Shown here one piece after another: positions 1 to 64,000 of a DNA stretch of 64,000 nucleotides. Under the pieces are notes generated by a model that saw nothing but the letters and a program-made list of their open reading frames with translations, was not told where the DNA came from and made no database searches. Position 1 is the first letter of the stretch, and each line of letters begins with the position of its first letter. A program made the translations under genes and the position numbers. The stretch is from Kondoa subrosea (lineage: Eukaryota), in contig BCIN01000002.1 of assembly GCA_039545335.1 (NCBI GenBank), positions 2,634,678-2,698,677 of the forward strand, read 5' to 3'.

Positions 1-2904
1 CGACTGTCATAGATTTTGTTGACTGCTGAATTGAGAGCTGCTTGCGGTTCGACTGCTTGTGGCACAACGAGTTTGGGCGGTTCGACTAAACATAGTATCA
101 ATATTTGATCAGCGTAGAAGACTTCGTAGCACTGACCAATTGTCTCTTGACGAAGAGAAGGTGCAGGTGCGCGTCGAAGCTGTGAGCAGGATATTTATTA
201 ATCACCCAATGTAGAGTGCTCGATCCAGAACTTACATCAAGAGCACCTTGTTGAAATGGCCGATCCGTACTTTTCATCAAGGCCACGGCAGCAATATCCA
301 TAGGATTCGTTTCTTCCGCTTTAGCCAAAGGTGTTCTAACCCCATCCCTGCCCAACTTCTCCCACACATATGGACCACGGTTCAATGGTGGCAAAGAAGG
401 TGTTGGACGAGGTTTAACTTTCGATGAAGCAGGTCGAGATTCTCTACTACTTGGTCGAGATGATCTAGCTTTAGCATTGACTTCCCTTTCGAGCGATAAG
501 CGATCAGAATAAGCTGCTAGTTGTTCAGCTAGAGACAGTTTTGATTCCGACTTGTTTGCGTCATAGGTAAGAAGTTGCTGTTCTGCTTCTCGAACCATGG
601 AATGTGCCAATGAAGGGGAAATTTCAGGGAAAGCTTTTCTAGGTGAAGCCGGTGGATCTCGAACTGACGGCGAAGAAACGTTGACTGAGGTTGCTGATGT
701 AGAGTAAGCGGAAGATGAAGGATAATTGTACTGAGAGCCAGAAAAGGAGGAAGACGATTGAGGAGAAGTAGAAGCGCCCGAATCGACTGTTGTGTGTGAG
801 CTGAGAACCAGATGTCGGAGATCAGGTTCTGTACCAGTGGAAGCGCTTCTTTTTGCTCGATTGACAATGGAGCCTGGATCATCTGAACGGAAAGAAGGCG
901 AATGCAGACGATCCGAGGAAGCTGTTGCTGAAGCTAAAGGCGAAGAAGCATTGAGTACGTAGGGCGATAGACCGCCTCTTGATGCAATAGAAGAGTTTGA
1001 GCCTACGCTGTCGTTTCGCATGCGCCCACCACCTGTAGCGTATTGCCGCGATACAGGTTCAAGTGGAACAACATCTTCAGCTTCTGAGCCATTCTGATCT
1101 TCGTCCGCTAGCGTAAGATTGGTATCGGTCGATGGTACATAGGAGATAGGTTCAGGTAGAGACAAGTCGTTGGGTTGAGGTGAAGCGGAAGGACTTATCG
1201 TCAAACCGACTGGGCTTTTGGGGCCTGGCAGCGAGCCTGAACTTCCAGGTCTGGAATTCGTTCTGTTGGAGAAGCGGCGGAAGCGGGAAGAAGCCATTAG
1301 TTCTGGACTTTGCAATTCTGGTAGATCATCATCTGCATCAACCGCTTCCTCATCTACATCTTTATCAACCCCAGAAATATGTGGATTCGATAGTTGAGAA
1401 GCTTGTCTGGGTCGATAGAGATGGGTCGCGCTACTCTGGCGAGAATTGGATTGCATCGCTGAAGCCGATCTTGGAGTTCGATCACCATCTGGGGTTCGTA
1501 TGGATAGAGTGTCGAAAGAAGATTGACGAGGAGGAGCAGTCGAGGGCAGCTCAGGAGAATGTTCGGGCGAATCGACAGGTGAAGTCAGACTGCTTTGGCT
1601 TTGCCAGGCGCCATCGTCGCTTGCATGTCTTCTGCGCAATTCTGGCGCTTCAGTGGGGCTGAGCTCGCCAGAGTCTTGTCGTGTCATACTCCCACTTCGG
1701 CCACGCAAGAAAGAGACTAGACTACTTCGACTGCTGTTCATGGATTTGAGTCGCTTGCTCTGATCTGCATTGAAGGCATTTGAAGTAGAGTCTGCAAGAT
1801 TAAGAGGTGGCGGCCGATTTGCTGACATGCCAAGAGCTTGTTTGATGGCTGCTCGAGGATGAGCAGCCTTTTCGAAAACAGACGGCAAACTAGGGCGACG
1901 TTTGTCTGAAAGGTGAAGGGACGAGAAGTTGGGTTGATGAGTTAATGCGGAATAGGTCACTGCAGGACCAGAATTTTGACGAGACATCTCGGCTGCAGAT
2001 TTGGGCATTGAGGTCATTGACAAGAATGAAGCTCGAGAAGAGTTCGCGGAAGCAAATGCTGCGGCCAAGTTTGGATTTGACGAAGCTCTTGACATGTTTG
2101 TGAAAGACGATTGAGGTAGTAAGCCTTCAGAAGATCGTCTCGGTCGAAGAAATCTGTTCCGACTTGTGTTTGCAATTGACTGCTTGATGGATGTGAAGGA
2201 CGGAGAAGATATCATTCGCGGTGAGGTGGATCCAGAAGCAGATCCAGGAGGTGGCAGATTACTTGCCAGCGGATCCTCCGCTTCTCCTTCTTCAACAGCT
2301 GACATGGCGTATGCGACTCCGGTCGGATCCCAATTCCGCAAGGCTTCGATCACGTCCTCGTGTCCATGCTCGATTGCCACGTCTTCAGGTGTCATCCCTC
2401 GCTTTTCAGTCAGATCAGGTCTCGCTCCACAAGCTAGCAACAATTCCACCACTCCAGAGTGACCATTTGCAGCCGCGAAATGTAATGGAGTTGATCCGGA
2501 TGTACCCACACTAAGACCTGGAAGCTTCTTATCGTTTGTGAAGCGTCTGGGCAGCCTAACGTTGTATGACCGATCAGGATTTGATAAGCTTCGTACAAAC
2601 GCATGCTGACCTGGGTGCATTGACATCTGCACCGTTCTCTATGAGCATTCTGACGATAGCCTCATTGCCATTACTGCAAGCCGCATGCAGAGGGCTGATG
2701 CCTGGAGGAAGGGAGTGATGAGAGCGGCACAATGGGTCGAGCTGTTTACCACGAACCTTGCAACACACTGTTCGCAGGCTGGCCATTCGAGAGAGCATAC
2801 TTGACCAGACCCAGATTTCCATTGCTGCAAGCTGAATGCAACGACAGTTGAGGGTATTCAGAATTCAAGCCATAAATCTCTTCGATTTTCTTTGCGCTGG
2901 GCAT
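1..2904 (-). CDS. Ankyrin-repeat protein with long Ser-rich disordered C-terminus (3' end runs off the window)
   Basis: Spliced start MPSAKKIEEIYG..LHSACSNGN, then SPLHAACSNGN and TPLHFAAANGH ankyrin motifs; 844-aa main ORF; frame stays open to position 1 after two introns. Confidence 0.85.
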
Positions 2905-3450
2905 GCTTCTCTCATCCCTTGAGCCTCTGTAGCATTCTGTGTTGAGGCAGTAGTCTGAACAAGGTGCTCTGATGACCGAGTTAAATAAGTTCCAGACTTG
3001 GTTGCTTTACAAGCCCTCTCGAAATTTGATGTCTCTCGCGCGTGGTGCGCAAACTTTCTGTGATTATACAAGAACGTGTGCTGTCACAGTATAGCCACTA
3101 GACATCACGCCTTCATAGCCCCGTGCTCTTATCATGTTTTGTAGATCCCTCACAAGTTCGTGGACCGGGGTAGCGATGAACCTTAAGTCGAAGTCTTTGC
3201 GCGGCGCTCTAATTAATCTTACACATATACGTATCGCCACGAAGTGCATAGTCTTTCGTTGTCTTCCGCACATAAGTCCGCAAATAGGCCCGAACTTCTG
3301 CTACCTTGCTGGGGCAGCAGTACTATGAGCACCTACCTCATGGGCTCGGCTAGAATAGTCAATGACGAGACGGACTTGTGCCAGAAACTTTGGCAAGTGG
3401 GCACGCATGCGTGTTTAGAAGCAGATCTACAGGACGGAATGGGTGCAAGC

Positions 3451-4676
3451 CTATTTCATGCTCTTCGATTGCTGTTCTCTAGCCACAAGAAGAGCTTGCA
3501 AAGCTTCCAGATATTCATCGTGCGCGTCGGGTCCCAAAGCTTGCACAGCAAGAGCGAGTTCGGCTTTCCCATATTCCCATAATCAGACCTTGTTGGAGCC
3601 AATGGTGGGAAGCGCTTACAGACATACACCTGAATCGTAATGTCCTTCAGCGCAGACACATAATATAGCTGAATTAAAGAAACTTACCTTGTTCTCGCCC
3701 GATGGTCCTTTACTAAGCCACTGCTCAAATTTCAGCTCGAACGAGAAGTAAGGAACAGAGCATGCTCACAATATGATCTGCTAACGCTTCTAGAGAAGTA
3801 GGTGGTCCTACAAAGCTTTCATTTGATGAGTGACCGACATAGACCTATTTAGCAAATTAGTAAGACTAAATGATGTGCGCGCGCATATCCACCTTGGCCT
3901 GTGATATATGCACAAATTGTTCAGCTACGAGCCAACGATACCACAAGCTGACTAACGTCTTTCTGCACCAGCAGCTCGTTGCCTGATTCTGGATCTCGCC
4001 CGAACACATCGACGACCGTCAACGTGTAGCCATCTTTTTCTCGACTATACTTCTATCAGCAATATCGCATGGATTGAAAGAAAAGACAGACTAGTCAAGG
4101 TAGTCCTTCACTTCTCTTAATAAATTAGCATGGCCGTACCAGATAAACTCGAGATAACTCACTGAGCATAACGTGGATCTATTGTGTACACTACTCCGTA
4201 GCATTCCTTGAAAGGATATGGGTCGTCCTTTCCTGCTGATCAACTTTGGCTCATAATGACACTCTAAGACAGGCTGACCGGAGCTAATGCTTTCCACTCT
4301 GATTCCGGTATCAGAGTAACGACTCGTCCTTAATTGCGTATGAGCATCGAGCAGAATGAGAAGCACTTAAATTACCTGGATTTTCTGGTGTCCCTCTATG
4401 ATCATTTGAAGATTGGGCGAAACGTCTTGTGTAACCCTGTAATTCACAGATCAGATGTGCGAATAAAGGACCATCTTGGTGTTGCTCACTTTGATATAGC
4501 CTACAAGCGCTTGCTATTCACTCAAAACTCAATACAGAATCAACGAGCTCACCTGCTCTCCGCTCAGTCGAATGCGGTGGTCCCTAGAAGAAGCCAGTCA
4601 GCTACCAACGTTCTGTCAGACACTGAGGGATATCTACCTTCCATATCAAGCTACCGTAGCCGAAGATATAGTCCAT
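3451..4676 (-). CDS. chaC: ChaC-family glutathione-specific gamma-glutamylcyclotransferase (about 12 introns)
   Basis: Manual splicing gives MDYIFGYGSLIWK..GYTRRFAQSSNDHRGTPENPGRVVTL..YLDYREKDGY..KGPSGENK, all ChaC motifs. Confidence 0.9.
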
Positions 4677-5223
4677 CTCGCAAGAATCAACAGACTGATA
4701 TGGGATCTGGAGAGTAGGAGAGCAGTCTGGCTGGGTCCAAAGTGCTTGATCGAAGAGAGGGTTCGCAAGTCTTTCAAGTGTCGATGGGCTTATCATTGGT
4801 TGAAGAGTAAAAGCGAATGCGTTTTCAACTTTCGCGAGCAGAATTCAACAATCTCAAAGAGATGTCAGAATCTGCATTCCTGGTTGCGAATGAGCCGATC
4901 TCAAACCAGGCAGGAGCCGCTATCAAGATTCCGCTAGTGCTTGAAAATACGTGTTGATTACTAAGCAGCTTCTCGAACTCCAGTGACTGTAATTTGCTCT
5001 ACCGCTTGCTGGCTACTTGACAGGTTCAAACATAGAGTTTGTAGTCTGTGCATACTTCTATGCCAGGTTAGCTTACACGAGGCACGAGGGCAATTGCACT
5101 GACTACTGGCGTCAACAGCCTGAGTTGCTTAACCAATTGATCGTGTGGGCAGCTCGTATTATTGCTTCATGCATAGAAGACTCCCACAGCAGGTCGATAC
5201 GATGTAGCTGCGAAACAAGTCAA

Positions 5224-8200
5224 TCAAAACAGCATTGCGCATAAAATCGGCTTACGAGCAGGATAGCATTTTATTGGTATTGAGCACTCAATGACTTCCG
5301 ACTTAGCAGGCATCAGCACAACTGATCCTTGTACTTCTTTTGGCGCTTGTTGATTCCAACCCATAGTACTGATTGGCGAACCAGGATTTGAAGAACCTCT
5401 TTGATGCATCTGAGGCGATCCGTTTGCCAATGCCTCCTCACCCGATTGGAATAGAACAGGTCTGAAAGCTAGATCAGGGACACCTCGGTAAGAGGTTTGG
5501 AGATCTGAAGATTCGGCAACAATAGGCATGACATGACTCGGACCGGTTTGTACAGGAATTGGATCAGAGATAGGATTAGCGTCAGTACCGAAAGCGAAGG
5601 ATTTGCTTCGGTTGTGACTGCTTGCTGCCGAGATTGCGCCTAATTCGGAAGATCTTCTTACATGAGCAAGTCTAGAAGCAGGTGCTACAGGAATAGATTC
5701 GACAGGCGGAGGAGGCGGTAAGACAAGAAAAGAAAGTCGTATGCTCCATTGCAGCTTGACTGTTTAGAATAAGCATATGCAAGAATTGGTCTGAAAGCCG
5801 ACTGACCTCCGCTTGTTGCGAAATCTGGCGTAGCGCCACTCGGTATACTCAAGGCAAATGTCATTCTATGCGAGTCCAGCGTCACTTCATGATGTTCTGA
5901 GTGCAGACGTCGGGTTGCCAATCTCACTTGTCGAGCCTTGCGGACTGATATCGATGTTTCTATCTGTTCATGTGTTTCAAGTCGCGCTGATACCTATCTG
6001 AAGTGTCAGTATTGTCTCTTGTAGCGAAGTCAATGTATAATATACCTTAAGGACCCTAGCGTCGCTCAGATTGAGTGCAATCGCGCCTATGATTGTCTCG
6101 CCCAGTCTAAAGATAGACTTGGTCAATGTGAGACTTGCGACAAGGTAACCATCCTTGTTGATATCGAAAGAAGCTTTTGGGGCTGTCTTGGAGATAGTTT
6201 CGATCGCTGCTTTGCATCCCATGATTTCGTTGTCCAGACCAGCATTAACTGTAGGTAGTGTGACTGACATGGAATGACGATGTTGCATTTCATGTCTTGC
6301 AGCTGGACCTATACTGAAGGAGGTCGTGCGAGGTGTGGAAGGAGGAGTAAGAACAGGCTGTTGAAACCCTGATGAAGGCACAGGGGATTTGCCAATAACA
6401 GGGGAAGAGAAGACAGCGTCCAGTAGACTAGATGCATAAGCCTCGAAACCAGCCAGTCCAATCGCTGAGAAAGACATTAGCAGTTTAGCACATAACGAAG
6501 TCGAAGCATACCCGAAGCTTGTAAAGGCGCTATTTCAAGCTTTTCGTCGTCCACCTCAGCTGTGATAGCCTCATCACGAAGCCATACAATGGGATTTGTA
6601 AGATCGTAGAAGGGCCTGGCTCCCGATTCTGTCAATTCGATCAGGCTAAGTCTGAAAAGAGCTGCCAAAGAAATCACCTGCTACGTTGTTACATATCCTT
6701 ATCGGTACACGTAGGAGTCTACTACGTTGCTGTGTTTCGCCCAGAGCTTTAGAAGGTGCTCGATTTGTACCGACCAGCAAAGTATAGTTAAACTTGATAG
6801 CTCTGCCTCGGAAAGACGGTGGCAGATCACCAGGTAGAGTGAGAGTGTATGAGACTATATTGGCCCTTTAAGCTTCATCTGGTCTTTCCGAAATATACGC
6901 ACAAGTCTTGCTTTCACCTGGAGCCAGGACCAGATCTACAGCCAGAACAGAAGGAGGCATAGATAGAATAGGAATATTTCGTTCGCTCATAGCTCGATCT
7001 CGTCGATCTTCCAGACTTCCTTTGTTGATATTTGCATTTGGGTTGGCGGATAGGACACCAGTAGTGGCTTGATTTTGTACGGGCGTATCGTTCAAGATAT
7101 CATCGTCTCCGCTCCATAGCCAACCCATCCAACCTGATCTCCCTTCAGCTCCAGGTTCTGTTGGTTCTAGACTTCCGCCGCCAACAATACCTGTTTTCCG
7201 GCCTTGTTGTTTCTGTGCACGAGAGGCAGCTTCCCCGAACAAGGATTGTTTGACAGCTAAGAATTCTGCCGGCTTAACAAGCGTTTCATCGACTTCGAAA
7301 TTGCCTTGCAATTGAGCAAAAGTCCATAGTAGTGTTTGGGCGCCATGAAGCGGAAAGCGAGGGTCCCATGAAGGATCCGAATGAGGTATGTTGAGAGAAG
7401 GGAAACGCGGGACAGTAGTTGAAGAAGGTTGTAAAGAGGCAAGCGAAGTATTGGAAGCTACTGACATCGATCTTCGTAATGGTGGTGCAGGCCGTCGGCG
7501 TTTAGACGTATAATCCGTCAAGGAGTCTCGCAAGATCGAATCCATTGATTCGTTCCGCCCTTGGTTGTAAAAGTCTACGCTCGAAGCCGTTTCTCCTTCC
7601 ACCGATTCACTTTCGGCCAGTGAGGCGTTTGATGCTACACTGTCTGTTTGTAGATATAGAGGAGATCGACCATGTTCCGGACTTTCTGGTGAGATTGAGT
7701 GATGCCTCCTGGGACTAGGTCGACCATTAGCCAAAGCTTTATCTTCTTCAATCATCGGCGGTATTGAAGCTTTTCCACTCGTTGACCGACCACTATTAAT
7801 CCTATTTGCTTCGACAGAATATTTCGGCTGCTGCTGTTGCTGAAGATATGTCAGAGCAGCTTGTTGAGATGCCGCATCAAAAAGATCAGGACTCGATGCA
7901 TTGTAATCCAAAGCTACACTGTATTGATTCTTCTTGTGGAGTGCAGGACCTCTTGGTCTATCGTATAAGCCCTTGCGGATATCTGAAGATAGCTCCAACG
8001 AGGTTCTTCGCGAAGGAGCTCTTGAGTTCGATTCAAGCTGCTTTCCTATCAAGCCTTGACGGGTAGGTAGATGGATTGCTGGTGAAGCAGATGTAGCATT
8101 TGACCCAAAGGTCGCTGTTTGAGGAGTCTTGAGCGTGTGCTTGCTGTACAGAGGTGAAGAAGGACTAGGCAGAGGAAGACTATTTGTTGGCGAGCTAAGC

Positions 8201-8379
8201 GATAATGCAGATCTATGACCTTGCTTCAGTCCATTGAGAGGGTGCTGTAGAGACGCTTGACGAGATGACCCAGCTTCTGGAGCTTGCAAATTGCGGAAAG
8301 TGATATGACAGGTAAACGATTCTCCAGCAAAATACGAAGCCTCTAGAGGCTTCACAGTGACCTCTAGGTTATTATCCAT
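5224..8379 (-). CDS. RGP1: Rgp1 (Ric1-Rgp1 GEF subunit for Ypt6/Rab6)
   Basis: YFAGESFTCHITFRN start, LLWTFAQLQGNFEVD, LAVDLVLAPGESKT, LPPSFRG, FRLGETI, IPSGATPDFATSG, ECSIPIKCYP end. Confidence 0.85.
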
Positions 8380-8754
8380 ACTTCGAAGGGGATGGTATCA
8401 AAGTTTGGGTATCATGCTGACACGGCTGTTCATAACATGATAGATTGAGTCCGCGCAGCGAGAATTACACATGCAGCACGTCCTAGTCACGTCCTAGTAC
8501 AACACTTCATACATTGCTTCTCATTAACCGGGTACAGCGCGCTTTCCTCTCCTGCTGCTGCAAAGTTTGATCGCGTTACACCTCACGCGTCCGAGCTTGA
8601 GCATCATAAGATCATGATCTTCACTTTGCTTGTTCTGAGGACTTGACATTAGCAAAGAGCTGTTTCGAGAGCAATGAGCTAGGTTTCTGCAACGCATCCG
8701 AAAGTTACCTTGAACAAACCAACTTCTGTTCGATCCATTAATACCTGCATATTG

Positions 8755-10111
8755 TCATAGTAATATCTCAATCCATGGTCTGCTTCCTTTGCTGATCATC
8801 ATGTGCCAAAGTCTCTGTTTAGCTCGAGCTTTCCAATCTTCTTCTTCTGACCGATTGCTACCTATTCTTCCTTCTGAAGACAACATTGCACTTCTAGCTT
8901 CTTCGACCGTTCTCGTTGGTCTACTGCTTCCAGTCTTCTGACTCTTGTAAGCTTCTTCTTCGATAATCCCATTGTTTCTCAATGCCAATTTGGAAAGAGA
9001 TCGCCAACGACTTTGCCAATCGACCTGAAAGAGTTCTTGACTTCCAATCCATTGATTGTAAGATAGATTCAATTGTTGCAAGTTTGGTGTAGCAGAGGAT
9101 AATCGAACCAGGGATGGACCGGCAGAGATGGATATTATAGGAGCGATATTGGCGAGTTGTAGAATCTGCAAATTCCGACAGCTTGATAGGACGGTGAAGA
9201 TTATGGTGTCGAGTTGGAGGTTGATCATACCGGATAGAGATAGGGATTGAAGATGGGGAAATTTCGGCTCGAGTGAATTTAGTAACGATTTTGGAGAAGA
9301 AGTCGAGAATGAAGGTCGACAAAGTAGTTCACGAATAACTCTTGTCCGGATCGTGGAGAAAGAGAAGTCGATAGCTGTTATTGGTTCTTGTTCTTCCCTC
9401 TTGAACGATTCTTCCCATTCCTCTCCCTCTGCGCTATCGTCATCTTCCGTTTGATTTTGCATTATGTCTGATAGTAGAGCTTGAGCAGACCGTTCTTTTA
9501 TTGGAGCTAAAACAGCAGACACAGTCATCAGACGCTCCTTCATATGTGTTGGCAAGAATCGCATGTAATCCAACAAAGCTTGATCTTCTTCGATGACAGT
9601 ATGAGCAGGTACAGAAAAGAGCAGTTGACATACAGCAGCAAGGCAAGAATCGGAAAGCGAAAGAGGAGCGGAAAGGGCTACTGAAAAGAGGGAGTTAAGT
9701 GTGGCTAATCTGCTCTGAGCAAGTTCGTGAGATATAGAGCACGCTGTTGCTGTTTCAGATAGTCTTCGACGGACACTTGCGCTGTCCCAAGCCATCGGCA
9801 AAGGTCCAGCGACTGATTGCAGCAGGGTTGCTCTTGCCGAAGCTCTTTGCATTCTCAGCTGAGATTGCTCGTAGGCATCTGCACCAGGTAGAGCAGTCAA
9901 TTTTGCTCTTTCTTGTTCAGCTAAGCGACTTCGGCTGGGTAGATCAAGCTATCGATCGACAGGGAAATGATCAGGAAGGGGAGGCAGAAGTTAAGGACAT
10001 TTAGCTTACTGAACCAGCAGCGCCTTGATTGAAGTCTTCCCTAGCTGCCTGGAGCCGCATACGTCCCAATTTCTCCTTGACACTTTCTGTCATCAGAGAA
10101 TTCTCTCTCAT
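8755..10111 (-). CDS. Hypothetical protein with C-terminal leucine-rich-repeat-like region (1 intron)
   Basis: 381-aa ORF with LQSLSLSG, LQILQLAN, LQQLNLSYN, LSKLALRNN LRR-like units; upstream exon joins in frame via a GTAAGC..AG intron; start codon uncertain. Confidence 0.65.
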
Positions 10112-10314
10112 CTTCCTCAATCCGAGTCTTATTGTTTCCACCGTCACTTCATTGGGCAGAGAGGTTCCGCGGCATGCGTGCTGAAGGCCCGCTATCCACA
10201 GTGGCTGAGTTGAACCAAGCTGCGTTTCGCCGCGAGTTCCAGGTTGCCTTCGAACCGTGATCTAGTCGAATATCAGTAACTTCTAAACCCTGCGTTACAG
10301 CGCACAGTGTAAAA

Positions 10315-11485
10315 ATGAGCGAAGAGGCGTCTCAGCTGTTGCAAGACTTTGTGTTCTCATTGGACAATCTGCCTTCGGAAGTTCAACACATTCTCGCTGA
10401 AATTGCGCACAAGGAACATCGTTTTCAAGAGCATCGCAGCAGAATCAGTCAAAGGGATGCTTCAGTACAGAAACATCACAAGTCTTCTTCACTCTTAGTT
10501 GAAAATCCGAAAGAGGCTAGTCATGTTAGCAAGTGTCGAACAGACTTTGGTAGAGCTGCTTTGTTGGCGGATGAGAAGGTTGAATTGGCTGAAAGGGGTG
10601 TAAGATTGTTGACCAAGCATTTGGCAAGATTAATTCAAGAGTTGGGTAAATTGCAAGGCATTCCTCAACCTTCAATCAGTTCGGAATTTGGTATTCCTTC
10701 TCATACATTATCTGCTGTTCCTCCTCAAGTGGCGTATGATGCTCAATCTAGAGGTTCCCAGAGTATGCCTAACCTGTCAATGTCCCCATAAGCATTCGCT
10801 TACATTGATTCTGTAGAACGCAAAAACTTGGCGATCGATACAACAGGTCATCACTCTCGACCTGCTTCACCATCACCTTACGCAGTACCAGCAGCCCCAG
10901 CTCAACTTCAATCTCCAGCCTATTCCGCCGCAGCAGTACCGGATTCAGCTCGTTCTCATCGACCATCTCGACTATCTGCGCAAGCCTACGCCGCTCCATC
11001 TCCATCTACTTCTGCTCGAGCCCCTTCTCCCCAAGTACCAGCTAACAAGAGACAAAGGACTGGATTGCGAACGGCTGTTGCTGCTCCTGTTGCTGATGAA
11101 GAAGATGCTGAAGGTGAAGAGGATGCAGAGGGTGAAATTGCGAGCAGTGAAATGGGTGAGACCAACAATGGTGATGATACTTTGTATTGTATTTGTCAAA
11201 AGGTGTCTTATGGAGAGGTGAGTTGGAATATCGTGACCTAGATAATGTTGAGCGGAAACTGATGCGATAAATTGCTCAGATGGTCGGATGCGATAATCCA
11301 GCATGTGTCAACGAGGTCTGTCTATGCTCTATCAGAGCCTTGAACCAGGCTGATTCTGTTGCTTACAGTGGTTTCATCTTCCTTGCGTTGGACTCAAAGA
11401 AGCGCCTAAGGATAGCTGGTTCTGTCCTGATTGTGCTAGTGCTTTGCAAAAGGCTGGACTGGGTGCTAGGCGTAAGCGAGGTTGA
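10315..11485 (+). CDS. YNG2: ING-family PHD-finger protein (Yng2/ING3-like NuA4 subunit)
   Basis: N-terminal SLDNLPSEVQHILAEI ING domain; spliced PHD [36 protein letters not shown]. Confidence 0.88.
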
Positions 11486-11664
11486 TCAAAGTCTTAGTAG
11501 ATGGATTTGGTCGACAGGAAGACAGTCACGATCGGATCGCAGGGCAATTAGGACGCAAAGCAAGAGACATGGGACATATTCATACTATTCATTTTTTGTA
11601 CTTTATTCAGACAATGTATTCATATTATCAGTTATCAGACATTCGTATTGCTTGAAGTCAGCCT

Positions 11665-12869
11665 TCAAGGAATAGCAGTTCCAGCACTACGGAAGTCAAG
11701 ACGCATAGATATGAGCAAATGGAGGGTGCTGTTGAAGAGACTCACCGAGTAGCTTGAGCTGCTAAACTCTGTGCCTCGTTTCTGAGATAGCGACCGTAGA
11801 TTTCAGTATAGTGCTCTTTGTCTGACGTAATAGCTCTAAGGAAATATCAGAGTTGCAGCTAACTTAAGTTACCATGCAATGAATGGTCTTACTTGACAGA
11901 ATCCATCTCCAGTACATGCTTGACCCAGGCTTTGCAGTAAATTATGAGACACAGTGATCCGAAAGCAGGAGATTATCGACTAACCCTCAAACTGTTCTCC
12001 AACCTGTTTAGTTTCGAAATTTCTGTTTTCTTCGATAATGTATAATCTTGTTACCCAAGGAATGAGAGCGATATCAGCCAATGTCAACTGGTTGCCCATA
12101 TAGAAGGGTCCATTGTTCTTCTTGAGACCATCTTGGAAACCGCGAAGACCTTTGTAAAGATCTGATGCGGAGGCTATCAATTTTCGAGCAATATACGACA
12201 ACATGAACACATTCTACCTTCACGTGCAGAGTCTTGCTTGTCCTGTTCCTGAGCTTGCAGCAAACGGAAGAAGCCTGGAATAATGCTTTTCGAGATGTTA
12301 TCGATAGCCAACCTGACTCTAGCACGTTGAACAGGATCTTTTGGCATCAGAGGCTTAGTATCGGGATAGGCTTCTTCCAGAAAGTCGCAAATAACCAAAG
12401 ATTCGGGAATTGCTTCGCCTAACGTAAATTTAGCAAACAGGACTCCTGACACTGGAAGATACCGCTCACCTTTATACTTGAGAGCTGGCACTAGACCTTT
12501 AGGTGAGATCTCGAGGAATTCAGGCTCCTTGTGGTAAGGATTAACTGTCCAATGCATGTCAATCTCTTCTTCTTCAAATGCTATTGGCAATGGACTGACC
12601 TTCTTTGTATTGGTAGGGGATACCCTTCTCGATCAAAGCGAGCCATGAGCGGGCAACGAATGGACAGAACTGGATGCAAGGTTATCAACCCGCATCTAAA
12701 TGTTCCTCCAACTAACCCAGCCCGAGTAGAAGACCAGGTCTTGAGGCTCGGAAGCTGCTTCGACAGTCTTGGCAGCTGCTCCAGTTGCGACAGGGTGGAT
12801 TTGAGCGCTGTTATTTATGAGCCAGTTGTTTGGTGAGACTGGCGCTCGAGCTCACTCGGGCAAAGGCAT
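11665..12869 (-). CDS. Glutathione S-transferase (omega-like, CPF motif)
   Basis: Spliced MPLPDAQIHP..FYSGWFCPFVAR..EVNPYHKEPEFLEISPKGLVPAL..ESLVICDFLEEAYP..GPFYMGNQLTLADIALIPW. Confidence 0.9.
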
Positions 12870-13616
12870 AACAGCAAGATTGAGATCTGCGGTACGGATC
12901 GTCAGAGATGATCGAAAGCAAAGGAATGAGTTATCAAGAGGTCATTAGTCACGGCCGATCTTGATGTGACCTAATCCTCGACATGAATGACATAACAAAG
13001 CTGACTAAAGCGAATACTGAAATGCGAAACAGCTCTTCTGCATAGTCATGTGTGAAGAGATGGAAAGGACACAGACGGTGGATGCCCTTGCATGCAAGAG
13101 TGATGCGAGAGGATGCTCTGTCATCAACCGCGAGGAAAGCCACAGAATGGCACGGACACAGAATGTTCAAAGCGCTGCGACTTACGCTGATTAAATGGAC
13201 TTAGCAACAGAAGTCCAACAGTTTTCGGTGCCTCCGGACAACCTTCAAGCGAGAGAAATAGACTGTTCGGAATTACGGTGTCAACTTGAAGCTCTCTCGT
13301 ACAATGCAGCGGTGGAGTCAAGTCGTACTCTATTCATCGGCAATCTGTACTGCAAATTCAGAAGCAGCCAGCAATTTGTTTTGTGCTTTGAACGGCATAT
13401 CTGTCTTGTCGAGCGCCTACAAGATCATCTCTAGCCTCTTCATCTGTTACTGAGACTCCTGTGCATTGATGCTATGGATCGGGCCGCCTGTTTCAACACT
13501 CGCTGGAAGCACAGCTACGATCAAAGCGCTTGATTGCTCTGCATGCTCCTCGAACTACTCTTCCCGCTCGTTTCGCCTTTGTCTTCTTCTTCTATTTCGC
13601 CGTCTTCTCCTTAGCT

Positions 13617-14937
13617 ATGCCTTTTGTTAAGCTCGAATCCTGGTCTGCTGCTTTCGCTCTCGGGCAATGCATATCTGACGTCTGAAGCAGTGACCTGACC
13701 TTCTTTTATCGCACCGAGTGAGCAGAGAGGATAGCCTTAGCTTCAGTGTTGAAGAGATACCAGGTCTTGCCATCCTGATGGACGTCTGGAGCAAACAAAG
13801 CCTAATTTGCTGCTGTTACGTAAGCTGATACTTCCACCTGCTGCTGGACAATGCTGATAGAAACCCACGTCAGATCCTAGCTCTACCTCTTCCACATACT
13901 TTCAAGATTACCAGATGAAAGATCCAGTGTGTTCACTCTATATCAGCACACTGAGGCTGATCAAGAGTACAGCGCTTTTACAACAATTACAATCTCATTG
14001 CCATAGATTCTCGAGGACATGGTGAATCATATGGAGAAGCTATGCCAGATGCAAACACAGAGTTCGACACCCGGGGCCTGCTTGAAATACTGGACAAGCT
14101 ACAGATTGCTCGGTGTCATATCTATGGAGAAGGCTATTTAGGCTGCACAGTAGCCAAATACGCAGCATTCCTTAGACCGTATGTGCTATCCATCCCTGTA
14201 CCAAGTTCTGGCTGATGCGCATCGCAGGCAAATGGTACAATCACTCATCCTCTGTAGTCCGCTATATGGTCAACCTCTTCCAGAGCTCGAAGAAGGTCTC
14301 AAAGCTGTATTAGATATGATGCTTGTCAATAAAGACGGGCAGGGGGATGAGGTCAGTACTAGTTTACGTCCGCAACAGTGATCTCATCACCTTTGCTCAG
14401 AGCGGCACCTTCGGCGATGAAGTGTTCAGCACAATCGAGGCTGCATTCATCGGTCCTAATTGTCTGGACTCTCGACGCGAAAATTGGAAGAAGGAGTTTA
14501 CGCATAGATACGGAGCTGGCCAAGCTGGCGATTCTGTTCGAGAGGTGTTCAATCCGTCAGTACCATGCAGGTTCAGAGTTACTGGTCATAAATTGCGTGC
14601 ACAGGGTCATCAATCGAAGACCCATGTCTCTATGTATTCTCGAGCAGATTTCCTGTCCTGTTTTGATCCGTCAGTATCTGTATAATTCTTCCTGCAAAGT
14701 CGATTCTGATACGTTTGCACAGTTCGAGGCAGTGTTGATACTGCAGTACCGATCGGCGAGGTGTATGACTTGCAAAAGGTTCTAATCTCTGTTCCAGGTG
14801 GCGCGCGACTACAGGTTTTGGAAGGAGGAGCGCATTTCGCTTCAATGACCAGCATTTCAGTAGTGATGCGGGTCACTCTAAAGTTTCTACAAGATGTCCA
14901 AACTGTTCCCGACGCAATTGTAGGAGTAACTTTGTGA
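13617..14937 (+). CDS. Alpha/beta-hydrolase fold protein
   Basis: YNLIAIDSRGHGES, LDKLQIARCHIYGEGYLG, C-terminal EGGAHF; multiple GT-AG introns. Confidence 0.8.
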
Positions 14938-15016
14938 TTGTACAAAAATCTCGTGTATCATATCGGTAATTGATTATGTCCCCTCAACTGCCAATTGTAC
15001 GACCCAAAGAGTTCTT

Positions 15017-16069
15017 TCAAATATCACTTTCAGCGTCATCCCCTGAATTTCCATCACCTGCATAGATATCTGCCCAGGATTCCGCAACACGGATATCGTT
15101 CAGGATCTTATCTCCTTCTTCATCTGTCTCATCACTCCAACCTTCAAGCTTTCGGCGAGCTTTTCTTGAAATCTTATATGTGTCGTTGATAGTAGTCAAA
15201 GAGCCTGTCATGAGAGCAAAGAGCTTGCTCATATCATTCGGGTCTGTTTCTCCAGCTTCAACAGAACGACGGTAAGCATGTGCGGCTTCCATCATAGGCT
15301 CCATTTGCTTTGCTGTTTCTTTGCGATACTCGATCTCGGCTTGTAAAAGAGAGATCAGTAAGGGGCGATAGGGTAGGGAAACAGTAAGATTATCGAAGTC
15401 TTCAATCATGTACTCTTCAGTTGGCCTCAGCTGAAGATACTGATTAGAATGATTTCAGGTAGATACATTTGACCGCTCACGTTCACGTCATGTATCAGGC
15501 TACCCAGCTGAGTAATAGACCTAGCGTTCTCCAATTGTTCTGCTAAATGTTTTCTAGGCGCAATCAGTATCCGTGAAAACCGCTCGATCTCCTTCAGTTC
15601 TCTGATACGTAAGGCGTCCGCTGAGACAAACTTTCGAGTCGCCTATATACTGCTCGAATTAGGTCAGTGACGCTTCAAAGATTGGCATTAAACCTACACC
15701 TATTTGGCCTGGAAAGATAATCTGAGTACGCTTGATCCAAACGTTAGCTAGCAGCCATTCGACATGATCTCGCCATGCTTTGCAGACTGTTTATGTAAAA
15801 ACGCTTAGAGAGACAAGTGGAATGAAAGCTACAATGAAGTACCTAGTCTTTGCTCGGACCAGACATATTCCTAGTACTTGGACATGCTGATAATGCGCAA
15901 CTCCAGCTCCAAAGGCATATTTGCAATGTTTTGGCAATGCAGGCAAGTCTTTCAATGTTCGGGCGTAGAGGACCTCTTCACTTTCTTCCTGTTCGCTCTC
16001 TTCATCCTCGAAGTCTTCTTCGCTCGCCTCTCGCTCCGAAAGTTCTTCAAGTTCTTCAATTTCCTGCAT
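15017..16069 (-). CDS. Hypothetical protein, acidic N-terminus
   Basis: Coding-like ORFs 15791-16102 and 15017-15409 with intervening intron-like segments; no family recognised; start uncertain. Confidence 0.55.
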
Positions 16070-16397
16070 TCCTTTTTGCTCCTCGTCAGGCTTTGCTCTC
16101 ACTGGCCGCTTGCTTGCTATCTCTCAGAACTGGTCGTTGGGGCTGAGATGTCCAGCTAGACCCTTCAGCCTATAGTATCTTGTTAATTGCAAGACAAGCA
16201 AAGAGGTCTTCGGAATTTCCACTCTGTCGCGCTTGTTCTGTCTTTGAATTCCCTACTCTCTTATGCAACCCTTGTCAAGAACCTTCAGCATCATTCTGCC
16301 CTATTCACGCGCCAGCTTTGTTTACCCGTTGCTTAGTACTCGCTCAAATCGTCATTCCCTAAACTCTTTCCGTTCCTCCTCCTCAACCAGCACCAAT

Positions 16398-18427
<2,030 letters not shown>

Positions 18428-18567
18428 AGAATGCATAAATTGATATGGTCACATTCCCTATCTCTGGATGATAATCGCATGCTTGGAATATAATACAACC
18501 ACCGCTTTACAAATCTTCTTCAATCCCTTCCTCTATCCTCCAAAACTGAACGTCATTGATGTCTACC

Positions 18568-19562
18568 TCATCTCATAAGCTGCCGACTCCAAATTTCATC
18601 CTTGAACAATTCTTTCACAGCATCTTCTCCCCCAATTTCCTCATCCTTCCCAATCATAACCACTTCCTTCCTTCCTCTGCTTCTCGCAGAACCATAAGGA
18701 GAATCCGGAGGAGTGACCAAACTCGATTGAGAGCTATTGATCGACTGACCAAAACCAAAGAAGGAGGATGAAAGCAAAGAAGGATTTGACCGATTATAAT
18801 GATAATGAAGGAAGTTAGTAGTTTCAATTCGATTTGATTGAGAAGGTATTGTATAGAGTGATTTAGTGGCTCGATGATCTGATCGAGAGAGGAAAAGCTC
18901 TTTCTCAGCTTTTGGACTGATTGGTCGACTAAAACTTTCTTGAATTGAGGCTCGTTGATGAGAAGATATTGAAGAAGGTGAAGTTGATGTGCTGTGGGAT
19001 AAGGTTGAAGAAGGGGAAGAATCAGGTGTTGTTTGTGGTGAGATAGTGGGTATAAAAGAAGAGAAAGTTGACTTAGAAATGGATGCAGCCGGTAATAATC
19101 TCGGACGAAGGTATGTTGTAGGTGATGAGACAGCTGTAGAAATAACGGCCAGCATCGGGTCGTCCAAAAACGTGGAATCTGGTCTTGTTACGAGGTCATC
19201 GAACGAAGCACTGAAAGGAGATGATACAACTTCAGGTAAACGTAGTAGTACTTCTGTTTGGGTATCTTCATGCACAGGATATGAAGCGCCTGGATCTTCT
19301 CGTTTGAGGGAGAGAAGATTGGTGACAGAGAAAGAACGTAGGTTGTACAAAGTTGAAACAGGTCGTGGAGGAACTGGTAATGGCTCGTCCAGCGAGTCCA
19401 ATCGGATAATATCACCTTGCGTCTTGGTGCGCTTATGCCGTTTCATTGATTTGCGAGGTATGAGCTTGGACAGACGATTGCTCTTTGGGGCGTCGAAAGA
19501 CCAGTCCGACACTGGGATATACCATGAGCTTCAGCATGCAGAACGAGCGATGTAAGCTCACT
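18568..19562 (-). CDS. Ser-rich low-complexity hypothetical protein; ATG apparently split by an intron
   Basis: 314-codon ORF lacking a contiguous ATG at its start; A(19562)|GTGAGC..CCCAG|TG reconstitutes it. Confidence 0.65.
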
Positions 19563-19755
19563 GTTGTTATGACGATTTCCAGCTAGCTTGCGCACGAGCA
19601 AGAAGAGATGGCTAAGGTTGCAAGGTAGCGCACGACTCTAGCCACACCGAGGCCATTGACATAAGGGAGAAAGGGCACGAGTTGCAGTGAACCCGTTCCG
19701 AATCAAGCAGAAGACTGCCAAAAATGTTAGAACGCTTCTTCTAGCAGCAGCCACG

Positions 19756-20835
19756 ATGATAGGTCCCTCTCTGCCCGCTCACTTGCTTCAGCCATCTACA
19801 GCTGCAGAGGATAGTGATTCAGACGATGGTTATACACCTCAATTGCCTCCTGGTTATTCTCGTCCAACACAGTCAAACTCGAATGGCCCTACTACTCAAA
19901 TTGAGCCTGCTGTAGAACAACCAGAAGAATCAAGCAGTGATGATGATATTGGACCTGCGCCTCCACCATCTACCAATGCACAAAGTGAAGCAGATGGTGT
20001 GAAAGAGTTCTTGGAGCGTGAAGCTAGGTTAGAGAAAAGGAAAAGGGACGAAGAGGATGAGAGGAATGCCAAACCTAAACGGGCAGATTGGATGGTGGTT
20101 CCACGTTCGTATGATCACTCCTGGCCCTCAGTTTTGTGCTGATCCCTGATTGCTCGTCGAACAGCTAAAGATTCCGATTTGCTGTCTTGTACGGCGTGGT
20201 AATGCTCGTAAATAAGACTCTAATGATGTTTGTTATACAGCTATGGACCCAACGAAAATGAAATCAAGAGCTTTCTCTTCCGCTCAAGATGCCAACAAAG
20301 TCAAACAATCGGGTGGTATCTCAGCTCTATGGACTGAAACACCTGCGTGCGTCTCATATACTAGCGTCTTATCTCTCATGATATTGATCTGTTCCCGAGT
20401 GCACAGTGAACGAGCGCAAAGATTAGATGATGAAGCTTCTGGTAAACGAAAACGCCTGGAGAACAGCGCACCAGAGACGGAAGAACAGAAAGAAGAAGCT
20501 CGACGCAAGAGGAAACGGGATGCTAAACTTGCTGCTGCAGTCGAGAAATACAATGTGCGTTTTCGATTCCTTTCAGACTGTATAATCAGTTGGATGAACT
20601 TGCATACGTACAGAAATCGTCGCGAAGCGAGACTCTTGTCAATCTACATGAAAGCAAACAGAAAGCCACGCCCAAATCGGAAGATATGACTAAAGCACCA
20701 GTTATTTGGGATCGAGACACTATGATAGGTAGTAGTGCTCGAATGGACGATAGCAAGCGAAGGAAGTTCATCTCTGAAGCGGCATCAGAAACGACTGGTC
20801 TGAAATCTCGCTTTGGTAGCAGTGGTTTCGCTTGA
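19756..20835 (+). CDS. GPALPP-motif / DUF3752 family protein
   Basis: MIGPSLPAHL, DIGPAPPP, RADWMVVP, ALWTETP, IWDRDTM, SRFGSSGF end. Confidence 0.82.
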
Positions 20836-20879
20836 TTTGCTCCCGACACATTGTAACATTATTTATTGTGTAATATTAT

Positions 20880-22951
20880 TCATACATAGGACCCACTTAG
20901 ATCTTCTACCCTTATTTTGCGCTCAAAGAACTTGAAACATGCCCATCCCACAGCAGAAATGAAAAAGATCAGATCGAAAACTCTGGAAAAGATACTGAAA
21001 TCTGGTAGACTGCTCAGCAGCTCGTTCGATTGACCTGTTGTTGGTAGCGAGATGAGTGAAGTGACCAGGTAGATCGCCTAAGAGAGATATGAGCACGATT
21101 AGTCTGATTGTGAGAACTATGTCTTACCATGAGTTGAGCAAGAAAGAGAAGCATGAATGATGCCGATATACCGGTACTAGCCGCTCGAAAAACCTGTCAG
21201 GATAAGAAAAGCTATGCATCAGCGCCATTATGATGCACAGCTTCTTCCACTGACTTTTGAGACGGAAGCGAGAACAGTCCGCATATTTACCACAATGATA
21301 CAACCAATCATCAACAATCCCAATGTGTGTGACCAAGTAGCAACATCTATTTCCAAGCCTAAACCACTGGCGATACTATTCAGAATGGGCGCAAAGCGAT
21401 CTGTTCTTGCTGCAGGTTCTGTCGCCGAAGTCTGCGATCTTAGCCAAGGTATCAGACTAAGTGCTGCCTATAACATTTGTTCAGTATCCAAAGAAATGAA
21501 TCGCTAAAGAAGGCGCACCAATCCAACCCGAAGCAGACAGTAAAAGGTGAAAAGCAGACCAACAGCTTGTATAGCTTTGCCTTGCATAGTCCCAGACATG
21601 TCCATAGCCCTTTTCCGTGTTCGCATATTCGATAGATCGCGTTTCATCTGTACTTCTAGTGATTGTAAGCCAGTGATTTCCATCTGAAGATTACTGATTT
21701 CTATTAGGGCAAAAACAATCAGAATAGAGAAGGCTACAGTGGTAAGAGATAGCTTACTGGCTTGCGTAGGATCCGAAGAGAACATTTTGCTGATAAAGTT
21801 GCCAGATGAAGCTTTCTATGAGCCACACAATATATAATGCTGTCTGCCGATAAACAGTTTGAGGTACCTACAGTATTGGCAGTCGTCAAATCTAATTCAG
21901 CTCTCCGACTCTGGAGGTCTTCGCAAGCTTTTCTATGTGATCGTTCTGCCGTCGACAGGGAGGAATCTGTGACAGGCCGACTGTCATAAAATGAGCCATA
22001 AACCGCGGAAGATCTACCAAGACTGACCCTTGATATCGCTCTCTCCATTCGTATGCTTCCCAAGCTGTATTCACTGCTCCAGCTCCGGACAAGCTAGCAA
22101 TCAATACGACGCCGGGAACGCATATCCGCTCGACAGCAGCATTTAAGAAGCCTAGTTTCACGTCTGAACATGCGCAATCATGGACAAGAGACCACTGACC
22201 TATTGAATGTGTGCCTTGCTGTACGCCTAGAGCTTGAGAAAGCAGAAGACCAACATAGTTGAAGAGGAAAATGTAGCTGAAGAAGAGGACAAGAGTAATA
22301 CCAACGATAGGCAGCGTCAATTTAGCACCCGATGCTACTCTTTCTGGTCAGTTGTAATGCAGGTCACAGGCGTCATTGAACATACATTTGTTTCGATGCG
22401 TGATGAGCAGACATTGGCCAGAAGGAATTATAAGCAGTATGAAGGCAACCAGGATGGTAAGAGATGTAGTCCAATTCAACCATCGTGCGCTGACCGAGTG
22501 TAAGTTTCTTCCTCAAAAGTACAAATATGTTGACGAACCGCTCGTTCAACGCACTACCGAAGAGTACCAAAGCGAAAAGCATAGAACATTCCGAGAAAGT
22601 GAGGCAGAAGATTAGAGAGGTGAGCTTGGGATATAGAGATTGCTGCTTGGAGTTTTGACTTGGCCGAGAGTTCGTTGATGAGCGATGCCGCCGAGGAGGG
22701 GTACTTGAACCATTGCTCGAGTGAAGAGGAAGAAGATTGACATCGCTTGAGCTGTTGCTACGCCAGCTAAAAGCCGAAGGTCTGCTTGAAGGAGCAGGTG
22801 AACCAGGTTCCGTCTGATCTTCTGTGATGACTTCGCGTAGGTCTGCAAAGAGAATTCTCTGAACGTATCCACGGCAGCTCAGGAAGAAACCAGCGCGAAG
22901 ACCAATTGACAGCAAGCCCTCTAGAAGTAGATTCACATTTGTGCCAGACAT
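20880..22951 (-). CDS. Golgi pH regulator / GPR89 (ABA-GPCR family) multipass membrane protein
   Basis: IFCLTFSECSMLFALV, ERICVPGVVLIASLSGAGAV, LQMEITGLQSLE coiled coil, FSRVFDLIFFISA C-terminus. Confidence 0.85.
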
Positions 22952-23336
22952 TGGCTTGCCGTCCTGTTCCACTGCAGATGTGCTTTCAGCTCCTCCTAAG
23001 ACTGTCAATATCCGTAGTCCAGAGTGCCGGGTAGCTGTTCAGCGCAGTAACATCATTGCTGCACAGAGACCAACGAAATTATGCAGCTTGTCGAAACACC
23101 ACGGTGACTCTGCTCTAGCTCGTTCCAGCATTTGTGCATGAGTCTTACACCTGTGTTTATCTATCACAAGCTTCCGCGATCGCGCGAATTTCCCTCTTCG
23201 TTTAGAAGATATATAGCGGTGCTTGACTGATGCAATGCTGAACAAAGGCAGTCCTGGCTAATTTGCTGTGGTTCTTTCCCTCTTCTACCACTCTTTTTCT
23301 TTTGAGTCCCATCTTCTCGTTCGTATTTGATCCTCA

Positions 23337-24197
23337 ATGTTGCAAACCATCTACTTTGTTCGACATGGCAATCGGGTATGTCCGTCACGGTCTCTATAGT
23401 GCACAATTTATTCTCCCTTAACAGTCGATGGATCTGAAGAAAGATTCAATGAGCGGGATTCCTGGAGACATTAGCCTCAATGAGGAAGGCTTGGTTCAAG
23501 CTAATAACATCGCTTCGGTTTTCAAGAAAGAGGAACTGAAAATTGATCGACTGTACTCTTCTTCCTACTACAGGTAGGCTTTTAGGCAAATATTTTGAAA
23601 ATTGCTGAAATCTGCTTTAGAGCTTTACAAACGGCCGTGCCCTTAGCCAATATGTTGGACATGGGAATCTGTGTGGAACCAGGATTCGGTGAAGTCATGA
23701 TGGCAGACAAAGGTGAGTGTTTTCTCGTACTTCAAAAGATCGGATTATCTCATTCGACTATAGGCACGCATCGTTATATCCCGTTCAACAGCAACTTGAA
23801 GAACGTCTTCCCTCGTATCTCTTCAGAATACTTCTCAAGCTACGCTCCCGTCAGCGACGACGAGGATTTGCGGAGTATCACCAAACGAATGCAGACTGTA
23901 CTTTTCCCTTTGGTGGAAGAATAGGACGAAACTGAAGGGATTGGCTCTATTGCGATCTTCAAGCACTGTGTCGCTGGGCATGCTATAGCCGCTGCGTTGA
24001 TCTCAGATCTGACACCAGTCTTGATCTGGTAAGACTCTCCCTTAAACTCGCAATTGATCGCATTAAAGATGTCATCTAGGTACATGGGAGGTCTCAGCAA
24101 GCTCGAACGACAAGCTGATGGTTCTGTGAAACTCGAATGGCAATCGCGCACTGATCACTTGTATAGTTCGCAAAGCCTGTTCACATCGTTTTATTAA
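23337..24197 (+). pseudogene. Histidine phosphatase (phosphoglycerate-mutase-like) gene with an in-frame TAG at 23922-23924; nonsense allele or recoded gene
   Basis: MLQTIYFVRHGNR, LNEEGLVQA, LYSSSYYRALQTA, VEPGFGE; frame continues past TAG as DETEGIGSIAIFKH..GGLSKLER..TDHL. Confidence 0.7.
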
Positions 24198-24676
24198 CTC
24201 ATGAATCTACTGCAGGTGGTCAAAAGAATGGCTTTGCTCTTGATTGGTCGCAGGATGGAGTGTTTACAGAGCATTACAGACGACAGAAGCTGCAGAACGT
24301 ATAGAATTGCAATGAAAGGTGGGGATTGATACACATATATGGTAGCCTGACTAGACTGGAAAGCGCTACAGACAGCGCGGTAGTGTAAAAGAGCAAGTTT
24401 GAAAGGGAACGTCTCTAAAAATTGGAAGGGGGCGACATGCACAGTACATGAGCGATTGTGATGCCCAAATCAATGTGCTGTAGAGTTCCTGTAGAAATAG
24501 ATGCAAGAAAGAGTGAGATGCCAGAAGAGTGAATACATGTTGCACGGCTGCGATCATCATCTCCTTGTGATCACAGATCACGATCTTCCAATCAAACAGT
24601 CAGCATCAGCATTTTATTTTATCTTTTTGTCAATGCAACACATTGCATGCTTTTCCTTTCCATTCTGCAGCTATAC

Positions 24677-26384
24677 CTAAGCCAAGTACTTCTTGAAGAA
24701 CTCAATGGTTTTGTGAGCAGCTACTTCCTTGTTCTTTTTCTCAAATGGCTATGGAGAGATTTCGGCTCAGAATAATGATATCTGCTTAGATTAAGGATAG
24801 TACCTCGTTCTGATCTCCCCGTACAGCAAAGCCGTGTACGGCGCGATCGACTGTCCAGTATAGATTGAATGCTAGCACAGACATAGAGACGACTTTGACT
24901 TACAAACATTGATTTCATGAGGCTGTTTCGCAAATACATGAGCGGAAGCACGATCCACGGCAGAGAGAGCGCTCACAGCGTCGACGCGCTTCAAGAAAGA
25001 ACCCTTGGTCTCGTCAATGTTCTTCAGAGACATCATGCTATCGCGAAAACTTAGCATCTTGCATACAGATTGCAGATCGACACATACGAGTCTTCGTTGC
25101 CGACCTGGAAGAAAGTTTTTCAGCTGCTTTTACTGCAACGGAAGCAAGCCAACCACTCACATTGATCTGGATTGGCTTCTCGATAGCTAAACCGATATTT
25201 AAGTGTTGGTTTCAATGCACACTGTCAGTTCTACTGACCATCAATTTCAGCAGCTGGGAGGTGATATCTATCAGCTTAACGAATGTTGTCTTGCAAGAAT
25301 CTGCTTACGGAAAGCAACGCTTGATGGATGGTTAGCAACAGCAGCATCGACGGGAGTCTCAGCGTTTCCGTGAGTGAGCAAGATAGCATATCGGCCTAGT
25401 TGATCTTCAGCTTCAGCTTCATTTGACGACGGTTGGAACAATGCTCACCTCCAAACTATAAATGAATAGCATTGCCGCTATCAGCTGCCAAGCTGAATAG
25501 AGGCATCCTGTCACCTACGCAGAATCCGACAGCTCCAATCTTGCCTACGTCCTTGTCTTCGCGCAAAGATCGGACGGATGCCTGAACTAAAGGCATAGTA
25601 ACAGCTTCCTGTAGTTCATGACATCTTTAGCATGCTATCTTGCTGAAGAACTCAAGAGCCTACGCGATGCTTAGCCAACCAAGGAGGCAGAGTAGTTCCA
25701 ACCTGAATCCAATATGAGGAAGATGCAGCAAGTATGAGGTGTGAAAGGACTTGCCTTTGCGATATCGCCAGCAGCAGCGACGATACCTCTAGCTTCAGAA
25801 GTAGAAAGTGGGGCAATAGCCTTTAGTATCTCATGAGGTACAGCATCGCCTTCTAAGATGTCGGGCCTTGTTCACATTATCGTCAGCTTCATTAGCTCGA
25901 TCCGATACATTCAAACATACATAACGACGTAGAAACCTTGGGCAGCATACTCATCAGCTAAGAGACGAGCGTTATTGAGCTTGTAGCCGAAGATATCGAC
26001 CAAGTAGAGAAGCGTCTTGGACTTGTTTGATTCGTCACCGCTGTGACCCAGCGCTTGAGCATTTCGGTCTATAATGCAAAGCATAGATAAGAGCGCACGT
26101 GATGTATGCGTCCAGATTGCCTAACTTCCCTTCTCTTCCCTTGGGAGTACCTTCGCTTTAATGGAAAGATCGTCAGGAATAGCTCGCACTTCCACAAATG
26201 ACCGAAAACGCACTGCAAGTGGCCTGATATTGTCTATCATGAGCCATAGCAGACCCCTTGGTAATCAAGCACTCACCGCTAGTGCAGCAGGACTTGATTC
26301 CTTCGAGATTCACAGTTGGCTGCAGATCGACGCGAGTTAGCGCTGTTTGACCTACTCGAGGCCGACACGTACTTGATGAGACAT
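24677..26384 (-). CDS. Dienelactone hydrolase family protein
   Basis: SCCTSG, EGTPKG, VDIFGYKLNNARLLADEYA, PDILEGD, KIGAVGFC|FG|GRY nucleophile elbow, ANHPS, VHGFAVRG, FFKKYL. Confidence 0.9.
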
Positions 26385-26495
26385 GTTGTGCTTTCAAGAT
26401 GTTGCTGTGAGTAGTGCAAGTGGTGGAGCAAGAAAGGCCGGAGCATCGAATGACATAAGCAAAATCGCCTGAGGGCTACAAAATGTATATACAAT

Positions 26496-27406
26496 CTATT
26501 GCTCAGCTTCCTTAGTCTCCTCTTTCTTCGGCTGCATAGTCAACTCTTGTATCCGTTTGACGAAAGCTTCTCCTTCTGATTGAGCCAAAGCATTCAGCTT
26601 GTCTTCTCCGCCTTGTCTCGCTTTGCCCATATTCTTCGCGACCTTTGACAACCTGCCTCCTGCACCAATCGTAGTCTCACTGCTTCCTCTATATCTCTGA
26701 CCTCCTTTGTTATAGGCCGGGCTCTCAATATTACCAACTTGTCTCTGTCGTCTGTTCTGTTCATCCTTCTGCCTTTGGCTATACAACATTATGTATCAGA
26801 TGCAGTCTTTCACACAAGGTCAGTAAAGGAGTCTTACACTTCGAAGTTCTCATTCAACCATTCCTTGCTTTTCGCTTCAGGATACCAAAACGGTCTATCC
26901 ATTTGAACAAAAGCAGTCTTGATCGTCTTCTTTCTCGCGAACCTCTTGAATCCTGCGTCTGCAGCTTGATGATGATACACTCTACCCATTTTGATGCTCG
27001 TTCTGATTCCAGTGACATTGAGTTTGTAGACTTGGGTTAAGAATTGAACGATATCCGGTTTTGTAAGTTGTGTAGGAACACGGAAAGTAGCAGTGAAGGG
27101 ATCATTAGCTTGAGCTCCAGTGTTGCGAACCATTGTAAGAGTGAAATTAGGGAGATAGACTTTTTGGGCTGCTTCTTCTATCGGTCGTCGAGGGATTCGA
27201 CCACCATAACCTGGATTAGGACCACGTACACGAAGCGGCCTTTTGGGAGGTAGAACTCGTTTGCCAGATAAGAGGGATTTGTGCAAAGCGATGTTTTCAG
27301 GTGTGGAAACTTCTGTAGCGAAGCAGCGGGAAGTAGAAGCTACAGGCTTGCTGCTGGTAGCTACGCGATTGCGTAGACCACTTGATAGGCGATTCATGCA
27401 AGCCAT
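26496..27406 (-). CDS. MRP20: Mitochondrial ribosomal protein uL23m
   Basis: Arg/Ser-rich presequence; KVYLPNFTLTMVRN, ATFRVPTQLTKPDI..LTQVYKLNV, KTAFVQMDRPFWYP. Confidence 0.85.
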
Positions 27407-27559
27407 TGATACTATTAGTGATGATTTGAGAGATAGAAGCACCACCAAATGAATTCGCAAACGAGCTCGATTCTCTCTTTTCAGCCGCGTGTATTGTTAC
27501 ATGCTACATGCTATGGACATATTTACATCTATTCTGTTCTGTTGAGGCCAATAAATAAG

Positions 27560-29344
27560 TTAATCATACACATCCCTCGATCGCAATCTAAATCTTGCAG
27601 CACTATACGGTTGAGCCGAAGCAGGTAAAGGTAGACCAGGTGAAGGTCGAGGCGGGTAAGATTCCAGACCAACATCTTCCGCATCTTCTTCTTGCATAGT
27701 GATTTCTTCATCCACTATATCTTGCTCCTCATCATCTGATCCTCTTGGTTCAAGAGGTCGATTTCTGCCAGTGAAAAGATCATAACCAGGTGCATGATTC
27801 GGGGGCTGAAGAGGTGTCTCCAGAGCTCGAGTTCTAGCGGCAGCTTGATGTTCTGAAGATAGTCTGGCCAGAATATCGTTCATAAAGGCTGGAGGTTTAA
27901 AGAATCTGGCTATTCGACCTTGTGGTGTATTTGAAGTTCTACCAGAACTACTTGATACTGAGTGCGGTGCGTTTGGTGGACGAAGAGTTTGCATTTCTAT
28001 AGATTGACCAGCTGAAGCTTGACTTCTATTTGATCTTGATGTATTCTCACCAGGAACGACAACTTGATTCGGCCTTATCCTTCTAGCCAATCGATGGATC
28101 ACACTGCTTGAAGTACCACCTTCCCCTTCCAGCGCTTGACTCGGTAAAGCTCTTCCTAACAATTTCCTTTGTCTTCTCGCTTTCCTTCTTGCATGCTTAG
28201 CAGCTTTCTCAGCATCCCTTTTATCCCTTTCGGCAACTTCACCAGCATACATTCCAGCGCTAACCCACCACCAAAACCCAACCCAAGATTGCCATAAAAG
28301 AATACACCAATTCAGAGTAGGTAACCATTGCAATCGATCTTCTTTGATTTCCACATAGTTCAATGCGCTACCAGCTAAACCTAGCGAAACAGCAATTACT
28401 CCAAAACCAGCTGCACCACCTTCGGATTGCCATGCTCGAGAACGATTGATTAGCAACCCCCAGATGAGGAGAGCGGCGATGTATAAGAGCGTCAGAGAAG
28501 CATTGCAGACGGATCGGATTGCATCGCCTAGATCTTGCATTTTCACACTGGTGTGTAAATCGAGATAGGCCAGACCACAAGCTGTTACTGCCAACGGGCC
28601 TATTTCAATTCCTTTTAGTGAGAGGCTTGCGACCCCGAGAAGAAACAGCTTGCCTAGTAAGCCGACAATCAGACCACGCTCAAGTCGAGATGGAAAGAGT
28701 AGAGTTAAAATATGGATGTGTGTGATCTGTGCAAGGTCAAACGAATTCTGAATCTCAATGAAAGAGAATGAATGAGTATATTCCGAACGCACATGACAAG
28801 TAAACGTGACCAAAGCCAACAAAGTATACCAACCATACAATTGAGGTGTATTCCATTCATCCCTCGGGATCCACACTTCAATATAATCAAACATATAAGG
28901 CCAAGCAGAGCTCCTCTTCTTTGTTTTGCTCCAGATCGTTCCCAATGAAGTGAAAGTAGAAGCCAAAAAGACCCAAACTGCTGCTTGCTGCAAAGCGTAA
29001 TTGAGTTTCGACAAACCCAAATGATAACGAGTTGTGAAGAGCAACAGGCCAAGTAAGACGATAGTAAGTGTTGCAATCATTGATAGTGCAGAAACTTGTG
29101 CTACCAGAGAATAGACAAAGTCAGGTTGAAGTTGGGCTATTGGATCCAAAGTCGAAACTGGAGTACGGGAACTGGTCGCTGTTGCGAGATTGGACAAAGT
29201 AGAGGATGCCAAGCTCTCCCATGATGCATTTGGATCTGATCAGCAGCTGTCAGCCATAAGTCCAAGGCGGGAAGAATTCCTTTATGCACCTAGAGGAACG
29301 TCAGCGTTGGCTGTGGGCGAAGGTGAGGAAGACGCTGTAGACAT
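27560..29344 (-). CDS. palH: PalH/Rim21-like 7TM ambient-pH sensor
   Basis: Seven hydrophobic segments; THIHILTLLFPSRLE, NASLTLLY, WQSEGGAAGFG, LWQSWVGFWWWV, long cytoplasmic tail. Confidence 0.7.
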
Positions 29345-29575
29345 CCATAGAGCCACAATAGGGTATATAGCAGCTTGGGAAGGATATAGATCAGCTGGTA
29401 TTCGACTTCGCTCTTCAGTGTCAAGAAGCTCGAACAAGTCAACTTGACGGCAGACACGAATTTGAAGCACACATTGTGTCAGCTTGGCATGGGAATTGTT
29501 GTGAGCTATTGTTGCAGCATGATTTTACTTCGATATATAAACCTAAAATTGTGTTTCATCCCGTATGTCCAGCAA

Positions 29576-31216
29576 CTAGACATGACCTTGACCATATCCT
29601 TGCTGGATGAGGGTGTTGTAGTAATCAGGGTAATTCGTTCGGTAGCTGTACAGACCCGCTAGGTTTAGCCAAACATATGGCAGAAATTCAGCGAACACGT
29701 ACTACTCAAGGTACTGAGCTTGCATTGCCGGATCTGTAGGCCATTGTTGAGCTGCTCCAGCACTCTGATCTTGAGCGTATCCAGCATAGCCATACGATTG
29801 CTGCTGTGGTTGCTGATAAGCACCATAAGCCTAAATATCCTCGAAGATTGAACATCATCTTTGCTTAATGCAATGCAATGGACTTACAGCTTGTTGAGGC
29901 TGATAGCCTGCCGCTGCACCCTGCGCAGGTGGAGGTCCAGCGTCACCACCAATTCTATCTTTGCCCCAAGAACATTTCAAAGCTCGACCATGAACTGGAG
30001 TACCTTGCAAGTTGACAATAGCCATTGCAGCGTTCTCGTGAGTGTCAAGCTTGACGAAAGCGAAACCACGATCAGCTTGCATACGAATTTCGACAATGTA
30101 GCCAAAGCCTTGAAAAAGAGGGATAAGATCGGTTTGCTGGCAGTAAGGGACCAAGTTGCCAACGTATACTCTGTGAGAAATGCGAAATCAACAATCAGTC
30201 AAGCTGGTTACTATATCGCGCTACTCACGTTGTATTGAAGTTTGACGATTGGCTTAGAACTTGTTCATAGCTAGATCCACCAGCTTGAACATAGACTGGT
30301 GCGGCAGCGACAGGAGCTTGTTGAACTGGAGGTCCACCATATCCACCACCCATGCCACCCATTGAAGCCATTGGAGGTTGCTGTTGTTGCATTGGACTCA
30401 TAGCTTGCATTGAAGGTGGTGCCATTTGAGGTGGTGGTGCAGAAGATCCTCCTCCTCCTCCTCCGCCCCCAGTACCATTCATCATGCTTGAGCCAGCGTT
30501 CTTTTGATTGGCCCAGTTGACTCGAATAGCTCTTGATCCTAACCATTCACCGTTCATGGTAGCAATAGCTTGTTCTCCATCTGTACGATCCCGGAAAGCC
30601 AAGAAGCCATAACCACGAGATTTGCCAGAGTTCATATCCCACATAACTCTTGCATCTGATAAACTGCCAAATGCTTCGAAAGTCTTTTGAAGCACGCTAT
30701 CGGTGACTTCAGGTGAAAGATCGCCGACGAAAACGCTATTGAAGAAAGTCAGCTCAAAAGAATACCTTACGAAGAAGACCAGACCACGCACTGGCAATGG
30801 TTTGTCAAATCTTCCTTGGCTTGCTGATTCTGGTAAGCCCAATTGCACTTGATTTCGGTATCAAAGATCTTCCTTCCATTGAGTGTCTGAATAGCTGTCT
30901 CCGCAGCACGCATTTCATGAAATTCGACGAAACCATAATTCAAACCACCATGTTGAAAGTTCTTGTCTGGAATGATCTTGACACCCAAAACTGGACCAGC
31001 GACGGCAAAGATTTCATGCAACATATGTTCAGTTACTCGAGGTGATAAGTTGCCAACGTATAAATGGGCCTATTGTATGATTAGATATCACTTTTTGCCA
31101 CGGCTATGGAGACTCACCCGTTTTTGATCTGGAGGAGGGGCGGCTTGGAAAGGAGCCACAGCGGGATAACCACCAATAGCTTCTTGCTGAGGACGAGGAG
31201 CACCAGAGTAGGACAT
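29576..31216 (-). CDS. PUB1: Pub1/TIA-1-like three-RRM poly(U)-binding protein with Q-rich tail
   Basis: [77 protein letters not shown]. Confidence 0.93.
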
Positions 31217-31279
31217 TGTGTATATTTGCGTAAACCCAAAAAAAGAGTAGAGAAGTTAATACAGAGACCGTATGAAGCA

Positions 31280-31375
31280 GAAGATGCTACAGAGACTGAA
31301 AAAGAGATGAGAGAAGAGAGACTGAAGAAGAGACTGAGAAGAGAAGAGGAAAAGAGAAGAAAACGGAAGCGTAAA
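31280..31375 (+). repeat. GA-rich low-complexity tract (CU-rich 5' leader of PUB1)
   Basis: agagactgaaaaagagatgagagaagagagactgaagaagagactgagaagagaagaggaaaagagaag. Confidence 0.6.
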
Positions 31376-31836
31376 AACCGAGGCTTGTCTAGCTAATGGC
31401 CCGCGTACAACCTGTTAGCATGTGCTGATGCTGTAAGCTACAGAACGACTCACACTTCTTTCGAGCTGGAGGAGATGGAAGTAGCAGAAAGACAGAGGCA
31501 ATTCAAGTCTTCGACAGATTCTCGACTTTTGCTGGAAGCCCTAAAACCACCAAGTCTACATACCCGGACCCTGCTGCCAGCCCACGCACAGGTCTCGATA
31601 TACCAATAAGAGGCCGCTTCACTGTCGTGCCGTCTTCAGACTTTGGAATATATCCACAAAACACATCAGCCACTGCTCGAGCAGCTTCGAAACGGTCCTC
31701 AGCGCAGCGTGATTCAGTCTGGCTTGGTTGTACACCCTTTCGGCTTACTAGATCAGTCTGTTCTGTAACGAAAAGACTGGAATTGAACGAACGGCGTGCT
31801 TTGTTACAATCTCGCTAGTCTACCTCTGAGGGCATC

Positions 31837-34800
31837 ATGAGTTTCGCGTATTCGGCAGCGCCAATCAGGCGTGTAAAAGAAATACAATTCGGTGTACTCG
31901 CGCCAGAGGAAATCAAAGCCCAATCCAGTGTCAATGTCGTTTTCCCTGAAACCATGGAGGAAGGGACAATGAGACCTAAAGTTGGTGGTCTATCGGATCC
32001 TAGAATGGGCACCATCGATAGGTTTGTTACAACATGAGCGTATGTTCATGCTTGCGCCTTTGCTTAATACGGCAAAGCAGAAACTACAAGTGCCAAACTT
32101 GCGGTGAAGGCTCAGCTACTTGTCCTGGTCATTTTGGTCACATTGAGCTTGGGAGACCGGTGTATCACGTTGGTTAGTGAGGAGCAGGGTGCCTCAGCAT
32201 TAGCTGATGTCTGGCGTTGTGACGCAAAGGATTCTTGAACAAAGTCAAAAAGATCATCGAATGCGTTTGTGTGCAATGCGGCAAACTCAAGGTCGATCTA
32301 TCGTGAGCTGAATTGCCGTATTGGTTTATTTTGAGCTGATCAAACTTACAGCGACCCAAAATTGCGGGAAATTGTCAAAGTTGTCAAGAACCCAAAGAAA
32401 CGGCTGTTGTTTGTGCATTCGCTCGCAAAGGTAAATCTCACTGCGTTGCGAACTTTGAATCGAGGTTAATCATGCATTGATCTACAGGGCAAAAACATCT
32501 GCGAGCCGGATGATCCAGAAGCTGAAGATCCTTTGCCAGACGACGAAGCTAAGAAGACCAAAGAAGCAGCTGGCGTCGAAAGCAATACTCAAAAAGGTCG
32601 ACACGGAGGATGTGGGCATCGACAACCTGTGTGTCGAAAAGAAGGCTTGAAACTCTTCCTTGTGTACCAACGTCAGTCGGAAGATGATGAGGACAAAAAA
32701 GGACCAAAAACTCTAGATAAAGTCGCTCTACCTGCCTCTGCTTGTTTGACCATTCTACGCAAAATGTCTACCGAAGATGTTACCCTCATGGGATTGAGCG
32801 TGGATGAAGCTAGACCTGAATGGATGATCTTGACTGTCATGCCTGTTCCTCCTCCACCTGTTCGACCTAGTGTGGCTATAGATGGTGGTGCTACGAGAGG
32901 AGAAGATGATTTGACTTACAAGCTGGCGGAAATTATTAAAGCCAACGCAAGTCTGAAACGGCTTGAAGGCGAAGGCGCTCCCGCACATGTCTTGAATGAA
33001 TTCGAGGCTCTGTTACAGGTAGATTTAGTCACAAAGGGTTGCAATTGGAGCTAATCTAGGCTGCAGTGGCATATCGCTACTTACATGGACAACAATCTTC
33101 CTGGTCAGCCACAAGCAATGCAGAAGTCCGGTCGTCCTATCAAATCCATCAGAGCGCGATTGAAGGGGAAAGAAGGCCGTCTTCGTGGTAATCTGATGGG
33201 AAAGCGTGTGGACTTTTCAGCGCGAACTGTCATTACCGGTGATCCAAACATCGATTTGGATGAAGTCGGAGTACCTCGGTCTATCGCTATGAATCTGACC
33301 TACCCTGAAAGAGTTACACCTTGGAATCTCGATTACCTCCAAGATCTGGTCAACAGAGGTGCAAACGAACATCCTGGTGCTCGTTATGTGATCAAGGACA
33401 CTGGAGACCGGATAGATCTGCGGCATACCACCAGCTCACCTGTTCTGCTTCAGTATGGATGGATAGTAGAACGCCATTTGCGGAACGGTGATCTTGTGCT
33501 GTTCAATCGACAACCTTCTTTGCACAAAATGAGTATGAGTGAGTTGATGCACCATCTCGTGGGACATCACTGATGAGGTATCAGTGGCACATCGTGTGAA
33601 AATCATGCCTTATTCTACATTCCGTCTAAATCTTTCCGTTACCGTATGTTTCATTTTTTGCCTGCTCTTCATAGGCTCATGGCATTTTGTAGTCACCATA
33701 CAACGCCGAGTAAGTATGCCAACAGTTGTTTTTGAACAACTGCCTGACACTTGCTTGCCTCTTCTAGTTTCGACGGTGATGAGATGAACTTGCATGTTCC
33801 TCAATCCGAAGAAACAAGAGCCGAGCTTTCGCAAATCGCTTGGGTTCCTCGGCAAATTATCTCTCCTCAAGCCAACAAGCCAGTCATGGGTATTGTGCAA
33901 GACACGCTTTGTGGCATTCGAAAATTCACTTTACGAGATTGCTTTCTGGAGCACGACTTCGTTCAGAACATTCTTCTATGGGTTCCTGGCTGGGACGGTC
34001 TGGTTCCGCCTCCTGCTATTTTCAAACCGAAACCGCTTTGGACCGGCAAGCAGATTCTCACTATGTGTATCCCTAAGGGTATCAATATTCGTGGAGCGGA
34101 CGATTCAACTCTTCATCCTTCCAATCCTATGGACCGAGGCACATGGATAGAAAATGGCGAAATTGTTTATGGTGTTGTGCTCAAGAAAATCGCTGGTGCT
34201 TCAGCCGGTGGTTTGGTCGATACCGTTTTCCGAGAAAAGGGTCCGGAAGCATGCAGAGATTTCTTCGGAGCTGTGCAGAAGGTGTGAACGAGTCTTTCAA
34301 CCATATTATCATAATTGAGTCGATAACAGGTTGTCAACTATTGGCTTCTGCACAATGGCTTTTCCATCGGTATTGGTGACACAATTGCTGATACCGCAAC
34401 CAATGCAGCCATCACCAACTTCATTTCGACGGCCAAAAATAAAGTCAGCGAACTGATAAGTGACGCTCAAATGGACAAGCTCGATGCTCTGCCTGGTATG
34501 ACGATTCGTGAATCCTTCGAATCGAAAGTCAATACTGCACTCAATCAAGCTCGTGATAACGCGGGTAAATCAGCAGAAGAGAGTTTGAAGAACGACAACA
34601 ATGTCAAACAAATGGTTGTAGCAGGTTCAAAAGGTTCTTTCATCAACATCTCGCAAATGTCTGCTTGTGTTGGTCAACAAAGTGTGGAAGGCAAACGTAT
34701 TCCATTCGGCTTCAAATATCGAACTCTTCCGCATTTCGCCAAAGATGACTATTCACCCGAATCTCGTGGATTTGTCGAGAATTCCTACTTGCGAGGTCTT

Positions 34801-37800
34801 ACACCACAAGAGTTCTTCTTCCACGCTATGGCTGGTCGAGAAGGTCTTATCGATACAGCTGTCAAGACTGCGGAAACCGGTTATATTCAGCGTCGTTTGG
34901 TCAAGGCTTTGGAAGACGTCGGAGTTGCGTACGATGGAACAGTCCGCAATTCGCTCAACTACATCATTCAATTCGTTTATGGTGAGGACGGAATGGATGG
35001 TGGCGCTTTCGAAGAACAGAGGCTACTTCCTCATACTCTTTCCGATGCTCGTTTCGAAAAGACCTATCGTATCGATTTAACAGAAGAAGGCTGGGGCTTT
35101 TCTCCTGGTACTCTTCAAGTCGGTCTTGACAGCTCTTCTATCGCACTACAGGAGAAACTCGATGCGGAATTCGAGCAATTGACGAAAGACCGAAGGCTTC
35201 TGCGCGAATTTATCTTTGAAGCAAATGATCCAAAGATTCATCTGCCCGTCAACATTCCTCGTATTGTTCAGAATGCCTGCCAAATCTTCCACATTGATCA
35301 TCGAAAAGCCTCAGATCTACCGCCGGCAGATATTGTGGACATGGTTGCTGCGCTGTGTGAACGTCTGATTGTCGTACGTGGAAACGACGCAATTAGTCGG
35401 GAAGCACAAATCAATGTCACTCTACTTCTTCGCATGCATTTGCGCGCAAATTTGGCCGCAAGAAGGATATTGGAAGAAAACCACTTGAATCGAGAAGCAT
35501 TCGAATGGGTTCTAGGAGAAGTTGAAACACGATTCAACCAATCGCTGGTTGCACCTGGCGAGATGTGCGGTACTTTGGCAGCTCAATCTATCGGTGAACC
35601 AGCTACACAGATGACGCTCAACACTTTCCATTATGCCGGTGTATCTTCGAAGAATGTCACCTTGGGTGTACCACGTCTGAAGGAAATCATCAACGTGGCT
35701 CGCAACCTGAAGACGCCTGTCACTTATGTTTACCTACAACCAGATTTGGCTCGAGATGTACAAAAGGCAAAATCTGTTCAAACGACTTTGGCTCACACTA
35801 CTCTTCGGACTGTCACTGCTTCTGTCGAAATTTTCTACGATCCGGTCATCACGTCAACGGTCATAGAAGACGATCGCGACTTCGTGGACGCTTTCTTCGC
35901 TATTCCAGATCCTGAAATCGAGCAAACTATCGACCGACAATCTTCGTGGCTTCTCCGCTTCGAACTCGATCGCGCAAAAATGCTTGACAAGAATCTAGAA
36001 ATGAGTCAAGTTGCAAATTGCATTTCTTTAGTCTTCGATAAAGACTTATTCGTTATCTGGTCTGAAGACAACGCTGAGAAGCTGGTCATTCGATGTCGAG
36101 CGGTCAATGATGAGAAAGATGCTGAAGGCGATGACGAAGATCAGCTGTTGAAGCAGCTTGAAGCGTCGATGTTGAGCGATGTCACGCTCGGCGGTATCAC
36201 TGGCATCGACCGAGTCTTCATGATTGAAAAGCCAAGACAGCGAATCAACGAAGAAGGAGTCTTGACTAGGCAAGACGAATGGGTACTTGAAACAGACGGT
36301 ATCAACCTGAAGCGGGTTCTTTGCGTTGAAGGCGTTGATGCGGTTAGGACCTATTCCAACTCTTGCGTCGAAGTAACAGAAGTGCTTGGTATCGAAGCTG
36401 GCCGTGCCTCTTTACTCAGAGAATTGCGGCAAGTTATCGAATTTGACGGTTCCTATGTCAATTATCGCCATCTTTCACTACTTTGCGATCTGATGACAAG
36501 TCGAGGCTCTTTGATGGCTATCAGTCGACACGGTATCAATAGAGCAGATACTGGAGCTCTTATGCGCTGTACTTTCGAAGAAACTGTCGAAATTCTAATG
36601 GAGGCTGCTGCAATCGGAGAGAAAGATGATTGCAAAGGTGTGGGACAGAACATTCTTCTTGCTCAACTGGCCCCTCTTGGTACCGGAACGTGCAGTATGT
36701 CTTTTATTCCAGTCAAGTACGCATGTTGACTTGCCGTAGGCGTTATGCTCGACGTCGATATGCTCAAGGATGTTGTGCTGGATCATCGATTACCGGTTTC
36801 TGCATTGATGTCAGAGCAGCCATTGACCGGTGGCATGGTAAGTGCAGGTCAAGAATTGTTCTGATCGATCCTGATCCCATTAACTTTCTAGACGCCCGGG
36901 GGTGGAGCAACGCCTTATCAAGATGGTGGCAGAACACCTGGACATCAGACTGAGGAGGGCATGGCTGCCTATTCGCCTGTACATCATCCTGGCAACGAAT
37001 CTTTTGCTGGCAACACAACTGTTTATGGTGGATATGGTCAGAGTCCTGCTTACGCAACTTCGCCGGGCTACTCTCCAACCTCACCTTATAATCCTGGAGG
37101 AGCCACATCGCCTTACTACGCTTCGCCAGCCTCCCCTGCTATGTTTGGTGCAGCATCGCCTTATGGTGCTGGAGCTGCTTCGCCCTGGGTTGATCGAAAT
37201 GCAGCTGCTGGAGGCTACTCACCTTCGTCTCCTCGCTTTGGCATTAGTAGTCCTGCTTTCGGCACATCGCCTAGCAGGTGAGCTTTCCGTCTTGGCTAGA
37301 GGAATATTGCTAATTTGTTCGAAAGCCCTCGATTCAGTCCTGCGAGTCCTTCTTTTTCTCCAAGTTCTCCATCTTTTTCGCCCGCTTCACCTAGATTGCA
37401 AATTATCTCCTCTTTCCCTTTTTTTGCAAAGCTGACGATTTCTTTAGCTCTCCAACTTCGCCAAACATGTCGCCGTAAGCTTTCGTAGCAATGTGGCATG
37501 GACAGCAAGCTGATCTATCTGTTCACAGGAGTTCACCGAGATATAGCGTGCGTTTCGCTTTTAATACTTTTTTTGCAATCTGATAGAATGGCCGCAGCCA
37601 ACATCTCCTAAGTATAGCCCAACTTCTCCCAATTATAGCCCAAGCAGCCCTCGTTTTTCGTAAGTTTTATTGTCATGGAGTGGTCGTGCAAGGAGTCTGA
37701 CATTTCTGCTTGAAAGCCCTGCTGGAGCCATGGCGTCGCCTACTTCACCTCGTTGCAAGTTTATCCCTTCCACATGTTTTAATTGCGCTAAGCATGATTG

Positions 37801-38097
37801 TATCCCTTATAGATTCCCCTACCAGCCCTGCTTATTCGCCAACTTCTCCCGCAGCCAACGGCTTTTCTCCGTAGGCAGTATTCCCGATACTATCGAATGA
37901 GTACTGATTTATTCTCACAGTGCATCACCGGCTGAAAACTTCAGTCCTGGTATGTCTACAACTGAATGCGATTACACTGAGCTTACAATGACGTTGAAGC
38001 TTCTCCAGCCTGGGGTGCGGCAAGCCCAAAAGCACCCTCGTTCTCGCCTACTCGCTATTCGCCTTCTGGAAATTCTGCACCCTCGTGGAAGCGTTGA
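31837..38097 (+). CDS. RPB1: RNA polymerase II largest subunit
   Basis: [84 protein letters not shown]; spliced degenerate CTD. Confidence 0.98.
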
Positions 38098-38309
38098 AAG
38101 AATTGCTGTATTCGAGTTTGTCTTTTAAAACACCTATTGCTCTTGTACCATTTCTCGTGTCTGCTTGTGAAAACAATGCTATCAGATGCTGTACAACCTT
38201 CGTCTGCTGCACTATGGTGGCTGCATCTATGGACGAGTCTTCGGATTGCTGACTAATCCTCCTTGCCTTTACTCAGCCACTGAGAGGTGACTATCTAATA
38301 CCCAGAGCC

Positions 38310-40259
38310 ATGTATTCTATATCCGAGAAAGCACCACTGATACCTCAGCTGCAAGACCAGCGCAGAAGATCTCTGCGTCATGTTATGCTATTCAATCTGT
38401 TCTTGCTGTTCGCTTCACTTTGGCTACTGCAACACGGAGGGCAGCATGCCTACAGGAGTCTCAAGAACAGGAGAGATCCTCATATTAGAGCTGCCTACCT
38501 TATGAAACGGCATCCTCTTATAGATGGTCATGCAAGTCGCTGCTTGACTAATCTCCATATTTCTTTCTCATCTGGATTTTGCGTACTTAGATTGATGTGC
38601 CAGTTTACGTTCGATACTTGTGAGCTATTGCGAATGTCTCCTCCGCACGGATTCTCAAGGCAGATCATGTAGCTATCAAAACCAAGCGCTGGACATGGAT
38701 TTCAACAAAGTCAATGCAACAACAGACGTCTCTATCCCTCTTCTCAGACAAGGTCAAGTTGGTGGTTTCTTCTTCAGTCTTTTCGTCCCATGCGCCAACG
38801 AATTTGGGTCTCGTTATAATGAAGGACCGGATTTCTTGAATGCAACTTGGAGAGTTCGGGATACTTTGGAACAGTTTGATGTTGCTCGTCTTCTGATTGA
38901 GAAGTACAAAGACACTTTCGCTTTTGCTGAAACTGCAGACGATGTGCGAAGGGCTTTCAAAGAGGGAAAGATCGCCTGTGAGTACAGCTGTTTCTAGCGT
39001 TGGTGTTCCGTCGTTTGAATGTAGCTGTTCGACCGCTCTAGCTTTATTTGGACTGGAAGGAGCTCATCAGATTGGCAATTCCCTTGGAGTTTTGAGGCAG
39101 TATCGAAGGCTAGGAGCTCGATATATGACTTTGACCCATACTTGCAAGTCAGTTTCAATCCAATTACTTGTCACGAATCAGATGCTGATAGTATAACAGT
39201 AATGCTTTTGCCGACTCTTGCGGTTGTATGTCCTCACCATCTGCGCTTACATCTATTCTTTACACTCTGTATAGACGATGCGAAACCTATTGAACCGATT
39301 CATGGCGGTCTTTCTGACTTTGGAAAAGTTCTGGTGCATGAAATGAACAGAATAGGCATGGTTTGTTCCGAACCTGACACTTTTCTGCTTGACCAATTTG
39401 AAAGTTTCGTTTGCAGATGGTCGACGTTTCGCATACTACAGCAAAAACAGCAGCTGATGTACTCACTCATTCTCGCGCACCTCCAATATTCTCGCATTCC
39501 TTGGCGCAAGCACTCTATCCAAGTGTACGAAACGTCCCAGACTACATTGTAAGTTATGTTTCGGGATGATGATGATTGAGGCTGAAATAAGCTGACAATT
39601 ATTGTAGTTGGAACGAATAGCACGAGTGGATCTAGGCGATCGAAGCGCTTCTGGTGTTTTGGGTGGAGATGCTTTGATTATGGCTAACTTTGTTCCGCCT
39701 TTCCTTTCGAACGGTACTGCTACACTTAAGATGGTCGCTGATCAGATCGATCACCTTGGTATGAAAGCGGGTAGAAGGTCTGTCAGCTTCCTTGACATTA
39801 GAGAAGTTGACTGACGGTAGGATATTCAGACACATCGGAATAGGTTTGTCTTAATCGTACAAGTCGGTCTTCAATGCTCAACTTTCTATCAGGAAGCGAC
39901 TTTGATGGAATTGGGCCTGGTCCACGAGTGGAATGTTTGCAAAATGTATCGAAATACCGTATGTTTTGTCAAGTGCCCGGTCATCAGAAAGCTTACCACT
40001 CTTTCTAGCCGATCTGATAGCAGAAATGATCCTGCGGAAATGGACTGATGAAGAGATCATTGGATTGATGGGAGGTTTGTTGGTATCTACCTTTAAGTTG
40101 ATCCGCGACTTATGATCTCGTTCAGGCAATATGCTTCGAATACTGGATGCGGTAGATGAGGTTGCCAATAGTATGAAGTTCGAACCAGCAGCAACAGAAA
40201 TCTACGATAAACGAACGGATCTAGATCTGTTCAAAGAGAAACACCCAAAATTGATATAA
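38310..40259 (+). CDS. Membrane dipeptidase (peptidase M19), N-terminal TM anchor
   Basis: [79 protein letters not shown]. Confidence 0.92.
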
Positions 40260-40339
40260 ATTATGCAGAGCAAATAAATCTCTCTATGTACAACACCCAA
40301 ATGTAACGAATATTTGACTAGATAGAAATGTTCTAAGAA

Positions 40340-41534
40340 TCACTGTGACCTGAATCGCTTGATGCTGATGAGGCGACCGAAGAAGGAGGAGAGAAAGATA
40401 GTGATGATTGACGAGACGAACGGCATAGATCTTTCTGCCAAGAATCGAATTCTCTGTTCAAGCGCTACACAGACCATGAGAGATTGTATTAAGTTGCAGC
40501 AAATGACTGACCCAATGCTTGCATGCTCGTACAAAAGCTGTGACCATACCAGTTCTGGTCCTTAGCGATGTTGGATCATCTGCAAGAAGAGTCAGTGACG
40601 TTAGCAAGTATCATCATAATAAACTTACAGCCATAAGCAGCTCTTGAGACATACAACGCAGCTGGTTTGTCTGTGATGTAAGCATCCAGCTCCCACTTGA
40701 ACGCTTCTTCCGCCTCCTCGACCTCGTTGATAGTCCAGACTACAGTCATCTTTTTCTGTTCTTTGCATTCGCGCAGCAACTTTTGACCCTCTGTGGTACG
40801 CCAGGCGGAATAAAAGAGACTGATTCCGTCGAGATGCATAAACTGTTCTTTTGCTACAGAGACGGAACAACCAAGATGTAGAAGTTTTGCGTATGCTAAG
40901 ACGTAGTAACGTCAGGAACAGATGGAGAAGGAGCCCAAAAGACAGAAACCTACGCATATACAAACGAGCTGGAGCAATAAAATCCTGATGCCAAACAGCA
41001 AGAATCAGACGGGGTGCTAAAGTGGTCTGCCAATCTTCCTTCGTTTGGACGATATCATTCATCACTGTAAGTATCATCGCCTAAGGAAGCTGCAACAGTC
41101 GATAAAAGGCTCGGGAGACAAACAATAGAACAGCTTATGCGCATCATTCGTAGGCTTGCAATCCACATTGAAACCAACGTGACTGTTTTGAGGTTCCAGA
41201 AGAAGGTTGATCAATTGCTCGAAAGTAGGAATTGGTTGATGAGGTGCTTTAGATGTATGAAGCTGATCTACATAGCCATAGTAGTTCTTCGTTGCGATTT
41301 CACCAGAGCCATTGCTTGTTCGATCTAGAGTAGGATCGTGAAGTAGAACCACGACGTTGTCTGCGCTAACATGAACGTCTGTTTTTGGCGGTCAGATGCT
41401 ATCTTCGGGATATGTTCTCATCGCGAACCTGATTCAATCGCATCCACTCCTTGCCTTATGCTTTCTCGGAATGCGAGCATACTGTTTTCTGGGAGCTGAC
41501 CCTTCAAGCCTCTGTGGCCCCATACTTGTGGCAT
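40340..41534 (-). CDS. PGC1: Glycerophosphodiester phosphodiesterase (Pgc1-like)
   Basis: MPQVWGHRG..PENSMLAF..GVDAIESDVH..LHDPTLDRT, FNVDCK, VVWTIN, YITDKP; hydrophobic C-terminus. Confidence 0.85.
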
Positions 41535-42061
41535 CTGGATACAAGGCGCGATGAGGATTAAAGGGCTGAGAAGGAAGTATGAGATGAGGCTTCTACAAGA
41601 AGAGAGAAGATCGCGTTGATAAATCGAGAGAGCGGTGCCCAAAAACAAGCAGTGTTTGGAACGAACGTGGGCAGCGAAAACGTTCGACTTGGCTATGGAA
41701 CGACAATGACAAGCTGGAAAGATGGCAGAGCAAGAAGGAAAAGCCACAAGGCAGTGCGTAGCCACATCAGCCAACATCAGTTTCATTCGAAATCCTAAAA
41801 TGGTTATGGGCTGTTTTGAGCAAAAGGTTACTGACTTCGCGATCTGTCGCGTCGCAAGCCTGGACTGAAGTAGCTTGTGTGTGAGGAAAGTGCAATGGGA
41901 CAGCATTACGCTCTTTTAAGAGGAAGTGTCTTGCATCGCTATTGGCAATTTGCAAACAACCTTTTGATAGGCCTTTGATCGTTGCTTGTCTCTATTCGGC
42001 GATACGAAGACAGTAGCTATACCAGACTCGTCCAAGAAGGGTTCGAGAATCGCCTCGAGCC

Positions 42062-44246
42062 ATGCTCAGAGCTGCTTTGGCGCATCAGGTCGACGAGTTG
42101 CGATCTGGCCAAAACACGCCTTTTGGAGTACCTCACATCTCGCTATCAGAGGCTAGCGAGTCGCCGAAGAGTCACTCTCCCGCTCTCCTCTCTAATGCTT
42201 TCACTTCTTCTTCTTCTTTCGTTCCCGTCACGCCGGACGAGCATGCTGTGTCCAGCGTTATAATATCAGGAGGTGCTTGTGCTCGTTGTTTTGTATGAGG
42301 GAGACTGACAAGGGAATCGCTCCTAGGCTCTGGAGCAAATCGCCTTGTTGACGCTTTCTTAGCTTTATCGACTACCTGCTCTTTCATTCTACCCATATCA
42401 GATAACGGAGGATCCTCGTCTGAGCTCATCAGAGTGATTGGGGGGCCTTCAGGTATGTTTCGGAGTCTGTTTTTTTTTCTTCTTTTCTTATTTGCTCATC
42501 CGTCAATTTTCGCCGAGCAGTTGGCGATATCCGCTCTCGTTTGATTCGACTTATCCCTCAAGCTCCTTATGGAAGTCCTGCAGAACGAATCAAAAATCTT
42601 TTATCGCATCGCCTATCGAGCACAGCATCATCTCAACAAGTCAAAGCTGATTGGCTTGCTATCGTTGAAGGCACCTCGCCGTTATGGCAAGGGATACCGG
42701 CCGAAAGACGAGAAACGTTTGTTTTTAAAATTGTATGGTTGAGGCAAGAGCTCAATGTAATTGCAGCATTAGAGCATTTCTGGTACATCTTGAATCGGAA
42801 TTATTGAAGCGAGCTCGTCCGTGTCTGTGCTTTTGATACCGTCCTATACTGATCTATTTGAATATAATAGAGTAAGTACCGCGTGCAGACGCTCTGCTCA
42901 AGCTTATTGACATGCTTGGAACAAAGCAAGCGCTTCAATTTTCGCAATGGCAGCGTATGTCTGACAGGTCTCTTGATCACGATACGACTACTCATAGCCT
43001 CGCTGCTTGATTACATACAGATAGGCAATTTCTTTCTCTCCGGGGCTATCTCCTTCTTTCGTTCGCTCGAGTCGGCAGTTTTTCTCTTCTCTGCCTTGAC
43101 GGCAATACCCGTAGGTCGTATACGACGAGATAGAAAATATTTATATCGTGCTCACCGTAACATATAGGAAAGAGCTCGAGTTATCCCATGCGTTTTCACC
43201 AAGTCTGTCACTTAAATTTCGCACAACTTAGAACTAATGGAATCGAAAGCTCTGTTGCTACCATTGCTGCGGAACTACAAGATGGTTCTCGTATAATAGG
43301 GCAGAATGATATTTCGCATCCTCAACAAAAGCAATCAAGCGAATCCATAGCTATCTTCGAGGGCCAGCCTATGCTTTTAGTAAGTCCCAGCCGCGAGTTA
43401 AAGCAAATCAGGGCCAACAGTCTACAGGGAGATGACGATGGGCTTGGAATATCCACACCTGGCGAATCGACAGATGAACGGCCAGACGAAGTCTTGTCCA
43501 TGTTGGTAAACAAGATGGATGAGTATACACTTAGATCACCCATCAAGGATATCCATTACATCAACTCTTTTGGCAGACAAGTATGTCAGGTCCATCATGA
43601 TTGATCAGGTTCTGATTGAGTTACAGGTCTTCCCCAAGCCTAATCCAAATTATATAAAGAGCTTGCTGTCATCAAAGCTATTGATCTATTCTTGCGTAAG
43701 CAGTGTTTGATAGTAAATGACTTTTAGCTGAACAAAGGAGTAGGGCTCGCTCTGGACAAGCATCATTCCTTGTTTGGCACTTCGAGGCGTTGGAAGGGCT
43801 GTAAATTTTCAATCTCCTCTTCATTCAAGCCGCTCAAATTGTGTCCAGATTGCAACCTCGCCAACGTTGAAATACAAAGTGCTACTACTCAACAGCTTGC
43901 CAGATCGGGAAACACCTAGCGGAACAAATGGTTTAGACTTTATCACTGCTATTCAGAAGTGCTTGAACAAGAATCTGGAAGTGGAAGATACAAATGCAGC
44001 TGTCCGATTTGCAGCTCATGACTATATGTGAGCTCCATCACGACCTCGGATTAGTAGTTCTTCACTGATTACCCGGCAAGAACGCATGTTATCTATCTTC
44101 GTGGCTCGCGTATTAAAATCGATGACCCGCAAGCAATCGAAGCGCTAGGCATTAGCCTTGTAGAAATTGAAAGTGGGTATGCGGAGAAACCGCTGTTTGA
44201 TGAACAAAATGTGTACGATGCTTTGAAGTGTATATTACAAGAGTGA
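42062..44246 (+). CDS. CofD/UPF0052-family protein (YNL011C-like)
   Basis: IISGGSGAN, LPISDNGGSSSELIRVIGGPSVGDIRSRL, FNFRNGSIGNFFL, IGQNDISHP, YSCGSLWTSIIPCL, LLNSLPDRET. Confidence 0.88.
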
Positions 44247-44444
44247 ACGAATGAATGTTATATGGAAGCAGATACGCGACAATAGGTCGAGCATTGAATT
44301 GCATAACTTCAAGCTTGCATTTTGTTCCCTACAACATCAAGATATTCCCAAACAAACAAGATACGAAAACTTCTTACAACCCTTTTCAAGCCAACCTCAG
44401 GCATCTCCCTCTATGTGTACGCTGTACGCCTTCTTTCCCTCCGT

Positions 44445-45932
44445 CTAAACATGTCCACCGAATCCAATGGGTGAATTCTGGTACGCCTCAAAAGTTTTCC
44501 AACCTTCCTGATCATCTTCCTCATCGCCTTCCATCTCAATACCCGAATAAGCAGCCGAATGTCTTGTTTCGACATGAGAAACGCCTCTTTCCGTTGCAGG
44601 GTAAGCTGAAGAAACTTCACTTCTCACTCTATTGTTGTCCGCATTGACAAAAGGTTGAGGTGGATTTCTTCTTGGGATTGGTTGTTGATGAAAATCAGGT
44701 AAAGAAGCACTTGCAGCTGCTAATCTTCCTTCATAAGAAGTTTTGGTACGTAAAGGAGCTACATCAAAAGGGTTTGCAATGTTTGAAGTGTTTGATTGAG
44801 ATTGTTGAGCAGGAGTGAATTGTGAAGGAAAGTATGGTTCGACTTGAGGTTGAACGCGTAATGTTTCAGGTTGGAAGACTTCTGTGAAGGATTCCAAAGA
44901 ATCTTGACGAGAGATTTGTCTTTTGTGTAAATTGGTTACCCCTTGACTTCTAGGCAGAGAATGAGAATGGGAGTGAGAGTAAGCTTGTTCTTGTTGAGAT
45001 GGACCGCCAGCTGGTCCAGCAGCTGTAGATAAAGGTCTCCTCTCATTCCAGGGAAAGCTCTTTTCTTCTGCTGAAGGTGAAAATTTGTCTGGGTAAAGCA
45101 GTGAATCTCGATCAGATGACTGGCGACGTTTCCAAAGCCAGCATGACAGTGCAATGAGGATCGCTGCGAGAATACCGCCCGCTATCGAACCGCCAATCAT
45201 GGCCGCTTTGTGACCTGTTGAGACTTGACGATTTTCCTCTTCTTTGGCTGTTCGATTTGTGGCATTGGATACTGTAGCTTTCCCAATTGATGATGATGAT
45301 GATGAGAGAAGGCGAGACATAGATAGAGAAGACGAAGGCCTGCTTCGCAAAGAAGCGGAAGAAGAGGGAACGAGAGTCGCAGAGACCGGTCCGTCGGCGA
45401 AGTAGGTAACAGAATCGGCAGCGAGCTGGACAGATATTAGTAAGCACTCAAATAGATGAAGCGAACTTCTCACATATTGACCGCCAGTGTTGGCAATGAC
45501 TACTTGATGATTTCCAGCATCCAGATTTCGCACGGACGCGACCACAACACAAGGGCCTTCCGTCATACTCGGTCCCAATTCCGTACCAGTCCCACTAGCT
45601 ACATTCTTATCCACAGTCCAAGTGAATGTGCCTCGATCAGCTTTCAATCCAGCACAAAAATCGAATCCAGTTCCATTGAATGCAAAAGAAAGTGTTGCTG
45701 CCGGATCATTAGTCCAAGATCTGGTGATAAAACCATCAGCCTGAAGTTTTTACAGCACGCTATGCGATGAAACCTACTGAGTGCCTTGAACGAGATAGTC
45801 AGAGCCAACATCATCGTGCGTCCATTGACCAGAATATGTGATTGAAGGGTCGGCATCATCTAATACTGTACCGTCTTGCGCCAGGCAGAGGACGGCCAAC
45901 AGTGAAAGCAAGACAAAGCGCGTAAAAGTCAT
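44445..45932 (-). CDS. Type I single-pass membrane protein (signal peptide, Ser-rich stalk, TM helix, disordered tail)
   Basis: MTFTRFVLLSLLAVLCLA signal; LDDADPSITYSGQW ectodomain; AMIGGSIAGGILAAILIALSCWLWKRR TM. Confidence 0.8.
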
Positions 45933-46117
45933 CTCAATTTAGAGGAATGTAAGCGATTATTTGCGATTATGTCGTGAGACAGAGGTATAATAACGAGCAG
46001 CACCAGGCTGTGATTGTCTAGACGCGAACGAGAGACTTGAAAAGGGGCGAGATGGTAGAGAAGGGAAGAGCTTATGCGAGTATTTGGAGCCGAACAGTGC
46101 GCGACTCTGAAAATTTA

Positions 46118-46721
46118 ATGGCGTCTGGACTCCCTAATCGTATCAACTCGCTGCTCTTCTGCAATTGTGGGAATCTGCTGGACCTGCCTGGGGATGATGA
46201 ACAAATAATTTGCTCAGATGTATGTCCTCGTTTTTCCATGGCGTCGCATTGCAGCTCAGGCAAGCTATAGTGCGGTGAACAGACTCCTGCATCAGGTCAG
46301 TGCTGGTTCCTGTCATTTCAATCAGGAATGTGTTGATACCGGTGCGATTGACAGCCTATGAAAATCAAGTCATTATTACTCGCTCGCAAGAGAGTGCTTT
46401 TCCCTCTGCTCTGCGCCAGAAAAGATCTCTCGTTCAAGCAAAGAATGTAGACGGCGAAGAAGCAGGCCAAAAGAAAGCTACCATTAATGAAGATTGTCCC
46501 AAATGCAAGCAGAACCCCGTCGAATTTTACACTATGCAGCTGAGATCGGCGGATGAGGGCGCTACTGTCTTCTATGATGTATGTCTTCTCTGACATTTGA
46601 CAAGCAAATGAGCTCAACTTTGCATTACCAGTGCCCTGGTTCGTTACCTTGCAGCAGTGAAATAGTGTTCTCTGACCATCATGGTGTAGCTTGTGGTCAC
46701 ACATGGCGACTCAACAATTGA
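46118..46721 (+). CDS. RPA12: RNA polymerase I subunit Rpa12
   Basis: [56 protein letters not shown] after splicing. Confidence 0.93.
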
Positions 46722-47288
46722 TTACCCTCGAAGCACAAGTCCACCAAAGCATCCACAATTGTTCAAGACTCTTCGACTTACGGTCATCACCCAACACCTC
46801 ATTACCATCCACTTTCGATACCTCTTTCATCTTCATTTGTCTGTAGCTGCAGATCAAAACCCGATATGGAGCTCATACAAAGCGCGCGCCTGTTCTTAAC
46901 GTGAGTTCTCGTCTTCCTGGAACAGAGTCAGTATTGATTGTGATTATTCATTCCCGCTCAGACTTCACATCATTACTCAAGCAGATACTTGCCAAGCGAT
47001 ATACATGCCTTCCGCACAGGTATACATGGTCGCAATCAAGCATCATCATGCATGTATAGCATCATGCATGTACTATACAGTCATTAGCTTGAGGGCGGGC
47101 GCACTATATTGGATTAGAAGACGAGTAATCAACTATATCGCTCAATGCCGTGCCGTACTTCCGCAAAACCGAAAGTCTTACTTCGTAATGCATCTTGCCT
47201 TTCGACCCTGACTTGATATACCATCGGACTCGCTTTTACCCATCAGCTCGTGAGCTATAATCGGCCGCATGCGAGTGCCTGTCAGTGA

Positions 47289-49620
47289 ATGAGCGACCGC
47301 CCTCCTATTTCATCAGATCGCCAGAGTCGTGTTGTGCAAGATCTGGCAGCCCTTTCTCGTTCCCTTACCGCTTCAGTCGATACCTTGAACGCGGCCTTAT
47401 CGAGCAGCAGTACCTTCTCAGCGATTGCTCAATCAAGTCCTGCGCCTGCTCTTTCTTTATCGTCCACGACAGAAGCTGCCTTGGCTTCCGCTTCGGCTCA
47501 GCTGACTCAAGCTTTAGAGCGCATGCGAAGTATTGCGCCGGATACAACCACCAATACAGTCCGAATCCCACAATCGCAAGCTTCAGATCTAGCTCTTCGT
47601 TTGGCAAGCGTTCAAAGTTCTTTACAAGATACAATCAGGCTGGCTTCCTCTGCTTCTCCCAGTATTGCCAATTCATCAGCTCAAGCTAGATCAAGTGGTC
47701 TCTTGGGCATTTCAGGTCGGCCTTCTTCTACTTCCACTTCGAACATTCAAACAAATCAACCTACTATGGCTCAGCCAACTCCTTCAACTTCCTCTTCCGT
47801 CATTTCGAAACCTACTTCTTTCGCTCTACCTACATACCTCAGACATTCTTACTTTCATGATGACCTGATAGCGGGTCCATCTAGCAACAAAGAAGTCTTC
47901 CATTTACCTACACGATGGGATCCTAAAAGATGTTGCGATCGATTGGAAATGTCTTCAGATGGTCTGACAGTATCATTCAAAGGTCAATATATGTCTTCTT
48001 CGATTGAGCGTTACTTTAATTAAATAGTTACGTACAGAAAGCACGGGCGGAAGGAATGGCGAAAATGATGCTGCGGCTGTTAAAGCTGATCAAGCTATTC
48101 CACCTCAAGCTGGAGTATACTACTATGAAGTCACTGTTGTTTCAAAAGGGCAATTAGGATTCATTGGATTAGGTTTCTCGAGTGAGAAAGTAGCTTTGAC
48201 TCGTTTGCCTGGTATATATTTCCTTGCCTTTCTCTTTTATTTGTGTCCTGTGACTAATAGTATGTCATGAATAGGATGGGAGAACAACTCGTATGGCTAC
48301 CACGGTGATGATGGCAACAGCTTCACAGGAAGTGGTGTAGGTCAACATTTCGGTCCTACTTTCACTACGGATGATGTGATTGGTTGTGGAATCGACTGGA
48401 CTCTCAAGAAGGCTTTCTTCACCAAGAACGGAGTGCTTATAGGTGCGCGGAATTAATTTGATGCGTTAAGTGTGCCCAGGAGTAACTCCATCGTACAGGC
48501 TTCTGCTTCACGGATCTCAAAAGCCCTCTGTACCCTTCCGTCGGATTGAGAACACCTGGAGAGGTAGTCAAAGTCAATTTCGGCGCAACGGAATTCCGGT
48601 TCGATATCGATCATTTCGTTTCTGTTCAAAAAGCGCAAAGCACATCCCGGATTCTAGAACGACCTATTCCTGCTTCTTATCTCAACAGCGAAGATGAAGC
48701 TTCAAGTCTGGCCAACGCTTCTCTCGCTGCATTGGCTATTGTAGAAGGCGAACCTACACCTATAACACATCAAGATACTTCTTCTACTTTGTGCCAAATC
48801 ATCGCTTCCTACCTCGCTCACCATGGTTATATCGATACTTCTCTCGCTTTCTTGGAAGAGACCCGTAATCGTCAATCTGCTTTTGCAGATATAACAACTT
48901 CTTTCCCCGCTTCGGTGACGACGTCAATAGAAACTGACTTTATGATCTCGAGGCAAAGGATACTGGAACTCATCAGGGCTGGTCAAGCTTTATCAGCACT
49001 AGAAGGCATCAAAAAGGACTTTCCCTCCGTTTTGGAGAACCAATCAAAAGATGAGAACTCCTTAGCTTTCCTGTTACAATGTCGAGCTTTTGTGGAAGTG
49101 GTTTTGAAAATGATGGCAATAGTTTTACCTGCTGAAGAAGAAAGGAAAGCTAGAGAAATGGAAGTAGAAGAAAAGAATCTTTCGTACTATTTGAATAAAG
49201 GAAAAGGTAAAGCTGTGGAAGTTGAAGAAGCTGAAGAAAAGTTCTTGGATGAAGCTGTTGCCATGTCAAGAGATTTGTATGAAGAATACGGCAAACATTC
49301 TTCTGCTGCTAAAGAGAAGATTTTTGATTTGACTAGTCTTCTCGCATACACAGATCCAAGAGAAGCTTTAACAAACGATGCGTACAAGCTAGTCTTGGAC
49401 CCGGAGAAGCAGAGGGAGGAATTAGCGGCGAAAATCAATGTTGCTCTGCTTGGTATGATTGGCTTCGTCTCTGTGACAATTCGAAATGACAGTATTAACA
49501 GTATCGCAAGGCTATGGAGAAAAGCCACCTCTACAGCTTATGCGTGAGCAATCATTGGCTGCCGCTAGCATGGTTGGAGTTCTCGGATCGGGAGAGACGG
49601 CTTTTTATGGCGAGCTTTGA
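47289..49620 (+). CDS. SPRY-LisH-CTLH-CRA protein (RanBP9/10, Gid1-like)
   Basis: LPTRWD, IPPQAGVYYYEV, LPGWENNSYGYHGDDG, FGPTFTTDDVIGCG, IASYLAHHGY, SLLAYTDP, REELAAKINVALL. Confidence 0.9.
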
Positions 49621-49732
49621 GTGGCCTGTATTTCATAAGACATGTATAGCATATCATGAGTCGGTTTGAGAAGTATATATAACATGCGAATCCGCTTCGA
49701 CACCAGCATATCTCTTTGATTACATAACGACG

Positions 49733-50967
49733 ATGAAAGGACAGAAAGTGATCATCTCAGGAGCCTCAGGTCAGCTGAGCACCTCTAGCACACTTATTCA
49801 GAGCTCATACCTGCAACAGGCCTTCTGGGTCGAGCTGTTTGCAAACATTTTAAGGCGCAAGGGTGCGAAGGTAAGCAATGGTTGGGCGCTCCGCTGAACG
49901 ACACCAAACTCATCTGGACTAGTCAAGGGTCTGGCTCACTCAAGAGTACAAGGCGATCTAGTCAAGCTGGACTTACATGACGAGCAGGCTGTAGAAGATC
50001 TCGTTTCTGCGTTTGCTCCAGATGGTCAGTATACTCTGCGTATCGTTGGCAGTATTCATACTCCTGCTCTTTCTGTGCTGCAGTCTTTGTACATTGCGCT
50101 GCGGAAAGAAGACCAGACGTCGCAGAAGCGGTAAGTCAAGAGAAGCTGTGTACACAAGCTCTATCGAAATATGAGATACAGGATCCCGAAGCAGCAAGAC
50201 GACTGAACGTCAAAGTCCCTGAGACATTGGCTAAATTATCCAGATCGAAAGGTTTCACTTTGATCTACATTTCAACAGATTATGTCTTCGATGGTCATGC
50301 ACCAGAAGGTGGTTACGAACCTGACGCAAAGACCAATCCTTTACAATTGTATGGCGAAACGAAACTGGCTGGCGAAAAAGCAATTATCGAGAACGCTGAT
50401 TCAACTACTTCTTACATTCTTCGAGTACCAGTTCTGTACGGAGAAGCAGAAGAGAACAAAGAGTCTGCTATAAACATCCTTCTTGATGCAGCTCAAGGTA
50501 GCAAACCTGCCAAGATGGATAACTATGCTACACGTCAGTATCAAGTTCAGATCCATTTGACAAGATCTAATTGTTGAGCAGGCTACCCAACGTACATTGG
50601 AGATGTAGCGAAAGTTCTCTACTCTATAACGCTCGGAGGCACCCATGGAAAGATTCCTCAAATTATCCATTTCTCGTCGCAAACCCTGTTTACCAAGTAC
50701 AAGATCGCTATGATCTTCGCTAACTTGTCCGGCAATAATGGAGAGCATTTGATTGCTCAAAATGATGCGCCGGGTCCTGAAGAAACGGTTAGTACCAAGG
50801 TGTTTCTCCCACAGAACGCTGATCACGATGAAATCCAACAGCCTCGTCCTCGCGATTGTCATTTGGCCAACACCGCTTTGAAACAAGCGGGAGTCGACAT
50901 ATCGACCGTGGACTTTGAGAAGTGGTGGAAACTTTACTTAACTTCAAAATCTGCTGGTCAACAGTAG
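49733..50967 (+). CDS. RmlD-like NAD(P)-binding protein (MAT II beta-like)
   Basis: IISGASGLLGRAV, HCAAERRPD, IYISTDYVFDG, PLQLYGETK, LRVPVLYG, RPRDCHL. Confidence 0.9.
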
Positions 50968-51681
50968 AAGAAACCGAGATCAGATCATGTCTTTATTCGC
51001 CTTCTTGGTCCTCACTGCTCGTTAGATTCCTTTCAGAAGCGTGTTTGATTGCGCCCCGTACAGCAGAGATTCCTCTAGCTGCATTGCTCATGGAAAGCAG
51101 TTGATTCGTACTCAATCTTTGGCTTCCCTCACGCGCATTCCTGCTATCACACTCAGGCGTAAAAAGACTGCCTCTGTCGATGTTCAGCAATGCTGTAATC
51201 TGTGCAACATCAATGGCTCGACAATTCATCCGCTTACATCCGCCATCACTGCTATGGTCTTAATTCCTGCTGGCAGCTGTTTTTCTTGCATTCCGACTTG
51301 TATCTCTGCTCAGTACGTTGGCACTCTTGCCAACGTATTGTCGGGACCGAGCGACGTTCCTACAAAATGCCGATTTGTCTCACCTCCCAATCCTCAAACA
51401 CAGCCTGAATCGAATGCTTTCATTGCTTTGTTGCAGTGACGCAACTCTGCTGTAGTATTTATGAACTTCAAGGCGACGCTTCGGATGCGTCCATCGTGAA
51501 CGGAATGCCTCTTCTTTTGTTCTGTCCGGACAAGCGGCCAGCTTCTATAGCTACGGGCAAGCGGCCTACTTCTCTACTTTACACACAAGAATGGCTGTGT
51601 GCTCCCAGTGTTCTGCTGGCAACGAGTGCATTGAAATTTCCAGCTCAAAGCAACTGTTGTCGCGTCCAGAAGTACAGCCAG

Positions 51682-53501
51682 ATGCGGTTCAATATGAAGC
51701 TGTACTTCTTGTTGTCATCAATCAGACTACTAGTTGCTATATATGGGACAAGCTATATTTTCCCGTGAGCTTAACACTTTTCGAAACACTCACTGCACAG
51801 ATGCTTACTGGAGTTTTGTAGAGATGAGCATTTCCAAGCAGGAGAGGTATTGGCCAGCGATATGTTCACGTTCGAAAGAGTGAATCCTGTCAAGACATGG
51901 GAATGGCAGAGTAATACTTCGAGCGGGCCAGTGCGAAGCATACTTCCGCTCTATCTGAGCTCTTTCATGCCATTGCTTCGATTAGTCGGTGGTCGTAAGT
52001 CTTTCTTGATTCTTTCTCACTGTTGCTCTGATTCTCAATGTCTTCTATAGCTACAATATCTGCTAGACATCTGGTGTTATCGCAGAGGCTGGCTAGCTGG
52101 TCAATTTGCGAAATGATAGGTAAATTTGATGTCAATCTGAGTGTTTGTGGTCTCAACATTATCTGAAAGGCCTTATTCTATTGGCTATTACGCAGAAATC
52201 CAGACACAGAAGGGCCTCCGAAGCAGTATGGTACTTCTCAACATCAGCCGTGGCATTCTCCTTTCTTTTGCGCCCATTCTCGACAACTCCCGAAACATTG
52301 TACCTCGCGTACCTGTTCTTTCTGCTGTATTCAACGTTAGTAAGCGAAGGAAACCATTCTGTTCGCCATTGGCACCGTGTCTGCTATGGGAATCTTCGCA
52401 AGGCCTACCTTCCTCGCTTTCGCTTTGGGACCGGCTTCACATCTTCTTGTGATCTTTTGAAGTATGCGCATCCAATTCGCTCAATCGTCAGCCTCTTTGC
52501 TGGATTCAGTCTGGCAGCTTGCTTTTTCATTATAAGCGATTCCTTCTATTTCGGTCAGATATCTCTCGCGCCCTGGAGCTTTATGATACACAACTTGCAA
52601 TCGTCGAACCTTCAGCAGCATGGACTTCATCCACGTTGGCTACATCTCGCGGTCAATTTTCCGCTTGTCTTTGGTCCAGGCCTAGTGGTGGTTTTACGAT
52701 CTCTGAATATCGTACTATCACGAAAGGATGCCGCTATACTCGAAGACAGTGAGGCCTTCGTCTGGTTTGTGATGATTAGCGTTGATCCCGTGTGCGAAAG
52801 TTTCAGCGAAGTCTGTCTTATCTGGATTGGCTATCTTATCTGCTGTTCCTCATCAAGAGCCTCGCTTTCTAGTACCTCTGCTGGTTCCCGTTGTGTTTCT
52901 CTTACCAGGCACGTTCAACAACGCGAGACGTGCCCGGCCAGTCTTCAAGGTGACTTCGCTGTTTTCTTTGCTTACATGAAAAGTTGACCAATAGCAGATA
53001 GTATGGATCATCCATGCCTGCCTCGTCTGCATCTTCTATAGCTTCTTACACCAAGGCGGCTCACTCCCTGCTTCACTTCAACTCAACAAGTATCTTGCTT
53101 TTCTACCGGCTGAACAATATCCAGCCAACATCCTCTTTTGGCGCACTTTTGAGCATCCTACACGTAGGTCACTTGCTTCTTGGATCGCCTATCACTGATA
53201 TATTGACGCAACAGATCTCGTCATGCCCACAAGTACCCTTCGGCAACAGTATAACGTTACTAAAGTCTTCAATTTACCCTCTGAACATCTGGGAAGCAGT
53301 CTGACCACTTACCGAGGTCAAGAAACGTATTTACTAGGTCCAGCTTACATGATACCGCCTGAGATCAGGGAGCAGCTTGAGCCTATTCTCGATAAGAACT
53401 CCTACGGCGTTCATGTCAATACTGATCATATCGGTGAATTGCTCAGTGCTCGATGGGAAGAGTTGGGAGTTGGCCTTTGGAAAGTATTGGCAAAAGCGTG
53501 A
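51682..53501 (+). CDS. SMP3: GPI mannosyltransferase 4 (Smp3/PIG-Z)
   Basis: SYIFPDEHFQ, KTWEW..PVRS, NLQQHGLHPRWLHLAVN, HQEPRFLVPL, FLHQGGSLP. Confidence 0.88.
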
Positions 53502-53742
53502 ATTGAAGAGCGCAAACAGGATGTATGCGTTGCAAAGCAAGGACTCGGGTGAGCTCTCGGTACACAGGTGAACAGTCCCTGATTAGCTAAAAGATAAAGC
53601 AGATAATTAAGATGGTTGCTTCTCGCTGGAGATGATGCAGGTACAAGAAAGGGCGTTTCGCAATCCAGTTCAGTTATTGCATCTGTATGATGGAGCGACT
53701 GGTACTGTCGTGTCATTAATGTACATTTCCGACGGCACACCA

Positions 53743-56123
53743 TCAAGCTATATTGCCTAAAGCCCTCAAAAACTCTTTTGGCTGTAAAACCTCGCTTGAC
53801 CCATACGTAATCCTCTTCTTGCCCGGCCCAGAAGTATAACCAGCATTGCCCGCTTGAGTAGTTGATGATCGAGCAGCCAAATCCAAAAGATCCGAATACT
53901 CTACGTAACCTCCTCCTCCTACAACGAAGACCAATGCATCCGAGAAGGTCATCTTAGTCTTGCTTGCCATTCCTGAAGCAGCACCTCTTGATCGACCAGA
54001 TCGAGGGTCGAAATTGAGGTAGTCTTCAGTATCGTGAATGGCTTGGGAAGAAGCTGTTGAAGGATCCATGATAGCTTCTACTAGTCGTGTGATGGGTAGA
54101 CTCTTGTGTGCAGGTAGGAAGTTCTTTACTCCAGCCAATAAGTTGTCAAAGCCCACTCCTCCTTCTTTCAGCCTGTCAGTAAGCTATGGAAAGACTTAGC
54201 ATATATAGGAGCATTTGAGAAGGAGCACTCACTCTACTACTGAGGGAATTGAGACCGCGGAAGAGCTCAGTGCCAGCTGAAGCCATTTGCGGTTGTGCAG
54301 CAGTCGTAGTATAAGCAGACATTTTCGATATTTCCCTCGTTCTATGCCCTCGATCAGCTCTGAAGTACACCTTCGAATTGTCCAACTCACTTCTTCACAT
54401 ATTCCCACGGAGCTAAATCCACTCCCGTCTCCTTCAGCGCTCGCTCGAATTCGCTCAGATCTGAACTCGTCAACGCATTGTCGGCGACTGAAAGATAATA
54501 GCACATGAGTAATCGTAGTTTGTCTTCTGGATCGCCTTGAGGATGTGTTGTATCTCTCAGTGCTTCAAGAATAGTAGCTTTAGTCTGTTAGAGACAACAT
54601 TTGCCCAAATGATCACAATCAGAAGTGCAAATGAAGACTAACCTGTTTCGCTATCGTTTCTTCCGTTTCATAGAGTGTATCCAGCCCCCGATCTTTGATG
54701 CCTTCAAGTAAAGCAGAAGCGATGTTCATATGTGCATCGAGAGTATGTTTGCGAGCTTGCAGTTCCGGAAGAGCAGTAATTGCAGCTTTGAGATGCGCCG
54801 CATTAGAGCCCACATCTCTGTGAAACGAATGAAAATGTATGAGATAAGTCTCAAGCAATCATCCAAACTGCTCACATTTGGCTAACATCGCTGATATCGC
54901 CAATCCCTGTCGATTTGGTAATCTCCGCTGCGTCTGACTTGTACCTGTTCGATTGGAAACTCAAATATCAGTACTAGACTGACTTAACCAATGTTCGCAC
55001 GAACTTTGTCAATTCCGAATCGATTTCTTCAGCTACATGAGGGAAAGGACTAGCTGCGTTTTTCGCCCAAAAGAAATCTTTCGCGTCTAAATCGTAAGAC
55101 TTCTTCTGTAGTTTGCCTCCTTCAGGAGCCTGTGCGAAAGCATAAGCTATTGAAATACAGTCACGCAAGGGGATCAAAGCGAACCTGAACTGTTATCCTA
55201 TTCAGCTTCATCTCCAAAACATCATTCACCAATGCTTGATAAGTCCAAGAATGAGAAATCATCGGAACCAAATCGATATTGCGATCCAAAATGATGAGTA
55301 CAGGTCTCTGGAATCCAGCATCGTTTCCAGCTCCATTAAACAAATTCCCACCTTTTGAAGCCACATGATCCCTTAACCTACTATCCAATTTTCTAGCTAC
55401 TAATTCCGCTGCGTTTCCTCTTGGACAACGAATGATAGGTAATTGACCTAAAGTAGCTAAAACTGAAAAGAGACCACCAGCAATTCGATCGACTATTGCA
55501 TCAATATCTTCTTCTTTCGCTTTAGGATCATGTAAGAGTTCGTAAGTTGTCTTGTTATCTGTCGTTTTACTTGAGGAGGAAGAAGAAGAAGAAGAAAGGG
55601 AGAAGAGAGAGGGTTCAAGTACTACGAAATCCAAATATTGATCGTAAACTTGTTCAATGGAAGAAACAGCTCCATTGGCAGCGACTAGTTGAGCGAATTC
55701 TTCTAAAAGCGTTCGAGGTAGAGGTGAAGTGAAATTGATATAGCTGGATTCGTAGAGTGTCTTGCCTAGATCTTCTGCTATCCTTTGAATGTTCTCTGAA
55801 GTAGGTGACACAAAGTATACAGCTGGTACATCAGGTAAAGCTGGTCGATCAGAATGAAGCTGCATATGTAAAGTGACCCCGTTGTCGCGCAAGTCTTGAA
55901 CACGTAGAGTCGTAGCTAAGACATCTTGAGCTCTTGAGTCCAGTATAAGGACCTTCCATGTAGGTAGTGCTGTGCTTGAGGTGTTGAGAGCATTCAGATT
56001 TAGCATACTGACGAGCGAATGGACTTGGAAATCTCGCAACGAGGTGAGCTGCTTCAGCGAGGATGAAGAGGTTGAGCTGGTTCCAGCGTTGCCCGTGTTA
56101 GCCATCCCACCAAAGGCTGACAT
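53743..56123 (-). CDS. SLY1: Sec1/Munc18-family protein Sly1
   Basis: [87 protein letters not shown]. Confidence 0.95.
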
Positions 56124-56336
56124 GGTTGCAATCCTTTCTAATGGTCGAATAGGTCAAGACGCGAGAGAGTCAATTTATCGGGTCTCAGTGCAGACAAGTA
56201 AAAGCTATAGTCTCATTGCACATTTCTCATGGCCGCTTCTACATGTGATAATCCCTGCTAGTTTAATCAACAGCCTGCAGAATCTTGAAGATGAGCTACC
56301 TCGAAGCACAGGCATGCAAGTCTTGCTGACCTGCAC

Positions 56337-57115
56337 CTAGAAACCGCCCTGCTTGTCCATCTTTTTAGCTGCCTCATCTCTCTCGTGTTCGGCCTTTGCT
56401 TTCTGCAAAATGGTTGCGAGGCATGAGCAAGAAGACTTGCTAATAAGCGAACAGCAATTACCTGCTCTTTCGTAACATAGCCTGACTTGGCGAGCATGTC
56501 CGCCATAGAAGCTTTACCAGATTCTCCGCTGTAGGCAGGCACAATCCCAAATCGGTTTCGAATGCTGAATACAGGCTGCGCCGACCTACGCTTTTGCGGT
56601 TTCTGCAGCTGCATCAGAGAAGACCTATTGCTTGTATTCTCAGATACAAGCGCGATCATGATTGAGGAGGAGGAGAACTTACACCGACAATAGTATCCTT
56701 TAGCGAAGCAGCAGCTTCCTCTGTGCGTTGCAAATGATGCTAACATCAGACAATACTGAAGCAGCTTTGCGAGGACGCACTAGCAGTCTGTTTCCTCTCC
56801 TAAAGGCAAAGTGGAGCATGAGTCGTATTGATTGCTGTGAATGGATAATGGGGTATGCTCACTGATGTAGAAGCTTTGTTGACGTTCGTCTGTCCAGTTC
56901 CAGATTGTACAGGTTCGCCTAGCTTCTCCTTCTGTAATACTCAGCTGTGAAGAGAAGCTCCACCAGCAGTTGCACCAGGAACTTACCCTTTGACATGCTG
57001 CAATCGAGAAAGCGCGCTGAGAACTGTAGAGCAACGGATGGCTTAGCACTGTTTGTGCTATGATTAATCGCTGAGCTTACCTGACAGCTACACGACGAGA
57101 AAGTGCGAATGACAT
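56337..57115 (-). CDS. Small (~110 aa) hydrophilic protein with putative mitochondrial presequence, 6 introns
   Basis: Manual splicing: MSFALSRRVAVSSQRAFSIAACQRKEKLGEPVQSG..AKEAAASLKDTIVG..EHERDEAAKKMDKQGGF. Confidence 0.7.
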
Positions 57116-57303
57116 GGTTGACTTTAACAGAAAGACAAACATTTGGGCGGGATCGAGAGACTGGCTTGTACGAACTTACTTTGTCCAAGCATTTACAGAG
57201 TACACGAATGATAACTATCTACAGCCCTTCCACAAACTTTCCATTCCCCTGCGCATTCCTCCACTGGGGTAAGTCGATCACATCTTACCAACTACTACAA
57301 CTC

Positions 57304-59946
57304 TCAGACTTCTTCATAGCTTCGTTTCGTCCCTCTAGATTCATACTGTGGTTGTACTTGACCCATTCTAGCCAGATGTTCTAAGTATTCAAGTGAGTGA
57401 ACTGGCGCGTAACAACGTTGCTGGAAAATTGGTGCAGGCGGTGAACTGAACCAAAGCAATTCATTCGTAGAAGGATCACATCGGAATCGGGAGGCTGTGC
57501 ATTCAATGTCCTTTCTAAGTCAATATCGAACTGGGATTCTCAATGACTCACAAAGTTGTTCTGGTAATGGATAGAATTGATCTGCATCGGCCGCAGCTTC
57601 GATCGGCCTGATCTCTTGAGGTAACGCTTCATATACTGGAGAAGGTGCATAATTTTGGGCAGGTGCGTTGATTCGTAGTGTTTGAGGTGCTTGAACTTGA
57701 GCTGGTATTGTTGCCTGTGCTTTCCTTTGCGGTAACTGTAAGCCATGGAAAGTGAGTTAGTCGCAGATACATGACTAGCAACTCCTAGACTTACAGTCCG
57801 TCTTGTTTCTGCTGGAACTGGCTGTGCCGAACCAGGCTGAGGAAGATCAGCAAAAGGACCAGGAACCTTGACCAAATTCAGAGGTTGAGGGAACAGATTT
57901 AGATCAGCCTGTTGTTCAGCGACTCGGATCTCTTCAGGCATGCATGTAGTCCTGTTCGGCGACGCAACGTTAAGCGAATAATCGCATAGCACTACTTCGA
58001 ACGAACCAGTTCTTGATCTTCTTCATTGTCTTGTCCTTATATCGATTCTCACAGATATATAAAGGCATACCAGGAGTCCAGATTGGCGGTTTTGGTCGTC
58101 CTCTAATGTATTTAGTATTGAACATGCTTAAGCGAATCGAGAGTCGTCAGCAGAAACTAATGTAATAAGCTGAGCATAAACCTACACGCAGCACCTCTCG
58201 ATGAAATCTTCGACATGATGCTCTTGGTAAGTATGAGTCTTGAAGACTTCGTTCTCGTAGAATTGACGGTTTTGAGGATGAATAGTTTCTTCAGGTCGAA
58301 GATACCACACTACGCTCATAACTCTTTGTTGCATACTGTAAGCAATGGATGACTACTATGAGCGTGAACCTCATACATCGAATCCTTTGCTCACCCTTGT
58401 TTCTTGAGCAACTTATGGATTTGACCGACAATGCAAGTCTCCGGCTTGCCAGGATTGTAAAGATGAACCCAATCTCCAGCTCTTAGTACTTCTCCTTTGA
58501 AATTGACGCTTTCTAAAACGACTCTATTGATGTAATTCATTTTCGCTCCGCTCGAGATTTCTTTCACTGTTCCGAGTGGTTCAGGTAAAGTAGCACCATC
58601 CAATCGAGTAGCATCTTGGTAGATCTTTTGTAGAGTAAGTACATCACCATATTGCAGTTTATTGCTGTCCGGACTCATCCAACGTCGAGCATCGGTAAAG
58701 AGCTTCTTTAGATCTCGATCGAAATTCGCTACATCTTGATAAGCGTTATTGAACAATCTAGTTTCAATGATCTCGAGAGTAATAGGATCTTGTATCTTGG
58801 TATAATAATCTGGTGAAAGAGCTTGAGGTGGAGCGCGAAGAAGAGGAGCACAAAGCGGTCGACCAGATGGATGTCGAGCTCCTTTGATGGTTCCAAAAAT
58901 CCTCATCAATACTTCTCCTTGTGCCGGATGACCTGCTGCGAGACTTTGCAGCCAACCTGGATCTTCGTCTGGATACTTGTCTTCCTTTTTGCCCCTCGTG
59001 ACTTCGACCATATCCTCACCATCACTAACGACACTGGCACTTCTTCGAGCTTTCTTGGCATCTGGTTTAGTCTTGCCTTTGGTGTTTGCTCGAGATGTAG
59101 AAGCATAAGGAGAGGGACCAGGAGAAAGCATTGCAGCATCGGGTGAACCGGTGAAGTCTACAATGGAAGGATAGCCTTCTTGAGGCGGTAAAAGATCTGG
59201 AGCAGCGTTTGAAGCCATTTGAAGTAAAGCAGCTAGATCGTGAGCTCCGGAGAGAGCATTATGATCATCATCTATCGTAGCAGACATTCGAGCTTGATTT
59301 GGATTCGTTTCGTCTTCCGGTCCAGCGTATATGCCGGATTGAATATAAGCTCGATGAATCGCGTCTGTTTCAGGATGAGAATAGCCTCCCCAATCTTTGC
59401 GCGCTTTCTTAGGTGTGGTCTTGCCAGACAATTCTTCTGGTGAATCTCTTCGAACAGGCAAAATCATCGATCCACTTGGACCTAACAAATTCGCAAACGA
59501 GTCCCAGATTTCGTCAATACCACTTCGACATCTGTCAGCATCTCGCCAGACTTCGGATGATTTCTTGTAGTATTCCTGGCCATTAAGAAAGACGAGTTTT
59601 AGATCCGTATATACTTGCTGTAGTGATGTATACTGATGATCCTCCAGCCTAATTTCATCTTTTCAAACGTCGCAAGTCATATAGCGAAGCAGAACATACG
59701 CTTTCTACAAAATCAAGAGGTAGTCTCAGTTCAGTTGGGCAGTGAACTTGCGGAAGAGGGACTCACTCGAACAGTATTTATCGACCGAGGACTAGGAATA
59801 CGCGTGTAGTAATCCGCGTTCTCAGCAGGCGAAGGGACATCCCTATAACGAAGCGCTATAATGCGTTTGTTCCTATTGCTGAAGTCGGCCAAGGTATTGA
59901 CCACATTCAACAAGGCTTCATGCTGAGCCTCAGTGATGACCTCCAT
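57304..59946 (-). CDS. RSC1: Rsc1/Rsc2-like chromatin remodeller subunit (2 bromodomains + BAH)
   Basis: DYYTRIPSP and PDYYTKIQDPITL bromodomains; GDWVHL, IVGQI, VVWYLRPEETIHP, FYENEVFKT BAH; WFSSPAP C-terminal motif. Confidence 0.88.
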
Positions 59947-60160
59947 CCTGACCACGTCCTGCCTTGAAGTCGCCCCAAAGTATTGGTTCAGTGTCAAGAG
60001 GCATATTTTTGCTTTAACCTCATTACGTGATATCGAAAGCTGGACTTCCACAAGCAGTCATGTCGAAGGATGCTGAAGCTACTGCGGAGCTCAATCGCGT
60101 CGTCTTAAAAGCTCTCATGGGAACAAAACGAAGTCAATTCGGTCAAACTCTCCCTGCTGC

Positions 60161-61057
60161 TCACTGCAATGCCTCTTCCAATTCCTTCAGGTACCTTCTA
60201 CCGTGTGGTAGATCCAGCAATTCCCATGCCTCGCTCTCCGCCATTTCGCGGATACCCTTTTGTAATTCCTGTTCCTCTAAAGTCTTCGCTTGTATGAGTG
60301 CTTTCATAGCTGCTGGTAGAACATTTCTGGCTTGAGTATCGCGATCTGCGAGAGTCGCGTAGGCGTCGAAGATGGAGCAGGTGAGGAATTGTATCTTTGA
60401 TATCCGTTGATTTGGCGGTAAGAGGGCTACAGAATCAGAGAAGTCCTTGATCAACGTTTCTGGTATTGCGTGATGGTTTGTAGCTCTTAGAGATGTCCAT
60501 AGTAGCAGCAAATCGAGCGATTCATCTACTTGCATATCCGGTTCATCCAGCAATGTCAAATTCTCACGCGTAGGTGACAGCGCTAAGTCCTTCTCTAGTT
60601 GTCTAAGTTGTCGTAAGAAAGACTTGTTAGGCTCTATGCTTGGTCGCTGGGCTTTCACATCGCAGAAGGTCGTCTCGAGATTCCTACCTTCGCTTTGCAT
60701 TAGGTAAGCCAAAACCAGAGTTGCCGAGCGCGATATGCCTTCCCTGCAATGAACCAGAACCTTTCCATCCATCCTGCGAGCTTTGCTGATGAAGGCAGAG
60801 ACTTCAGCGAAATAAGGTGAAAGAAATTGATCAGTGCTATCTTTGACAGCGAGCTGGAGGTATGAGAAGTGTTCGGGGAAGAAGTTTGAGTACTCGTAGG
60901 TCGCGTTGATCACATGCGTGATGCCTAGACTTTGCAGGAGGGCAAGATCGCTTGCAGCTTCGATATTGGAAAGAAACAGAAAGGCTCGGACTAAGGTCAT
61001 AGTGCTGGCTGGCAGATTGGTATTCAGGTCGTTCGCTGCCATTTTTCCTATTGTCAT
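60161..61057 (-). CDS. Intronless dual-specificity protein phosphatase with C-terminal MA3-like helical domain
   Basis: LGITHVINAT, VKD, VLVHCREGISRSATLVLAYLM, RPSIEPNKSFLRQL; start at 61057 or 61042. Confidence 0.9.
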   Translation of the reverse strand: MTIGKMAANDLNTNLPASTMTLVRAFLFLSNIEAASDLALLQSLGITHVINATYEYSNFFPEHFSYLQLAVKDSTDQFLSPYFAEVSAFISKARRMDGKVLVHCREGISRSATLVLAYLMQSEGRNLETTFCDVKAQRPSIEPNKSFLRQLRQLEKDLALSPTRENLTLLDEPDMQVDESLDLLLLWTSLRATNHHAIPETLIKDFSDSVALLPPNQRISKIQFLTCSIFDAYATLADRDTQARNVLPAAMKALIQAKTLEEQELQKGIREMAESEAWELLDLPHGRRYLKELEEALQ

Positions 61058-61425
61058 GAAGAGATGCGCTACCCGAAAGTGAAGAAATGGTTGTATGCAG
61101 AAGAGCTCAAATCTCAGAAAGGCTGAGCTATCCAGAGCTCTCGCATGAATGTGGCAGAAGCACATCAGCTTCTCATATATGCACTCAAAGGAAATCAATC
61201 AGCGCTAGAGCAGCCTTTCCCTATGTCCGCTTTGAGCAGTTTCAGATAATCACCAATCTGTACTGGGCTTCGATATGCAGCAAAGGTGAAATACTGGCTA
61301 GCGATCAGCTTGGCATGTACGAAGCACTGAAGAGCAGGACATACCGGGTGAAAAAAATAGCGGAAGCGGCCCTTGCTACCAAAGAACTGATTGACCGTTC
61401 CGATAGCCCGATAGCCAACGCGCTA

Positions 61426-63000
61426 TCATATCTCTTCCCAGGCAACCGAGCCAAATCCTCGTAAGTAACCATCCTCATCGACCCTATCGTACTGTTGAAT
61501 CCGAATCTTGCCATTACCGTAACAACCAAAACTTCTCAGCATACTGTTTCCGCGCCTTCTGTCCTCATTGAACTCGAAGACCAGATCCAATCCTTCTGGC
61601 AATTGACGTGCTAGCCAACTGAATCCGTCCTTGACTGCTTGAAGTATGACGGCCTGATCGACATTTCGGATTTGCCTGCGCTGATTTATCTCTGCATCCA
61701 CTTCATCGTTGCTTTCCCCAGTGTCTTCATCGTTCTCAAAGACATCGTATAGCGGTAATAGATCAGGCCTGAAAGTGAAGCTTCTGAGTAGCGGAAAGGT
61801 TGTTCTGGAAACGAAACGAAGAAAAGGATGCATGAAGGTGAAAGAGTCATCGAAGCCGATGGAGTAGTATTCTTCGTCTTGATCAGACCTCATTGACAAT
61901 GTAAGTAAATAGGGACAAGGATCGAAGAAGAGCTGAGAAAAATGATCGCTGATATGGCAAGCGTAGCTGTAAGCAGAATCCGCAGTCCAGAAATCCAATT
62001 GCAGATGCTGTAAGTTAGGAAACATAGAATCAAGGCTGCGATCTGGAAGCACCTCCCCCAGTGCTACTGCAATTAGGCGAAGTGTTGTAACGCTGCCCAT
62101 AACATAGCAGTTGCAGATATGGTTTAAGAATGATGGCAGATCGTCTTGTTGTTCGCGCTCGCCAACGTCCCACACGTATTCCCGCATGTGCGATGCTTGT
62201 TGCAACAGATCAGCTGGTCCTACACCTTCAAGAGATCTGGTGAAAATTTTGCGAACACTAGGCGATATTCGAAGTTGATCCCGCGATAGACCGTCGAATC
62301 GCATCAGAGCGGGAAATGAGACTGTTTCAAGACGAGGCGCCATCAAGAACCAAGTCAAAAAGGTCCAAACGCCTTGAGGCACAGAACGGGTTCCGGCACC
62401 GAAATATTGAAAGCTAAAGTGTTTGAGTAGTGATCGGAATGGCAGCTGCTTCAGAAGCCCGTGTGGTATTGAATATGGAATATGATCAGGATCTGTTGCG
62501 CCAGATGCATTTCCGAAGTCATCTTCCTTACGAGCGCAATGTATTAACATGATGGTGAAAGACTCGATACTTGTGCATCGCTCGAGAAGTGCTGTTATGC
62601 GCCATAGTTCTGCGATAAATGCATTACTTCGTCGACGTGGAGCATCTCCCCGTTGGTCGTCTCGCTCTGTGATGCACCAAGTGAACTCCTTGACCAAACC
62701 TGCGCGACAGGGTTGCTTTTCGATTGTTCTTGCAAGTTCATATCGTACAGATTGCTTTTCGGTAATCCTCCGATACAGACGAGGCAGTAACTGGTAACGG
62801 AAGCGCGCTGCAACAACTTCAGTTAGCGCTTCGAACCAGAAGCACAATTACTTACAGCAAGAGAGCGAGAGTCGAGCCAGATCACCGCCCAAGCGGTCTA
62901 TATCTGGTGTCTCCCAATAGTTTCCTTCTCTCGTATCGTCCTCCTCAAGACAATTCCAAATTAGTTCCAGCACTTCATCGGGAAGAAATGGAGCAGGCAT
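61426..63000 (-). CDS. F-box protein with LRR-like region (1 intron)
   Basis: Exon 1 MPAPFLPDEVLELIWNCL..LARLSLS (F-box-like), then LLPRLYRRI; FPNLQHLQLD and CPYLLTLSM repeats. Confidence 0.75.
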
Positions 63001-63574
63001 GCCAGCCAATTTTCGCTTTCCCTTCGCTTATTGATACGTCAAGATATAGTCTGGTGTAGAACCGGTCTTTGTATTCACCAAAAGGCTAGACAGAGCGAGT
63101 CTCGTGAACAAGGGCGAAATGTAGGTTTCGCCTTGCAAGCAGAGTATGGCGCCCAAGTCCAGCTAGGTTTAGCAACTCTTGTGCCTGCAAACCACAGCAG
63201 GTGGTTCTTGCAGTGTCTGGCTGGTGGATCTTTAGCTGAACTATTCCCGGACAAGAGTCACAAATTTATACTATGTCAAAATCACGGAAGGCGTGAGTCA
63301 CAGCAGAAGATCAATTCAAAGCTTCATGGATGGACTGCAGGTGTGCCGCAATGGAATACTGTACAATCTGAAAATCGAATGCAAGCCTCAAACCTCCTTG
63401 TCGCCCTTCTGAACGGCCGACGCTATCCAGCTTTACAGCTGGCTATTCAATGCCAAGTTAGCATCAGTACTTTGAGAGAGACGAGCTGGATCAGAAGACA
63501 TACTTGTTGCCGCAGCTTAAAAAAGCTGATGACCAAACGACAGGTCAATGCCATAGTCTGCGCCAGCGCATTGA

Positions 63575-64000
63575 TCACATTAGATCAGAGAAGCTCATCA
63601 TCGTTTGCCTGCAAGTGAGCCTGACTTCGGTATCAATAGACAGGACGAAACAGGAAGAAGCTTACAACCATGCCGTGGCGAACTGATCTTCATACTGCAG
63701 AGGGTCTACTCGAGTTCTATATCATTTAATATCAGCAGAGATTTTCTTTGTTTGACAAGAGAACTTACTCAATCTTGAGCTGCTTTGCCAATCTTTCGCG
63801 AGAGACGTGCTTATCACCCTTTTGCGCTTTGAGCAAGAACCAAATAATTTCGAATAGGAGGTAAACATCTTCTGGACTGCCTTTCTTTGATCCTTCCTTG
63901 TGTTTCTCTGCGGGAATCTGTAAGTGATAACAGTCTCGAATGTATGTACGAAATGCTCACCCATAATCATATCCACTGGAGATAAGACTGTGACCCAATA
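63575..64000 (-). CDS. 3' end of an unidentified spliced gene entering from the right edge
   Basis: Three GT-AG introns give ..PVDMIMEKHKEGSKKGSPEDVYLLFEIIWFLL..FATAWLQTMMSFSDLM*. Confidence 0.55.

What the first reader, a model, noticed from the sequence alone, without database searches (positions are those of the whole stretch)
42817..42926. Apparent single-nucleotide exon (A at 42871) in the CofD/UPF0052 gene
Seen: two back-to-back normal-sized introns, 42817-42870 (54 nt; GTCCGT..branch ACTGAT..AATAG) and 42872-42926 (55 nt; GTAAGT..ATTGAC..AAAG), separated by one A. Including it gives GCT C|A|C AAG CGC TTC AAT TTT CGC AAT GGC AGC = ..LLKRAHKRFNFRNGS, which runs in frame into IGNFFL. Skipping it from the same donor frameshifts. 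The GTCCGT donor also appears in the OYE gene of this window. Established: 1-nt exons are very rare (Arabidopsis APC11 is the described case) and annotation pipelines miss them. Inference: this organism splices by pure intron definition, with effectively no lower exon-size limit.
Basis: partly seen in the sequence, partly recalled or inferred. Interest (0 to 1): 0.85.

Follow-up and report, generated by a model that had tools for sequence, protein, structure and literature searches.

The report
One-base exon in a fungal gene
A basidiomycete gene of the CofD/UPF0052 family almost certainly keeps a single A between two ordinary short introns to rebuild a conserved histidine codon, a rare but already described kind of exon that gene predictors miss.

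Summary
GTCCGT starts at 42817, a lone A sits at 42871, GTAAGT starts at 42872 and an AG ends at 42926.

The comparative evidence supports the one-base exon:
- In 78 of 80 related metagenome loci the site is uninterrupted, with exactly one codon between "RA" and "K". That codon is His in 70 of the 78. Only the model keeping the single A gives one codon, and it gives CAC (His).
- The model ranks first of 63 in-frame GT/GC-AG models (110.0 bits, against 101.3 for the best single intron).
- It scores 10-19 BLOSUM62 units higher than the single-intron model against all 7 homologs that span the site.
- The two introns are 54 and 55 nt. Twenty homology-checked introns in the window measure 45-68 nt, so a single 106-nt intron would be an outlier.
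- No close match arose by chance: 0 of 100,000 random 110-nt introns carried a central split as strong as this one.

No transcript data could be obtained, so the splice is inferred, not shown.

One-base exons are already in print for Arabidopsis APC11, Fusarium CYP621A and 13 Coprinopsis genes. This is a new member of a known kind.

The parts
42062..44246 (+). Host gene: CofD/UPF0052-like protein. 12 exons, 528 aa under the one-base-exon model.
   Evidence: Hand model checked by translation and by alignment to homologs. It is 48% identical to P0002 over 469 aligned residues, spanning window residues 16-528 of 528. Homologs carry PF01933.
42767..42816 (+). Exon 4 (50 nt). It ends ...GCT C, the first base of the His codon.
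   Evidence: It encodes IRAFLVHLESELLKRA, which matches relatives (PSSM score 49.8).
42817..42870 (+). Intron 4a, 54 nt. Donor GTCCGT, branch-like CTGAT at 42849-42853 (A at 42852, 18 nt from the 3' end), acceptor ATAG.
   Evidence: Donor score 3.41 bits (2 of 20 checked introns score lower). Acceptor score 4.42 bits (15 of 20 score lower).
42871..42871 (+). One-base exon: A, the middle base of the His codon C-A-C.
   Evidence: Keeping it is the only GT-AG solution that leaves one codon at a site where 78 of 78 relatives have one codon, His in 70.
42872..42926 (+). Intron 4b, 55 nt. Donor GTAAGT, branch-like TTGAC at 42907-42911 (A at 42910, 16 nt from the 3' end), acceptor AAAG.
   Evidence: Donor score 8.6 bits (18 of 20 checked introns score lower). 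Acceptor score 0.03 bits (2 of 20 score lower).
42927..42954 (+). Exon 6 (28 nt). It starts with C, the last base of the His codon, then encodes KRFNFRNGS.
   Evidence: (PSSM score 30.6).
42821..42832 (+). Competing tandem GT sites just inside intron 4a: GTGTCT at 42821, GTCTGT at 42823, GTGCTT at 42827.
   Evidence: Each gives a product 1-4 residues longer than every relative. GTGTCT has C at +5, which 0 of 20 checked donors have.

Best explanation
The pre-mRNA of this CofD/UPF0052-like gene carries two separate, ordinary short spliceosomal introns, 42817-42870 and 42872-42926. They interrupt a single histidine codon after its first and after its second base. The A at 42871 is kept as a one-base exon, and the mature mRNA reads GCT-CAC-AAG (Ala-His-Lys).

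Most likely mechanism (inferred): each intron is recognised across its own roughly 55 nt (intron definition). The 3' site of the first intron and the 5' site of the second overlap within the footprint of the splicing factors, so the two are probably removed one after the other, not at once. Either order gives the same product.

If the A is missed, by splicing from 42817 to 42926, the frame shifts and translation stops after 204 residues.

Neither intron is present in any of the 78 more distant relatives examined, so both arose within the window's own lineage.
For: Shown by sequence:
- All four splice sites, both branch-like motifs and the lengths are as stated.
- The model gives an uninterrupted 528-aa frame that aligns end to end with full-length homologs.

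Shown by comparison:
- 78 of 80 metagenome loci have the site uninterrupted, with exactly one codon between RA and K/R: CAC 54, CAT 16, CAA 3, CAG 2, AAC 2, GAC 1. These make 59 distinct DNA segments. The other 2 loci lack the region.
- 23 of 31 homologous proteins with both flanking motifs have the 34-residue spacing that only this model gives. Four of the other 8 (P0005, P0009, P0055, P0056) are longer because an intron elsewhere is read through, and they still show one residue at the site. P0006 has its extra residue upstream of the site. P0047 is garbled.
- The two closest relatives that cover the site, P0003 (72% identical over 185 residues) and P0284, read KRAHKRF and RANKRF.
- Against a profile of the segment this model ranks 1st of 63 in-frame, stop-free GT/GC-AG models, at 110.0 bits. 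The best single intron scores 101.3 bits.
- It scores 10-19 BLOSUM62 units higher than the single-intron model against 7 of 7 homologs that span the site.

Intron statistics:
- 20 homology-checked introns (9 in this gene, 11 in RPB1) are 45-68 nt, median 51.5 nt.
- 17 of 20 have G at +5, as GTCCGT does. The rival GTGTCT has C there, which 0 of 20 have.

Chance control: 0 of 100,000 random 110-nt introns carried a central split as strong as this one with A, and 221 did under lax thresholds.

Precedent: one-base exons with transcript support are reported in Arabidopsis (PMC4674806, Discussion read), in Fusarium (PMC12940212) and 13 times in Coprinopsis (PMC12230235).
Against: - No transcript evidence. 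No RNA run was listed and no whole genome or reads were available.
- The splice-site scores alone do not pick this model. GTCCGT is weak (3.41 bits). The neighbouring GTCTGT at 42823 scored slightly higher (4.1). The AAAG acceptor is weak (0.03 bits).
- Insertions at this exact site do occur in two divergent homologs out of 31 (sequences seen). One of them, P0139, reads KRARPSS, which resembles the rival product KRARPKRF.
- The 78 loci are distant relatives, 34-62% identical to P0003 in their best segment, and the window lies outside the Agaricomycetes on the RPB1 tree. They therefore say little about the closest kin. The DNA of the closest relatives (P0001, P0003, P0284) could not be fetched.
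- The order of intron removal and the intron-definition mechanism are inferences from the literature, not from data on this locus.
Confidence: 0.82

Rival explanations
1. A single 106-nt intron from the GTGTCT donor at 42821 to the AG at 42926. This gives KRARPKRF, one residue longer, with no His.
For: It is in frame and stop-free, and gives a 529-aa product. It is the best single-intron model at 101.3 bits. One divergent homolog, P0139, reads KRARPSS at this place.
Against: It leaves two codons where 78 of 78 relatives have one. It scores 8.7 bits lower than the one-base-exon model and 10-19 BLOSUM62 units lower against 7 of 7 homologs. A 106-nt intron is 1.56 times the longest of 20 checked introns. 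Its donor has C at +5, seen in 0 of 20. It would also leave a strong AG-A-GTAAGT split in the middle of the intron by chance, which happened in 0 of 100,000 random introns.
Confidence: 0.06
2. The one-base exon is used, but from another of the tandem donors. For example GTCTGT at 42823 gives KRARPYKRF.
For: The GTCTGT donor scored 4.1 bits, against 3.4 for GTCCGT. The model is in frame at 100.3 bits.
Against: It is two residues longer than every one of the 78 relatives and scores 9.7 bits below the top model.
Confidence: 0.03
3. Assembly or sequencing error. One base is missing near a boundary, and the true gene has one roughly 110-nt intron, or the locus differs from what is written.
For: Reads could not be inspected. 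A plain 42817-42926 intron leaves the frame exactly one base short.
Against: It needs an atypically long intron. It also needs a chance AG-A-GTAAGT in its centre that supplies exactly the base required for the consensus His (0 of 100,000 at the observed strength, 221 of 100,000 at lax thresholds). The rest of the gene is intact over 12 exons.
Confidence: 0.04
4. A single 109-nt intron with non-canonical ends: GT...AA (42817-42925) or TC...AG (42818-42926). This would give CGC (Arg) as the one codon.
For: It also leaves exactly one codon. This follows from reading the sequence.
Against: The borders are non-canonical, whereas all 20 checked introns are GT-AG. Arg is seen in 0 of 78 relatives at this codon. 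The intron would be twice the usual length.
Confidence: 0.01
5. The gene is a decaying pseudogene with a frameshift at this point.
For: Only the apparent one-base deficit under the 42817-42926 splice.
Against: All other exons are open and align end to end with homologs at 47-51% identity. The two closest but partial relatives are 72-79% identical.
Confidence: 0.01

Closest known systems
Arabidopsis thaliana APC11 single-nucleotide exon (Guo and Liu 2015, PMC4674806; abstract and Discussion read)
   Same: One base is kept between two canonical introns and is needed for the reading frame. The authors argue for intron definition with the two introns removed one after the other.
   Different: That case is in a plant and is shown by cDNA and GFP reporters. 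Here the host is a basidiomycete fungus, both introns are about 55 nt, and the evidence is comparative only.
Fusarium CYP621A one-nucleotide exon (Nelson and Syed 2026, PMC12940212; abstract and Discussion read)
   Same: A fungal gene in which a phase-1 boundary and a phase-2 boundary are bridged by one base. That base is the middle base of a conserved codon, and it was inferred from alignment to an intron-free relative. This is the same logic as used here.
   Different: That exon is a G in AG-G-GT, it is conserved in 24 genes, and it is confirmed in SRA reads. Here the base is an A in AG-A-GT, it is seen in one genome, no reads were available, and the host gene family is different.
Coprinopsis cinerea long-read annotation: 13 exons of 1 nt, 57 of 2 nt, 27 of 3 nt (PMC12230235; passages read)
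   Same: A basidiomycete with short introns in which one-base internal exons are supported by full-length transcripts.
   Different: I could not see which genes they are. The supplementary PDFs could not be read here and the three spreadsheets were not opened. The window's organism lies outside the Agaricomycetes on the RPB1 tree.
Recursive splice sites / zero-length exons (ratchet points), as summarised in PMC4674806
   Same: An acceptor is directly followed by a donor, and removal proceeds in steps.
   Different: At a ratchet point no base is kept, and the purpose is to remove very long introns. Here one base is kept and both introns are short.
Spliceosomal twin introns (stwintrons) of filamentous fungi
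   Same: Two introns in immediate contact in a fungal gene, probably spliced in sequence.
   Different: In a stwintron the inner intron interrupts a splice motif of the outer one, so the outer site exists only after the first splice. Here both donors, both acceptors and both branch motifs are intact in the primary transcript.

Membership tests
One-base (single-nucleotide) exon | Two introns with canonical GT...AG ends abut a single retained base | tested here: met
   The introns are 42817-42870 and 42872-42926, with A at 42871.
One-base (single-nucleotide) exon | Each flanking intron is a plausible stand-alone intron for this organism in length, donor, branch and acceptor | tested here: met
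   They are 54 and 55 nt, against 45-68 nt for 20 checked introns. CTGAT lies 18 nt and TTGAC 16 nt from the 3' ends. All four site scores fall inside the leave-one-out range of the checked set, though two are near its low end.
One-base (single-nucleotide) exon | Keeping the base is needed for the frame and restores the residue and spacing seen in relatives without the introns | tested here: met
   Skipping it gives a stop after 204 aa. 78 of 78 relatives have one codon there, His in 70. The model ranks first of 63.
One-base (single-nucleotide) exon | Transcripts show the exon-base-exon junction | not testable with these tools
No genome or reads are held.
CofD/UPF0052 family (Pfam PF01933), the host gene | Match to PF01933 above the gathering score | tested here: inconclusive
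   Single exons of the window do not reach the cut-off. The best is exon 2 at 15.7 bits, against a cut-off of 30. The joined protein could not be handed to the tool. Homologs do reach it: P0002 at 120 bits (48% identical to the window's model end to end) and P0003 at 65.2 bits (72% identical).
Recursive splice site (zero-length exon) | Acceptor AG directly followed by donor GT with no base kept | tested here: not met
   One base, A at 42871, lies between the AG and the GT.
Stwintron (spliceosomal twin intron) | One intron interrupts the donor, acceptor or branch motif of the other, so a site is formed only after the first splice | tested here: not met
   GTCCGT, CTGAT, ATAG, GTAAGT, TTGAC and AAAG are all contiguous in the DNA. 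The definition of a stwintron is recalled, not read here.

The most novel reading that the evidence does not exclude
The one-base exon is young. It was made in this lineage either by two separate intron gains into adjacent positions of one histidine codon or by the splitting of one older intron. Its occasional skipping, which gives a stop after 204 residues, would then act as a built-in off-switch for the gene through unproductive splicing. If close relatives with zero, one and two introns at this codon exist, the locus would show step by step how a one-base exon is born.
Probability: 0.15. Interest if true: 0.55.

Novelty: new member of a known kind. Interest (0 to 1): 0.35.

Why it matters
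Standard gene predictors cannot place a one-base exon. Here they would either break the gene or report a wrong product (Arg-Pro in place of a conserved His).

The case adds a basidiomycete outside the mushroom-forming class, and a housekeeping-type gene family, to the short list of one-base exons.

It is also a clean natural substrate for asking in which order two touching introns are removed: two roughly 55-nt introns, a strong inner donor and four competing outer donors.

It does not open a new question. The phenomenon and the intron-definition argument are already in print.

Tried and rejected
- RNA evidence: no RNA holder was listed for 42060-44250.
- Whole genome: none is held.
- Earlier notes of this scan: nothing for this genome, this sequence or these words. 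The one note returned, on a mitochondrial cox3 frameshift, does not bear on this finding.
- DNA of the closest relatives: the contigs of P0001, P0003 and P0284 were not among the 80 loci kept from the single metagenome scan and could not be fetched by any other open tool.
- Looking for a relative whose called ORF reads through intron 4b: one protein was found, P0284. It shows an intron boundary just upstream of RANK and none at the His/Asn codon.
- Duplication or mobile origin of the two introns: they have no similarity to each other or to anything else in the window beyond 12-nt chance words.
- RNA structure: folding 42800-42945 gives a z-score of -1.66, and 15 of 200 shuffles fold as well. 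A predicted helix, 42821-30 with 42881-90, would cover the competing donors, but it is not significant.
- Window-wide scan for further 1-6 nt exons: 4 hits (two at this locus, one inside RPB1 that disagrees with the homology model, one opposite a minus-strand ORF), against 2-18 in 10 shuffles. There is no enrichment. That scan used a site matrix with two acceptor coordinates off by one. These were corrected.
- The first site matrix and simulation had the same two slips and are superseded.
- The first CDS build had wrong boundaries and is superseded.
- GTCCGT is not over-represented in the window: 9 matches, against 14.7 expected.
- OYE C-terminal exon against solved structures: no match for the 36-aa piece.
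- Literature: searches for UPF0052 or YNL011C together with microexon terms and for '1-nt exon' and similar phrases turned up no paper on this gene family. One search returned 190 papers holding at least 2 of the 4 terms. The 10 listed held only the two microexon terms.
- Supplements of PMC12230235: the list of its 13 one-base exons is probably there, but the files were PDFs that cannot be read here or spreadsheets I did not open.

Full report
**What is in the sequence.**
- Exon 4 ends ...GCT C at 42816.
- GTCCGT opens a 54-nt interval that ends ATAG at 42870.
- A single A follows at 42871.
- GTAAGT opens a 55-nt interval that ends AAAG at 42926.
- The next exon starts C AAG CGC.
- Branch-like motifs sit at usual distances: CTGAT at 42849-42853 (18 nt from the 3' end) and TTGAC at 42907-42911 (16 nt).
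- One correction: the rival GTGTCT donor starts at 42821, so that intron would be 106 nt.

**The gene.** Homologs of exon 3 are fungal proteins that carry Pfam PF01933 (CofD/UPF0052). I built the whole gene by hand and checked it by translation. It runs from the ATG at 42062 to the stop at 44246 and has 12 exons. The introns are 54, 68, 50, 54, 55, 66, 57, 47, 46, 48 and 53 nt, all GT-AG, and the product is 528 aa. An earlier build had boundary slips and is superseded. The product is 48% identical to the full-length homolog P0002 over 469 aligned residues, spanning window residues 16-528. Its single exons are too short to reach the Pfam cut-off (best 15.7 bits), and the joined protein could not be submitted. 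P0002 scores 120 bits and P0003 scores 65.2 bits. Bacterial UPF0052 structures match P0002 (2o2z, 2hzb).

**The comparative test.** I defined the segment from the DR[KR]E motif to the GN motif in the homologous proteins.
- 23 of 31 proteins that have both motifs show exactly 34 residues. This is the length given by the one-base-exon model. The single-intron model gives 35.
- Of the 8 exceptions, four (P0005, P0009, P0055, P0056) read through introns elsewhere and still show one residue between RA and K. P0006 has its extra residue upstream of the site. P0047 is garbled.
- Two divergent proteins (P0084, P0139) really are longer at the site. P0139 reads KRARPSS, which resembles the rival product. 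I count this for the rival.

I then fetched DNA of relatives from metagenome contigs (95 relatives found, the best 80 kept).
- In 78 of 80 loci the site is uninterrupted in the DNA, with exactly three bases between the RA and K/R codons. The other two loci lack the region.
- A second, regex-based count gave the same 78: CAC 54, CAT 16, CAA 3, CAG 2, AAC 2, GAC 1. These make 59 distinct DNA segments.
- In the window the same interval is 112 nt. Removing 54 + 55 nt leaves three bases, C-A-C, which is the commonest codon among the relatives.

**Ranking all splice models.** I listed every one-intron and two-intron GT/GC-AG model in 42790-42950 that is in frame and free of stops. There were 63. I scored them against a profile of the homologous segment.
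- The best single intron (42821-42926) scores 101.3 bits.
- In full-length pairwise alignments the one-base model scores 10-19 BLOSUM62 units higher against all 7 homologs that span the site.
- Splicing from 42817 to 42926 without the A stops after 204 residues.

**Are the two halves normal introns here?** I fixed 11 introns of the RPB1 gene in the same window by alignment to homologs. Together with the 9 other introns of this gene, that makes 20 checked introns.
- Lengths are 45-68 nt, median 51.5 nt. The 54- and 55-nt halves are typical. A 106-nt intron would be 1.56 times the longest.
- G at +5 occurs in 17 of 20 donors. GTCCGT has it. GTGTCT has C there, which none of the 20 have.
- Site scores: GTCCGT 3.41 bits (weak; 2 of 20 lower), GTAAGT 8.6 (18 of 20 lower), ATAG 4.42 (15 of 20 lower), AAAG 0.03 (weak; 2 of 20 lower).

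The site scores alone do not decide among the four tandem GTs at 42817-42832. GTCTGT at 42823 scored 4.1. The choice of 42817 rests on the conserved spacing.

**Chance.** I tested 100,000 random 110-nt introns from a first-order Markov model of the checked introns. 2,516 had some central AG-N-GT split with a branch-like motif, 662 passed lax site scores, 221 also had A, and 0 matched the observed strength. Across the whole window the lax four-site pattern is not enriched: 4 hits, against 2-18 in shuffles (made with a slightly flawed matrix). The pattern is meaningful only because it sits exactly where the frame and the homology need one base.

**Origin.** No relative has an intron at this codon. 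An approximate map of intron positions in the 80 loci shows junctions near residues 109-118, 181-186, 202-207 and 234, and others further on, but none between 187 and 201. The positions near 112, 204 and 234 are shared with the window. The pair at 194.3/194.7 is private to its lineage among what I could sample.

The two introns are unlike each other and unlike anything else in the window. A close relative, P0284, shows an intron boundary just upstream of RANK and not inside the codon.

On an RPB1 tree the window falls outside the Agaricomycetes (that clade has 100/99 support). It groups weakly (82/69) with Pucciniomycotina on a long branch and is at most 74% identical to any row. The 78 loci are therefore distant kin, and the age of the introns is unknown.

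**Mechanism.** This part is inferred.
- With introns of about 50 nt, recognition across the intron is the accepted model for fungi.
- The acceptor of 4a and the donor of 4b lie within three bases of each other, so both complexes can hardly sit there at once.
- Removal one after the other is therefore likely, as argued for Arabidopsis APC11 (PMC4674806, Discussion). Either order gives the same mRNA.
- A fold of the region is unremarkable (z = -1.66).

**What is known.** One-base exons are in print for:
- Arabidopsis APC11.
- Fusarium CYP621A, with SRA support (abstract and Discussion).
- Coprinopsis cinerea, 13 times in the long-read annotation (passage read).
- Plants, where microexon databases cover 1-15 nt (abstract only).

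I found no paper that links this gene family with microexons.

GTCCGT at 18260 follows ...FLGREFM in the OYE gene (PF00724 hits at 17028-17711). If unspliced, a stop follows six codons later. A 56-nt GT-AG interval with CTGAT then restores 36 more codons. This is consistent, but it is not confirmed by a homolog (one search found none). The general claim that there is no lower exon-size limit rests on this case and on a 17-nt exon in RPB1 (33693-33709).

**Verdict.** I put about 0.82 on a real one-base exon. It is inferred from strong comparative evidence and still needs a transcript. It is a new member of a known kind, so interest is moderate to low. Its practical value is for annotation and as a splicing substrate.

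Noticed in passing
window 33693-33709 (+): The RPB1 gene has a 17-nt exon (encoding SPYNA plus two bases) between introns of 49 and 58 nt. It is fixed by alignment to four homologs. It shows that this organism splices very short exons.
   Followed up: partly
window 42817-42832 (+): Four GT sites lie in tandem within 16 nt: GTCCGT, GTGTCT, GTCTGT and GTGCTT. The last hexamer is identical to the donor of intron 1 of the same gene (42273). A predicted but non-significant helix, 42821-30 with 42881-90, would cover three of them.
   Followed up: partly
window 42717-42766 (+), and loci L015-L035 and others: Intron 3 of the window sits after residue 177.7 (ET|I). Many relatives have their intron about 4-6 residues further on, near residues 181-186. 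This could be intron sliding or an independent gain.
   Followed up: partly
protein P0284 (relative; DNA not available): A close relative reads ...NGAQ then RANKRFSFRQGSIGNFF. That implies an intron boundary two to three codons upstream of the His/Asn codon and no introns at the window's positions 204 and 234. Intron positions around this motif vary within the clade.
   Followed up: no
window 31843-37250 (+): The RPB1 gene places the organism outside the Agaricomycetes and weakly with Pucciniomycotina, on a long branch. It is at most 74% identical to any named sequence used. The window comes from a poorly sampled basidiomycete lineage.
   Followed up: partly
window 18260-18315 (+): A second GTCCGT donor candidate opens a 56-nt intron near the 3' end of an OYE-family gene (PF00724 hits at 17028-17711). 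Left unspliced, a stop follows after six codons.
   Followed up: partly
window 42816/42927 join: Skipping the one-base exon gives a stop after 204 residues. Any mis-splicing here would make a transcript of the kind usually cleared by nonsense-mediated decay.
   Followed up: no
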